Shown one piece after another: positions 1-64,000 of a stretch of DNA of 64,000 nucleotides. The notes under the pieces are model-generated. The model was not told the origin of the DNA and searched no databases. It was given only the letters and a program-made list of their open reading frames with translations. Position 1 is the stretch's first letter; each line of letters begins with the position of its first letter. Source of the DNA: Schizochytrium sp. TIO01 (taxonomy: Eukaryota; Protista; Bigyra: Labyrinthulomycetes); the NCBI GenBank assembly GCA_004764695.1, contig SMSO01000033.1, positions 2,790,001 through 2,854,000 of the forward strand. Direction: 5' to 3'. Position numbers and translations under genes: made by a program.

Positions 1-2
1 TT

Positions 3-2429
3 GTCTGTCGTGAGTACCTCGCGCCGCATAAAATTGACCCCCGTCTTTTGGACCCTCGTCACGTGCTCTCGAGTGTTGAACAGGAGCAGGAGCTCACTGA
101 GCAGCAGGCGATCAACAAGCTGTTTCACAAGCACGACAAGCAGCGCCGCTCCAGAGGAGGATACAGCGAGGATTCCGGAGCTCTGGTTTTCAAGTCTGCG
201 AGTGCGCGGGACTTTATCGAGACGTCTGAGCCCGTGCAACATTTGGCTGTCATGTCTGAGATTAACTTCAAGGACGAGGCCTCCAAGCCACTGCTCGAAC
301 TTTCTATCACGACCCCCGAGATTATTGAGTACCTCGCAGATCTCAAAGTCCTCGGCAAGGCGGAGCTTCGTGCTCTTCTGCAGTGGCGAACCAAGGTCCG
401 AGACATTCTCAAGGAGCAGGGCAACGGGGACGATGATGTGGACATGGAAGCGGATGATTCCGAGGAGGAAGATGGCGAGGAGGAATCTGAAGGCGAAGAG
501 CAGGAAGACAGTGATGCTGATGACGAAGACATGGACGATATGGAGAACCTGACCGAGGAGCTCAAGAAGATCAAGGAGGCCGAGCACCAGAAACGCAAGC
601 GCGAGATCAAGAAGCTTCGCAAACAGCGCGCCAAGCTTCAGCGCCGTATTGACCTTGGCCTCGAAAACGAATTTGCGCACGACCTGTCAGAGCAGCAGGG
701 ACCCTTTAGTCTTTCCAAGATTGGCCTCAAGTCTATGCAGGAGCTGAGTGCCATTCAATCTGGCGAGGTTCCAGAGGGAGAGTCCAGTTCTGAGGAAGGC
801 GAAGAAGAGTCTGATATTAGCGAAGACTCCGAATCTGATGATGAAGAGGACTCCAACGCCGCCCTCAAGTACGAACGCAAGCGTCTCCGCGAGCTCGAGC
901 GCGAGGCCGAAGCGCTGTACAAAATGGGTCGTGTTAAGGAGCAGAACAACGACCCTCTCACAGTACGTGAACGTCGTCAGCAACTCAACGCTGAGAAGAA
1001 GGCCAAGGCCAAGAAGCGGACCCTCGAGGCGCTCGCAGACCAGGATTTTCAGCGCGCTCTTGAAGAGGAGCAGGCAAAGGCCGTCAAAGACGGAAAGTAT
1101 TCTGCCATGCTTGACCAGGACAGTAGCGAGGATGACGAAGACGAAGAAGAGGAGGAATCCGAAGAAGAGGAGTCTGAGGAGGAGGACAACGCCACGGCAC
1201 AGGCCAAGAACCCTCTTATCAAGACCATTGAGTCCAAGCCCTCCGAGTCAATGCGCGCTAAGGCATGGTTCAACCAGGAGCTCTTCGATGGCGAGCTTGA
1301 CGGCATGAGCGACGATGATGAGGACGAAGAGGAGGCAAGCGAGGGTGACGATGAGAGCTCCGAAGACGAAGACGGAGACATGCCTCTGCCGTCAGACAGA
1401 ACCGACAAGGCGCGGCGCAAGGAGAAGCGACGCAAACTCAAGTTGCGAAACGAGCGCAAGGCCGAGAAGCGGCGGCTAGCAGCCGCACGAGAGGCGGACG
1501 GTGCTTTGAACGAGGAGATGCTGCTCCAGGCCATGCCTGGCGGCTTCAAGGAAGTCAAGGCGGACGGCGGTAAGAACAAGAAGCGCCGCCGTGGCGACGA
1601 GGCTGAGGACGAGGACATTGCAGGTGTCCTAAACCGCGACGTGTCTCGCGAGTCTGACGAGGAGGAAGACGATGATGCGACCCGCGAGAAAAAAGCAGCA
1701 GCGCGAAAGGCACGCAAGCTGATTCAAAAGGGTATGGGACGACTTGGTGATGTCAAGGAATCGGACGGCTTCGAGGTAGTTGCGGCAGAGAACAACGAAG
1801 ACGACAGCGGATCCGATATTGAGGACCACGAAGACGCCTACAACAGTGAGGACTACGACACAGATGAACGGGCTCAGCATATTGCCCTGGCGGCAATGTT
1901 GACCTCCAAGTCGAAGAGACGTAAGGTGCTCGACTCTGCTTACAACCGCTACGCCTTCAACGATGATGACGGTAGCTTGCCTCAATGGTTTATCGAGGAC
2001 GAAAACAAACACAACCGCCCTCAGCTGCCTGTCACGAAGGAGATGGTCGACGCGGTGCGTGCCCGCTACAAGGATATTGCTTCCAAGCCCATCAACAAGG
2101 TTGCTGAGGCTCGTGCACGGAAGAAGCGGAAGCTTGAGTTGAAGATTGACCGCATTAAGAAGCAGGCAAATGCAGTCGCCGAGCAACCTGACCTCAACCC
2201 AGGAAGCAAAATGCGTGCGATTGAGAAACTTTACAAGGGCTCACAGATTAAGCGCCCTGGCGCAGTTTACGTGGTTGCCCGTAAGAACGGCAAAAAGTCT
2301 GCTGCTCAGGGTACCAAGACAAAGGGCAAGAGCATCAAGGTCGTGGATAAGCGTATGAAGGCAGATACTCACCGCCTCAAGAAACGTGGTCGCGGCGGCA
2401 AGCCCTCCAAGCGCTCGCGCAAGAAGTAA
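3..2429 (+). CDS. SPB1: AdoMet-dependent rRNA methyltransferase Spb1/FTSJ3, 5'-truncated by the window edge
   Basis: The frame is open from base 3 (VCREYLAPHKIDPRLLDP). It contains ADLKVLGKAELRALLQWR, long acidic tracts and Spb1 C-terminal motifs (YNRYAFND, LPQWFIEDENKH, KVAEARARKK, VVDKRMKAD). Confidence 0.93.
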   Translation, partial: VCREYLAPHKIDPRLLDPRHVLSSVEQEQELTEQQAINKLFHKHDKQRRSRGGYSEDSGALVFKSASARDFIETSEPVQHLAVMSEINFKDEASKPLLELSITTPEIIEYLADLKVLGKAELRALLQWRTKVRDILKEQGNGDDDVDMEADDSEEEDGEEESEGEEQEDSDADDEDMDDMENLTEELKKIKEAEHQKRKREIKKLRKQRAKLQRRIDLGLENEFAHDLSEQQGPFSLSKIGLKSMQELSAIQSGEVPEGESSSEEGEEESDISEDSESDDEEDSNAALKYERKRLRELEREAEALYKMGRVKEQNNDPLTVRERRQQLNAEKKAKAKKRTLEALADQDFQRALEEEQAKAVKDGKYSAMLDQDSSEDDEDEEEEESEEEESEEEDNATAQAKNPLIKTIESKPSESMRAKAWFNQELFDGELDGMSDDDEDEEEASEGDDESSEDEDGDMPLPSDRTDKARRKEKRRKLKLRNERKAEKRRLAAAREADGALNEEMLLQAMPGGFKEVKADGGKNKKRRRGDEAEDEDIAGVLNRDVSRESDEEEDDDATREKKAAARKARKLIQKGMGRLGDVKESDGFEVVAAENNEDDSGSDIEDHEDAYNSEDYDTDERAQHIALAAMLTSKSKRRKVLDSAYNRYAFNDDDGSLPQWFIEDENKHNRPQLPVTKEMVDAVRARYKDIASKPINKVAEARARKKRKLELKIDRIKKQANAVAEQPDLNPGSKMRAIEKLYKGSQIKRPGAVYVVARKNGKKSAAQGTKTKGKSIKVVDKRMKADTHRLKKRGRGGKPSKRSRKK

Positions 2430-2952
2430 AAAACATTCTACCTCGCATTATGTTCTGATGTTGCCTAAATTAGCCCATTTGATCGGGAGCTGACTTCTTT
2501 CATATCTTCTTCATAAACAAGTAAAGTAGCACAGCCCGACTTTTTGTCTTGCAACGACTTTGTCGTCTATTTTTTACATCTGAATCCATCAATAATCACT
2601 CTAGACATCCATTTACCTGTACGTGTGTCGTTTTTGTTGCCGCCCTTGGTTTTCTTGAATTGTGACTCTTTTCTAATATGTGTTCCTGCCTCAACAGTAA
2701 TTCGTCGGGTCTTCCTTGTATAGAGAAGTGTAGCGTAGCATCCCATCTAGTTCTTTCAACCTTATTAGTGCCCGCGCAGAGGCTGGTTTGCCTTACCCAT
2801 ATTGGCCTCTCATTTCATTCTTTCCATAGCTCCAGGCCGACACTCAGTATGGTCCTTGAATGGGACTTTCTCGGTTTTATTCTCTATAATAGAAGAAAGA
2901 ATATATAAATAGCTTAAGCTTTAAGAGAAACATTTTGCCTAACAAATGAGCG

Positions 2953-4206
2953 TCACCATACAGCTCGATGGTTCTCACATACACCATAAACATTGTCCAC
3001 AACAATACGCCAGGTATGAGGTCCGGATCGAAGAGTAACCATTCCAGAAAATACACCGAATGGCTGAACAAAATCACTGACAATACCTAAAACGTCAGCT
3101 CCAGTATGATCTTCGCGAATCCCGTGCGGTGTGAAAGAGAGGTTTAGTTCACACGCAGAAGAATTTGCATAAATCTTCCACACATTTGTGCCAGGAGACT
3201 GAGGGGGTATATCGACCTGGATAGCAATGGGCAAAGCATGAACTTTATGATTAATCCATAGTGCATTTTCTGCAGATATATTGGTTGCGTTTATATCATA
3301 TACGAGTCTGCTTAGGTTAATCCCTACTGGGACATATTGTTGTTGACCAAGCTCATTTGTAACACTACAAGAAAAACAGCTAAAGGAGACCCATTGCCAT
3401 TTTGTTTCTCTTAAAGCACGGGAAACGGTCCAATCAATCGTAGCAGCTCCATGTTGGAAAATCTCAGGTTCGGGGACATTTTCTGCGGATGACTGTTCTG
3501 GATTAAGGGCAATGATTGAGCCCTGAGCTTCCATTCCAGCTTCTTTATGTACATATGCTGGTCGTTGTATATCCCCACCAAGCGGATACCAAAGAACAAG
3601 CGCCTCGGAGCCCTTTTTTATTTGAATCTTGGCCCTCACATAAGGAAGGTTCACATTGAAGTGCCAAAAGCCACCGGTGAAACAAAGCTCCACTGATTCG
3701 TCTTTCCAGCCTGTAAACTTAGAACAGCCTTCCATCGATGTAGGTGCCAATGTTAAAGCACGGCCAAATGGCATCTGCCAGTGATATTCGTTAACAAGAC
3801 GCTGCGCTGATTTATCCACCACAGAGAGATACACATCTTCCACATAATTAAATTGCACAGGAGTTAATGCAATGAAATATCGCGGCGTTGACACAGATAT
3901 ATAGCTCCACGATTTGGTCTGAAACATGCGCTTCACAAAGCTTCCATTTTGACGCAGGTTCTCTAGGGATCCGATTGTAGGTGCTTTCCAGCGTCCGAAC
4001 TGCTGTTCACCAGCAGCTGGAGCTGCTCCAGCAAGAACTTCTGAACAGAGTTTAGGAAACCTTGAGCACGAGGGCAGTACTACTGCATAGGGAACGCTCA
4101 ATATCAGTTGCAGAGCTGCCCCGACAAGCAAGGCAATCGCGATTACCGCCACTGAAAGTATATGACCGCGTTTGCTTTGCTGTATTCTTGAAGCATCTTG
4201 TGACAT
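2953..4206 (-). CDS. DUF2804-like protein with an N-terminal membrane anchor
   Basis: 417-aa ORF with a hydrophobic N-terminal helix. Motifs KSWSY, DWT..RALRETKWQW, GINL, ENALWIN, SDFVQPFGVFSG and terminal GVCENHRAVW resemble DUF2804. Confidence 0.7.
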   Translation of the reverse strand: MSQDASRIQQSKRGHILSVAVIAIALLVGAALQLILSVPYAVVLPSCSRFPKLCSEVLAGAAPAAGEQQFGRWKAPTIGSLENLRQNGSFVKRMFQTKSWSYISVSTPRYFIALTPVQFNYVEDVYLSVVDKSAQRLVNEYHWQMPFGRALTLAPTSMEGCSKFTGWKDESVELCFTGGFWHFNVNLPYVRAKIQIKKGSEALVLWYPLGGDIQRPAYVHKEAGMEAQGSIIALNPEQSSAENVPEPEIFQHGAATIDWTVSRALRETKWQWVSFSCFSCSVTNELGQQQYVPVGINLSRLVYDINATNISAENALWINHKVHALPIAIQVDIPPQSPGTNVWKIYANSSACELNLSFTPHGIREDHTGADVLGIVSDFVQPFGVFSGMVTLRSGPHTWRIVVDNVYGVCENHRAVW

Positions 4207-5105
4207 GCTGCTCTGAGAGTGGCTCAGAGAACTGTTTCAAGGTAAGAAGTGGTCCAAACCTTCTCCACACGCCAAAGGCTCTTTGCTAAAGCTTTATCGC
4301 AGCCAGGCTGTACGGAAAAGAGTTCTATGTTTGAGCAGAATGTACTTCTCAGTGGCGTGACACTGATGGTACTAATACTTTTAAAAATAAATAATGCGAT
4401 CACTTCCACAGATAACTATTTGCGCTACTGTACGCCAGCATTATTTGTGAGGTTACACACCAAGTTCCAGTTCCTCCAGGATAGATGTGTGTGAATGCCA
4501 ATGCACTTGTATGTTTAGTTTTTGCCAAAGATAGGGAAGTATTACTTATCTACACAAGGTTTTGTGCTGCTTGCCTTTTGAAAGATGGTAGTAGAATGTC
4601 CCTGCCTTGTACTACTAGAATGATCCAAACCCACGAAATGTTCTTGTGAAATGTCCATCTCTTCGCCCTGTGATCCGTCGGCACCGTGCTTGCGCATTCT
4701 TCGCGATCTGCGTAAAGCTGTGAGGCCTACACTGACTCTGTTTCGAGTATCGGCTCTGGCGCAGAACTTGCATCGGCGTGCAACCACTATGAGACGAGAA
4801 ACTGAGCTTTGTTAAATTATTATGATTATTATGTATTATCATTGTTCTTTTTATCTTTCTGTGATTGTTTTTGGCTTGACAACTTGCGAAAAGATTTTAA
4901 CTTATGAATAACCTCTAACTAGTGAGAGTGACTATTTCGAATTAAAAAAGCAAAAACAAAACAAAACTAGATAGTATTTATTACATTCTATATGAAAAAA
5001 AAAAAAAAATGAAAACAATACCCTCAAATACTCTCCTGGTACTTCTCTTTCTTTGTTCAAAATAGGGCGAATCTATCATAAATGTCCTTCGTACTTACTT
5101 TGACT

Positions 5106-6968
5106 TTAAGAGAGGCTTGCAAGAACAGGTGCGGGGAGAACGACAGGGATATTACGTTCCATTGCTTCAAGTGACATTTCATCAGAAGGATCGTCCATTT
5201 TAGCCGTATACTTAGCGGGAGGCAGCGCTATTGGAACAGGAACAACAACCTCTCCCGGCGCCTGGGACTGCATGGGGGTTTGCGGATATGCTACAAGTTT
5301 TCGATTGCCACAGAACTCAGGCATAATAAGTACTCCAAGCTCCCAAGAGCTGATAGACAAATCTCCTTTGAGTGTAAATTTACCCCAAGCTGCTTTAGAC
5401 AAATTTGCGCTGGTAATACATGCCCAGCTTAAATGCCGTGGATCCGTCGGGTTGAATGCAAAGTATGACTTCATATGAGGGAATGCACGGTCCCGAGATG
5501 GATAAGCTGCAGCCGCATTCCACCAGCATAGACGAGGTCTAATACGTGACTCATAGCAAGCGGCGGATGCTTCTTTGTTCACGAAAAAGAGGCCATGCGC
5601 ATATCCAACAATCGAGCGCCGGCAATCGAGATTTGACGGAAATACAAAATGCACAGGGGCGTTTGCTTCACGTACCAGTGCTCGCTGAGCAAACTCATCA
5701 AGTGCCCAGCAAGCGTCCGTGCCATACTTTTTAGGCATAGTTTGGGAACCAAAACTAGTAAATTGGCAAACAGCAGGCCACGCTCGTTCATGAGCAGGCC
5801 TTTTCCGAAGAAAATGTTCGAGTGCAAGTTGGCCCCATTCTTTTGACCCAGGTGCTTGCTTACCTGGAATAGAAGCAATCAATGCGGCATCTGAAGTAGA
5901 AAAGTCGTATTTCCACAAGGCCCCTACGTCTGGAAGGTGGCCTTTTGCCCGAGGATTATCAGCCTCAACGGTTGCCATTTGAGCCCGAAAATATTTGAAC
6001 AGGCGCGGTGCAAATTCGCGGTTTTCACCTCGTGGGCGGTTATCTTCACGAAGAAGCTCGAAATCTTTGTACCAGACAGCATCTGTTTTGTTGAACAGGT
6101 CTTTGGCCACCAAGTTTGCGGTGTGAATGATGAGCCTAACCTTGTCCTTATAGAACAACACAAAACCCTTCGAATGGTGGCGACCGTACGGCGCTGGAGG
6201 CGGATGAAAACATTTGGTGTGTGGGTTGACTTTTTGAAGCTCTTTTTCGAGGCCCTTGTTTGTCTCGCTCCTCTGAAACGGATTTCCACCATCCATACCA
6301 TGGAAGACAAAAAGCCTTGAGATTTCACGAAACGCAGGAAATAAAAGGAAGAAGAGCTCAGGATTTAAGTCCATTGTCATCACCCAGGCTTCTTGTAAGT
6401 CATCAAGCTCTAAGCAAAGAGACGGAATGTTTACGGTTGAACAGCGCTCCAAGGGTCCCTTTTCTACACGCTTGCCATTTTCATCATGAATCTCGTTGAG
6501 ATAAAACCCATGTGGAATCCATCCATCGTCTCGCAAGTTTGCGCCACAGCTTGTGCACGCCGTAGCTGCGTCTGTATTACTGCTTGTGCAGCGTTTACAC
6601 ACAATTTCCTTCGTCGCATTCCGTTTGCCAAGCCCTAACAAGTCAGCACCGCATAAATCGCATTCCTCAGCATCTTCCGGATTACTCAAAGTGCACTGCG
6701 GGCACGAGATCTTACTCGAATCAGAACTCCTGTTTAAAGAGGGCACCTTGCTTGATGCAATTTTACCCGACATAATTTCTCTCGACGATGCTCTGCTGGA
6801 AGCAGTTGAAATGTCCACAGTCTTCATTCGTTCGCTGCTTCGGGAGCGCCGTTTTTGGGTGGTGCTGGAGTTGACCTGATGACCATCTTCTTCATCGCTA
6901 TCACTGAGGTTTGAGAGGTCAACAAGTTTTCGTTTTTCAGGGCCTGAAGTCTTTGAAGGAGAGCTCAT
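5106..6968 (-). CDS. TDP1: Tyrosyl-DNA phosphodiesterase 1 with two RanBP2/NZF-type zinc fingers
   Basis: Two HxK catalytic motifs (GRHHSK...IHTANL; PHMKSY...TSANLSKAAWG), plus LIASIPG and SWELGVL. Start placed at MSSPSK (6968); an upstream in-frame ATG lies at 7067. Confidence 0.92.
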   Translation of the reverse strand: MSSPSKTSGPEKRKLVDLSNLSDSDEEDGHQVNSSTTQKRRSRSSERMKTVDISTASSRASSREIMSGKIASSKVPSLNRSSDSSKISCPQCTLSNPEDAEECDLCGADLLGLGKRNATKEIVCKRCTSSNTDAATACTSCGANLRDDGWIPHGFYLNEIHDENGKRVEKGPLERCSTVNIPSLCLELDDLQEAWVMTMDLNPELFFLLFPAFREISRLFVFHGMDGGNPFQRSETNKGLEKELQKVNPHTKCFHPPPAPYGRHHSKGFVLFYKDKVRLIIHTANLVAKDLFNKTDAVWYKDFELLREDNRPRGENREFAPRLFKYFRAQMATVEADNPRAKGHLPDVGALWKYDFSTSDAALIASIPGKQAPGSKEWGQLALEHFLRKRPAHERAWPAVCQFTSFGSQTMPKKYGTDACWALDEFAQRALVREANAPVHFVFPSNLDCRRSIVGYAHGLFFVNKEASAACYESRIRPRLCWWNAAAAYPSRDRAFPHMKSYFAFNPTDPRHLSWACITSANLSKAAWGKFTLKGDLSISSWELGVLIMPEFCGNRKLVAYPQTPMQSQAPGEVVVPVPIALPPAKYTAKMDDPSDEMSLEAMERNIPVVLPAPVLASLS

Positions 6969-8368
6969 GGTCCTCACCTGTGAGGGCGATCTCAAGCTGC
7001 GGTTAGGGATAAAGTTTTGTCGCCTGGTAGGCTGTGAGTTCAACAGAATCGCCAGGATGCAACGCATGCAAAAGCCTAACCCGCAACTTCTGAATCACTC
7101 AAGGGTTTAACTCTGTTGCCACGTACTGCATCCGTCCTCGCTTTTCAATCGCTTTGTACAAAAGTTCGCTTCCACAGGATACGTATACTAGCAGTCGCAA
7201 GAATACGTCTCTCTGTCCAAACTTGTTGTTTCTTATTAACTTTATCAGGTCAGGAGATTTTCGATGCGTGTTGTGACACTCGATAAGCTGTGCCGCAAGT
7301 ACGCTCAAGACTGGTTTCACGAGTACCATAACTATCATGTAGAAGCTACACATGGAAAAGGAGACATCATTCTCATTCAAAACAATCAACGCGCCAGACC
7401 GTAATATAGGAGTTCTACACATTCGTGCAAATGTTGATGCTGGAAGCGGAGCCTACAGTTTACCATAGATGAGACCAAGCCTCGTAGAATCCAAACCTCT
7501 GCAAGAAATTCTACAATTACATATAGCAGTGGGTAGGTGCCTTATGTCACAAAGTAAATGTCCTCATCAATTAACACAACTTTTTGCAATGCCATTGAGG
7601 CTATGGGTACCTTCTATGAAACTGACCTTTTGATGGAATTCCATGACTGAAGAGTCTGCAATCTCTTGAACTAATTCCTTCTGATATCGTGCTTAAACTG
7701 CGATCAAGGTCGAGAGAGCCGCCTGGACACAATGGCAAACGGAGTGTAGAGTGCAATCGGATAGCGGCAGATCCGCCGCAAGACACTTCTCTACCCTTCC
7801 TATCTTTGCATCTTTAAAAACGCGAGCACGAGCCGACATAGCGCAATATTCGATCTAAAACTCGATTTAGGTAGCAAATGAAACCAAAACTGAGGTCTGC
7901 TCCGAAAAGCCTTCGTCTGACGAAGCGTAGACCTAATAAACAGGTGCCTAGATATTGACTTCGATTCCGGGGCATTGGTGTCGCTTAGCAACGATCTTTG
8001 AGCACGAATGAATCCTGGTTCGACTTGAGTAGCAAAAAACACATTTACAATGACTCGGACATGCCTTTGCCTCCTAACCAAAACCATAAGCCAAAAGGTA
8101 GCATGATTGCTATGGTGCGAAAATAAAATAAAATAAAAGAGTATGGAAGAAAAGAAAAGAAAAGAAAAAGTATCTTTATGAGATTGACATTACATTACGT
8201 TCATTTGAAAGAGAAGAATTTCAAAGAACTTGATGATGGCAAAATCGAATCGTCGTGACCACAGCAAATTTTGAACCTTTTTTTATTCTTGGACATCAAG
8301 GCAGACCAGCTTCGCCACGGCGTAAGAGGGTCAGTGAACGACTGAGTGTCTAAGGCAACTCAAGCAAG

Positions 8369-9940
8369 ATGGGCTCTCATGACGCTGATACGGGCGGCGA
8401 CGGTGCACTGTTTTTGGGCATCGATGCAGGCACGCAGTCCATCAAGGCCAGTATTTATGACGGAGGCCTCAAGCTTGTCAAGGAGTTTTCTGTAAAGTTT
8501 GACAAGGAGCTCCCGCAATATGGCACCAATGCAGGTATGATCGTGGAGGATGAGGCCGCAGGCGTGGTCCGCTCGCCGGTGCTCATGTGGTTTGAGGCGC
8601 TTGATATGGCCCTCGAGGGGGTCAGCGAGGCAGTGGATCTGTCACGAGTCGTCGCTATATCTGGGAGCGCACAACAACACTCAAGCGTCTGGTGGAGATC
8701 ATTCCCAAGCAAATTTGATGCTGGAAAGCGGCTCGTGGATCAGTTGCGCGACGAGAACTCGTTTGCTACAGAGATGTCGCCAATTTGGGCTGACTCGAGC
8801 ACCTCCGAGGAGGTCAAATTTGCCAATGATAAGGTTGGCGGGCCAGCCTCGATGCAGGTCCTTACGGGATCTGTAGGTACAGAGCGGTTCACAGGAAATC
8901 AAATTGCTCGCATGGTCAAACATAATCCGGAGGTATACGATGCTTCAAAACATATCATGCTTCTGAGTACTGCGCTCTCGAGCATCTTTCTTGGGAAGCC
9001 AGCACCAACGGAAGCAGGAGATGCAGCTGGTATGAATATGATGGAACTTGACAGAGATTGCTGGTTGACAAACCTTGAAGAAGTTTTTGATGCCCCGGGA
9101 CTAACCAAAAAGGTTGGAGAGATCTGTGAGGCGAACGCGAACCTTGGCCCTGTCTCAGATTATATGGTACAACGCTACAACTTCTCGCCTGCATGCTGCG
9201 TCGCAGCTTTCACAGGTGACAATCTGGCAACTCTAATTGGTTGTGTAGACCAGGCAGATGATGTCATTGTGAGTCTTGGCACATCAGACACAGTACTTTC
9301 TCAGCAGCCTACTCGCCAAGGCGTCAACCAGGCCGCAAGTGTGTTCCCACATCCCACTGATACGGACCTGTACATGGTCATGATTTGCTACAAGAATGGT
9401 GGGGCTGTGCGTAGCGCCTGCAAAGGAGAGGAACATAGTTGGGATGAGTTTGATGATGCCTTACTCTCTGCAGAGGATCCTGACGATCCCGATGTTTTAT
9501 TTATTAACTTTCCTCAGCGCGAAATCGCTCCTCGCCCTATCGGCCCTTGCGCCCATGCTTTCCTTGCAAAGAACAGTCAAGAAGTTGACCCGGATTCACT
9601 ATCATGGCGCCAGCGTATTCGGGGCCTCATATTGGCTCGCGCAGTATCGATCATGACTCATCTTGAGGACTGCAATGCTTCCTACAAACGAATTATTATG
9701 ACAGGTGGTGGTAGCAACAGCAAAGGTATTCAAGCAGTATTTCGTCAGGTCTTGGGTGTGACGGTGGTAGCCTCTCAGGAAGCAGACTCTGCTTCCCGTG
9801 GTGCTGCTCTTAAAGCGATGCTTTCTGTAAATCAGCCTCCAAAGAGTGCACAAGCTGCTATGTCTGAGAGAGATGAATGCTCAGAGTTTGTTTCCATTCC
9901 CAGTACGCAAACCTACCGTAACATTGAGGCAGATTTATAA
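8369..9940 (+). CDS. XYLB: Xylulose kinase (FGGY family)
   Basis: Motifs LGIDAGTQSIK, AISGSAQQH, SPIWADSST, ERFTGNQI, FTGDN, SLGTSDT, CYKNG and TGGGS. Confidence 0.92.
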   Translation: MGSHDADTGGDGALFLGIDAGTQSIKASIYDGGLKLVKEFSVKFDKELPQYGTNAGMIVEDEAAGVVRSPVLMWFEALDMALEGVSEAVDLSRVVAISGSAQQHSSVWWRSFPSKFDAGKRLVDQLRDENSFATEMSPIWADSSTSEEVKFANDKVGGPASMQVLTGSVGTERFTGNQIARMVKHNPEVYDASKHIMLLSTALSSIFLGKPAPTEAGDAAGMNMMELDRDCWLTNLEEVFDAPGLTKKVGEICEANANLGPVSDYMVQRYNFSPACCVAAFTGDNLATLIGCVDQADDVIVSLGTSDTVLSQQPTRQGVNQAASVFPHPTDTDLYMVMICYKNGGAVRSACKGEEHSWDEFDDALLSAEDPDDPDVLFINFPQREIAPRPIGPCAHAFLAKNSQEVDPDSLSWRQRIRGLILARAVSIMTHLEDCNASYKRIIMTGGGSNSKGIQAVFRQVLGVTVVASQEADSASRGAALKAMLSVNQPPKSAQAAMSERDECSEFVSIPSTQTYRNIEADL

Positions 9941-10397
9941 AGCGCAGTTATTTTACTTCTCCTTCATCCTCTAGGTACTCTCCAATAGATGCAGACGTAT
10001 GTCCCTGTTGCGTTCACACAAAACCCGAGCAGCAGCAACTCCTACTTTTTCGAATGACAAGTTGTCCCGCACACTTAGATGTCTAGTTTGAATCGAAAGA
10101 AGAGAAAAAAAAATCAGAATTTGAACAAAGACAAACACCTTCTCTAATCTTATTATTATTTTTTTCAACAGAAAGGAAATGTAGAGTGTTTGGATACATC
10201 AAGACTTGTATTTAGCAACAGTAAGTACTTACAGGTCAAATCATTCCCGTAAGATTATTCCACTCAGTGTGGTTATCTTGTTCGTGAAAACGTTTGATCA
10301 TTCACGATGGACAAATCAACTTAAAAGTCAATATTGAAAGTTAGAAAAATACAAATACAAATGCTATAGATAGTCTGTGCAATATCAACAAAGGTTT

Positions 10398-13300
10398 TTA
10401 GGCCACATCAAGCATTTTCATAGTGATTTCTTCGAGGAGGATTTTAAATTGGGTGACAGAAAATTCAAAGGGCAAGCTCGAAGATGGGCGCACTGTTTGT
10501 TTCATAACTCTTTCCATATCGACCAAGTTAGATATGTTGACCTCAAACTGATCCAGCAATGTATCAGGTTGAAGGAGAACAAAGACAGTAAAGAAGCCCG
10601 TGTCAGTAGAGTAAAAATGCAAACGAATAGACATCTTATTGCGAACATAAGCTTCAGCTGCAATACCCCTGCGCACATGAGAGGGCCCATACTTTTGACT
10701 GCGATCTGGGCGCCTAGACGAAGAAGCAGTTGTAGTTGATGAAATCGACGAAGAAAGTGCAGATGACGCAATTGACTTACTAGACGCACCAGCACCAAAG
10801 CCAATGTGGGTGATTACACCACGATCACAGAGCTTACTCAATGTAATGCTTTTGAAGGCTCCGACAAGTAAATCTACAGATAGTATTGCAGAGCGGAGCT
10901 TTGCAGCTTGATTAGAACGCTTAAACGAAGCTGTATTACTAGCAGATGGAGCAATACTATTATTACTCTCTGATTGCTTGCCACTGCTTGGTGGATGTTG
11001 ATCGTCCTCATCCGATCCATATTCATCATGACTATGTGTCTGAGGAGATGCTCCACCATTGACCAATTCTTCGGCGCGAAACTCTGCAGGGCCGATCATC
11101 GTAGCTGATCGTCGTTGCAAAAACTTCATGTAAGAGTGCAATGCCTCAGACTGCTCGTTGAGCTCCTTCAGACGATCTTCAGCGCGGCGTTTTAAGACTC
11201 GAGCAGATGCCAGTTGATTCTGCAACCGATTTGCCGACTTGCGCCGTTGATTAAGTGATGATAGCAATTGACGAAGCAAATTATCATAGGCATTATGACC
11301 ATGTGTCTCACTTAGCTCATTGAGACGCTCTATTACACGGTAAATCTCTCCAGCACGTTCGTAATTGTGCTCCTTTACCTCTTCCTCAAGTCTTGTCTCA
11401 AAAACACCTCGCAAGTACTCCCAGTCACATGTCGGGGGTAGTTCCGAAAGCTCAACGAGCTCATGCTTGACTTGTTCTACATCAGGATTTACTTGCCCGA
11501 GACCAATGCTTTCCACTTTCACATCTGATTTGGCTTCGTGCCCAAGCATCCAGCTTGGCACTGGTACTCTTGAAAACCGATCAACCTGGAGACCTGCACG
11601 AAGGTTTCCTGAAGCTTCACTCGCACTTTGGGTGATTTTACTTTCATCGATATCAGCATCAAGTTCAAGGAAACGCATTTCAATATCGATGTTAACTTTG
11701 ACCTGATCTTCATCTTGGTCTTGGTATGCATCTACACTTGCTGGAAAATTCTCTGCGTCAACCTGGTTCTCAACGCTAGCTAGAATTCCTCCTGTTTCAG
11801 AAACAATGCAAGCCAGTGGGTCATTAACACTGCAGATCTTTCGAGCCGAAGGGTGGAATAACACGAACCGAACGAAATGCAGACTTCGCCTTGACACTTG
11901 TAGCTGCAGTAAATTACGGCGAGGTCGAATGTATTCAGTAATGATATCTGTGTAGAGTGCATCCCCAATATCAATAGGGGCATTGGTGATATCATTAGCC
12001 AAAGTTTGCACTTCCAGATGGTGCTGTCGTATAGAAATATTCAGCGCTTCAAATTGTTCTTTCCGAAACGGACGATCACATACTACAGCTTGAAGGAGTT
12101 TAATGACCTGAATCATATTCTGGTGTTGCTGTGGCGACACTGTACCAAAATTACGAGGCACTAGGCGGCGTTGTTTAGGCGACAGAAATGCGGGTCGAAG
12201 CAAATGATCGATGAAAAATTTTGCTACGGCTTGGTCGTAACGGATCCGTGGGGCCTCTACATCATATTCAAATTGTTTCTGAAGTTCGTCTTGATAAATC
12301 TTAAAGAAAAGCCGCACCTCATTTGGCATAGTTGCAGCTACACGGACAATCTGATTCAAGATCTTCAAGGTTACTTCCTTAAGCAATGCCAGTCGCTTCT
12401 CCAGCTCACGACGGACCTCCGGGTAGTTAGCATATTCCTCGCGGCGCTGCACCGTACGCGTTGAGCTCATTGCCAGATCAGGATCTTGTTGAACGCCTTG
12501 CAGTTCGTTATAGATCTTGATGGGGTCCAAAGTGAGATTTGTCTCCTCACCAATAGCAAGGCGGCTTTGGTGTCCACGGAATAGATCGACAAGCAGTGTC
12601 CCAAAGCTGTCACGAAGCCATATCGTAACCGATTCTTGCGCAAAGAACCTTGTGGCGAGTTCTACAAATGCAGAGGTTGCAGTCTTGCTATTGTCCATGA
12701 ATGATTTTAGCGATGGGCGATTTCTTGCATCGCGGGCTTGCTGCATAACTTTTTCATACAGATTATGTTGGTTCCTCGAGTCCTCGGCAGTGTCTATACT
12801 GTCTTTTCTAGGAAACGATGACCAGTTCGTGCTATTAGATCCTTGGCTTTTCATAAAGGTAGCTAGTTCCTCTCGCAGTACAAATCGTGCCAAAACGATA
12901 AACAAATGATCGCAATGTGGGTCACCAAACTTGTATACGCTTTCAACCAAATCAAAATAAAGCTCCCGCCACTCAGGTCCCTTGGGAAGTGGCGTGAAGC
13001 CAGAGTCTTCAGAGAAAATGTTGCTGATACTACTAGTGTGGGCGCCAGGGGTGCTACTGCCAGTTCCGCCATTTTGTGACACCAGATTCCCATTTCTTAC
13101 CCCCAACAGTGCTGGCATACTCCCACTCCATGCACGAGGTTGTTGCTGTGCAACATAAATTCGATACATCTTCATCATGTACCGTGGATTTGCTAAAAGG
13201 AGAATAAACACCTTTTCAAAGGCGGGAATTTGAGTCACAAGCTCGCTGGCTAAACTCAGCATCTCGCGTTTTGATCTACTTTTGGTCTTATTGATTCCGC

Positions 13301-16300
13301 CAGATCCGCCTTTTAGAGTGCCACCTTTTACCGTGTTTCCTTTCAATGTTCCGCCCTTGAATGTATTACCCATCTTGTAAGAAGCACCCCGTAGCGGGCG
13401 ATCGGCAAACCCCGATGATGCTGTACCCAACGATGGAACTCCTGGAGAGCCAGTAGACCCGACAGTATTGGGCAAATTAAGTCGTCGGATGGTAGAGCCA
13501 ACCGTGAGACCAATCGTGTAATCTAAACGAGACACCTCACGTTCCGCACGGATCAATCGAAGGAGAGTATGATAGAGAGAGGCCTCAGCCTCATCCTTCT
13601 CTCGACTTTCAGTTTCAATGCCTTTATTTTGTCGTTCTTTTGGTTCAGCCTTGAGAAAATATTGAACAATAAAAAGAGGAGGGATTTTGCCAGTCTCCAG
13701 GAAATCTCGTATATGGATTTCTATATCCTTTGCATTGTCAAGTTGTCGCGAGTTGCGTGCTACTGCAGCGGCACCAAGAATATCAAAAGATGCAGTGACA
13801 CTATTGTCAGGAACCGGCATAATGCTGGGAGGCCCCCTCCCTGCTCCCAGCATTGATCCACCCAAACCGCCTTGAATGGCCTCAGCTGGTGTCATACCTG
13901 TGTTGCCAACCCCCGCTTGCGAGCTATTCCACACTGTTAAACCTTGAGTACGAACCTGAAAATGAGGGATTGGTCTAGGCAAATCTACAATATTGTCAAC
14001 ACGAAGAATACCATGTTCAAGACCCAAACGTCCATTGCCATTGGAACCCCAGGAATAAAGTCTGCTATCTTGTCCTAAAGCTACACAATGGTTGGAGTAT
14101 GCTTCAACCTGACGTACATCGTCTCGTGCGTCAAAACGATCGTTATTAAGGTTTAATGTACTAGACTCGATCACCTGGGGGATTGATTCGGCCTGGGCAG
14201 TCATGAATCTTGAGCTTGGCATAGATGCCGAAGGTTTGCTAAGTTGTGATGCCGCCCGGCCCAGGCCGAGTTTTCCATAAGCATCTTTTCCCCAGGCCCA
14301 CACGCGACCATCAATTGCCATGGCCAGAGAGTGCTCTTCTGCAGCACATGCTTTTAAAATAAAAGCTCCCGCTGAGCGTAGAAAAGTGTTTAACTGGGGA
14401 ATAAGCCGGTCGGAGGTCTCACCGAGCCCAAGACGAGCATCTCCTCGTCCACAGACATACACGTCGCCATCGCTCGTTACAAATAGTGTATGACATGCTC
14501 CGCAAGATACTGCGCTTATATTCAAAAACTGCAATGCCAAGACGCGCTGAGGGGTATCCTGGTTTTCGGTGGTACCAAGGCCGAGTTTACCCTGCCAGCC
14601 TGATCCCCACGTATACACCTTGCCATGAATATCGATACATGCAGAGTGATGTGTACCCAGGGAAACGTCCATTACGCAAACTCTTTCGAGGAGACCTTTT
14701 ACATGGCGTGGTAATGCGAGTGAATCAAAGGTCGGATCTGCTTCAGAGTGTGTAGGACCGTGTCCAAGCTTGCCTTGATCTGAGTTACCCCAGGTAAATA
14801 GTCGGCCGTCCTCGGTCAGCGCACCACTATGTGTAGCACCACCAAAAACTTTAATTACGCGTTCGCCCTGAAGTCCTTGAATGAACACCGGGATTGTTTC
14901 TGTGAGTGTTGAGCCTGTTCCAATCTGAGATTCATTGCCCCGTCCCCACGCAAACGTGTCACCTTGATTGAGGACACAAAGACTGTGGTTCGCACCTGCA
15001 GCAATGTGGACAGCCCGATTTGTTGTTGAGTGATTAATCTTCACGCGAACGGGAGAGCGCACATCCTCACGCGAACCATTCCCGATCTGCCCAAACTCAT
15101 TTGCTCCCCAGGCATGAACTGCCCCATTAAATGTGAGAGCCAACGTATGTTTACTGCCTACGGCTATCATCCGCACCGCAGTACTACTGACGTTAATGGA
15201 ACGGTGAGGATGCAAAGACCTCACGTGAGGTTCGTCTACTGTAATTTGAGAGGGACTTTCGTTCTGCGTACCAGCCTCTGTTGCAAGAGTGGGGGATGTC
15301 CCGCCTTTTGGCGTTGCCACACGAAGGCCCTGCAACTTGCCTTGTAAGTATATAAGCTGAGGTGCAGATGGATGTCCAGCTATAGGGTGGCCAAGTTTAC
15401 CTTGTGTAGGGTCACCCCACGTATACATGTCGCCGTTGACACACACTGCAACACTATGCGAGAGGCCTGCAAAGGCCTGGACCACAGCTCGATTGCCAAA
15501 ATAACTCATAGGAATGAGTTGTGGGACAAGTACATTGGAGTTCGCGTTCTCCAAACCAAGCTTTCCATGTTGCCCTCCGCCCCAGGCCCACAAATCTCCT
15601 CCCTGTGTAACCGCTAAGGAGTGGAATACCCCGAGTGAAACCATGACTACGTGGTGTCCCACCAAATGCTCGACTTTGACTGGAGTGAGGGCATCAAACT
15701 CTGCTCCGTGACCAAGACGACCATAAGAGCCGGCCCCGAAGGTGTATAGCTCACCTGAATCACTTATTACGGCGGTATGAGCCTCGCCGCAAGATACAAA
15801 TGCGCAAAATTCATGTTGCAGAGATTGAACTCTCCCAGGAAGGCTAGTGTTATGTTGGCCCCCGTGTCCCAAGCGGCCCTTATCTCCATGACCCCAGGTG
15901 AACAACTCGCCTTTACTCGATACACAGGCGGAATGTTTCGCTCCTCCAGCCACCATACGAATTTTCTTTCCTTTAAGGGTTTCTATAAGTCGTGGTTCTG
16001 ACTCATTCTGGTTCACACCGTGACCGAGGCTTCCATACGTTCCGACACCCCAAGACCAGGCGTCGCCATTGTGATCAATGCAGAGCGTGAAATCAGCTCC
16101 ACATGCTACATAAACAAGTTTTCGTTGCGCATCCGTGATAGATGACACTTTAACAGGTAAGTAAACTACCGAGCGAGGTGATTGTGGTTTAAGACCAATG
16201 GCTGCTGCGTTTTCCGAGTTATCATATCTTGGAGACATCGGGCGTGGTGAGGTTGCTACCTGTGCTGCGTTTGCAATAGCTAAATCAGATCGGCTCAGAC

Positions 16301-16649
16301 CAAGTCTACCGCTATCAGCAAACCCCCACACGTAGAGATCTCCGTTTGCTAGCAAGAGGACTGTGTGCAGGGCACCGCACGCAATCTGCCGTGGAGGAGA
16401 TTTCCAGCTTGGACTTGGAGTAATGAGGCCTGCTGTGCGAGGGTCATGCACGAATTCTAACTCTTCGCAAATGATCTTGTCCTTGCCGACTCCGAGCTGC
16501 CCTTTTTGGTTATTACCGCATGATATTACGCTCATATTATCTGTTAGAGCAGTAGTATGATACATTCCCACAGCTGCACACCCGAAGACACTGGAATTGT
16601 TGAACCAGCTTGTCTCCTCCGTGCCCAAGGCGTCCGCATTGGAGCCCAT
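10398..16649 (-). CDS. Large RCC1-repeat protein with a C-terminal RasGAP/IQGAP-like region
   Basis: 2083-aa single ORF. About 900 aa of RCC1 repeats (G..H....G.L..WG....G.LG) are followed by GRD-like segments (LTLDPIKIYNEL, MPNEVR, FFIDHLLRPAFLSP), a coiled coil and a RasGAP_C-like end (LSKLCDRGVI). Confidence 0.8.
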   Translation of the reverse strand: MGSNADALGTEETSWFNNSSVFGCAAVGMYHTTALTDNMSVISCGNNQKGQLGVGKDKIICEELEFVHDPRTAGLITPSPSWKSPPRQIACGALHTVLLLANGDLYVWGFADSGRLGLSRSDLAIANAAQVATSPRPMSPRYDNSENAAAIGLKPQSPRSVVYLPVKVSSITDAQRKLVYVACGADFTLCIDHNGDAWSWGVGTYGSLGHGVNQNESEPRLIETLKGKKIRMVAGGAKHSACVSSKGELFTWGHGDKGRLGHGGQHNTSLPGRVQSLQHEFCAFVSCGEAHTAVISDSGELYTFGAGSYGRLGHGAEFDALTPVKVEHLVGHHVVMVSLGVFHSLAVTQGGDLWAWGGGQHGKLGLENANSNVLVPQLIPMSYFGNRAVVQAFAGLSHSVAVCVNGDMYTWGDPTQGKLGHPIAGHPSAPQLIYLQGKLQGLRVATPKGGTSPTLATEAGTQNESPSQITVDEPHVRSLHPHRSINVSSTAVRMIAVGSKHTLALTFNGAVHAWGANEFGQIGNGSREDVRSPVRVKINHSTTNRAVHIAAGANHSLCVLNQGDTFAWGRGNESQIGTGSTLTETIPVFIQGLQGERVIKVFGGATHSGALTEDGRLFTWGNSDQGKLGHGPTHSEADPTFDSLALPRHVKGLLERVCVMDVSLGTHHSACIDIHGKVYTWGSGWQGKLGLGTTENQDTPQRVLALQFLNISAVSCGACHTLFVTSDGDVYVCGRGDARLGLGETSDRLIPQLNTFLRSAGAFILKACAAEEHSLAMAIDGRVWAWGKDAYGKLGLGRAASQLSKPSASMPSSRFMTAQAESIPQVIESSTLNLNNDRFDARDDVRQVEAYSNHCVALGQDSRLYSWGSNGNGRLGLEHGILRVDNIVDLPRPIPHFQVRTQGLTVWNSSQAGVGNTGMTPAEAIQGGLGGSMLGAGRGPPSIMPVPDNSVTASFDILGAAAVARNSRQLDNAKDIEIHIRDFLETGKIPPLFIVQYFLKAEPKERQNKGIETESREKDEAEASLYHTLLRLIRAEREVSRLDYTIGLTVGSTIRRLNLPNTVGSTGSPGVPSLGTASSGFADRPLRGASYKMGNTFKGGTLKGNTVKGGTLKGGSGGINKTKSRSKREMLSLASELVTQIPAFEKVFILLLANPRYMMKMYRIYVAQQQPRAWSGSMPALLGVRNGNLVSQNGGTGSSTPGAHTSSISNIFSEDSGFTPLPKGPEWRELYFDLVESVYKFGDPHCDHLFIVLARFVLREELATFMKSQGSNSTNWSSFPRKDSIDTAEDSRNQHNLYEKVMQQARDARNRPSLKSFMDNSKTATSAFVELATRFFAQESVTIWLRDSFGTLLVDLFRGHQSRLAIGEETNLTLDPIKIYNELQGVQQDPDLAMSSTRTVQRREEYANYPEVRRELEKRLALLKEVTLKILNQIVRVAATMPNEVRLFFKIYQDELQKQFEYDVEAPRIRYDQAVAKFFIDHLLRPAFLSPKQRRLVPRNFGTVSPQQHQNMIQVIKLLQAVVCDRPFRKEQFEALNISIRQHHLEVQTLANDITNAPIDIGDALYTDIITEYIRPRRNLLQLQVSRRSLHFVRFVLFHPSARKICSVNDPLACIVSETGGILASVENQVDAENFPASVDAYQDQDEDQVKVNIDIEMRFLELDADIDESKITQSASEASGNLRAGLQVDRFSRVPVPSWMLGHEAKSDVKVESIGLGQVNPDVEQVKHELVELSELPPTCDWEYLRGVFETRLEEEVKEHNYERAGEIYRVIERLNELSETHGHNAYDNLLRQLLSSLNQRRKSANRLQNQLASARVLKRRAEDRLKELNEQSEALHSYMKFLQRRSATMIGPAEFRAEELVNGGASPQTHSHDEYGSDEDDQHPPSSGKQSESNNSIAPSASNTASFKRSNQAAKLRSAILSVDLLVGAFKSITLSKLCDRGVITHIGFGAGASSKSIASSALSSSISSTTTASSSRRPDRSQKYGPSHVRRGIAAEAYVRNKMSIRLHFYSTDTGFFTVFVLLQPDTLLDQFEVNISNLVDMERVMKQTVRPSSSLPFEFSVTQFKILLEEITMKMLDVA

Positions 16650-17359
16650 GCTTGGGTGCGATTGCGCTTGAACACAGCCACGTTTGCTAACTAGGAGTCA
16701 CAAAGATGGCTGCTACGCAAGCGAGTGGTCTAGGGGGTTTCGACAGTGCTTCCTGCTTGGTTACTTACGCCCCGGATGCTCTCAAGTTTGGGTTTTGATT
16801 ACGTTTGGGGACTATCTCAAAAAATCTTCTGTATGACAAAAACAGCAAGCTCAACTTTTCAAAATAAAAGAGATGGAACTAGGCCCTAAAACTACTACTA
16901 CTACTAAAAAGCACTAGAGTAGTTCTACAGACCACTCGATGTCTCATAGTAGTGCTTGTTTTTTGGGCTAAACGTGGTAGGTAAGATAGTGAGGTGTATA
17001 TCTTTTTATATCTGTAGGTTGTAAAGAGGTACAGGTAGAAAATTGGCTTGCTTTGCAATGCGGTCTTTCATTATCTGCTGCTTTGTTTTGAAGAGGTGGA
17101 GAAAAAAAATGTTAATTTGAAAATGGATTGGACAATGCATTTAGATAATACTTCAAAAACCCTTCGATATATTTTACTAAACTTGCTTTACAATCATAGA
17201 TACTGATTCAAGACAGTGATAATTTGGTCGAGTAGGTAAGATGAAACGTAGCACTCTGCGCAATTCATTCCAAAGAATTGGAAGCGGGTATATTTCAAGG
17301 TATTATGATGTTGTCCCACTTATAATTAAATGCTGCTGCAAGCAAAACTGAGAAATTAC

Positions 17360-18925
17360 TCAAGGCTCGTGGGGATCTTGAAAAGAGTAATAGTTCCATA
17401 AACGTTCCAGCATGCTCTTACTCAGCTCGTAATCGATAACACGGGCATCATCCTTGTGATAGACAGACTGATGTCTTACAGTCTGTAAAATATCATGTGA
17501 GCCATCACGTGGATAGAGTTTGAGATCGAAGGTAACGGTGTAATTAACAAGATTGACAACGACCGAGGCGATGCCTCCGCTGACACTATAGAGACCTGTG
17601 TGGATGACATCACCCTTGGTAGTATCAAGTTTTTGGCGCTGTAGGCGCAGTAATTCGGCACGTTTCCTTCGCGACATACGCTCAACAGGCTTGCTTTGTT
17701 GCAGCATAGCCTTGGAAGCGAGGTCACCCTCTCCACCCTCTTCTTCTCCTTCCTGCTCTTCAATTACTTCACGAGCGAGTCCTTCAGCAACCCAGTCCTG
17801 AAAGAGCCTTTGCTTGAACTTGGATCTCATTTTGTTAGGAGCAAAGGGGGTAGAGGCGTATAGGACCTGACCATCGGGCTTGAAAAGAAGGTATCTATAA
17901 TGCTTCATCTCAAGAACCGCTGAGTAATCTTCTGGGGACCAAAGTGTGCGCGGTCCAGCTGTACGAACGTAGGTAGACTTTAAAATGTAAATACCTGTCT
18001 CGGTTCTCACACGAGGGCGGAGACGCCTTGCAGCATCCCATGAATCAAATTTTCGTGGTACAAGCGCCCCACTTGGGCTAGCGGTGACCTGGATTGGTCG
18101 GAAGGCCGGTCGCACAAAAACTCGCTCACAAAATCGATGCCAGAGACGCTCTGATAGGAGTTCATCACGCCAGGCCGGGTTGCATACACGTAAAAGGTCA
18201 AGGGAATCCTCATCAAGACAGAGCAAGATCCGTAGAAGAACGTCTTTGGGAATGGCGGTAAAGAAAAAACCTAGGTCCGCAGGATCTTCCTCCTCACCTG
18301 ACTTGGATACGGGTACCAGCCTGACAACGCTAGCTCCCTTACTGTTTTGTGCTATCTTTTGTTGGGCGCGGGGCCCGGCTTTTCGGATCCACATCCTTGG
18401 GAGTGGTGCCTCGGGCTCACTGGCCGCTGCTGCAGCATGTTCATCATCATCGCCAGTGATTTGAAGCGCATGCGAGAACCTTTCGATGAGCTCGTTGTGA
18501 GCCCCAATCTCCTCTAAGAGCATTGCTGAAGATTCGTGTTCATTGCCACTATTGTTATCAAAGTCATTCGCAAAGCTGCTGCCAATGGAATACTCATCTT
18601 TGGCTATAAAACTACCACGCCGAAGTCGATTCTGACCTTGACGAGTTGATCTCAAATTCACGGAGGAAGGCTCAGAAGCAGAAAGGAGATGTCTTTCCTG
18701 AACTACTGGACTACGTGACGCACTAGTACTTGAGGTCTCCGCCCGCGTTCCTACTGTAATCGAGCTCGAAAGCGCCCCAGCACCGGAGTTGCGTGTAGCT
18801 GAGGTGCCTTGCTGCCTGGCCTCTATGTCGGTCGTGCCTGTCTCCGATTCAAGCGCTGCAATTCGCAGTGCCTCCGACTCCTGGTACTCCTCCAGAGCCC
18901 GTGCAAGGCTTGTGGTCTTCGACAT
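17360..18925 (-). CDS. F-box protein, FBXO9/Hrt3-like
   Basis: F-box (IPKDVLLRILLCLD...LRVCNPAWR), then RPRVRTETGIYILKSTYVR and YRYLLFKPDG as in FBXO9. First ATG at 18925. Confidence 0.8.
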   Translation of the reverse strand: MSKTTSLARALEEYQESEALRIAALESETGTTDIEARQQGTSATRNSGAGALSSSITVGTRAETSSTSASRSPVVQERHLLSASEPSSVNLRSTRQGQNRLRRGSFIAKDEYSIGSSFANDFDNNSGNEHESSAMLLEEIGAHNELIERFSHALQITGDDDEHAAAAASEPEAPLPRMWIRKAGPRAQQKIAQNSKGASVVRLVPVSKSGEEEDPADLGFFFTAIPKDVLLRILLCLDEDSLDLLRVCNPAWRDELLSERLWHRFCERVFVRPAFRPIQVTASPSGALVPRKFDSWDAARRLRPRVRTETGIYILKSTYVRTAGPRTLWSPEDYSAVLEMKHYRYLLFKPDGQVLYASTPFAPNKMRSKFKQRLFQDWVAEGLAREVIEEQEGEEEGGEGDLASKAMLQQSKPVERMSRRKRAELLRLQRQKLDTTKGDVIHTGLYSVSGGIASVVVNLVNYTVTFDLKLYPRDGSHDILQTVRHQSVYHKDDARVIDYELSKSMLERLWNYYSFQDPHEP

Positions 18926-20213
18926 GGTTCTTAAAATCGTCAAAGACGTTCAACACTGCCTCAAGCCGCTCCTGTGCGCCACAGATGGTCACACTCTGCA
19001 CCAAATCGGAGCCTCGAAACTCCTTTCTGGAGTGCTGCCGACGGTCTGCTCGTCAGAACTTGATTGGAACTATTAGAGAACGTTCTCGATACGTTCTATG
19101 TGCGTCAGCATCATAAATTCATTTGTGATAGTCATTTGTGATAATATTACGTAGGTTGCCTGTGGAAAACCTTCGGTATTGTGGCTTCCTTTGGTGACCT
19201 TGACCAGGTCGCTCTCGTTAGTTGGAGGCTTTTCCTGTGTACCAATCTTTACGTACGTAGTAACTCAACTTCGAGAAATACCCCTCATACCTAAGGTAAA
19301 ATCATGCATACGTTTGATAATGCATTTGACGATATCAGATTTATTATTTTTTTCATAGCTTTAGAGTTAACATGTTGTGAAGAAAAAAGTAGTACACACG
19401 TAGAATCGGCTCGGAAATTGGTAAAAGAGCAGAGACCAAAAGTTCCTAGTGAATGGTGAGTTCACTTCAAGTAGCAGTCGTGCGGGAACTTTAGGACTTT
19501 GCACGCCTTGTTAATGTGTACGAAATAGCTCGAGTTTATACTCTGCCTTAAAAATAGTTTTCTGATAATAGAGAGGTTCAACGAAATCAAACAACCCCCT
19601 CCTTCTTGTACAATTCGCATACTCTTTGATACTGTAAATGTGTCTTTAATAACAAGTGCTCAGATTCTAAGCTGGTATTATCTTGGGTATGGAGGAAAGA
19701 GCAATAATTGCGTCAACATGCTTCAGGATCAAGGTTTTAAGGAGGGGTGATTCGGATGTTGTAGATGCCATGGACAAAAGTTGAAATTAAGCTAAGATCG
19801 GATTGTAAAAGAATAGGAAAGTTCAAACGTTATCTCGAATCCTGAAAGAGGTCACAGGAACTATTCTGTGTACCCGTTCCCTTACTCTGCTTCATTTTGC
19901 GAGGCCCTTGTGCCCGTCCTATTTGGCTCCCGGCTCCCAAAAGTGATCCACTTTGTAGAATGGATGCTATGGGTTGCTAGCAACTCGTAGAATCTCTGCT
20001 TGGTTGCAGAAGCACTTCGTTGTTCGCCGATTCAAGTATCTTGAACCTCTAGCACTAGCTAGTTCACTCATATTTCCCTAAAATAAGTTCGTAAGTGCCG
20101 TCTCACGTATCATTTCGTGCGGCTGCAGGGCTTTACACAAGAGCAAACCTAGAATTGATCAGGACCGCAGACTTATATTTTTTAGAACCCTTCCGCCCAT
20201 AGCATTTGACAGC

Positions 20214-20909
20214 ATGAGTTCTCAACATCAGCACGGTCACTCTCGCAGCCATGGTGGCCACGGAGATGGAGAACATGGAAATTCGCACAGCGGCATTGGT
20301 CAGAATCACGATCAAGACATTTTCGAAGGCGAAAAGGCCGAAATCTATGACCAGTACGATGCAGTCGTTCGCGGAGCCGAGGTGGAGCTTGAATTCTTAA
20401 AAGCACAAGCTTGGTGGCCCAAGGCCGGAGACAAAGGCCTTGTCACACTTGATTTCGGATGTGGAACCGGCCGTCTCTTGGGCGGATTTGGTGATGCTCT
20501 TGCACACGGCAGTGTCGCCTTTGACGTTTCCGAAGGAATGCTCGGCGTAGCCAAGCGTCGCGCTAAAAGCCTTGAGCTGGACGACAAGATTACATTCTCC
20601 AAGCTCGATGGAGATAAAAATGGTGCAGAGCTGGCAGAGTTTACCGGGCAAATCGACTTGGCGATGGTAGTTGTTGTACTGCATCATACTATGGAGCCGA
20701 AGACAGTTTTTCAGCATTTGTGCGGAACTGTAAAGCCGGGAGGTTATCTTTTCGTTTGTGAACTTGAGAACGAGTTGCCTCAATCTACTTTGGAGACCTG
20801 GATGGAACCATTCGGACTCTTCATTACAGATTCAATGGATTACGAATTCAAGATGGGAGAGGCCATTCACCCTGTCAAACTCACCATTGCTGAGCGCCAC
20901 TCTGAATAA
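20214..20909 (+). CDS. Class I SAM-dependent methyltransferase, paralog 1 (short His-rich N-terminus)
   Basis: Motif [21 protein letters not shown] and VKPGG. Confidence 0.88.
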   Translation: MSSQHQHGHSRSHGGHGDGEHGNSHSGIGQNHDQDIFEGEKAEIYDQYDAVVRGAEVELEFLKAQAWWPKAGDKGLVTLDFGCGTGRLLGGFGDALAHGSVAFDVSEGMLGVAKRRAKSLELDDKITFSKLDGDKNGAELAEFTGQIDLAMVVVVLHHTMEPKTVFQHLCGTVKPGGYLFVCELENELPQSTLETWMEPFGLFITDSMDYEFKMGEAIHPVKLTIAERHSE

Positions 20910-21759
20910 ATTGTCTATTCAACTCGCTTGTCTTTAATTTTCTTGCCTTTCTAACTCTCCCAGAAAGCTGGCGTTCTCAGCACTGTTTGTGAGTTTAAAT
21001 AAATTCATTTTAGATATAGTCAGTAAGATTTTTACCGCACGCAAACTCTGCAAAATGGGCCTCGTTTTGCTCTTTCGAGTTTGCTAAGCATGCATAGACC
21101 TCGAATCTACTGCGCAAGAAACACCAAGGTGAATGTTGGCGTTCAAGTGGTTTTGATTCTCCAAAATAAGATGGAGTGAGTCTCGTGAAATTTTACGATC
21201 ATCCCAATTTTAGCTTACTTTGTTTCTTACTGACCTTTATAAAAATGGATTCCCAGTGCCACATCCAATGTGAAAGCCCGTCACGCGGGGTGATCTCTTT
21301 AGGATAGCATACCCGGTGCAATTTTTGTCACGTGATTGATGTAATTAGGTTAAAGCTTCGACCAGGAAAGCCACAATCCTTCGATATTATTGTCTATGAT
21401 GGGTAAGAAAACAGTGAGTTCGTCTGTCTAGTTTCCTCGTGGAGGTCCTCGCCTGGCCTGAACGCAGAGCTTAGATGCTGCCAAACAATCTTATAGAATC
21501 TCTCGTTCGGCCTTTTCGGGCGGATCAAATCGTGGCTACCTCTTGGCTATCTAGGTACTACATATATTGCACACCTCGACGAACAATGAAGAGTCTCCAA
21601 GTTATTACAAGGTATCTTTGAACCCTCACTCTCTAAGTCGAGACGCAAACCCGCAACAGACTTTGCGGAGCAGAGTCTGCGTGGTTGCCTTGGATAAAGA
21701 AAGAAGGGGAAGGCTTGCCGAAGAAGAATTGCTATTAGGTATTTAGGAACTCGACGAAG

Positions 21760-22731
21760 ATGAGCTCAGAACATCACCGCAGCTCAGGAGGCAGCAGCCG
21801 TAGCCATCGCCATGGTTCTGAAGATCACGAGGACAGTCACAATAACCATGAAGAGACTGGAGATCATCATGGGCATGGTCACGATCATGGGCATGGTCAC
21901 GATCATGGGCATGGTCACGATCATGGGCATGGTCACGATCATGGGCATGGTCACGATCATGGGCATGGCCACGATCATGGGCATGGGCATGATCACCATG
22001 GTCACGATCATGGGCATGGACATGATCACCATGGGCACGGACATGACCATGGACACGATCATGGACATGGGCATGGTGGACACGGCCATGGAGGACACGG
22101 TCACTCTCACAGTGGCATTGGCACCAACTACGATCAGGATGCATTTGAAGGCGAAAAAGCTGAGACTTATGACCAAATGGATGAAGGCATTCGCTTCGTT
22201 GAGGTAGAGCTTGGGTTTCTGCAGAAGCAACCGTGGTGGCCCAAGCCGGGTGATGCCGGCCTAGTAACAATTGATTTTGGCTGTGGCCCTGCACGGCTTT
22301 TGTGCAGCTTCGGAGATGCCCTTGGGCAAGGTAGTGTTGGCTTTGATGTTTCTGAAGGCATGTTGAGCGTAGCAAACAGGCGTGCCCAAGAACTCGGTTT
22401 AGATGACATTGTAACCTTCTCTAAGCTTGATGGGACAAAAAATGGAGCCGAACTTGAGGAGTTGGCTGGACAAGTTGATCTGGCAATGGTGGTTGTGGTG
22501 TTGCACCACACTATGGAGCCAAAAACAATCTTTGAGAACTTGTGCCAGACGGTAAAGCCGGGTGGACACCTTCTTGTTTGTGAATTTGAAGAGGAGCTTC
22601 CCCAGTCTACGTTCGAGAGCTGGATGGAGCCATTTGGCTTTCATATAACAGATTCGCACGACGAGCTTATGACTATGCGTAAATTTACCAAGCCCATCAA
22701 GATGACCATTGCTGAACGTCGTGCTGACTGA
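21760..22731 (+). CDS. Class I SAM-dependent methyltransferase, paralog 2 (long His/Gly/Asp repeat N-terminus)
   Basis: [20 protein letters not shown] and VKPGG. Colinear with and highly similar to 20214..20909. Confidence 0.88.
21868..21975 (+). repeat. Coding 18-bp tandem repeat CATGGGCATGGTCACGAT (HGHGHD)
   Basis: Five exact copies plus one with a single mismatch; degenerate copies continue to about 22110. Confidence 0.95.
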
Positions 22732-23090
22732 ACAAGTAGATCTCTCTCACAAGTGAGAAACCATGACACTAAGTCTCCATATATATTCTAAGGCACTTTT
22801 CGTTGAAAAGAAGCCTATAGTTTGTTTCCTCAAAAAAGATTATCGCAATGCAATCGGAAGACAATATTCTAGAGAAAAGAGTAAACATCTGCGCAAAATA
22901 TAGCCCTTTAGATTCAACAATTAACATTTCCTTATCTTTTTATTTTATTTTAGCTTAATCCTGATCTGATGCACCTCGAGATGCAAGAAACAGTGCTAAG
23001 CATGTTTAAAAATCTTACACTACTATAACGCGGGGTGAGACTAATGATTGACAACCAAACGAAACATATTTTGTAAAACAGAATCATTAA

Positions 23091-23933
23091 TCAGAGTAGG
23101 AGAGACCAAATTGGGCGACTGAGGCGAAGTGACTTAAACATTAATTTAGCATTTGTCCGTCCCCGGCGTTCAGCATTTGCTTCCATCGCTAGGAAGAACT
23201 TTGGAGAAACAAAGGCCTGAGCTAGCGCTGCGGACTCTTCAGCATTAACTTTTTGCAAATACGCGGTTTGCTCTGCAGAGCGAGATCGTCTGACCCCATT
23301 TTTCGTAAGGTAGTCATCAACATGAGCATAAGTCGCATCTAAGAGTTTCTCGTCGACTCCACTCTCCGGCATTTCTGGTCCAGACTCCACCATCTTAGTG
23401 AGCAGCTTAGTCTCTACAGCTTCTTGTGCGGTAAGCTTGTAGTTCTCATTGAGCATCTTCTGGGCGAGTTCTTCACCAAGAAGTTGCGGGAAAAGCACCG
23501 AGCTGCAACCTTCAGGAACGAGGCCAAGACTTGCAAATGGCGTATGGAATGTAGCTCTGTTGCTGGCGAGCAGTCCGTCGCACAATGTGGCGCTGGTCAC
23601 AGCTGCCCCAACCGCAGGTCCGTTCATCGCAACGAAGATAGGCTTCTCGAACCTGAGAAATTGGTCAAAGAGTTCCTGGTTCATGCTTGAGAGCATGTGG
23701 ATCAGCTTCTTGGGCATCATGGGTTTGAGAACTGCCGCAAGGTCGACACCTGCACAGTAGTAGTTTCCAGTCCCGGTGAGAACAACTGCCTTGACGGCAC
23801 TGTCCTGCGTGGCCTCGGCCAGGGCGGCGCCTTGGGCTTTCATCATGGACTGCGACCAGGCATTCAGCTTGCGAGGATTGTTAAACCTCAACGTGCAGAT
23901 GCCGTTCTTCACAGACTTGTCAATAAGTCCCAT
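23091..23933 (-). CDS. Enoyl-CoA delta-isomerase / crotonase family (ECI2-like)
   Basis: Motifs FNNPRKLNA, YYCAGVDL, MNGPAVG and FHTPFASLGLVPEGCSS. Confidence 0.88.
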   Translation of the reverse strand: MGLIDKSVKNGICTLRFNNPRKLNAWSQSMMKAQGAALAEATQDSAVKAVVLTGTGNYYCAGVDLAAVLKPMMPKKLIHMLSSMNQELFDQFLRFEKPIFVAMNGPAVGAAVTSATLCDGLLASNRATFHTPFASLGLVPEGCSSVLFPQLLGEELAQKMLNENYKLTAQEAVETKLLTKMVESGPEMPESGVDEKLLDATYAHVDDYLTKNGVRRSRSAEQTAYLQKVNAEESAALAQAFVSPKFFLAMEANAERRGRTNAKLMFKSLRLSRPIWSLLL

Positions 23934-24865
23934 GGTTGTTGTTAATCGAACGCTCCTCCAGCGTGAAACGTCGTCACTCTTGCTGCCTTGTTGTATAGGT
24001 GTCTCTCGTAGCTCAATTATGGATTTGCTCTGATTTCAATATCCTTTCTTTCTTTTGCAATCCATTACATCTCAAACGGTGAAATGATTGCTAAATCCAA
24101 ATTCCCTTCCTTTTTTGGAAGCTGACTTTTGCATTGCCTTTCTCATGATGGTTCGCACAGAGTCTCGTGTGTCCATACATTCAAAACTGTCTTATGAAAG
24201 TGAAGGCTTCCTTATACTTGAATCCTGCCCACTCTCTGCCACCAAGTGCATCGCAGCACCATTCTAAGACAACGCGACGCCTTTTTATACAAAATCAGGC
24301 AAAATGAAAGGATTTACAGTCCTGAGTTCCAAGGTTTTCACGTGCCGGAACTTCTGGAACACACACATGTGAAGTACATCGCACTTGCAACAATTTCACC
24401 TCCACGCCTTCGCTACAAAGGGGGGTTATTGTAGGGTGATGGTATAGCGTTAACAGGTTTAGGTTTGTTATTTCGCCCAGGTGTCAAGAGAGTCAGATTT
24501 GAGAGAACGCATGAAACTCGCTCATCTCATAGAAATGAACAAAACTACTTGATTTCATTTATCACAAAAATAATACTAAAATTAATTTAAAAGGGTCTAT
24601 TGATAAGAAAATAATGGTTTACTGTTGCTCGGTCACATCGCTTCACGCAGCATCAACCTAACGATGATGGTTCCTCAAGTCAGATGATTTTTGAGAACAA
24701 CAAAATTAATGATCACCAAGTCCGAGTCGTTCATAAAGAAGTTATCAAAAATAAGTAGAGAGAAGAACCAGAACTGCTTCCTTTGTGATTCGAAGACGTA
24801 ATCTAGAGAGGCTTGCAGGAATAGGAGTTGGGCAAGGCGAAGCACTTCGCTCGTGAACGGGGAAG

Positions 24866-26032
24866 ATGAAGTGCACAATTCCAGAGAAAAACCTTCGTGC
24901 GTTTGCAGCGAGCGTGCAGTGTTTGAGCAAAGTCGGCAAAGAACTCGTGCTCGAGTGCAACCGTGCCAAAAATGGCATGACCTCGATGACACTGAGCACA
25001 ATGAACGACGGTAAGACTGCTTTTAACGTGTTTACATTCTTTAACGCGTTCTTTGAGAAAATTCAAATGGAAAATGTTGGGATCCTTGCAGTGAAGATCC
25101 CGTTACGCTCGTTGGCAAGTGTCTTCAAATCGATTCGAAACACGGAACGCATGGATATCCAGTTCGAGCAGGATGGCGCCCGACATGTAGTTGTCTTTAT
25201 CAGTCAATGCAAAGGCGGTCTCATGAAAACACACGAGCTACACTACGAGGACACGAGCGTTGTCCACGCTTCCTTCGATCGATCCCAGGCGCTCAACCGC
25301 ATTGTTGCCCGAACGAGCATGTTCAGCAAAGCTCTTACGCACATTTCTGGCTCAGAAGAGGCGTCAATGCTCTTGATTCCAGAGGATAGCGTGCGTCTAC
25401 GGTCCCACTATCAACATGTAGACCGTAGTACGGAACTTGATACACTTCATACAGCAGTCTCGATTGGCGCAAATGAGCTCGAAGAGCTCCAAGTTGGCAT
25501 GGAAAACCAAGAGGAGATTGCATTTGGGATTAAGGAGATTAAAGCACTCTTGCAATTCTGCGAGGTGGTCGACGTTGTGAACATGGCATTTTTATGCAAC
25601 GGGCCAGGCTCGCCACTGATGTTCTCAACGGATGACTCTCTCACGGGAGTGCAAAATATGGGCGGAGCTGCTGGTGGGGCCACAAGTAGTGGGTCTATCC
25701 AGACCTTTGAAGCTGAGCTTGTTGTTGCCACGTTAGAGGCAGAAGAAATTCAGCCTGGTGATGACGCTAGTGTCGCAAGCACATCGCGCAGGTCGGCAAT
25801 GTCAGCATCAGAGTCAGCCCCAACATCAACAACTGACTCGAACACAACTAAACGTGTTCGTGAACCAGCTTCAGATGCTTCTGAAGAGACACGAAACAAA
25901 CAATCTCGTTGCAAACATGAGGAAGGGCGGGATGACCCGATGGATCATGACATGGAGGGATTGGAGGGAGTTGTACCGAGTACAGCAAGGCGAGGGCCTC
26001 GTTTGCGTGAAGAAGATGAAGAAGCTGAATGA
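24866..26032 (+). CDS. RAD9: Checkpoint clamp (9-1-1) subunit Rad9
   Basis: N-terminal AFAASVQCLSKVGKEL, KTHELHY, FGIKEIKALLQFCE, GPGSPLMF and AELVVATL, followed by a disordered tail. Confidence 0.9.
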   Translation: MKCTIPEKNLRAFAASVQCLSKVGKELVLECNRAKNGMTSMTLSTMNDGKTAFNVFTFFNAFFEKIQMENVGILAVKIPLRSLASVFKSIRNTERMDIQFEQDGARHVVVFISQCKGGLMKTHELHYEDTSVVHASFDRSQALNRIVARTSMFSKALTHISGSEEASMLLIPEDSVRLRSHYQHVDRSTELDTLHTAVSIGANELEELQVGMENQEEIAFGIKEIKALLQFCEVVDVVNMAFLCNGPGSPLMFSTDDSLTGVQNMGGAAGGATSSGSIQTFEAELVVATLEAEEIQPGDDASVASTSRRSAMSASESAPTSTTDSNTTKRVREPASDASEETRNKQSRCKHEEGRDDPMDHDMEGLEGVVPSTARRGPRLREEDEEAE

Positions 26033-26432
26033 TGAACTGGCAACAAGGCTAGTTTAGACGCAGCTGTACTAAGCTACCTCATGCATTTGAAGGGGTGGCA
26101 GATGCCGTGCATTGATTTCGTGTACCGTCAGGTTGAGTTAGAGTCCTTGATTTTCTCCTAGTACTTATATAAAAATAGTGGAAATATATGTAATTTAAAT
26201 GGTCTTCCTTCTACTTTCTAATTTAGAGTTGTTTTGTGTTCGTGGAATCAGGCAAAAGCACGTTCAAGTCCCCATTCATTCGTGCTGTGCAATAAGTTGT
26301 ATTTGGGGTTATCAAGACTATCTGTTACATCCTTATAGTGCGACTAAACGCGTTCTTCAAAGTTCTATAAAGAAATGTGAACTTGACGGCTGTAATTGTG
26401 TTAGCCTGGATTCATACAACCGTGGGCTTTAT

Positions 26433-27218
26433 CTATACAACGTGGCGGGATAGGAACTCGCCTGGATCATTCTTTTGGTCAAGAGGGATTGCGTCACGGA
26501 AGATAATTGAAAACCTGCGCTCAGGCGGATCTACGCGTTCGACGGAGTGTGCCATGTTGAACCGGGCGCGGTTACACAGAATGTAGAGGGATCGTGGCGG
26601 CAGGATGAGGTCAATGGCAGGTTCATCATCGCGATAGGCATGCGGATCATCTTTTCCGGCACGCAACTTCATTGTGCGTCCACTGAGAAGGGAGAGCCCT
26701 GCAACAACCTCACCAGAAAACTTAATGCTGTCAACATGGGCTCGGATTTCGCCGTCCGCAGCAAGGTCAATAATGTGTGGTGGTAAATAATCGAGTTGAC
26801 CTTTGACAGATTCGACATTCTCCTCAAGGTAGGACTGCACGAAGTTCTGCACGCGCTGCAACACAGGAGCACAAGATGGTGGCCAGAGGTGCAGCGGGCG
26901 CTCGATCTCTTTATAGCCCACGATGACGGCATCCCAGTGGTCCATTTCGTACTTACGCTTGCGAAATTTACGCATGGCACGGTCACCGGCGCCGTGAAGG
27001 ATCTCCTCGACGATAGCGTCGTGTTCTTCCTGAGTGATTGCTTCTGGAAAAACCACTGCGTCGGCGTCGCCGATCTCAAGAGAAGCACCTTGCGAGGCGT
27101 CCACAAGGCTTGGGTCTACATGGAGTTGTGGCAAGCCACTGCTAAGAAAGCGGATCCTAGCAGGACCTCCTCCGAGACCATAAAAAGCTCTGGTCGCAGC
27201 ACGTGTGGCGAGCAACAT
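26433..27218 (-). CDS. ALKBH7: 2OG-Fe(II) dioxygenase ALKBH7, probably mitochondrial
   Basis: HWDAVIVGYKE, HVDSIKFSG (HxD), LPPRSLY, distal His and RRFSIIFRD. Arg-rich, presequence-like N-terminus. Confidence 0.9.
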   Translation of the reverse strand: MLLATRAATRAFYGLGGGPARIRFLSSGLPQLHVDPSLVDASQGASLEIGDADAVVFPEAITQEEHDAIVEEILHGAGDRAMRKFRKRKYEMDHWDAVIVGYKEIERPLHLWPPSCAPVLQRVQNFVQSYLEENVESVKGQLDYLPPHIIDLAADGEIRAHVDSIKFSGEVVAGLSLLSGRTMKLRAGKDDPHAYRDDEPAIDLILPPRSLYILCNRARFNMAHSVERVDPPERRFSIIFRDAIPLDQKNDPGEFLSRHVV

Positions 27219-27934
27219 CGTGCGAGGCGTCGTCGCGAATCACCTGAGCTGAGATTTAATTTTGGTTGATGATTATTGCAAATCACCTGAGCAAATTTTT
27301 GTTTGTGGTAATATAGCACATTGCTTAACGGTAGGGCTAATGGCCCTAAGCTACTTTCCCCTTTTATTTTGTTTCGTTTTTAAAGTTGAGAAGAAAAATA
27401 ATAATATAATAGTAAAAGAAATAATAAAGGTCGGTCGGGACGGTTCTTGGATGGCACAGAAAATTAAATTAAAAGGAGCACACTGCATAAATTAACTAAT
27501 TTATGATCAGATTTCCCCCGAAAATAGACAAATCTGATTTTTATAATTTAGAATATAATCGTTGATAACAACATGAAAGATGCTAACGCGCCTGGCGGTT
27601 CTGCAGCAAACGCCTAGAAAAGGTATAATGTTCAATGTGGTAAAACTGAAGACATAACTATGAATGGCCACACAGTATGACATTGGGGATAGAAGACAGG
27701 TTTCCCCATTTGCAATGCGTGTCGTGTTATGCTGTATAGCGTCTTTGTTGTGCTGATTCATAATGTCATGAGGACTTTGTTGCATATTGATAAACAGCCT
27801 CGATAGACATTTTATGTAAAGCGGCAAAACGTGAACACAAAAGAGAGCGAGGTGACCAAAACCTACAACTAATACTACTGCTGCCCTATTAGGCAATGAC
27901 TGCACTAAGAAACAGCAAATGGGTTATCATAAAT

Positions 27935-29647
27935 TCATGGTGCCCCGAGTGGTTTGCCTGATGGATATGACATGTACTCTTTTTTGAGAATTGACAAAGC
28001 ACGACCCCGTGTTTCATAGGCTTGGTTGATTTCAAGCCCAGCTACAAGTAACTCAGGATTCTTTTTAATGAATGTCTTGAACTCCTCCCGATTCACCTCT
28101 CCAGAACCATTCACGTCAGCGGATCGAAGAAATCGTGTTACCGCATCACGACTATACTTGCGAAACACCATATGGAAGACCGCCTCCAAAGATTGCTGAG
28201 AAATCTTGCCAGAGTTTTCGGGATCGAGAGCCTGAAAGAGAACATCCACTGCCTCGTCAGAAGTAATATTTTGCGAGACAAAGGTGAGACCGATGAGGAA
28301 AGTCTTGTAGTCGATAAAACCAAGACCTTCAATATCGAGAAGGTCAAACAAATCAATCATTGAAGAGGTCAAGGGAAGGTTAAGAGCCTTTGCAAACTGC
28401 GCAGGGTTCATGCGACCAGTCTTGCGTACTTTTGGATCGACAGAGAACCTTCGAAGCAGTCGTTTGGCCTCTGCCAGGTCGATGCCTAACAGATCTTTGA
28501 CTTTTGCAAACTCAAAGTCCACCACTTCTCCTGGTTTGCAGTGAGCCTTCTTCGCACTCATGCTGAGGAAAGTGTCCTCGTATGAGTGTTCCGTAACAGG
28601 TACTCCAAGGGCCTTTGCCATGACCTTGCGCACGTTGCGACCGAACAAATCAGCATCATGCTGCTCTTCCTCATTTGGTTCGTATAGTGGCAAGAACTCG
28701 ACCTCAAGTCGGTTGTAGAACTGTGTTAAGAGACGCAGCGCAAGTATAATTCGATTGGGTCCACTAGATGTCCATGTTGGATCAAAAAAATGGAAAGGCC
28801 AACGCAAGACAACAGGTTGGACAGGCAAACCAGGAACGAAAGCGCCGCGCTTAAACTGAATCAATGACCGACGATTGGTGCACGTGCCTTCCGGGAAAAT
28901 TGCGAATGCGGGCCAGCCAGCATGATCGTCTTCTGCGCGTCTTTTGAATTCGTCTAGAGCCATCTTACGTCCATCTGGATGTTGACGATCTACTGCAATA
29001 AGCTGGAGTGCACTATAAAAAGATCCGATGATTGGCACATTGCGAAGTTCTTTCTTTGCAAATCCAGACCACCGACCATGCACGGCAAAGAAAGCAACTG
29101 CATCTGCAATAGTTGAATGAGGTGCAATAGCAAAAATTGAACACTGCTTCTTTGACGCCTGCTTTCCTTTAATACTAACCCAGTAGAAGCCTGCAGCAAA
29201 CATTATAAGACGGCATATAATGCGAAATGGGAAGATGATACAGCGTCGGAATGCATGCATTGGTTCGTTTTCGTTAAAGCATAACGTTGCCAGTTTGGCA
29301 AGAATCCAAGCGGCAATGACTAAAAGAAAGATTAACAGGCAGCGGACGGGTAAAACAGCAATGCCAAGCACTGCCTTGATAACCTCCCATGGAGTCCAGT
29401 GACCAGTGTATTCGAAAGGATTAGGTAGGACTTCAACATCCAAACGCTCCCTAAGCTCGACTCGAAAATCATCATTGAGCTTGGTTGCAGCAAGCACAGT
29501 CCGTCCCTTTGCTCCATTTTTCGTAAGACTTCTTTCCCCAGTTTGGTTGTCATTGCAGTCGCTCGACATGCTGTTAATACCAATTCGTATGTCTCCTGTC
29601 TCTGACTCTCTTGGTGTGAGTTGGTGATTATCCATTGGCGCAGACAT
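27935..29647 (-). CDS. Lysophospholipid acyltransferase LPCAT1/2-like with EF-hands
   Basis: PHSTIAD (HxxxxD), IFPEGTCTN, FKRGAFVPGLPVQPV and C-terminal EF-hand loops (DPENSGKIS, DVNGSGEVN). First ATG at 29647. Confidence 0.9.
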   Translation of the reverse strand: MSAPMDNHQLTPRESETGDIRIGINSMSSDCNDNQTGERSLTKNGAKGRTVLAATKLNDDFRVELRERLDVEVLPNPFEYTGHWTPWEVIKAVLGIAVLPVRCLLIFLLVIAAWILAKLATLCFNENEPMHAFRRCIIFPFRIICRLIMFAAGFYWVSIKGKQASKKQCSIFAIAPHSTIADAVAFFAVHGRWSGFAKKELRNVPIIGSFYSALQLIAVDRQHPDGRKMALDEFKRRAEDDHAGWPAFAIFPEGTCTNRRSLIQFKRGAFVPGLPVQPVVLRWPFHFFDPTWTSSGPNRIILALRLLTQFYNRLEVEFLPLYEPNEEEQHDADLFGRNVRKVMAKALGVPVTEHSYEDTFLSMSAKKAHCKPGEVVDFEFAKVKDLLGIDLAEAKRLLRRFSVDPKVRKTGRMNPAQFAKALNLPLTSSMIDLFDLLDIEGLGFIDYKTFLIGLTFVSQNITSDEAVDVLFQALDPENSGKISQQSLEAVFHMVFRKYSRDAVTRFLRSADVNGSGEVNREEFKTFIKKNPELLVAGLEINQAYETRGRALSILKKEYMSYPSGKPLGAP

Positions 29648-31380
29648 TGTGTGATCTCTAATTTTTTTGCAGTAGAGCAATATCCTCGCTCGTTTTGTGT
29701 AAATGAAAAGTTTACAGACAAGGATTTATGAGATCTCTAATCGCAGACCAACTAGCAACCAAGTACTTCTTCGCACACAGAAAGAGCACTCACTAAAGAG
29801 GGTCCAAGGTCGTGGTCACTCAATAGGTGCAGGGATTATTTCAATACGCACTAGAAATCAAGGAAACTCACTCGGAGGAAGTAGCTGCAAGATGGCATGC
29901 CCTACGCAGCCCCGAACGTAATAGCACGATGGAGCCAAGTTGAATCTGCTGGAAATCTTAACAACCACGAGAATCAGCGTTTACTCCCTGGCTAGCCAAG
30001 CGCGTTAGACTCCAGACGCGCGATATTTAAAGAGCCCTCACTCAAGTTGAGAGCCACTCTCCAGACCGGGACTGAGGTCTCAAACAGTTCGGGTTCTGAC
30101 TGGAGACAAGTAACCTGTAGAGGATAACGAGAGATCGAAAATGACTCTCAACCTAGGAAGTTGCGAAGCCCAGAAGCCAGCAGAGAAAACCTTCTACCTT
30201 GCAGATGTTAGTTCAAAATTTGCTTGCAGGCTGGTGGACCTGTTGATGGGCGCTACTACGCCCCAACGCTACGGGTTTGACGACTGGAAGGGAGGGTACT
30301 GCCAAAACAAGGAGTGTAAACTATGCAATGTCTGGCAAAGGAAAGGTAATATACAAAAGCGCAGGAAATGAGGTCAGGCTGAGCGCACGTGCGAAACAAC
30401 GGGCTCATACCCCCCAATGGGTGTACTTTCTCACGTCTCTATAAACACCACAGGGGGGCCTGGGGAAGTCTGAGTAACCTTACTTACACCCATGAGTCTT
30501 GGACTCTAGTCATGACAAATATGAGAAGCAGACTGCCAGGGAGGGTTATAGAAGGAAACATGAATAATTCTAAATGTTCGAATGAGGAACTCCAAAGGGG
30601 AAGTAACGAAGCGGTGTGCGAATTTAAACTGACCAAGAGCTATACATTATTAGTTAAATATGGTGTTTGCTACGTTGTCTTGTGCAAGGCTACTGAGCCG
30701 ATTCAGTTTCTGCAGTGGTCAGAGACCGTCGTGCAGCAACTTCAGCAGTTATAGGACGTTTCCTAGTAGCTCAGCTGACGTAGTCAGAGTACTCAGACAG
30801 ACATGAAGCAAACTAGACAGTATACTATCAATGTATGCTGCTTTATTAGCCACAAAGCAAACAACTTCATCTCAATTACGGCTGTACATTGATTTTCAGA
30901 TGCACATCCGCTTCTTGGTTAAAAATAAGATAGTATGCATTAGTTGCTCAAACGATTGTTGTTTGTTTATTATCTAAGTTATGTTACAAACTACATTTCA
31001 ACATTTCAGTTTTATTTTCAAAATCAACTAGATTGGTGAAAATATATCGTCTTTCTGAATCATTGCAATACTTTTAATCAAGTATTATTCTTCAAGTCAG
31101 ACATTATGCAGTATATTTCAGGGCGTAACTGTTTTCCAGTTACAAAAAGTACACTGTTAGGGTAACTTGTAGTTCTCAGTTCTTTCGCACAGGAGCCAGC
31201 CATCTACTCCTTATCACGTATCTCGTTTCGCAACAATATTCCAAGTGTTGCAAGCTTCGGAGAACCTTAAAAATGTAGTTTTGTTTGCTTTGATTCTGAT
31301 GTACAATGCTGAGCTAAAACTTGCAGTGTTATCCTTAGAAAAAGTACAGGGTCCAAACGGTGCGCTTCTAACCTCTAGAG

Positions 31381-31442
31381 TCATTTGCACGCACACGAAG
31401 TTGTTGATCTTTCATTTGCACGCACACGAAGTTGTTGATCTT
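31381..31442. repeat. Perfect 31-bp tandem duplication
   Basis: TCATTTGCACGCACACGAAGTTGTTGATCTT occurs twice in a row. Confidence 0.9.
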
Positions 31443-34400
31443 GTTCATGGCGATAAGATTTTCCTTCGAAATATTAGCAGTGGTATTAACAGTCATATCA
31501 GCAGCCACTCTGGTGACAGCAGCTGCTGTTGTGACAGGCGCGTATGGCAATAGTAGTAGTACTGGCATTCGTGGGACCGTAACAGTAGCGGGTGTTGTGG
31601 TGGTTTCAGCTATGTTTTCGAGAGCTGTGTCGACAGTGAGGTTGCCAGCAATAATCTTAGAGGCAAGTTTTAACGTTAAATCAACAACACTTTTGCTAGT
31701 ATGAATGGAGCCATTTTCATTGAATTATTTGATGCGAATCTTAGAAGCGGGTTTGGCGACCAATACACTTGAGGGAGCTTGGTGTCTTCGCCCCAACTTT
31801 AACCCTTCATTATTTATTTATTATTTTTTTATTTATTTTTTTTGGGGGGGGGGGGCTTAGCTGCCTATGTAGTTACTGGCACAACATTGTTCATTGTTGA
31901 AGGTTGTGTTTCAATTAGATGATCACTCACGATCACATCCTCAGGTTTCCTTGCATTATGTCGTGCAACCATATCATTCGACTGATTCAACATATCACCT
32001 CTTCTGGTTGCTGCTCTTAGAACAACAGTTGCATAATTGAAACACATACGAACCTTAAAGAATGAACAATGTTGTGCCAGTAACTTTATTTGCACAAGGG
32101 TGCCGCCCTTTGTTCGTCAGACGAACATCCTCTCTCCTCTATACCTAACTAACCACCACTCTATCCTAGGAGTTGACTTCTGAAAGTAAATACTTTGTAA
32201 TTTTCGTTGTCCAAGGGAAGATAGGTACTTAGTTTGGTATTTAGCCAAATACTATTTAGTAGAAAATGTTGTTTGCTCGGGTGAAAGCTCAAGTTGTGTA
32301 GAAAGTGGAAAGTACTAGAGTGGAGGAGTATATGCTTGCAAGTGGTAACATGGTTATTATTTGTATGATTGCAAACAACTGATGAAGAAATGGCATAGGC
32401 TCAATAATGGATTACATATGAAAGTATGTCTGAAAATGTTGTGCTGTGAGATAATGTTCCAAACAAACTATTTCCAACGAGGGCATCTCCGTCTGGAAAG
32501 TGCACACCAAAAAAATAACATAGTACCAACGAAAACCTATGATGAGGTATAATTCAGAATCGGGTGTAAGATCATTGCAAAGTCTATGTCCGTGTTGTAT
32601 CCATCTCCACCCAGTCTCCTCCTTTATAAAAAGGTTGCGTTTTACAACTCTTGTCAAGACAATATCAAAAAGGCCATGAAGAAAGTATCACTTATTCTTC
32701 TTCACACGGGCATTTTTTCGTATTACACCGTAACCAGTGAAATGGCTCATGGTACCAGATGTGGGCATTTCGCTAAAATCCATGTTCACTCGGGACATAG
32801 ATCTCTACGGTAGTAGAATTTTGAATCTGCCCCCTCCACTTTTGGCGAGCGATAGATGGCATTGAATCGGTCTAATGTTCACCAGGCAATCACACTCTAT
32901 ATATGACTTGAGAGCGAAGATCGTTGCACCATCAACTTGAACCTCGATGCCTTCGCTTATATGCAGGGATGCCGCCGAGGAAAGCTCCACAACTTGATCG
33001 GTCTCCAAATTCGTCCGTTGCTGTTGGAATGCACTGGCAAATCATAAATGTCCCGCCAACCCGGCATTACATCTAAAATACCTCGACAACGTTTCCTTCC
33101 TGGTTGGTATCTACGAAGCCTTTCGGCCGATAACCCTCTGTTCAATAGACTGTACGTAGTTGAGCATAGTTGTCGCTGGAGTCTCGTGGTTGCCCCGTGT
33201 CCCAAACTGAGAATTTACCGCGTTTAGCCTTCCCCCCAATTTGCACTTCAAGTCGAAGTGTGTACCAGTGTGAACGAGGTCGATCAAGCTCATGAGTGAT
33301 TGATTACATTGTCCTCTTCGGCTAAGCGTTTACTCGAGAGTTAAAATATTTTAACGAGTTGCCTCTAATTAGCGAGAGCGATCAAGTTCGCACATTTAAA
33401 AGTACGGTGGTAGGCAGCTTGCCAAGTGCAAGTTGGCCCTGCAAAGTGCGTAAAGATTGCGCCCTTAGACCATCGTGACGATGCTTGAGTTCAAGCAAGC
33501 AGCCAAGGCCAAAGCTAAGTAGATACCTACCGATTTCAGGAAGCTCTGAGCGGAAGTTTCTGGTTTCAAGGCAGCTCGCATCGCCTCGGCGGAACAATGC
33601 TCCGTTGCCGTTGAGGTGTCACGAAAGTTCTACCTCCTAGTTGTCACATCGCGATGGTTTGCAACCACTGGCCAGGAGCTACTTCCTCGCATTAGTAATC
33701 TTTGTGCCTCAAGGCTACAAGGGATGCCTGTCTGCCGCAAGAAATGACGCGCTGATCTTCAGAGCTTATCACATAGAGTAGTATTTGGCTTTTTGGGTGC
33801 CTGTGTTTTGAAGTCTAAGTAAAAGATTTTTAGTTGTTTCGACTGACATGTAAAACTTCAGAACTTGAAGCGATCCGAGGAAGGGTTCTTTCCAGCAGGG
33901 TCATTTGCATGCCTTTGTACCGCGACGCTGCGCAGCGTAACAGCAGTAGGAGAGGGCAGCTAGATGATTTCCCGGTTGGATATTGATCACTTCGCAATAC
34001 CCTGTATCATTCTTTAATTTTAACTTCAATTATTTGTTCTAATGAAGACATTTTTCTTTTTAAAAGCATTCAAATTATCCCTAAATTAAAATTAAATCAA
34101 ATAAGAAGTAGAAGTAGTAGCAGTAGCAGTAGTAGTCACCTATGTACTACTAGCCTACGTACTACCAGTACTACCACAGCTGATGAAAAGAGAAATCATT
34201 ATGTTTCAGTCAAAGTAGGTAGAAAGTAAGAGAACAATTGGAATTCCTTTCTTCTGGCTGAGAATGATTGAGTTCGGAGTCTCATTGATACTTCTGTGGC
34301 TGAATACCTCGTGCGGTTCGTCCTCTAATCTGCTTTGGCTGGCGCTGCTGCCAGCAGGAACGTATGTGCATACGCGTTCGCTGGTCTGCAGCTCAGGAAC

Positions 34401-34534
34401 TGCGTGGCACAGAAGAGCAGGCGAGGCAGTTCTTCGCAGTTGCCCCGAGAAGTTATCATAAATAACATAAATAATAAGTACCCTTGCGTCCGTTCTTTTG
34501 CCTCTGTTCTTATTTTCGTCTGTTCTTTGGGCTC

Positions 34535-34612
34535 TGCGCTTCGCTTCGCTTTGCTTTGCTTTGCTTTGGATTGAATTGAATTGCTTTGGATTGCTTTGGA
34601 TTGCTTTGGATC
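34535..34612. repeat. Compound pentamer microsatellite (TTCGC/TTTGC/TTGGA/TTGAA)
   Basis: Directly visible. Further (AGAT)n near 34773-34808 and (GTTA/GTTT)n near 35218-35305. Confidence 0.8.
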
Positions 34613-35454
34613 CATTCCAAGTCAAGTGAGGTAGGATTCCGATGCTTGATGCGCTAAACCCATTCTCTGCGAAAGCCTGCAGCAGCGGGAAGGCTCTCAG
34701 CCTCTCAGCGTGTGCTCGAGCAGCGTAGCTCGAAGTTCGTCAAGATCCCCAATCACAAAGATGTCTCCAGAATTAGAATTAGATAGATAGATCATAGATA
34801 AATAGATCTGTAAATCGCATCGAATTTTGCACGCAATCGATGGTTTTGAATTAGTTCACTCGCTCGCTCCAGCTTGGGTCCCGACTCCGCGAGCTCGCCA
34901 GCACGAGGCCAGAGACACGTCCCGAGGCCGCTCCGCCCGACCCGCTCTCGCCGGCCGTGCCCTCGGCACTATCGCGAACCGAGGCGCCGAAGCGGAGCAG
35001 CCAGGAAGCCTCGAACAGAGAGCTCTGCGAGAGACGAGACGGACCGAATGTCCCACGCGTAGCAGTAGGTTAGCAGGAGGCTACGGTGCGCAGGAGGGCA
35101 ATAGATCCACGATGGAGGGCGTGGAAGCTGTGAATGCTCGCTCTCATTGGAATTGGTCGATGATTGTGATTGATGATGGATTGATTGGCTGCTTTGTAGG
35201 GAGGGAGTCGTAGAAGCTGTTGGTTGGTGAGTTAGTTAGTTAGTTAGTTAGTTTGTTTGATTGTTTGTTTGATTGTTTGGTAGGTAGATTTAGTTGTTAG
35301 TTTTGGTTGCGAAGATTGAATGAAAGATTTGTGAATTGCGAGCGCAGGAGGCCTGAAAGTTTGGCAAGAGGCTGCTTGCTGGACGCAGCAGATCCCGAAC
35401 GCGAGTTTGAAGATTGGGAAAACTTGGTGAAGAACAGCAAGGAGGAGGAGAAAG

Positions 35455-36228
35455 ATGTGCGACAACGGAGAGCAGAACCAGGGTTCCTGCTGCCCGCCGG
35501 GCAGTCTGCCGGCGCTTAAGGTACCTGAAGACTACAAGCCCCAGGGCACCTGGGATGAGCTGAGCGATGGCTTCAAGGTGTACACGGTGGACAAGTCCAA
35601 CGCCGAGGCCAAGCGGGCGATTGTGGTGATTAGTGATATTTTCGGCGCTGACACCAGTCGCCATGCTGGTGTCTGTGACACTCTTGCGGAGAACCTCGAA
35701 TGCGTTGTGGTTATGCCGGATTTGCACCGCGGTGATGGCCTCGTTCCGGACCATCTCGGCAAGCCTGAGATGTACGAGCAGGTGAAGCGCCACCCGATTG
35801 AAGACGTCCAACGCGACCTCGACGAGATTTACGCGAAGCTCAGCAAGGAAGACGTTACTTCTATTGGCTTGATTGGCTTTTGCTGGGGAGCCTGGGTTGT
35901 CTTTCATGAGTCTACACGCTGCGCCGATGAACGTCTTCGTGCTGGCGCTAACTTCCACCCTTCCCTTGGAATTGAACAGGTCTTTGGTGGCAAGGTCGAA
36001 GACCTCGCCGCTGGTATCAAGCTGCCGCAGCTGATGGCCCCTACCGGAGACGAGGACAAGAATGTAAAGCCTGGAGGCTGCCTTCCTGAGGACAAAATCG
36101 TTTTCGAGCTCTTTGAGGAATGCAAGCACGGTTTCATGGTCCGTGGTGATGTGAAGGACGAAACCACGCGTGGACATGTCGAGCGTGGTCTCAAGGTGTG
36201 TACTGAATTCTTTCGCAACAAGCTCTAA
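35455..36228 (+). CDS. Dienelactone hydrolase family (alpha/beta hydrolase)
   Basis: SDIFG, PDL, nucleophile motif GFCWG, HPS and KHGFMVRGD. Confidence 0.9.
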   Translation: MCDNGEQNQGSCCPPGSLPALKVPEDYKPQGTWDELSDGFKVYTVDKSNAEAKRAIVVISDIFGADTSRHAGVCDTLAENLECVVVMPDLHRGDGLVPDHLGKPEMYEQVKRHPIEDVQRDLDEIYAKLSKEDVTSIGLIGFCWGAWVVFHESTRCADERLRAGANFHPSLGIEQVFGGKVEDLAAGIKLPQLMAPTGDEDKNVKPGGCLPEDKIVFELFEECKHGFMVRGDVKDETTRGHVERGLKVCTEFFRNKL

Positions 36229-37525
36229 ATTCCATGAAAGATCACACAGATTTCTACGCTGTGGATGTCAGCTTTATTTTCTTTTCAATAATAATCAGCA
36301 GGCGCCACAGGTCCTTATACTGCCAAGACCCTGCCCGCTTCCATGAATAAAGGACTTGAATGAAAGCCTCAGTAAATATGCTCTTACTATCAAATTCGAG
36401 GTAAGCAGTAACATAATCATCTTTTAAAATAAGCAAAGGTTTCCAGATTCCATCTACCAGTTGAAGCAACATATGCGATACCCCCCGCCCACCACTGGGC
36501 AAGCAACAAAACAACTTTTGTTCGTGCATGAAAACCTTGTCCTTTGAACTTTAATACAAGATTTGAGAACAAATGGACGATGCTACCCCTTGAAAGCTTC
36601 AGCTTCTTCAATCCCTACACATTACTCACATTACAATTTATTTTTTTATAAAATGAAAACAAGAGCACGGCTACGCTTTAGAGCGGCTTTTTTTTTTTTT
36701 ACGAACTTTGCGTCAAGACAGATGAAGCGATACAACGTATTTAAAACACAGATCTATTTCACTTGCAAAGAAATCAAGGGTATTCGCAAAGGAGACCGAG
36801 TGCATTCATTTCGGCTATTTGGGAACTTTATATAAGGAGAAAACAGAATAAATTTAGTGTTACTGCTGTTTGCAGATCCTTCCTTATTTGAAAATCTTAT
36901 GTTCAAAGTTTGGCATATTTATGTTTGTTTCTAATTTCAAAGCTATCACGAGAATAGAATCTCCCGTTTTTAATTGATGTGTTTCCATAGCGTGAGCAAT
37001 GCTTTGCCCTTTTTCTACAACATGCTAAAAAGATAATAAAGACGTTGATGATGATGTCAATCTCGATGTCTGCATATATTATTTTATCGCATTTCACACA
37101 AGGTAGGACCAAATTCATGAAATACTGTTTGGACAAGCAATTATCAGAAAAAAAAACAAAAACAAAAACGTGTCACATAACATCTCGAGTACTCATCATA
37201 TCTGCGTCCTTTTGGTCTCCGCAGGGAAGATTTAAAGAATACTTTGTCTACAATCAAAGCACTAGATCTCAACCGAGGCTTTATGTGACTGGATAGTTCT
37301 TATTTTGCTTGCCATTTTTATGCAGATATAGACGTTCGGTGGGTCCTGTCAGAGCCAAATCACTCCAGTTCAATTCCAAAAAAGCGTTTACAGGGATAGA
37401 GGCCTCCCTCCCATTCTTCGTACAACTTTCGCAAATCGCTCGCAATACGCAACGGCTACCATGGTAGTTATCTACCTAGGTACAGTAGTATCCTGAAATA
37501 TTCTCTGTCAGCGTACTAATCGACG

Positions 37526-37569
37526 GCGTTGATGCGTACCGTACTCAGCGTTGATGCGTACCGTACTCA
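37526..37569. repeat. Perfect 22-bp tandem duplication
   Basis: GCGTTGATGCGTACCGTACTCA occurs twice in a row. Confidence 0.9.
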
Positions 37570-38499
37570 GGAGTCGTACGTCTTTTTGGGTCTCTCACTG
37601 ACCCATCTACTCCCATTCTGGGGCTTGACCGCTGCTTTTGCAGCAGCAGTTTGTTCTGGCTATTCTTCCCAAACAGGTTCAATTACGAAGACAACATCTT
37701 GGATCCTGCAAAGGTACTGGGTAGTAGCGTTTTTGGTCACCACTGGTTTTGGGTGGGAATTGGTGAGTCTGCCTGGGTACTATACCTCCTAGAGCTTTTT
37801 GATACGCCCACGAGAGCAAAAGAACGCCATGATTGTCTCGATACGGATCTTGAGCTGGCTCTTGGTTCCCCAAGCGTTTCCGCTTTCAAGTTAATAAGAT
37901 TAAGAAAACATGAAAAGAATGGCGGTAATAAAAAAAATCTATAATTGATTTGAGAGTTTCCTCCTCACTTGGCGTACACAAGCTCATAAATCTTCATGGT
38001 ATTCTCAGTTACTTGGGAAGTCCGCGTCTTGAGTGAATGCGGACGTTTCGCTTCTTTCTTCTAGCAATTATCATTTGGTGCTATCTATACAATGCCAATC
38101 GAACCATTTTTGATAAATCAAAAGGTATATAGATGGTAGCAGTGCCGAGGAATAATCTCGCACGCTGTGACGTTCGATGTAACACGAGAGTCCTCTTTTA
38201 CACAGACCTCTGCCTTACCAAGTATGATTCTCTGCGTTATTTATTATGTACTTTGTTTTGCGCAAATGACAAGCACACACCTCCAATGCCTTGACACCAT
38301 GCTTGTGGCGCACGGGTGCAGGCTCGCCGCAAGTAGTAGATGACCAGCATGTTGCGGGTGAGCAATCGTGCTGTCATGGTGACAGGTCTGGACTCAATGG
38401 GAGTTCACGCCAGCTGTGACACACGCAATCAACTTGAACGGTAGAGAGCTATTCAAGTTTGCGTAGCTTAGAAGGTCCAGTCCAAGGTAGGTAAGTAAG

Positions 38500-38533
<34 letters not shown>

Positions 38534-39035
38534 TGTAGGAGCGAGTAGTGACTCTTTCTTTTGTGCTTAGCGAAAACTGGACCACAGAGAACAGCATTAG
38601 ACAGCACTTGGAATGCAGAGCACGCCTTGAGACAACATGGGAAAACACAATTCTTCAATAGTTGATAGCTCAACGGGTGAGGATTGGCCTCTAGATGCTA
38701 CCAAAGGCCTTGCCTTTTCAATGCAGGCCTTGGGAACTAGGTATCAAGTTACCAAAACAACTTAAAAAAAAAAAAAAAAAAAAAAAGCTGAGTGAAAGCC
38801 AAATTGCAATTGGATAGATACCCCACTTCATTGCAATACTACTATTAGGGACTCTAGTCAGGCACCTAACTAGGGAATTAAAGTATTTTCCTTTTAAAAA
38901 AATAAAGTCGTAATACCAAGCGGTACTTTAAGTTCGAGCTTCGTGGGTCCGAGATTCAGGTGAGCAAACCTAGAATAGAAACTCGTCGCGTGAGTCTGTC
39001 AAAGCGCTTGACAGAAACTTGATTGGAGATTCAAA

Positions 39036-41390
39036 ATGGAGAGTAATGCTGGCTCAGTGCGACAGCAGGGCCTTGGCATGGCATCGTGCGTTGACCACAA
39101 TCAGAGAACGGACCACAGCGTAGACACCGTCGCAGAGAGTCTTCAAAATGTCAATATTACAGGAGCAACAGCTCAAGGCACTCCAATACCCCCTCCACCA
39201 CCACCACCACCATCATCAACAACAACAATGCCATTGCCACCTCCACCTCCACCTCCACCTCGAAGGAACCTCACAGGCAGGCGGCAGTCAGATGCATCGT
39301 CAGGCTCGTCGATGTCTGCAACGAGCCTTCCTGAAGGGACCGTCCGGAAACCAATTCTAATCGTCCCAGGGTTCATGTCGAGTGCTTTAAAAGTCGAGGC
39401 CTCAAATGTGGTGCAGCGGTGGGAAAATAAGCGAATATGGATGAGCTTGCAGAGGCTAGGTTTCACAGGCAAGGTTTTAGGCACCACAAGCCTGTTTGAG
39501 ACCAACGATGAAGATGTTGAGCAAATCAAGATGAAGAACGACTGGCTACTCCATCTCACGCTGCAACCAGACTTGCTTTCGGAGCGTGACGGAATTTCAG
39601 TACGCGCAATCGAAGGTCTTCATGGGGTGGACTTCCTCGAACCGGGACTATTTTTGAACGCACAAACTTACGTGTTCGGACCTCTTATCAAAACTCTTGT
39701 CAAGAAGGGGGGATACACGCGTGATAAGGATCTCGATGCTATGTCATATGATTGGCGAATGCCCCCAGGAGTACTTGAGGAAAGAGATCAATATTTCACG
39801 CGTTCTCTTGAGCGCATCGAGCGAATGTACCATGAGAATGATCAACAGCGTGTCGTACTTTTGTGTCATTCAATGGGCTGCCAGATGGCAGAGTATATGC
39901 TTCAATTTGCTTTGAGAAATCGAGGCCGTTCATGGATCGATAAATATGTTGACACTTATATTCCTATTGGTGGTCCGCACCTCGGCTCCCCAAGCGCACT
40001 TGCAAGTGTTGTGAGAGGATCAAATATGGGCCTACCGCGAACATTCTTGTCAACTCATGCCGCACTCATTTTGGGCCGATCCCTCGGATCAACGCCCCTA
40101 CTTCTCCCTGTTCACCCAGATGGTCGTATCGAATCTCAGCCCGAGGCATCAGCATGCATCTTTGCGCCAATAGTCAAGCAAACAGGTATGCTACGGATTA
40201 AGGTTGACAACTTGGATCTGCGAGTGCTTGCTTCCTTTTATCGCAATCTGGGCCAGCTTCGTCTCCGCATAAAATTTGCATCGACTACCTTAAATACACC
40301 ATGGTATGAAGCCCATCCAATATTATTGGTCGAACCTGTTCATGGGGAAACCGACGCTCTGATGTTTGAAATGGAGGCACCTATTCGCTTGGGACAAGGA
40401 GATGACTTTCTCACACTTGAAATTGTGGAGCAAGTCCTCGCCCCGGATATCACTGCACGGCGGCTTTTGGGCCATCCCATAGTGGAACATCTACCAAAGG
40501 CGCCCTCTCTAGGCTCTAAGGTCCGCGAAGCTGTGTACAACAGCACCCTTGGTACTTTGCGTGCTATTGACCCTGGACATGTCATTTGTAGGTCCGAATT
40601 TCGACTCGCTGACATCCTCACAGCGAATTATGTTCCCAATACACCGACGGTTATGTGCTTCCCGATATCTTGTGCATCCAGCTCGCGATCACGCAAAGGA
40701 TGTAATGCTGCTGCACAAATGGAAATCACATGGTTACCACCAGAGCTTCTGCATCAGCTAGCACACGCACAAATGTCACAATCACCATCTTTTGTTACGA
40801 CCTCAGAAATTCGCGATGCCAAACATAAAAAGGGAATGAACCCTGAGAGCTCGCAATATATGCGCTACACTCCAGTTGATCTACTTAAGATCGAAGGCCT
40901 GCACGACACGGTGCGCTTATGGGAATCGTATTTCTACCAACAAGACCCATGCATTAAGACTTCTGCACCACCTGTTTCGAACGTCTTTGCTATTTATGGC
41001 ACCAACATTAAAACCATGATAACTTGTGTATACAAACGCCAATCCAAGCAAGTTTGCTCAACAATTTTGAGCAACGATTACGCAGTTGATACGTCAGCAC
41101 AGATCGATCACGCGTTTGTTAAATCGCTTGGGGTCAAAATGGAAAAGGGCGTTATCTACGAAACTTATCGAACCCCTCAGCCAGATGGAAGAACGATAAG
41201 TGGTGATGGAACTGTGCCATATCAGACGCTTGCTCACGTACAAACATGGAAAGACAAGTGTAACGTGAGGGTAGAGGAAATCACTGGAGAAGAGCATCGT
41301 GCAATCCTTCGCAGCCAAAAGTTACATCAAATACTCCTTGATTATCTTGTCACTGTACCAACAGGCTATAGTGCCCCTCTAGCCGAATAA
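39036..41390 (+). CDS. LCAT/PDAT-family acyltransferase or phospholipase
   Basis: PILIVPGFMSSAL, YDWR, HSMG (Ser), GGPHLGS, GDGTVP (Asp) and EHRAIL (His). Poly-Pro N-terminus. Confidence 0.88.
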   Translation: MESNAGSVRQQGLGMASCVDHNQRTDHSVDTVAESLQNVNITGATAQGTPIPPPPPPPPSSTTTMPLPPPPPPPPRRNLTGRRQSDASSGSSMSATSLPEGTVRKPILIVPGFMSSALKVEASNVVQRWENKRIWMSLQRLGFTGKVLGTTSLFETNDEDVEQIKMKNDWLLHLTLQPDLLSERDGISVRAIEGLHGVDFLEPGLFLNAQTYVFGPLIKTLVKKGGYTRDKDLDAMSYDWRMPPGVLEERDQYFTRSLERIERMYHENDQQRVVLLCHSMGCQMAEYMLQFALRNRGRSWIDKYVDTYIPIGGPHLGSPSALASVVRGSNMGLPRTFLSTHAALILGRSLGSTPLLLPVHPDGRIESQPEASACIFAPIVKQTGMLRIKVDNLDLRVLASFYRNLGQLRLRIKFASTTLNTPWYEAHPILLVEPVHGETDALMFEMEAPIRLGQGDDFLTLEIVEQVLAPDITARRLLGHPIVEHLPKAPSLGSKVREAVYNSTLGTLRAIDPGHVICRSEFRLADILTANYVPNTPTVMCFPISCASSSRSRKGCNAAAQMEITWLPPELLHQLAHAQMSQSPSFVTTSEIRDAKHKKGMNPESSQYMRYTPVDLLKIEGLHDTVRLWESYFYQQDPCIKTSAPPVSNVFAIYGTNIKTMITCVYKRQSKQVCSTILSNDYAVDTSAQIDHAFVKSLGVKMEKGVIYETYRTPQPDGRTISGDGTVPYQTLAHVQTWKDKCNVRVEEITGEEHRAILRSQKLHQILLDYLVTVPTGYSAPLAE

Positions 41391-41657
41391 AGTAAAGTGA
41401 TGTATATTGCAGCATTGAACAAGTTAAATATGCCAGACAAACGCAATGAAAAGTTCATAGATGTTCTCTGCATTCCGCGATTGCAAAATGCAACCCGCTT
41501 GCTCTGCTCCTGGATTTATAAAGTTGGTGGCAAAAGAAACAGAAACTACAGATTTTACAAAGTAGGACACCTCAACACTAAATCGAAGAGAAGACCATTA
41601 AATCAATACAAAGTTTTGAATATAATTTCTAATAAAAAAGATGCAACATTTATTTTT

Positions 41658-44600
41658 TTACGAGTTTCCGCCGCCGAAAAACATACCTACAACACTACGA
41701 GCGGCACCGCCCGCACCTTCAGAGTCTATTTGAGATCGAATTTTATCCATTTCCTGAGGAGAAAATTGCAGAATTGTACTCACAACGGGCAATAAGGTTT
41801 TGCGCTCACTTGCGTCTGCCGTCACCATATACTTGAAGACGACATGTTTAAGGTATGTAAGATTTTCTTGAGCCCTCTGTGCTTCGCTAGCTTCTTCGCC
41901 TGCTGCTGACAATGTTTGAGTACGAGCGAGAGCTCGGCGAAGATCGCGAATCTCTTCCTTCAAAACGGCCACTTGCTCAGTTAAAAGACGATGCTCGCCT
42001 TCCACATCTTCTGTATGTTCACGAAGCACGTCCATTTCACGCTGCCAAACAATGCGCTCGCGTGCGTGCTGAGAGTGTAGTGCATCAAGTTGCTCGACAA
42101 ACAAGGATTGCGACTGTGAAATAACCGACGCTGCGGTTCCATGCATACCTTCATCAAGAGGAGACATGTCAAATGATTTTGATGGGTGCATGGAAGAAGC
42201 TGCAGCAGCGGCGGCGATTAATGGATCCATGTGGCCATTGTGAGACTCCACTCGGCTGCGAGAGTATGCTCCGCCCGGTTGCTCATCGTCCATACTGGAA
42301 AAGCTAGAGCGTGAGAATCGTCGATTCCGGCTACTAATATTCGTTGAGAGAATGCGTTCATCAGTGCTGCCCACTCCAGAATCAGGCTCCTCGAGGTGCG
42401 CAGTTGTTTCTCCCGCTCGATCAGCTTCAACGCCTGTCTTTTCTGGTTCTCCCAATCCAGGTTCACGACGCTGCTGGTGCTGGTCGCTTTGGCGAGACAT
42501 TTTCCAATACGATGAAGAATGCCGCCCTGTAACAGGTGGTTTGGTTGCTGCCTGTGCCCGCTGAAGACTATCTTTTAGTTCCTCGATTTCCTGTTTTGCT
42601 GCTGCATAAAGGCTATCAAGACGCTTCCTTTCTGTGGTCACTTCCTGCAAGGATTTTTCGGTTTGCTTCTGAGTTGTAGACGTGTTTTCTAACTCAGTCT
42701 GTAAGGCCGAGACCTTGCGTTCCAGCACGGCAAGACCCTCCTCGTATTCTTTACGGGCAGTCTCCAAAGCCTCTTCGTTTCCGTTGGCCAGTCGTTGTTG
42801 CATATCCTCAAATCTTTGAGAGATTGAGGCCTCAAGCTCGTTTCGTGATTTCTCAGCAGCGGCCAAGTCTCTTCGAGCCGCGGAAAGTGCAATGTCAATG
42901 TTCTCCTTTTCTGCTTGGATATTCTCAATTTCCTCTTGTTTCTTATCCACTTGGCGTGTGACACGAGCCAACTCTGATTCAAGTTGCGCCCGAAGCTTGG
43001 CCTCCGTCGCCTTTGCTTTGGCGTCGACCTTTTTGGCACCTTCCTTTGCAGCCTTGACGGCGAGCTGAGCATTACGCCGTGCTTTAGCCAAATCTGTTTC
43101 AAGATGCTCCTTTTCAGCCATTGCCCAGGCTGCCTGTTCACGATACTCGTGCATTTGGTGTTCACACTCCTTTCGCACAACCTCGTCGACTGGGTCTGGA
43201 AGCACATAACGTTTACCTTTGGCCCACGAAGAATAGGTGTCAGCATCTACCCAGCGCACAAGTGAAGTAGATTTTTCCTCCTCTTCTTCGCCGCTACCAT
43301 TGACTGCTAGGGTTACTGTATTTGTGTTATTGTGTTCTTCTTCCACCCCATTCGCCGAAGCAGACGGGCCCTGACGAACACGAACAGCAACGTATAGAGT
43401 TGATTTCATACGAACCACGCATAACGCATCCTTTGCAGGACTGAACCCAAATGGCGCCTCCTGATTCGCTTGCTGAGTTTCCCGGAGGGACTCTAACTCG
43501 GTGCGTGCCTCGGTTAGCATTTGCTTTAGTTTAGTGGCAAAGGACTCATGACCCTCAACTTCTTTCTTTAGACGATCACACTCTTGCTCGAGCTTACTAC
43601 GAGCGTTTCGCTCATCTTCGACAGTTTGTGATGCGCTTGATTGGGCACTTTCAAGTTTAATTTTTGAGTCAGCTTGGGCCTGTGCAGCGACAAATCGTCG
43701 CCAGTGGGAGAATGCAGTAAGCTGCTGTCGCCGAGTAAGACTTCCCCTGTCAATGAGTTGGAGTACAGCACCAACATGTTTGGTTTTAGCCTGATCTCTT
43801 TCCTGTATACTTGTGTTCAACCTGTCCTTAAGAGCTTTGAAGCGCTTGCCGAGTTCTGCGCCGCGCTTCTTCCACTCTTGCACCTTCTTTTCTAGCAATG
43901 CACGCTCTTGGGAAGCCTCTTCCCGCTGAGCGGCCGCGTTAGCCTCCGCAGCAGCTAGAAGAGCATTTGCACGAAGAGAGGTTTCCAAGGCGAGCTCCTC
44001 TCTACTCTCTGCCAAAGCTAGGGCTTGGAGAAGCGAGGTTACATCAGCCTCGTTGCCAGGATTGGTTACACTATGAACAACTGCAGGTTCAGCATGCGTA
44101 AGGTCGGTATCACCTGCAGTATCAACTTCTGGTTTCTGATCTTCCATGCGATCATGGTCTTGATCTTGTTTCTGCTCCGGCAGAGATTGAGAACCAATAT
44201 CTTCACAAGTGGCATCACCAGGAGCTGGTAAACTAGTCTTGGTCATCGCCTCCTCTAGTTGGGCACGGAGGTCCATAATGACGGCCTGGGCCTCTTCGAG
44301 TTGCCCACGTAATGTGTGAATGTTCTCTATGTCCTCCTGTTTGATATCGTCATCAGTCTCTTTGGTTGCATTATCTTCAGAGGATGATGGCATGGATAAT
44401 TGAGCCTGATCAAGTGCAGTTTGCAAGTCAACAACTAGTGCAGCCTTCTCTGACGCCAAAGCTTGGGCATCCTCAAGCTCCATATGGAGGCCCCTGAGTT
44501 CCTCCATGCGGTCTTGATCTCTTTTCTCAGCCTGTTCAAGCTGTTGGCGTAGCTCTTCAATGTGAACAGCATGTTCCTGTTTAGACGCCCCCACTTGCTC

Positions 44601-46688
44601 AAGTTGCTGACGAAGCTCTAGGATATTAGCCTCATGGTTTTGGGCAGCCTCTTCAAACTTTTCGTTCATACCCTCAATCGTGGCTTGGTGCTCCTCAGCA
44701 AGTGTCTGGCTGGAAATTAGCTTTTCACGAAGTTCGTCAATACTATCACCTTCCTCTCTTTTGAGTGTCTCAGCCTGTTCAAGCTGTGATTGTAATAGCT
44801 CGATTTGAGAAATGTGAGTCTGCTTAGAATCTTCAGCCTCACTCAATTTTTGGCGGAGCTCATTGGCCAATTGTTCGCCCACCTCTTGCGCCTCTTGTAG
44901 TCTTTTAAGTTTTCCTTCCAGCTCGGTGACCGCCTCATTTCGTTCCTCGAGCTTCTCTTCTGTATTGGCCAATTCCTTACGCAACTCCGAAACTGCCTCT
45001 TCCTTTGCTGCACGTGTATCTTCAATCTCTTTGTGAAGTCCTTCGATAACTCCCTCACTATCATTACCAGCTACCTGAGCACGAACTTGCTCAAGGTCTT
45101 TGCGCAAAGCATCAATTGTATCTTCATGCTCCTTGCTTAAGCTTTGAGCTTGCTCAAGATCTTTTTGAAGACGTGATATTGATTTCTGTTTATCATCTGC
45201 AACTGCATATGATTCTTCGAGCTCCTTTTTCAAACCATGGACAGCCTCTTCGCTTTGACTTGCTTTGGACTCAGTTTGTTCCAAGTCCTGGCGCAAAGAT
45301 ACGAGGGATCGCTGATGCTCTTCACTTTCAGACTGGGCCTGTTGAAGCTCCTCGCGAAGTTTTTGCAAGGCCTGTTCGTGATCGCTGCCTTGAGATGTTG
45401 CCTCCTCTAACTGCTGACGAAGATCCTCAACCTCACATTGGCTACTTTGACTCAACCCTTGTGCTTGCTCAACGTCAGCGCGCAACTGGTTTACAGTGTC
45501 TGCATGCTGCTTGCTTTCGGCATAGGCTTGTTCAAGCTCTGTGCGAAGGTTTGCTAGAGATGTTTCATGCTCTTCATTGTTTTGTTGCGCTTTAATAAGG
45601 TCTCCTTGTAAGCTTTGACTAATGCGTTGGCTTTCCTGACTCGCAGATTCGGCTTGCTGCAAACTATCCCGAAGCTGTTGAACAGTGGCTTCGAGATCAG
45701 CGCCAGAAGATTTGACAGCCTGTTCAGCTGTTTCAGCGTCAGATTCAAGTTGTTGAATTCGAGATTGTGCCTCCTCTAGCTCTTGTTGAAGGCTTTGCGC
45801 TTTGCCACAAACCTCATCAAGCTCGGCGCTTGCTTTGCTTGTTTGAATTTCAAGTTCTTCCCGAAGCGCCGCGGCGTCTGCACGAGCTGCATCGAGATCT
45901 GCCTGGAGCTGTGCGACAATCTCTGCAGTCTCTGACGCTCCTTGTGATTGTTGGTCACGGTAAAACTGAGAGGACTCTTGGGCCTTGGCGAGCTCTTTCT
46001 GGAGGTCTGCAATATCCTGATCGTAACGGCTTTGCAAATCATCAAGTTGGGTTTGGCGATCTGCAAGCTGTTGTTGAGTCTCTGCATGGGCGTCTTTCAC
46101 GCGTTTTTCTGCGCCTTCAACATCGACGAGACCCGACCGAACCATTTCCTGCAAGCTCTGCACATTAAGTTCTAGTTCTTCTACGCGTTGTTTAGCCAAG
46201 CTCAAATCTTTCTCAAGTTTTTCGTTAAGCTCCGTGGCCTCAGTCTGTTCGCTCTTGACTTTTGCAAATCTTGTTTGTAATGCCTTAAACTTGGGCAAGA
46301 TCTCGCGGAGTTTTTTCATCGCCTCATCTTTTTTACCCTGGGTCTCCTTGAGCTCTTGCCGCAGTACTTCTAGGGAGGGTGCATCACCATTCGCATTTGT
46401 CGAGCCTTGATCTTGATTTAATTCGTCTTGATCCGCACTTCCATCTGCGCCTTCAGATTTGTCATTTGTGGCTTCATGGTGAATTTCTTCATTTGCAGTA
46501 TCTGCCTCACGTGCTGCAGCCCCGTCAGCAAGAGAAGGAGAAGTAGAAGACGAGGAGGCTGCTTCCAGCTCAGCAATCCTCGCGTTGAGCTTGGCGACTT
46601 CCTCCTCGCGAGCCTTAAGCTGCTTGGTTTTCTTCTTGATAAACCGCAGCAAGTCCTCCTTGCTCAGTTCGTTGCTTTCGCCCGACAT
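41658..46688 (-). CDS. GRIP-domain golgin (long coiled coil)
   Basis: 1676-aa Glu/Gln-rich coiled coil ending in NLTYLKHVVFKYM...LLPVVSTILQFSPQE, the GRIP consensus. Confidence 0.9.
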   Translation of the reverse strand: MSGESNELSKEDLLRFIKKKTKQLKAREEEVAKLNARIAELEAASSSSTSPSLADGAAAREADTANEEIHHEATNDKSEGADGSADQDELNQDQGSTNANGDAPSLEVLRQELKETQGKKDEAMKKLREILPKFKALQTRFAKVKSEQTEATELNEKLEKDLSLAKQRVEELELNVQSLQEMVRSGLVDVEGAEKRVKDAHAETQQQLADRQTQLDDLQSRYDQDIADLQKELAKAQESSQFYRDQQSQGASETAEIVAQLQADLDAARADAAALREELEIQTSKASAELDEVCGKAQSLQQELEEAQSRIQQLESDAETAEQAVKSSGADLEATVQQLRDSLQQAESASQESQRISQSLQGDLIKAQQNNEEHETSLANLRTELEQAYAESKQHADTVNQLRADVEQAQGLSQSSQCEVEDLRQQLEEATSQGSDHEQALQKLREELQQAQSESEEHQRSLVSLRQDLEQTESKASQSEEAVHGLKKELEESYAVADDKQKSISRLQKDLEQAQSLSKEHEDTIDALRKDLEQVRAQVAGNDSEGVIEGLHKEIEDTRAAKEEAVSELRKELANTEEKLEERNEAVTELEGKLKRLQEAQEVGEQLANELRQKLSEAEDSKQTHISQIELLQSQLEQAETLKREEGDSIDELREKLISSQTLAEEHQATIEGMNEKFEEAAQNHEANILELRQQLEQVGASKQEHAVHIEELRQQLEQAEKRDQDRMEELRGLHMELEDAQALASEKAALVVDLQTALDQAQLSMPSSSEDNATKETDDDIKQEDIENIHTLRGQLEEAQAVIMDLRAQLEEAMTKTSLPAPGDATCEDIGSQSLPEQKQDQDHDRMEDQKPEVDTAGDTDLTHAEPAVVHSVTNPGNEADVTSLLQALALAESREELALETSLRANALLAAAEANAAAQREEASQERALLEKKVQEWKKRGAELGKRFKALKDRLNTSIQERDQAKTKHVGAVLQLIDRGSLTRRQQLTAFSHWRRFVAAQAQADSKIKLESAQSSASQTVEDERNARSKLEQECDRLKKEVEGHESFATKLKQMLTEARTELESLRETQQANQEAPFGFSPAKDALCVVRMKSTLYVAVRVRQGPSASANGVEEEHNNTNTVTLAVNGSGEEEEEKSTSLVRWVDADTYSSWAKGKRYVLPDPVDEVVRKECEHQMHEYREQAAWAMAEKEHLETDLAKARRNAQLAVKAAKEGAKKVDAKAKATEAKLRAQLESELARVTRQVDKKQEEIENIQAEKENIDIALSAARRDLAAAEKSRNELEASISQRFEDMQQRLANGNEEALETARKEYEEGLAVLERKVSALQTELENTSTTQKQTEKSLQEVTTERKRLDSLYAAAKQEIEELKDSLQRAQAATKPPVTGRHSSSYWKMSRQSDQHQQRREPGLGEPEKTGVEADRAGETTAHLEEPDSGVGSTDERILSTNISSRNRRFSRSSFSSMDDEQPGGAYSRSRVESHNGHMDPLIAAAAAASSMHPSKSFDMSPLDEGMHGTAASVISQSQSLFVEQLDALHSQHARERIVWQREMDVLREHTEDVEGEHRLLTEQVAVLKEEIRDLRRALARTQTLSAAGEEASEAQRAQENLTYLKHVVFKYMVTADASERKTLLPVVSTILQFSPQEMDKIRSQIDSEGAGGAARSVVGMFFGGGNS

Positions 46689-47152
46689 CGTGCAGGCAAC
46701 AAAGCCCTCGCGCGATGCGGGTTTGCGATCATGATGATCCAGCCAGCGTCATCGTACACGTCCTCTTTTCGATTCCTGCTACAATTATCTAGGACTTGAT
46801 CTAGTCAAACTGTTACGTGGTATAAGCTAGAACCTCTAGTCTTACTCGAGCCATGTAATGACAACCAAAAGCACCAAAACGCATGTCAAGTCGGTCATCT
46901 CTACCTAAGCTTGGCTACACCGTCTTGTGAGCTGCTCAGTTTGAGAGCACCTGGAAACTGCAAAAGAAGAGATGGCCCTTGGAATTGAGTGCACAACTCT
47001 GTGTGCTTGATAATAGTACGTACCTACGAAGAGAGCATGTATATACCAACTCGAGGGTCAGTGTTTGCGGACTGGGAAAGGATAACATTGAGGTTCTTGA
47101 ATCCAAAACCGCAAGAGGTTCGTGAAAGAAAGGGTTGGCTGATAGGTCCACG

Positions 47153-48224
47153 ATGATGGCGTGGAAAAGCTTGGCGAGGCGCCGGACTGTGGGCCACGTT
47201 GGTCGTCGAGGGCTTGCAATAATTGCGGCAAGTGCTCGTGTGCATCCGACTGCAGTGATTGTGGAGAACGATGAAGGCACTGTTCAGATAGGCGCCAATA
47301 CGGACATTGGGCCACACGTTGTCCTAGGACCTGACGTAAGTCTGGGTGAAGACTGCAAGCTGGGCGCTGGTATTGTCATGCAAAACACGAGCGTTGGGGA
47401 CCGCTGCGTGTTTCACCCAGGAAGCTGCTTTGGTCAGGACGGCTTTGGATTCCATATTGCGTCAGCAGAAAGCGCTGACCATGCGAAGAAACCACAGACG
47501 CTTCGTGTAGTGGTTGGTAACGACGTAGAGATTGGGTACGTTTTGTTTATGCAAAGTGTGAGAATATGAGAGACTTGGCCCTTTCACGTGTGGAGAATAT
47601 TGAGTAGAAAGATGTGCCAAGATAGATGTCATTGTTTTCAACGTTTTGTATTGTTTTATATGTGTCTGGAATTGAAAACTAATCATGTTATTGCGAGCAA
47701 CTACAGGGCAAATTGTACAGTTGATCGGGGAAGCTGGCGCGACACAACGATAAGCGATGGCACAAAAATGGATAATTTGGTACGTTGTGGTAGTCTTCAC
47801 AAATGTTGAAAACAGAATTGAGATGAACTGACAAAAAGAAGAGTTAAATTGGTTTATATTTTCATGGAATCGAGGGATACAATAGATCCAAGTTGGGCAC
47901 AATGTGCAAATTGGGTCACGTTGCCTTATCGCGGCGCAAGTGGGTATTGCAGGCAGCACAACAATAGGAAACTTTGTTTTGATCGGGGGTCAGGCGGGGA
48001 TTGCGCAACATCTGCAGATAGGAAATGGTGTCCAAATTGCTGCAAAGAGTGGTGTTATGACAGATTTAAAGGATTACAGTAAAGTTGGGGGAGTCCCCGC
48101 AGTTCCCATCAGACAGTTTCACAAACAGTCAATTATACTGCGAAGGCTGGTCGACACGATGGGGTCCACAAATACAGGTAGCACAGCTGCGTCAAATGAT
48201 GGTGAAGAAGCAAAGGGCAAATAA
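47153..48224 (+). CDS. lpxD: UDP-3-O-acyl-glucosamine N-acyltransferase LpxD; 3 exons: 47153-47535, 47707-47779, 47886-48224
   Basis: Hexapeptide repeats and GQDGFGF. Removing two GTACGT..AG introns restores [18 protein letters not shown] and [15 protein letters not shown], followed by AQVGIAGST and GGQAG. Confidence 0.9.
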
Positions 48225-48883
48225 TTTAACGCGGCTTGTTTTGTAACGTTGAGTTGAGTTTCGTTCAAACAGCCCTACAAATATGGAAAGAATGTTCACC
48301 TCCATTCCCCTCTTTTTCTTTTTATTTTTATTTTCCGTGCGAGTTTTGTCGGCTGAAGGAAAATGATCATGGGAGAGGATATTAAAGAATTAAAAGGATA
48401 GCTGCATGCTAAGCTCCTAGCTCGCTAGCTTCCTTGATGAATAGTGCTTTATACACGTAAATAGTGTTTTGCCATAGAAAACAAGATCCGGGAGCCCCAA
48501 CCAAATTAGGAGCTTTTTCAGTATTTTCCCGACAGCAGGTAGCCAACCACCAAGTACCACCGCTTTGAGTCATTCATTCACTACTGCTCTTTGTAAATAT
48601 AAGAATAGATTTTACTTGAGCTGCGTCTCGTTTGTTGATTTGCATTGATTCCTCTTGCTGGCTTCACAAAAAGTGTAGAAGTGTAGTAAAGAGGTTGTGT
48701 AAAGAAGGAGGAAGTGGCGAGGCAAAGCCTGTGCGATTCGTCAAGCGCAGGGCCTCTTTAGATGAATAGGCAAGCATAGTAAAGGAGGTCGCGTAACAAC
48801 TTGAAAAGGATTGCCCGGCGGTTAGTTAAAGAAGACAGAGAGAGCAAAAGGTCACAGAATAAAATACGGTCGGGTACCCAAGC

Positions 48884-50260
48884 TCAATTCTTCGTGTTGG
48901 AGCGAGCAGCCCCGCGATTCCTGCGGCGACTACGGCCTTTGTTTTGCGTGCGGAAACCGTCTTCACTAGCAGCAGAGGAACTATCTGCGCTTGCTGGTTG
49001 AGGTGGTTGTGATGGTAATGAGGTTTGTGCAGTGCCGGCGTCAGTGTTTGTGATGACGGTTTGACCGTCGATAAGGATGTAATCTGAAGTACTGTCTGCT
49101 TCGATAATGCCCCCCTTTAGTTTCTGTTGTTCAAATAGGCGTTGGCGCTCCTGTGCTTGCTTTTTAAAGATCTCCTTTTGTTCTTTTGTCAAACCTGTTT
49201 CCTCCGGTGCTGTTTGTGCGTTGTTCCAGTCTTTGGGCAACAGAGTGCCATGATCGGCATCTACAGGAGCTAGTGTGCTGAGTGTTTCCTCCAGTACTTC
49301 TTGAAACTCGCTGTACTTGATCGGTAGTTTGCACATGGGGCAATCAATGCCTTGTTGATTGGCAAGTTCATTCTGTGCATCGTATTGGGTCTGCATAACT
49401 GCTAGTTCTTCCTCTGCCCTGACTAGTTTGGCTTTTATAGATCCGATTTCCGCCTTGGCAGCCTTGGCTTCTGCGTCAATTGCAATCATTTTCTTTTTCG
49501 CAGAGACTACTGTGAAGCCTGCGCCTGCCAAATCCTCAAAGTCATTCTCACTACCTCCTGCTTCCACGTGTTCCACGAAATTTTGAAGCCGAAGCCTCTC
49601 TGCAGCGACCTTCTCTACTCTTTCCTCAGCTTTGCCAATTGAAGACTGTCTCTCCATCACCCTTGCGGTCATTGCACTCAATGCCTGCTTCCTCTGCAAC
49701 GTTGCTTGTGATTGTGCTGTGCCCGCCTCCGTGCGCCGCGACTCAACCTGTTTCCACCACGCCGCAAAACATGTTCCGTGGAATGCATGCCAGCAGCTGG
49801 CTCTGAATGCCGTCGAATCGCCAGCCTGGATCTCGCACAAGCATATGGCACAAGACCCTCCCTGATCATTGCGTTCCTGCGCGAGGTCTTTGGCGAGCAG
49901 TAGCACATCGACGAGGCCATAGCGGCCCATAATTTCCTTGCTCTCAGCGAGTTGGCGGATCAATTTTCTACGCATATCGGCCTCCTCTGAGTCAAGCAAG
50001 CCGCGACTTCGGGAGATTGAAATAAGCGGCGCCTCCGCGAGCGGAAATTTGGCGGGTAGGTCGAACCTGAAGGAGACGAGCAAGGTGTCGAGGGCGACTT
50101 GGAGCACCACGGCGGAGGGAACGTCTGGTTCGGAGGGCGCGCGAGAGGAGGTCTCTACCTCGAGTTCATCTGGGGTGTACATGGCCTGAAGAAGCTCAAT
50201 CTCTTGTTCAAGCTCCTCCGCGTTGGCGGCGGCGTCCCAGGGTGCGTCAGCATCGCCCAT
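48884..50260 (-). CDS. RWD + RING E3 ubiquitin ligase, RNF25-like
   Basis: RWD domain (EIELLQAMY, LPAKFP, SRGL), RING CAICL..CWHAFHGTC...CPMC, and the RNF25-like LFEQQKLKGGII. Confidence 0.85.
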   Translation of the reverse strand: MGDADAPWDAAANAEELEQEIELLQAMYTPDELEVETSSRAPSEPDVPSAVVLQVALDTLLVSFRFDLPAKFPLAEAPLISISRSRGLLDSEEADMRRKLIRQLAESKEIMGRYGLVDVLLLAKDLAQERNDQGGSCAICLCEIQAGDSTAFRASCWHAFHGTCFAAWWKQVESRRTEAGTAQSQATLQRKQALSAMTARVMERQSSIGKAEERVEKVAAERLRLQNFVEHVEAGGSENDFEDLAGAGFTVVSAKKKMIAIDAEAKAAKAEIGSIKAKLVRAEEELAVMQTQYDAQNELANQQGIDCPMCKLPIKYSEFQEVLEETLSTLAPVDADHGTLLPKDWNNAQTAPEETGLTKEQKEIFKKQAQERQRLFEQQKLKGGIIEADSTSDYILIDGQTVITNTDAGTAQTSLPSQPPQPASADSSSAASEDGFRTQNKGRSRRRNRGAARSNTKN

Positions 50261-50868
50261 GGTGCAGGAAACGAGAAATCTGCCGCGAGACCTTCAAACG
50301 TGACTGCTAGCCTGCCGCGAGGCTGTCTGCTGCTGGCTTCCGGTTGCCACAGAGAGAGCGAGAGAGGGGAGAGGGCACGAGAGCAGAAATACGCCCTGAG
50401 AGGCGCACTCACGAGCAGCGGCGCTTAGGGTGCTCTGCGCTGCTGGCAAAGCAACGGGAATGGTCTCTCCAAAACGCCTGACCGTCTCATTCACTCATTT
50501 TATCCCTCTTCTTATCATCATCTTCATTTGTAGGTGCCCCTATTACTGACCATCATTATTGTCTCCTACGCATTACCATATTTCATGGTACTACATATAT
50601 ATAAATATATATATATCCTGAGGTGTATGACGATAGCGATAGCTACTACTAGTAGTAGTAGCATAAGATAGTTACTACAACTACTACTACTACCACCACC
50701 ACCTAACTAGGTACTACCTAACCTAGCAGTAGTTAGCAGTGATGGTATGCGATCGTATGACAAAAAACGTAAAAGTTCGATAACTTATATTTCGATGTGC
50801 TTGTTTCATATTAATCATATATTATACTTAGTTAGATCTTTAATAAGAAGTGGAGGTTAGGTAAGAAA

Positions 50869-51567
50869 ATGGGGAGGCCAAGGAACCGCCAAGCTCCAAA
50901 CACTGCAAGTGGAGCAAACCTCGAATACAAACCAGCAAAGTTCTTTCACCGGAAGTTTGGGATCTCAGCAAGCGCCCTTCGGGGCTGGGCCGATGGCGGA
51001 CGCGTGCGCTGCGCGCGCTTCCCCGGAGGCAAGCGCATCTACGCCTGCGACGATGTTGAGCGCATCTTTGATTGCGGTTCCACCGGCCGCGAGCAACGCA
51101 GCTCTGGATGTACCGTTATCTACGCCAGAGTGTCCTCGGCCAAGCAAAAGGAGGACCTCGAACGCCAGGTTGGCGATCTCCAGCGCGCCTACCCAGATGC
51201 TTCCGCCGTCTACAAAGACATCGGTAGCGGGGTCAATTTCAAACGCCAAGGCCTGTGCTCCCTACTGGACGCCTGTGACCGCGGCGGAATCGGCCAAGTT
51301 GTGGTCATGCACCGCGACCGACTTGCGCGAATCGCAGTCGACCTCCTGGAACACCTTTTCGAAAGAAAAAATGTCAAAATCGTGGTACACGGCCAAGATG
51401 CACATGCCGGAGACTCAGACACCTTCACCAAAGACCTCCTCGGAATTATCACCGTCTTTGTGGCATCGCATCACGGAAAACGAGCAGCGCAAAATAGACG
51501 GCGACGACGCAGCGAGGAAGAAGCGAGCTCGCACGAAGGCGCGCAAGACCACCAAGAAAGAATATGA
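50869..51567 (+). CDS. tnpA: IS607-family serine recombinase/transposase TnpA
   Basis: N-terminal MerR-like HTH (FGISASALRGWADGGRV...PGGKRIY), catalytic YARVSS, DLERQ, DIGSG, DRLAR and DLLGIITVFVASHHGKR. Confidence 0.93.
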   Translation: MGRPRNRQAPNTASGANLEYKPAKFFHRKFGISASALRGWADGGRVRCARFPGGKRIYACDDVERIFDCGSTGREQRSSGCTVIYARVSSAKQKEDLERQVGDLQRAYPDASAVYKDIGSGVNFKRQGLCSLLDACDRGGIGQVVVMHRDRLARIAVDLLEHLFERKNVKIVVHGQDAHAGDSDTFTKDLLGIITVFVASHHGKRAAQNRRRRRSEEEASSHEGAQDHQERI

Positions 51568-52849
51568 CCTTGTCCGTGCCAGAAAGGTTAGGGTATACCC
51601 TACTAAAGATCAGCGTACACAGTTGCTCAAATGGTTTGGTGTCACTAGAAGAGCCTACAATACTGGCGTTGCGTTTCACCGAGACGTGGCGAAGGGCGAG
51701 GAAGAAGCCATCAAATTGCATCAAGAAGCGTGCATCAAAAAGGATTCCAAGACGAAGCAGGTTTTAGTAGATGGAGATGGGAATCCCCAAACGTATGGTG
51801 CCCTCTATGGAGAAAAGAAAGCCGTTCGATCTAAAGAAAGGCATGATGCTCCTGAATGGGTTCTCGAGGTCCCACAGGCTATCCGTGATTCCGGGATTCT
51901 GGATTTCTTCAAGGCTCTTAACTCTGGACGAGCCAAAAACGAAGAACTCGCTGTACAAAAGAAAGTTCATGAGCAATCTTTTTATAAGTTTCGGACCAAG
52001 CGTGATGAATCACAGATTTTCGAAGTGAACGCACGTATCTGGAATACGGAGAAATCAAAGACCACCAGCTTTCTAAAAAAGTTTCGTACGCACAAAGAAA
52101 AGTTCCCCAGTCAGATTAAGAACGCCATGCGTGTGCAAATGAATCGCCTTGGGCATGTGTACTTCTGCTTCTTACGAGAAGAAGAAAAGCGTCCAATGGA
52201 CCAGGCACCCAAGGCGCACCACAGTGTCATTGCTCTAGATCCAGGTGTTCGCTCGTTTCAGACGATGTATGATGCCGATGGCCGCGCCATTGAATGGGGC
52301 ACAGGGAAAGATTTTAGAACCATATTCTATCTCTGTCGCCGCGTTGATAAGATCCAAAGCAGGATTGATAAAGCTCAAGAAAATAAAAAGAAAACTGCAT
52401 ACGATTTCAACACCCCCTTGAAGCGCGCCTTCTATCGCGCCCAACTCAAGATCAAGAACAAGATCACTGAGATTCACCGCAAGCTCGCGCTTTGGCTTTG
52501 TGAAAACTATCGTGTTATTCTCTTGCCTAAATTCGAAACCTCTAAGATGAGCAGGAGGATGGAGCGACGGATATCCAAGAAGTCTGTTCGAATGATGTGT
52601 CGTTGGTCCCATTTTGGGTTCCGCCAAGCTCTCATTCATAAGGCTGAGATGTTCCCGTGGTGCAAGCTTGTTCTTTGCCAAGAGAGCTACACTTCAAAAA
52701 CATGCAATGAGTGCGGTACCCTCCACCATAAACTCGGGGCATCCAAGGTTTTCCAATGCCCTAATCCCAAGTGCAACCATGTAGCAGACCGTGATGTCCA
52801 TGCCGCAAGAGGCATCCTTTTACGCTACCTATCCAAGGACATGATTTAA
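50993..52849 (+). CDS. Fanzor2 / TnpB-family RNA-guided endonuclease (start uncertain; frame open from 50861, first ATG 50993)
   Basis: TnpB N-terminal motif (KVRVYPTKDQ...WFGVTRRAYN), RuvC-I ALDPGVRSF, relocated Glu in QESYTSKTC, zinc finger CNEC..CPNPKC and RuvC-III DRDVHAARGI. Confidence 0.92.
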   Translation: MADACAARASPEASASTPATMLSASLIAVPPAASNAALDVPLSTPECPRPSKRRTSNARLAISSAPTQMLPPSTKTSVAGSISNAKACAPYWTPVTAAESAKLWSCTATDLRESQSTSWNTFSKEKMSKSWYTAKMHMPETQTPSPKTSSELSPSLWHRITENEQRKIDGDDAARKKRARTKARKTTKKEYDLVRARKVRVYPTKDQRTQLLKWFGVTRRAYNTGVAFHRDVAKGEEEAIKLHQEACIKKDSKTKQVLVDGDGNPQTYGALYGEKKAVRSKERHDAPEWVLEVPQAIRDSGILDFFKALNSGRAKNEELAVQKKVHEQSFYKFRTKRDESQIFEVNARIWNTEKSKTTSFLKKFRTHKEKFPSQIKNAMRVQMNRLGHVYFCFLREEEKRPMDQAPKAHHSVIALDPGVRSFQTMYDADGRAIEWGTGKDFRTIFYLCRRVDKIQSRIDKAQENKKKTAYDFNTPLKRAFYRAQLKIKNKITEIHRKLALWLCENYRVILLPKFETSKMSRRMERRISKKSVRMMCRWSHFGFRQALIHKAEMFPWCKLVLCQESYTSKTCNECGTLHHKLGASKVFQCPNPKCNHVADRDVHAARGILLRYLSKDMI

Positions 52850-52856
52850 AAAAAAT

Positions 52857-52978
52857 CATTTCATTGAGTCGCGGGCTAGTCTAACTAGCTCGTGATGGAG
52901 TCTTAGCTCCTTCTATGAAATGCAAGTTTTGCAAATTTTGTAGTTTAACATCTAAGAGAAGCGCCGCGACCTTTGCAA
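52857..52978 (+). ncRNA. Putative omegaRNA (scaffold about 52857-52957 plus flank-derived guide)
   Basis: Complementarity found by eye: 52857-64 with 52915-22; 52868-79 with 52885-96; 52897-900 with 52907-10; loop TCTTAG (52901-06) with CTAAGA (52952-57). The position directly after the nuclease ORF matches TnpB/Fanzor loci. Confidence 0.7.
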
Positions 52979-54098
52979 GTAACCCCACAGCACCGATGCT
53001 CAAGGGTAGTTTTGCATGAGGAGGGGGGGGGTAATGAAGAAGTTGAAGTGCGCTCATATAAAAAAGTTTATTGCTTCAAGTTGGATAAAAACATCAAGCC
53101 AAAACAAGCTCTGCTTCTTTACTGGGAAATGCGCCAGAGGTGCCCAGGGACTCTCTGGAGAGTGAGTAGTAGCCTGAGGTATTGCTTTGGATTTTAGACA
53201 CGAGCCTGGGTCTCTCATGTGACTGCTATCACGAGTTGCGTTAGTTTTGTAAAACGATTTGAATGCAAGCTGGCCCTATTGAATGTCCTCAAAAGGTCTC
53301 TTTGAGAGGTACCTCTAGAGGCAGTTTGGTTGTGGACGCAATCCGCGATTGTTTTGGCGTGAAACCCAAAGACTTTAGCCGATGACCTCTGACTAAATGT
53401 AAGCTAGTTGTGTGTTTTCATAGATCAAGCCACATTTATTCAAGGAGGCATGCGTTTTAACCAACTATTACTATTAGGTGTGGTTTGGAAAATCATGCAT
53501 GAACACGGATTAAGCACAACTTTCTGACTTTGATTACCAAACTTCACAAGAGGGGCAGGCAATGTCGCATTGCACACCATGTGCAATTCAATATCAAGAG
53601 GCGAGCTCAGCTCATCAAGCATGCCGTTGTTCGGAAAACACAGCATTGTTTCCTGTACATATAAACAATTTTTCATTGCATCATGTTGTTAGTTGAGGGA
53701 AGCTAGGCTATGTTAGGACTGTATAATAGGTTATCGAATTCAATCTCTTTGGTTGAAGTAGAACGGCTATCGGACAACAGAAACAAGCTATGCAGAAATG
53801 TATGAGCCATCCCGCAGATTGCGTGAAAAACATTCATTGCCACATGTAGGAATCGAAATGTTTTTCTCAACAACTTAACTGGCCCCTTCCACCGTGCAAT
53901 ATGGTTTTGAGTGATAGAATCGTACTATGGTAGGTAGGTAAAAGAGTTGACAATTTGATTTGGCGACTTTTTCTCTTTTTCTTTCTTAAAAAAATAAATA
54001 AATTAAAAGATGAAGAAGAACGATGAAGAAGGACAGAGATAAGAGAAGTGATCTCAGCAACCTAGCCTGCGCAAATTAAGACAGACCGCGATCTGCTG

Positions 54099-55019
54099 AT
54101 GCGCGGTGCTTGGTCACAGAGCGGTCTTGCAGGCAGGTCCCGTGCGATGTTTGACCGTAAGGATGGCTCTAGCCAGGGTGGAGGCGCAGCCTCTTTCAAT
54201 GAGTTCATGGCGGCCTACGAGGCAGACCCGACCGCGACAATGAGCGGCGTAAGCGGCGACTCTGGCTTGAGCTCGGGATCTGCGACGGCTTCCTTCGGAG
54301 GCTTTGCGTTCCCTTCATCCTTTGCTGCTCTGGGCGACTCTATCGGCGGTTCTATGCAGGCTGGTATGCGCTCTGTGGGGCGCTCAAGCTTCTTAGCCGG
54401 CACTCCACTTGCCACCGTGGACCTGGAGGCGGGCGAGGACGTAGCCATGCTCGAGATGAAAGCCAAATCTGGAGCCAACAATGGGTCTGGCGAGGCAGGT
54501 ATTGCGGGTTCTGGCTCTGCTGCGGCATCTTCGGGAGACTCTTGGAATTCTTTGTCCCGGTCAGAGCGTTTCCGAGGGTTCGTTTTGCTGCTGGGCTTGA
54601 GCGTATTCTTCTTCCTGCTGGCGTTCTTCTTCACAAGCGTTATCGTGGTGTTCCCAGCCAAGTTTGCGTTTTCATTCACGATGGGATCATTGTGTTATAT
54701 GTCGGCGTTCGCGCTCATTAAGGGACCGGGGGCCTGGGCTAGGTCTGTGTGCAGCGGGGGGCAGCTACCTTTCACGGTGGCATACTTCGTGTCCATCGCG
54801 GGCACGCTGTACGCCTGTCTGGTTATGCGCTCGTACATCTTTGTCATGATATTTTCGGTCGTGCAGGTGTGTGCACTAGGATACTACGCCTTTGGCAATC
54901 TGCCAGGAGGACGTTACGGTCTGCAACTCATCGCAACATTTGTGCGCCAGATGGTGCGCAACGTGTGCTGGCCATGTGCGAAAGGCGTAGTTGTGATGTT
55001 CCAAAAGTTGTTTTCATAA
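54099..55019 (+). CDS. SFT2: Vesicle transport protein SFT2 (Got1/Sft2 family)
   Basis: LSRSERFRGF, four TM helices, PAKFAFSFTMGS, LPFTVAYF and PGGRYGL. The start may instead be 54147. Confidence 0.88.
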   Translation: MRGAWSQSGLAGRSRAMFDRKDGSSQGGGAASFNEFMAAYEADPTATMSGVSGDSGLSSGSATASFGGFAFPSSFAALGDSIGGSMQAGMRSVGRSSFLAGTPLATVDLEAGEDVAMLEMKAKSGANNGSGEAGIAGSGSAAASSGDSWNSLSRSERFRGFVLLLGLSVFFFLLAFFFTSVIVVFPAKFAFSFTMGSLCYMSAFALIKGPGAWARSVCSGGQLPFTVAYFVSIAGTLYACLVMRSYIFVMIFSVVQVCALGYYAFGNLPGGRYGLQLIATFVRQMVRNVCWPCAKGVVVMFQKLFS

Positions 55020-56163
55020 ATTCATTTCTACTTGGGGGTATCTCAGAGTCTTGTCTCGTAAAACCCATCCCTTTTCGTTCGCCATGCCTCCATTTGCCCT
55101 TGTCCTTCTCCTCGTTCCTCTTAATGTCTCAACAATCAAGTGTGAAGTTTTTACCCAACAAACAACAGACCATTTCCTTTTGCTTTACTGTACTGCCATT
55201 TAAGATCTACTTGTCTCTTTTCATTATCATATATATAAAAGTGACATTATTTTGCAATTTTTATTTTCGTAGAACTAATATTAAAGAGTCAGGAATGACG
55301 GACAAATTAACATCCTCAAGCGAGACGGTTTTGAAGGCTCAAAGATAACGGGAAACACAAAGAGTCTGATGCTTCGGCTATGAATATAGCCCGCATCAAA
55401 GCATGCTAAAGGTCACTAAAGAGAAATCATGGAAACCATTTTCGACAAAACGAAACTCTTAAACGTCATGATTTTAGTTGTGGTACCTCAATATACATTG
55501 TTGAAAAGTTCACAAACCTAACGTCAAGGTTTCATTTGCTCTCTTCTGTTTTTGGTTTGTTTGTAAAGGAAGTAGCTATAATATTTCATGTACACTGTGT
55601 CTATTATGGCAGTTAAATACGCTTCCATCTCTAGTTTTACTAAAGATTCTAGAAAAATCGATCCGCAATTTAAAAATAAAGCGTACAAAAAGCCACCTCA
55701 CTCGCAGGCCCCCTGAAGACGGCACTGGCCGCAGAGCTCATCAGAAAAATCATTTTTGATATGAAGCACCCAGTAGAAAGAGAAGAATAAGACACGTTAT
55801 TTAAAGAGTGGATGTTGATCTCACATAATAATAAAATAGAATGCAAAGCAGGCGCAATATCGTCATCCAACGCCGACATACAGAGCCGAAAAAGGGAGGC
55901 CAATGCTACTGTTGTTTCAGCAACTATAAGTACAACAGAGAGCACAACTCTAGTACCAGCAACCAAACTATTTGCCACTGATGTATTGTCATTTGGCCTT
56001 TTACTCTCTCCTGACCATTGCTCTTGTGTTAGAGAGTATTAGACTCAAAAGAGAGCTGCCCAGAAAGAGCATAATTTGATCTTTTGCATTTGCCAAATTT
56101 TTTACAAAGAGATACATGAGCATTGCATAGCAAAAAGTACAGAAACAAGAGCAAGAAGACCCA

Positions 56164-57411
56164 TCAACCAAAGATATCATCAAACTCATTCATAGGTCCA
56201 CCAGCAGTGTTCATTCCACCATACCCATCTCCCACTCCGTTGCCATACATACGGTTGCCGTACATTGAATTACTGTACATAGAAGACCCATACGGAGAGC
56301 TTCCGTACATTGATGATCCGTACATAGAACCGTTGCCGTACTGAGACCCATACATGGAATTCCCATACATGGGGGATCCATACATCCCTGGAGAATTGTA
56401 CATTCCGTACATGCCACCAGCATTGGCCATCATGGAGCCAGCACCAGCAGGCATCAATCCACCTTGATTGTTGATACTGTCCCATTGCTGTGAGAGCATA
56501 TTTTCATTTGGAGTCTTGCTGCGTGACATGCGCTTTAGAATAATCTTGATACCCCGGTAGCCAGCGTACAAAATAACAATGCCAATTAGCCAGCGAATCA
56601 TGCGCCGACGACGCTCTGCCTTAATCTCCTCGGGCGACGGAAGAGGCAAAGGCTGGCCAGTGTGAGGATCAATTTGCGGTAATGGGGGGGCGCCGGTAAA
56701 AAAGCCAATGACCTCGTGAGCTGCACCCCCGATACGCTCGACAAAATGAGCAAATGCTCCAAAAGCATACTGAATAGCTTCCGCATTCATACCAAGAAGC
56801 TCTGTCATTTGACCCAGGTTCCCCACAGTCTGGTGCATAGCTCCGAGCCAGCCCATCTGACCCATCATCATTGGATTCATGCCCATACCCATGCCGCCAT
56901 ACATACCGCCACCGTACATTCCACCGCCGTACATGCTCCCGCCATAGCCTCCATACATACCGCCTCCATAGCCACCGTAGCCTCCGTAGCCGCTGCTGCC
57001 ATACATACCGCCTCCAAATCGATTTCCATACATACCACTGCCATACGAGCTACCATAACCTCCGTAAGAACTGGCACCATAGCCACTATTCTGACCGTAC
57101 ATAGATGATCCATATGTGTTCGCTCCGTACGGCGAGTTTGCCGCGCCATACTGGGAGCCATACGCAGCGCTTGCGCCGTAGGGGCTGGCAGCAGTTGTCG
57201 CGGCAACACCATTTATGCCAGGCATAGCAGCACCGGCTGTCGCGGCAGAGACTGGAGCACCAGGTGCTCCAGGCACATTTGTTGTAGCAGGCGAGACTCC
57301 TGGAGCAGAGCTAGCGGCTGTGGCATCGACAGTTCCTGCTGGTGAAGCGGTTGTAGCTGCAGAAGCGCCCGAGGACGTCTCCCAAGGCTTAGGTGGTGAT
57401 GCCGTGGCCAT
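56164..57411 (-). CDS. PEX13: Peroxin 13-like (Gly/Tyr-rich, no SH3 seen)
   Basis: N-terminal SPPKPWE, YG-rich region, LGQMTELLGMNAEA helix and a TM segment. ATG at 57411. Confidence 0.8.
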   Translation of the reverse strand: MATASPPKPWETSSGASAATTASPAGTVDATAASSAPGVSPATTNVPGAPGAPVSAATAGAAMPGINGVAATTAASPYGASAAYGSQYGAANSPYGANTYGSSMYGQNSGYGASSYGGYGSSYGSGMYGNRFGGGMYGSSGYGGYGGYGGGMYGGYGGSMYGGGMYGGGMYGGMGMGMNPMMMGQMGWLGAMHQTVGNLGQMTELLGMNAEAIQYAFGAFAHFVERIGGAAHEVIGFFTGAPPLPQIDPHTGQPLPLPSPEEIKAERRRRMIRWLIGIVILYAGYRGIKIILKRMSRSKTPNENMLSQQWDSINNQGGLMPAGAGSMMANAGGMYGMYNSPGMYGSPMYGNSMYGSQYGNGSMYGSSMYGSSPYGSSMYSNSMYGNRMYGNGVGDGYGGMNTAGGPMNEFDDIFG

Positions 57412-58187
57412 GGTAGCTGTTAGAGTTTCTTGCTGCAAGGTTCACGGGGAGGAAAATGAAGGCGACCTTGTTTTTCCCACCCTCTAGAGGAGCTGGTTGC
57501 TACGAGTTTGATGACGAAGAAATCAGAAGGGATTTGATTTGTTGATCACCTGAAAAGGGAAAAGCAAGGTGCTCACACGAGCGGGCCCTTTCTCACTCAG
57601 TTGAGCAGAAGTTGAGCAGAAGGATCGATGTGCAAATGTACCGACGACTCTCCCTTCTTCGGAGGAGCTCTTCGTTCGCTTCTGCGACTTTCACGCGTGA
57701 GATAAACCTCACGTGCACCTGGAACTCGAGTGGAGCTGTATACAGTCGCTTTGCCGTGGGAATATGTATGCCAGGGTTTCGGGTTTGTGGGAATAAATGA
57801 AGAAACAACAGACAACAGTGCCACGATGAGCGCCTTGAAGTCTTCGATTCCCATAGGCCGATGGAACCAACGCGGACCCAATGCAGAACACTAATATTTG
57901 CAGTAAAAAACATAATCACTAGTAATTAACCTAGGTACTAAGCCTATTCGTTAATTCATTCATTAGCGAGCGCTTCAAGTTAAAATGAGGAGCTCCAGCA
58001 TTCCCAAACTGCCGGAGAAGGCAGCAAAGGACCAGAAATCTAGGCTAATTTGGGCTGAAGGAGAAGAAGAGGGAGGAAAAGAAGTTGCTGTGGCTTGGCC
58101 TACGCTTGACGATTTTTGTGCTGCTACGGAGGAGATCAGTTGTTCTTGTTGTGATCAATCTTCAAAGGCTACTAGTTTGACTGCAAG

Positions 58188-58893
58188 ATGGCAAACGTCC
58201 AAATGGTACGTGTTTGCAAGGGATGGCGTGCCCATTTGATGGAAGAGAAGGCAGGCTGAGATGTGGTCACTGTTTTCAATTAATAAGTAGGATTTCTTGA
58301 CGCGATGTACAAAACTCCGGCGCTAACGCTTTGTGTATTCTTATACGTTCGTGGATGAATATAGTCACGCATCAAGCGTGTTATGCAGGATGTGCAAGGC
58401 ACAGGGCAAGTGCCTAAGTCCGTGTGCGAAGACATGGCACTCATTGTTGGTATGTTTGTAGATGACGTAGTGGACAAAGCGGTTCAAGCTGCACCTAAGT
58501 CTGACACTGGTTTAGTCACTCTGGATGAGCATATGATGTAAGTTGTATCTCTTTTTTCTTCTATTTTCGCTATTGGGCATGCTCGCTAACCTAACACATT
58601 ATAGTCGGGCTGTTGTAGAACGTGAGAAATCGTTCGACTTTCTACGCACCATCCGTGTAGCTCCACAACCTGCGAATTATGCGCCAAGAGGAGCCAAGCG
58701 GCAACGAAAAGGTGAGAAAGATTCGAGTGACTCTGCAGACAAAAAGATGAATGAGGAATTAGACTCCCAAATGGATAAGAATCGGTTTGATACAGGGACT
58801 TACCAACTCCAATCATCAACTCTGCCTATGGGGTTAGAGACCAAAGACGGACAAAATGACCGATCATCTGATGAAGACTCAGACTATGATTGA
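58188..58893 (+). CDS. Histone-fold protein, NC2alpha(DRAP1)/NF-YC-like; 3 exons: 58188-58205, 58365-58537, 58605-58893
   Basis: Spliced product MANVQM-SRIKRVMQDVQGTGQVPKSVCEDMALIVGMFVDDVV...HMI-RAVVEREKSFDFLR. Donors GTACGT and GTAAGT, GCTAAC branch points, TAG acceptors. Only partly represented in the ORF track. Confidence 0.75.
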
Positions 58894-59414
58894 AGCAATG
58901 CTTCCCATGGTTGCCCCAATAATGCATGCTACCTTCGAGATAGGCGGCGCCTCTTTTATGCACAAGCTTGATGAAATACGGTGTTGGACTTTTTTCATTT
59001 TAAGCGAGGCATCTTTCGACTACATTTAATCTGTCCAGCACTTGTAATGTAGTATATATGTACCCAACCATTTGGATTCATTTAAAATAATGAGAAATCG
59101 AAGGACAGGTCTTCTAGAAAGAATTAAACACAAGCCAAAAATTACAAAGTGATAGAATATGTGAGCTAGTAGAACTTGGGACTGCGTAGAAGGTCCCCCT
59201 TTTTTACTTTAGAGGAGAGGATCAAATAAGTGTTGTTAAGATGGTCTGTGTGTGAACGACAAATTGACGTATGGTATAATTAGCTTGCCCCGCGTGACCG
59301 AAGACAATGAATAAGCCATTGATAATGCTTTAGCATCAAAGAAGTCTCCCATGTTTAAATGCACGCATGAGCATAGTCAATCCCCCAAAGAGGGCTAAAA
59401 AAAATTATCTGTAC

Positions 59415-60503
59415 CTATGGCAAAACTTGCAACTCGGAAGGTGGAGTGTAGACTGTATTAATACCAGTGTGTGGGGGACATTTGTTGAAAGGGGCCGCTT
59501 GGAAAGCGCGCACGGTGATGCCAAGTGCGCAATCAATTGGCGCAAAGCCAGGCTCTCCAATTAAACTAAGGCCTGTGATCGAGTAGTGTGCATGGAGAAT
59601 ATCTGGATACGCGTGTGGTGGTTTCCCAGCGTACTTGGAGAATCCACCTATTGGGGATTGGCAAGACAAGAGGAAAGATCGGGTGGTAGCTTGATCAATC
59701 CAGTTCACACGGCCCAGCATTTGCAAAGCGCCACCTACCCAGAATGTATAGCATGTATCAGGAACCTTGTTGATGCGGCCGTTAAAGCCACCGCACTGGC
59801 GGGATACCAGAAAGCGCTCAAGGTTCTCGCGGTCAATGCCGTCAAGGCGGCCAAGCAAAGTCAATGAGGCCACGGCGGTATAGATTGCACCTGCGTGGGT
59901 TTCTTGGTCCGGCAAAATGCCAAAGCCTCCGTCAAAAGACTGAGATGAGCGAATAAATTCTGCAGTTTTGTCCACATCGATACCGGAAAAATCTTGCAAC
60001 ATGAAAGATACAGCACAAGCACAGAAGACAAATCGCATATCGTTTTCAGTACCACAAGCCACAGCCTGGAAAGAACCGTCAGGTTGCTGCAGACTCCGTA
60101 GGCCAGCAATAATGGATTTTTTATCTAGACGCGAGTAATCGTCACCCAAGATAGCAAGCACAAGGAGAGCACAGTAAGTCATAGATACATGTGCTTGATG
60201 ATAACGACTGACCTTGGCGTCTTCGTCCATGGCCCCAAGAAAGCCACCACCAAGAAAGCCACCACTCCCAGCTCCATTTGAATCAGTCACTCTAACCTGG
60301 TTTGCATAAACCCAGTCGATGATCTCCTGTTTGTTAGGCACACGGTCCAACGCCCCAAGCATGTCCAAAGCGTTGAGTGCAAAGTAGACCATCATGAGTC
60401 GACTCGTGTCCAGAGAGGTATACGCAGATGGCACGAGGCCAAGAAATGAGTTGAAGTAGCGCACATGAAGCTCTCTCGCTACGCCACCTCCCTCGCCGTC
60501 CAT
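59415..60503 (-). CDS. PGGT1B: Geranylgeranyltransferase type I beta subunit
   Basis: SLDTSRLMMVYF, LAILGDDYSR, ENDMRFVFCA, GFNGRINKVPDTCYTFWVG and DILHAH. First ATG at 60503. Confidence 0.92.
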   Translation of the reverse strand: MDGEGGGVARELHVRYFNSFLGLVPSAYTSLDTSRLMMVYFALNALDMLGALDRVPNKQEIIDWVYANQVRVTDSNGAGSGGFLGGGFLGAMDEDAKVSRYHQAHVSMTYCALLVLAILGDDYSRLDKKSIIAGLRSLQQPDGSFQAVACGTENDMRFVFCACAVSFMLQDFSGIDVDKTAEFIRSSQSFDGGFGILPDQETHAGAIYTAVASLTLLGRLDGIDRENLERFLVSRQCGGFNGRINKVPDTCYTFWVGGALQMLGRVNWIDQATTRSFLLSCQSPIGGFSKYAGKPPHAYPDILHAHYSITGLSLIGEPGFAPIDCALGITVRAFQAAPFNKCPPHTGINTVYTPPSELQVLP

Positions 60504-62854
60504 GGTTTTAGTCTCGTTCAAACTTTTAGGTCTGTGGGCTTGACGGGCAAATACAATGTGCTTCAACAGATCATTTATTTTTTTACTGTTTCTGCAAGAC
60601 TCACACGATATTGGTATTGTTTTCGCTAGTCACGATTAATAGTACTGTATTTTTAACTGACTCAGAAAAGCTATAGATCAGAAAGAAGGAATTCGGTGTA
60701 TGTAACGGAGACAACTCATTCGACAGCAAATAGCTACCACTTAGTTTATTGCTTCTTATTTGTAGTGATAATTTCTACACGAGCACCGAGACTGTATTCC
60801 AAACAGCTGATAAGACCAACCTTTTTAATTCTCAATTCTCAAATTAAAGCATGTATCTTGCTATAGATGACCTAGACCAATCGCTAGAATCAATTGATTT
60901 ATTGCATTAGAAGAACCTTTCTTTACTGCCCTTGTGCATGATTTGGGATAGACAAACGAAGCAGTAAATACTGAGATCCTAGTTACTTTTTTGAATAACA
61001 AACTGAGATTTAACTCGGGTAGAAAGTATCTCGCACGACCTCTGACAAGTGAAATACGCATTGCAACATTTGATCAGGTTCTGTAAAAGTATCTCTTCTG
61101 AAATGTGAAATACGAATTGCAACATTCGAGTTTTTATCACGCCTAACTTTTGACGATAAAAGGGTCATCTCAACTTGACCTCCTTTGACACATACGACAA
61201 CCAGCAATATCATCTGTAGGACAAACTATGATCAGTGTCTCAAAGAAGAGTCATCCTCCCTGGCCTTTGCATGTGAGGTGCTAGGTTTAAGAGCAGTAGT
61301 GAAAGGGCTAGAGGAAAGGCTATGAAAGATGGTAGGGCTTCCATTCTCTTTCTTTTCTTACCTTTTCTTTCTTTCTTTCTACAAAAGAAAAAATCAAAAT
61401 GGCCGTGTTGATGAATGACAGAACCATTTCAAGGAACAAAAAGTCTCACACACGATCAAGACGCGTGCCCCATGTGGTCCCGACTGCAGCGTATGCCGCT
61501 TCGGTAAGTTAGTGATTGGTGCTCATAGATGCAGGGTTATCTGGAAGCCTGTATGAGCGAGAGGAGTACAAGTTACATGTGTTGAGCGATGCGTTGTGGC
61601 TTTGTGCGATCATGGCTATACTCTGCAGACTTCTGAGGATAGCACGAAAGAGATGGCGTGCAATGCAACTTTGTGATCAAAGCGAACGTGAGGGGCATTA
61701 GAAAAGGATTGAAACCTGCATCAAAGGAAGTCTGTTGTTTCAAGGTTCACGAGTACTGTATCGAAGGGGCGACCAGCAGCCATGAATTAAAAAAAGACCA
61801 TACCCTCTGCACTCTAGCAGTGCATATGAGATACAGTAGAAGTCCTCCACCACATAATATGATGTTCTTGTCAGTGAGTGCTCAAGATTCCCATGGAATG
61901 GTGATTATTTTCATGTGCTCATACCTTGATTCTTCGCAAAAACACCTCTTGTTTGTGGTTCATGGAGGTACAGCTACATCGTCTTGGCTCCTACAAGCGT
62001 AGAGAGTTTGTAATTTCCTTCTGAATGAGGCATTTAGATTTTGTTGTCATACACTCCCTCTGCCAATAAGAGAGGCTTTATAGCATATTATCCTGTGATG
62101 TTGTTTCCTACAAAAGCAAATGTCATACACATTTTAGTCAGAAACAAGGCTATACATTTCATCACCATCCTCTTCGTCTACATTTCGCCGAGGCATGTTC
62201 TTTGAGACAGTTGCTAAGTTAAAGATGAAAAGGCATTGCTTCGGCTTTTATGCTCCTAAGCCATCTATTAGAAATTATTGGAGCCTTCTTTTGGGACAGT
62301 GGGTTGCCCCCGTGTTTCATTATACTCAGACTGTGAAGTGACTCGGTATTGTTTCTATGACATAATCGACCAAATACATAATATTCCAGCAGCAACAGCA
62401 GCAGCGCTAACAGAAGAAGAAGAAAAAGGAGAAAACAAACTTATTCTTTAATTTAAAGAGAGTTTTTTCTTTAAATTTAAAAAAAAAAACAGCTGCTGCT
62501 GGAGGATCGGCAAGAGAGGTCTCTAGCTATAGCTAGGTAGGAAGGAAACCTAGGAGGGCACCAAGGGAGAAAAAGGTAGGGTGTGCAGGTGATCACAAAA
62601 CTAAGCTTGAAATGTCTGGCAGATCATTAATGAACGAAAATTACTAACTTGAATTGCACGACGTGGGGACTCGACGACTGGCTGGCACACGACTCGATCT
62701 CACAACAGGTGGAAAATTCTGCTTGGAGGCCAGGCAATAGTCACTGTTGTGATTGCCAGGTCACGGCTGCACACGTTGCAAGAGCTCGAGAATCAACAGC
62801 TGCACGGCAGCGCTTTCGGAGGCCTCCAAAAGCAAGAGCAAGCCCAACAGCAAA

Positions 62855-64000
62855 ATGCCCGGGATGATGAAGATCATTTCGGTGGTTTTACCGATTCTCA
62901 TCGCAGTTCACGCGATTAGATTATATGATTCGCTGGGAATTAACAAAGATCTAGGACCTAATAAACCTCAAGGCTGTGCACTTATCGCAAGTGATATTCT
63001 AGGTGTCGAAGATCTCGTCCAGTATCGCCCAGGAATTCTAATTGGTACGTCTAAAGCTGAAGCTGGATCATTGACAAATGGCATGGCGGCAACCATGTTT
63101 GCAAGGCGAAACCCATTTGCTTTCCTTGAACCCAACTTTGCATGCCTCAAGCAAATATGATAGCTTACTTTTAGGAATCGATTCTCTCACTTTTCATTTT
63201 AATATGCTTGTCTTCTATTTGTGGCTCTTTAAATGCGGTTTCGTTTGCGACCATGCATCAATTTGCTTCATTTCCAAATGTGCTATTTGAAACACTCGTC
63301 GCGTTTCCACAGGTACGGCTGCCGGAGTTTTTGTAGCAGAACAGCAAGGTCCGCAAACTCGGGAACCCGGTTATCTAATCCTTGTAGATGGCCGCAACGG
63401 CAAGCTGCCTCTGGTGCGGAAGCTTCGAGTTCAAAATTTGCCAGATATGTGGTTTATTCCCCATGGTATCTTTTATTCAGCAAACACAGAGAGGGTGTAC
63501 GTGGTGAATCATGCAGTTGTATCTGGACAAGGAACCCGCGTAGAAGTGTTTGCGGTCAAATCTGACGAAGAGGGTTTGCCGCAACTAAAATGGCTCATGT
63601 CAATTGGTGGTAAAGACACCTTTTTTGATTTTGCGCTCAACAGTGTTGTTGAGGGTAGTGAGAACGAGATTTACGTGACGCAGTGGCAATCAACCCCAGT
63701 GCCAAAGAAAGGAAGTCTACATCCTGAGACTTGGCAAGAGGTCTTGAGCCGCATTGTTCAGCTTCTTCTAACATTTTTCATGCTCCCGGGCAATCAGGGA
63801 ATCTATCGCTGCACCTTTGACGCAGAGACATTCAAGACAGAAGCCACGCAATGTAAAATTGCGTCGTGGTACTTTGTGGGAGCCAATGGTCTTACTATCT
63901 CCCAGGACCTCACTCGAGTTTACCTTGTAGACCTTTATGCGCATAAAATTTACTCGCACTCACGGAACAGGACCAATGGCGATCTAACGCTGCTTCTTAA
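62855..64000 (+). CDS. Paraoxonase/arylesterase-like beta-propeller, 3'-truncated; exons 62855-63044 and 63313 to window end
   Basis: Signal anchor and GC..I..GVEDL. After a GTACGT..CAG intron: FIPHGI, VYVVNH, RVEVF, LNSVV, IYVT and GANGLTIS. Confidence 0.8.

What the first reader, a model, noticed from the sequence alone, without database searches (positions are those of the whole stretch)
52857..52978. omegaRNA-like three-way junction with a pseudoknot that predicts the element end and guide
Seen: CATTTCAT (52857-64) pairs with ATGAAATG (52915-22). This encloses a 12-bp hairpin with G-U pairs (52868-79/52885-96) and a GGAG/CTCC hairpin. The loop of that hairpin, TCTTAG (52901-06), is the exact reverse complement of CTAAGA (52952-57). 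A weaker hairpin lies at about 52929-52943. Known: TnpB/Fanzor omegaRNAs end in a pseudoknot directly before a guide read from flanking DNA. Inference: the scaffold ends at about 52956-58 and the native guide is roughly (AG)AAGCGCCGCGACCTTTGC.
Basis: partly seen in the sequence, partly recalled or inferred. Interest (0 to 1): 0.8.

Follow-up and report, generated by a model that had tools for sequence, protein, structure and literature searches.

The report
Compact Fanzor2 guide RNA, thraustochytrid transposon
This stretch is the right end of a multicopy IS607-type jumping gene in a marine protist and likely serves as the unusually short guide-RNA scaffold of the Fanzor2 DNA-cutting enzyme encoded just before it, a well-supported new example of an already published design.

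Summary
All listed base pairs are at the stated coordinates. The stretch follows an intact Fanzor2 gene and an IS607 serine transposase; a neighbouring gene is 72% like Hondaea's, so the host is likely a thraustochytrid. The end prediction holds: contig depth collapses after 52958 in 4 of 4 runs, and two runs carry an empty site that resumes at 52957. The pseudoknot is supported by covariation: in 7 of 9 related elements with copy-defined ends, a hairpin loop complements the five bases before the terminal dinucleotide (null 2.5). The two hairpins keep their pairing in variant copies. The enclosing helix that makes the 'three-way junction' is probably wrong: it vanishes when upstream sequence is folded and a subfamily lacks its 5' arm. 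Guide likely starts at 52959, after an AG core (published IS607 rule). The scaffold core is the shortest of 22 compared (62 nt). No small-RNA or cleavage data. New member of a known kind; interest 0.3.

The parts
50754..50868 (+). Left end of the IS607 element; junction dinucleotide CG at 50754-55, then the conserved left-end sequence
   Evidence: single-copy contig of X1 ends at 50790 and depth rises about 40-fold from the bin starting 50762; loose ends of other copies before 50770 match the window from 50755 on and have AG at the junction; empty-site contigs match the left flank to about 50754 (+/-1, from the from_end column)
50869..51567 (+). TnpA, IS607 serine transposase, 232 aa, catalytic-serine motif at codon 51133
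   Evidence: NF033518 transpos_IS607 144.9 bits, cutoff 110; PF00239; motif position
50993..52849 (+). Fanzor2/TnpB nuclease, likely 618 aa (frame open from 50909), its N-terminal ~190 codons overlapping tnpA in another frame; DPG at 52238, alternative Glu at 52682, zinc finger 52703-52774, third Asp at 52793
   Evidence: a 617-aa transcriptome protein (P0121) starts at the same Met; best PDB match ApmFz2 9b0l, E 2e-18
52857..52922 (+).
   Evidence: (table 7)
52868..52896 (+). 12-bp hairpin (P2) directly 5' of the pseudoknot hairpin
   Evidence: Pair probability 0.7-1.0 in six of seven folding frames; a variant copy changes 4 of its 12 pairs and all stay canonical; a hairpin at this position is predicted in most relatives
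52897..52910 (+). Pseudoknot hairpin (P3); loop 52901-06, invariant core 52902-06
   Evidence: Pair probability 0.88-1.0 in all frames; variant copies change the stem (GAG/CTC to GGG/CCC) but keep the CTTAG loop (table 7)
52921..52948 (+). TGCA motif, weak hairpin 52929-43 and TTTAA; also holds two short repeats that may be transposase binding sites
   Evidence: Same order of motifs in relatives; left-end/right-end inverted likeness only suggestive (109 of 2000 shuffles)
52952..52957 (+). 3' strand of the pseudoknot (5-bp core 52952-56; sixth pair 52901-52957 likely)
52957..52958 (+). Right junction (core) dinucleotide AG; end of element and predicted end of scaffold
   Evidence: depth drop after 52958 in 4 of 4 runs; loose ends behind 52956 (consensus begins TG) and 52958; empty-site contigs start at 52957
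52959..52979 (+). Predicted native guide, read from single-copy host flank
   Evidence: Single-copy depth from 52965; start inferred from the published IS607 rule; an RNA-like run has one contig spanning 52849-53237 (X9)

Best explanation
52868-52958 is the right end of a 2.2-kb multicopy IS607 element (serine transposase plus Fanzor2) and likely serves as the omegaRNA scaffold of its Fanzor2, with a pseudoknot between the loop at 52902-06 and 52952-56 and a predicted guide starting at 52959. Shown: element anatomy, both ends to within a base or two, tens of copies, presence/absence of this insertion between strains, covarying hairpins and pseudoknot. Inferred from characterised relatives: read-through transcript is trimmed to a small RNA; the scaffold ends with the AG core; Fanzor2 loaded with it cuts the empty allele next to a short TAM ending in AG (the element's own end is spared); repair from the occupied allele keeps the element after TnpA excises it as a circle. 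The RNA is a row of hairpins plus the pseudoknot, not the three-way junction proposed.
For: Anatomy. End: depth X1 15,933 (52953-58) to 2,064 (52959-64) to 388; X3 1,623/278/58; X7 819/112/29; X4 492/54/0-12. Empty site in X3 and X7 resumes at 52957; X1 and RNA-like X9 carry the filled site. Pseudoknot: 7 of 9 copy-defined ends in relatives, null 2.45+/-1.21, 9 of 10,000 permutations, slid controls 0-3; 14 of 37 clusters vs 2.6+/-1.5, 0 of 5,000; 17 of 39 vs 4.3+/-1.8, 0 of 10,000. Among 22 kept examples each pseudoknot position shows 2-4 different canonical pairs; the sixth pair, unused in selection, is Watson-Crick in 15 of 22 vs 9.8+/-1.9. Published: pseudoknot required in ISXfa1 and right-flank base part of scaffold (PMC10711439); pseudoknot in ApmFz2 structure (PMC11832414); scaffold ends with the core dinucleotide (bioRxiv 2023.11.20.567912).
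Against: No small-RNA or cleavage data; all runs were contigs and X9 is only guessed to be RNA. Ends are not uniform: loose ends also lie behind 52955 and 52960. More than half of the relative clusters gave no pseudoknot hit (22 of 39; 23 of 37), partly through mis-called ends; motif rules were written after seeing the tails and relatedness was not corrected. Inside this genome no compensatory change in the pseudoknot was seen, only invariance. The two junctions differ (CG left, AG right) and neither is the canonical GG. The protein scores 95.9 bits against a 100-bit cutoff for NF040570.
Confidence: 0.85

Rival explanations
1. As the best reading, but the RNA starts at about 52850-57 and does fold into the first reader's three-way junction, closed by 52857-64/52915-22.
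For: It is the minimum-energy fold when the RNA starts at 52850 (pair probability 0.55-1.0); the majority of near copies keep both arms (depth).
Against: Probability 0.00-0.07 with 50 or more upstream bases; a subfamily (9, 7 and 8 contigs in X1, X3, X7) has another sequence over the 5' arm; one divergent copy has 52920 A>C with no partner change listed; by eye 1 of 21 relatives shows such a helix; it would bury the conserved TG of TGCA; in ApmFz2 the pseudoknot loop lies about 13 nt from the scaffold's 5' end.
Confidence: 0.2
2. The conserved right end acts only at DNA level (transposase binding repeats and recombination core); the RNA structure is a leftover and this copy's Fanzor2 is not guided by it.
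For: IS607 ends carry short repeats and an imperfect inverted repeat (PMC6188088); a weak left/right likeness exists here; a C. reinhardtii Fanzor bound its RNA but did not cut (PMC10530073 passage); no RNA evidence of the small form.
Against: DNA binding does not explain G-U-tolerant hairpin changes or loop-to-end covariation across relatives only 30-60% alike in protein; catalytic residues are intact.
Confidence: 0.1
3. The scaffold ends at 52956 and the guide includes the AG.
For: The commonest loose-end position is behind 52956 (4-6 contigs per run) and the empty site resumes at 52957, so the AG is present in the target.
Against: All 22 kept examples end in NG after the five paired bases and N often pairs with the loop; in ISXfa1 and CboIStron the flanking G belongs to the scaffold.
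Confidence: 0.1

Closest known systems
ApmFz2 (Acanthamoeba polyphaga mimivirus Fanzor2) with its omegaRNA in an IS607 element, PDB 9B0L (PMC11832414 section 9 and passages read; PMC10530073 passages read)
   Same: IS607 TnpA plus Fanzor2; DPG/alternative-Glu active site; RNA from the right end; pseudoknot between a 5' hairpin loop and the last scaffold bases; best PDB match.
   Different: Scaffold 205 nt there, 62 nt from pseudoknot hairpin to end here (about 90 nt with P2); GG core and GGG TAM there, AG/TG/CG junctions here; in ApmFz2 the knot reaches position 0, here the terminal G is unpaired; nuclear protist genome, tens of copies.
ISXfa1 IS607 TnpB reRNA (PMC10711439, part 1 of Results and passages read)
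   Same: Three or so stem-loops plus a five-base pseudoknot beside the guide; right-flank base predicted to be scaffold.
   Different: Bacterial TnpB, GG core, about 150-nt RNA; here a eukaryotic Fanzor2 with variable first core base.
CboIStron IS607 TnpA/TnpB (bioRxiv 10.1101/2023.11.20.567912, passages read)
   Same: Scaffold ends with the core dinucleotide; TAM equals the insertion motif; non-matching left and right dinucleotides arise when the donor core is altered.
   Different: No group I intron here (no Rfam family match); strict GG target there.
NlovFz2 and MmeFz2 (PMC10432273, passages read)
   Same: Fanzor2 nucleases with non-GGG TAMs (CCG, TAG), matching the CG and AG ends common in this clade.
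   Different: MmeFz2 sits in a TIR/TSD element (PMC10711439), not IS607; relatedness to this protein was not tested.

Membership tests
IS607 element | Serine-recombinase TnpA of the IS607 family | tested here: met
   NF033518 above cutoff; PF00239
IS607 element | No terminal inverted repeats and no target-site duplication | tested here: met
   No terminal inverted pair among the 25 longest of 55 shown; flanks of the empty site join with no repeat beyond the core
IS607 element | Recombination over a shared dinucleotide, typically GG | tested here: inconclusive
   Invariant G with variable first base: AG right, CG left, TG and AG in other copies; CG 15, AG 4, TG 3 in 22 examples. Left junction of the empty site known only to +/-1 base
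IS607 element | Short repeats inside both ends, imperfect inverted repeat | tested here: inconclusive
   Score reached by 14 of 2000 random pairs but 109 of 2000 shuffles
Fanzor2 | RuvC-I DPG motif | tested here: met
   Codon 52238; definition from PMC10711439
Fanzor2 | Alternative catalytic Glu about six residues before the zinc finger; third Asp after it | tested here: met
   Glu at 52682, six residues between it and the first Cys at 52703; Asp at 52793
Fanzor2 | Eukaryotic (or eukaryotic-virus) location | tested here: met
   Flanked by RWD-RING and Got1/Sft2 genes; nearby gene 72% like Hondaea fermentalgiana; single contigs join flank and element end
Fanzor2 | Placement in the Fanzor2 clade on a tree | not tested
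   No tree built; IS607 context and best PDB hit ApmFz2 point to it
TnpB/Fanzor2 omegaRNA | Lies at the element's right end, guide from flanking DNA | tested here: met
TnpB/Fanzor2 omegaRNA | Pseudoknot of a hairpin loop with the last scaffold bases | tested here: met
   (comparative, not biochemical)
TnpB/Fanzor2 omegaRNA | Made as a discrete small RNA bound by the nuclease | not testable with these tools
   Only contigs on offer; read-through contig in an RNA-like run
TnpB/Fanzor2 omegaRNA | Directs TAM-dependent DNA cleavage | not testable with these tools
   Needs an assay

The most novel reading that the evidence does not exclude
An active, strain-polymorphic thraustochytrid IS607-Fanzor2 works with a naturally minimal omegaRNA (a 62-nt core, a third of ApmFz2's) and a transposase that needs only the second G of the core, so natural copies carry non-matching CG/AG/TG junctions while the nuclease reads a short AG-ending TAM: a ready-made compact Fanzor2 editor, and a native system in a transformable protist for testing whether Fanzor2 maintains its transposon.
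Probability: 0.35. Interest if true: 0.5.

Novelty: new member of a known kind. Interest (0 to 1): 0.3.

Why it matters
The design (IS607 + Fanzor2 + right-end RNA with pseudoknot) is published, so this is no new principle. Its value is practical: both ends, an empty allele in other strains, the guide and a candidate TAM can be read from sequence; the scaffold is the shortest of 22 compared; and the insertion is present in some strains and absent in others, which would allow a direct test of Fanzor2's role in a eukaryote that carries it natively. I found no description of such an element in thraustochytrids: 'Fanzor'+'Aurantiochytrium' gave one listed paper on another organism, 'thraustochytrid'+'IS607' none, none of the 20 listed of 513 papers held 'TnpB', and five host names were absent from the supplements held for three Fanzor papers (one scanned PDF not searchable; tables may list accessions without organism names; bioRxiv supplements are closed and subscription papers are not searched).

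Tried and rejected
No own-genome assembly is held, so copies were seen only as contig pieces. Rfam: no relevant family, one chance miRNA hit at E 0.85 upstream. Single-protein scan of viral contigs found nothing. No second copy in the window. Pairing of 52868-74 with 52965-71 (seen), which would pull the guide region into the scaffold: pair probability 0.00-0.01 and the partner is single-copy flank; rejected. A stricter regex anchoring mis-anchored many loci and found both motifs in only 16 of 46 clusters (7 of 16 matched vs 1.7); kept only as a weak repeat. One search crashed and was rerun; there 1 of 10 copy pairs (L009/L011) gave no shared end and was left out; by eye it has no loop complement, so 7 of 10 is the cautious count. 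Of 29 automatic hits (L026, L043, L045, L060, L063, L064, L077) were dropped by eye as mis-anchored; those counts are conditional on a match. Left-end comparison among relatives gave only one informative pair (L017/L074, starting CG), too little for a TAM. Cluster look-up gave no organism names. A second three-way junction (TG before P3 with CA of TGCA) was considered; not established.

Full report
Observation. The region folds better than shuffles (z -3.55; 3 of 500). A six-base loop complement somewhere downstream is not rare by itself (36 of 500 shuffles), so the pseudoknot needed outside evidence.

Context. The stretch starts 8 bases after the stop of a long ORF (50909-52849) that matches TnpB domains and is overlapped at its 5' end by an IS607 serine transposase (50869-51567; NF033518 144.9 bits against a cutoff of 110). 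The nuclease likely starts at 50993 (618 aa), where a 617-aa transcriptome relative also starts. It has the Fanzor fingerprints defined in PMC10711439: DPG, the alternative Glu just before the zinc finger, and the third Asp. Its best solved relative is ApmFz2. The neighbours are eukaryotic genes, one of them 72% identical to a Hondaea fermentalgiana protein, the best named hit of 12; the host is therefore likely a thraustochytrid.

The element end. No assembly is held, but 22 of 24 listed public runs hold the stretch or part of it. Laying five of them shows a multicopy element from about 50755 to 52958; summed contig depth is no copy number, but it is tens of times the flank. At the right end the depth in X1 falls from 15,933 (52953-58) to 2,064 (52959-64) to 388, and likewise in X3, X7 and X4. 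Other copies leave the window's sequence behind 52956 (4-6 contigs per run, consensus starting TG) or behind 52958; fewer behind 52955 and 52960. X3 and X7 each have a contig with both flanks and no element; it resumes at 52957 in both calls, and its left match ends at about 50754 (my arithmetic from the from_end column, +/-1). X1 and the RNA-like run X9 carry the filled site, so the insertion is polymorphic. The pattern is five paired bases, then a variable base and an invariant G: AG here, TG in some copies, CG at this copy's left junction and AG at others' left junctions. That is an IS607 core dinucleotide, though not the usual GG (PMC6188088 passages); non-matching left and right cores were seen experimentally with altered donors (bioRxiv 2023.11.20.567912 passages). 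Whether this copy lost one base at the left junction or inserted with mismatched cores cannot be told.

The pseudoknot. An alignment of the window protein with the first 20 of 981 homologues fetched 80 of 177 metagenome loci and 4 viral loci; 83 had the C-terminus, 78 tails including the window were long enough, forming 46 clusters. Where two copies of a relative define the end by their differing flanks, 7 of 9 have a hairpin loop complementary to the five bases before the terminal NG (partner-shuffled 2.45+/-1.21; 9 of 10,000; slid controls 0-3); a tenth pair dropped out and looks like a miss. With motif-called ends the counts are 14 of 37 against 2.6 and 17 of 39 against 4.3; the misses include wrongly called ends. 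These rules were written after viewing the tails and do not correct for relatedness. In 22 examples kept by eye from 29, each position shows several canonical pair types (e.g. position 4: A-U 10, C-G 7, G-C 3, U-A 1, G-U 1). Within the host's own copies the loop core CTTAG is kept while the stem changes to GGG/CCC and 52901 varies, and a variant changes 4 of the 12 pairs of the long hairpin with none broken.

The three-way junction. The outer helix is favoured only if the RNA starts near 52850; with 50 or more upstream bases its probability is 0.00-0.07, while the two hairpins stay at 0.8-1.0. A subfamily seen in three runs has a different sequence over its 5' arm, and relatives fold as a row: long hairpin, three-base link, pseudoknot hairpin, small hairpin, TGCA, last hairpin, TTTAA, pseudoknot strand, NG (by eye 1 of 21 has an enclosing helix at that place; expected enclosing pairs scatter from 0.6 to 9.3). 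In ApmFz2 the pseudoknot loop is near the scaffold's 5' end (PMC11832414 section 9), so the mature RNA may not even include the 5' arm.

Mechanism. Shown: anatomy, ends, copy polymorphism, comparative support for hairpins and pseudoknot, one RNA-like contig running from the stop through the flank to 53237 while nearby intergenic bins are empty in that run (RNA status is a guess). Inferred from ISXfa1, CboIStron and ApmFz2: the transcript is trimmed to an omegaRNA whose scaffold ends at 52958; the guide is the flank from 52959; Fanzor2 cuts the empty site beside a TAM that equals the insertion motif, here probably ending in AG (only one empty site and a few left junctions support this); break repair from the filled allele retains the element.

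Novelty. The design is published. What is particular: a thraustochytrid host for which my searches found no report (with the limits given above), a scaffold core of 62 nt against 70-163 in 21 relatives and 205 nt in ApmFz2, and variable NG cores. Earlier scan notes on other genomes reached similar verdicts; they are unchecked and not used as support; none matched this place or sequence. Papers: PMC10711439 outline, part 1 of 3 of Results, passages, supplement search; PMC11832414 section 9 and passages; PMC6188088, PMC10432273, PMC10530073 and the bioRxiv preprint passages (supplement searches for the two Fanzor papers); all others search listings only. The labels P2, P3 are mine.

Verdict. Observation confirmed; interpretation right on identity, pseudoknot and end, wrong or doubtful on the junction; new member of a known kind; interest 0.3.

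Noticed in passing
window 50993-51567: The Fanzor2 frame overlaps tnpA by about 190 codons; homologues of 600-700 aa keep a conserved N-terminal extension over the same overlap, so the region is doubly coding.
   Followed up: partly
window 52972 (runs X3, X7; X4 breaks at 52971): The empty alleles carry a 5-base insertion 14 bases into the predicted target. Could be an ordinary flank polymorphism (the region has other indels) or a repair scar that blocks cutting.
   Followed up: no
window 52913-52960: More diverged subfamilies in the host share only the last ~45 bases; one keeps a GGG/CCC stem with the CTTAG loop (table 7). Joints skipping 1.2-1.6 kb inside the element suggest deleted or divergent derivatives (table 5).
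   Followed up: no
window 52876: The window has C where essentially all other copies have T; it turns a U-G pair into C-G in the long hairpin.
   Followed up: partly
window 52366-52403: Most other copies differ here by an insertion/deletion (15 bases out, about 12 in) in the nuclease gene, matching the indel against P0001.
   Followed up: no
L003-L081 3' tails: A clade-wide omegaRNA layout with a TGCA motif and a TTTAA motif before the pseudoknot strand is visible across 21 relatives; Rfam has no family matching the window's copy, so a covariance model could be built.
   Followed up: partly
window 50590-50740: Low-complexity TA and TAC/TAG repeat tract just left of the insertion, with a 29-base length difference between strains.
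   Followed up: no
window 47135-48224: ORF pieces resembling an LpxD-like hexapeptide-repeat acyltransferase (name recalled, from the translation), apparently split by introns.
   Followed up: no
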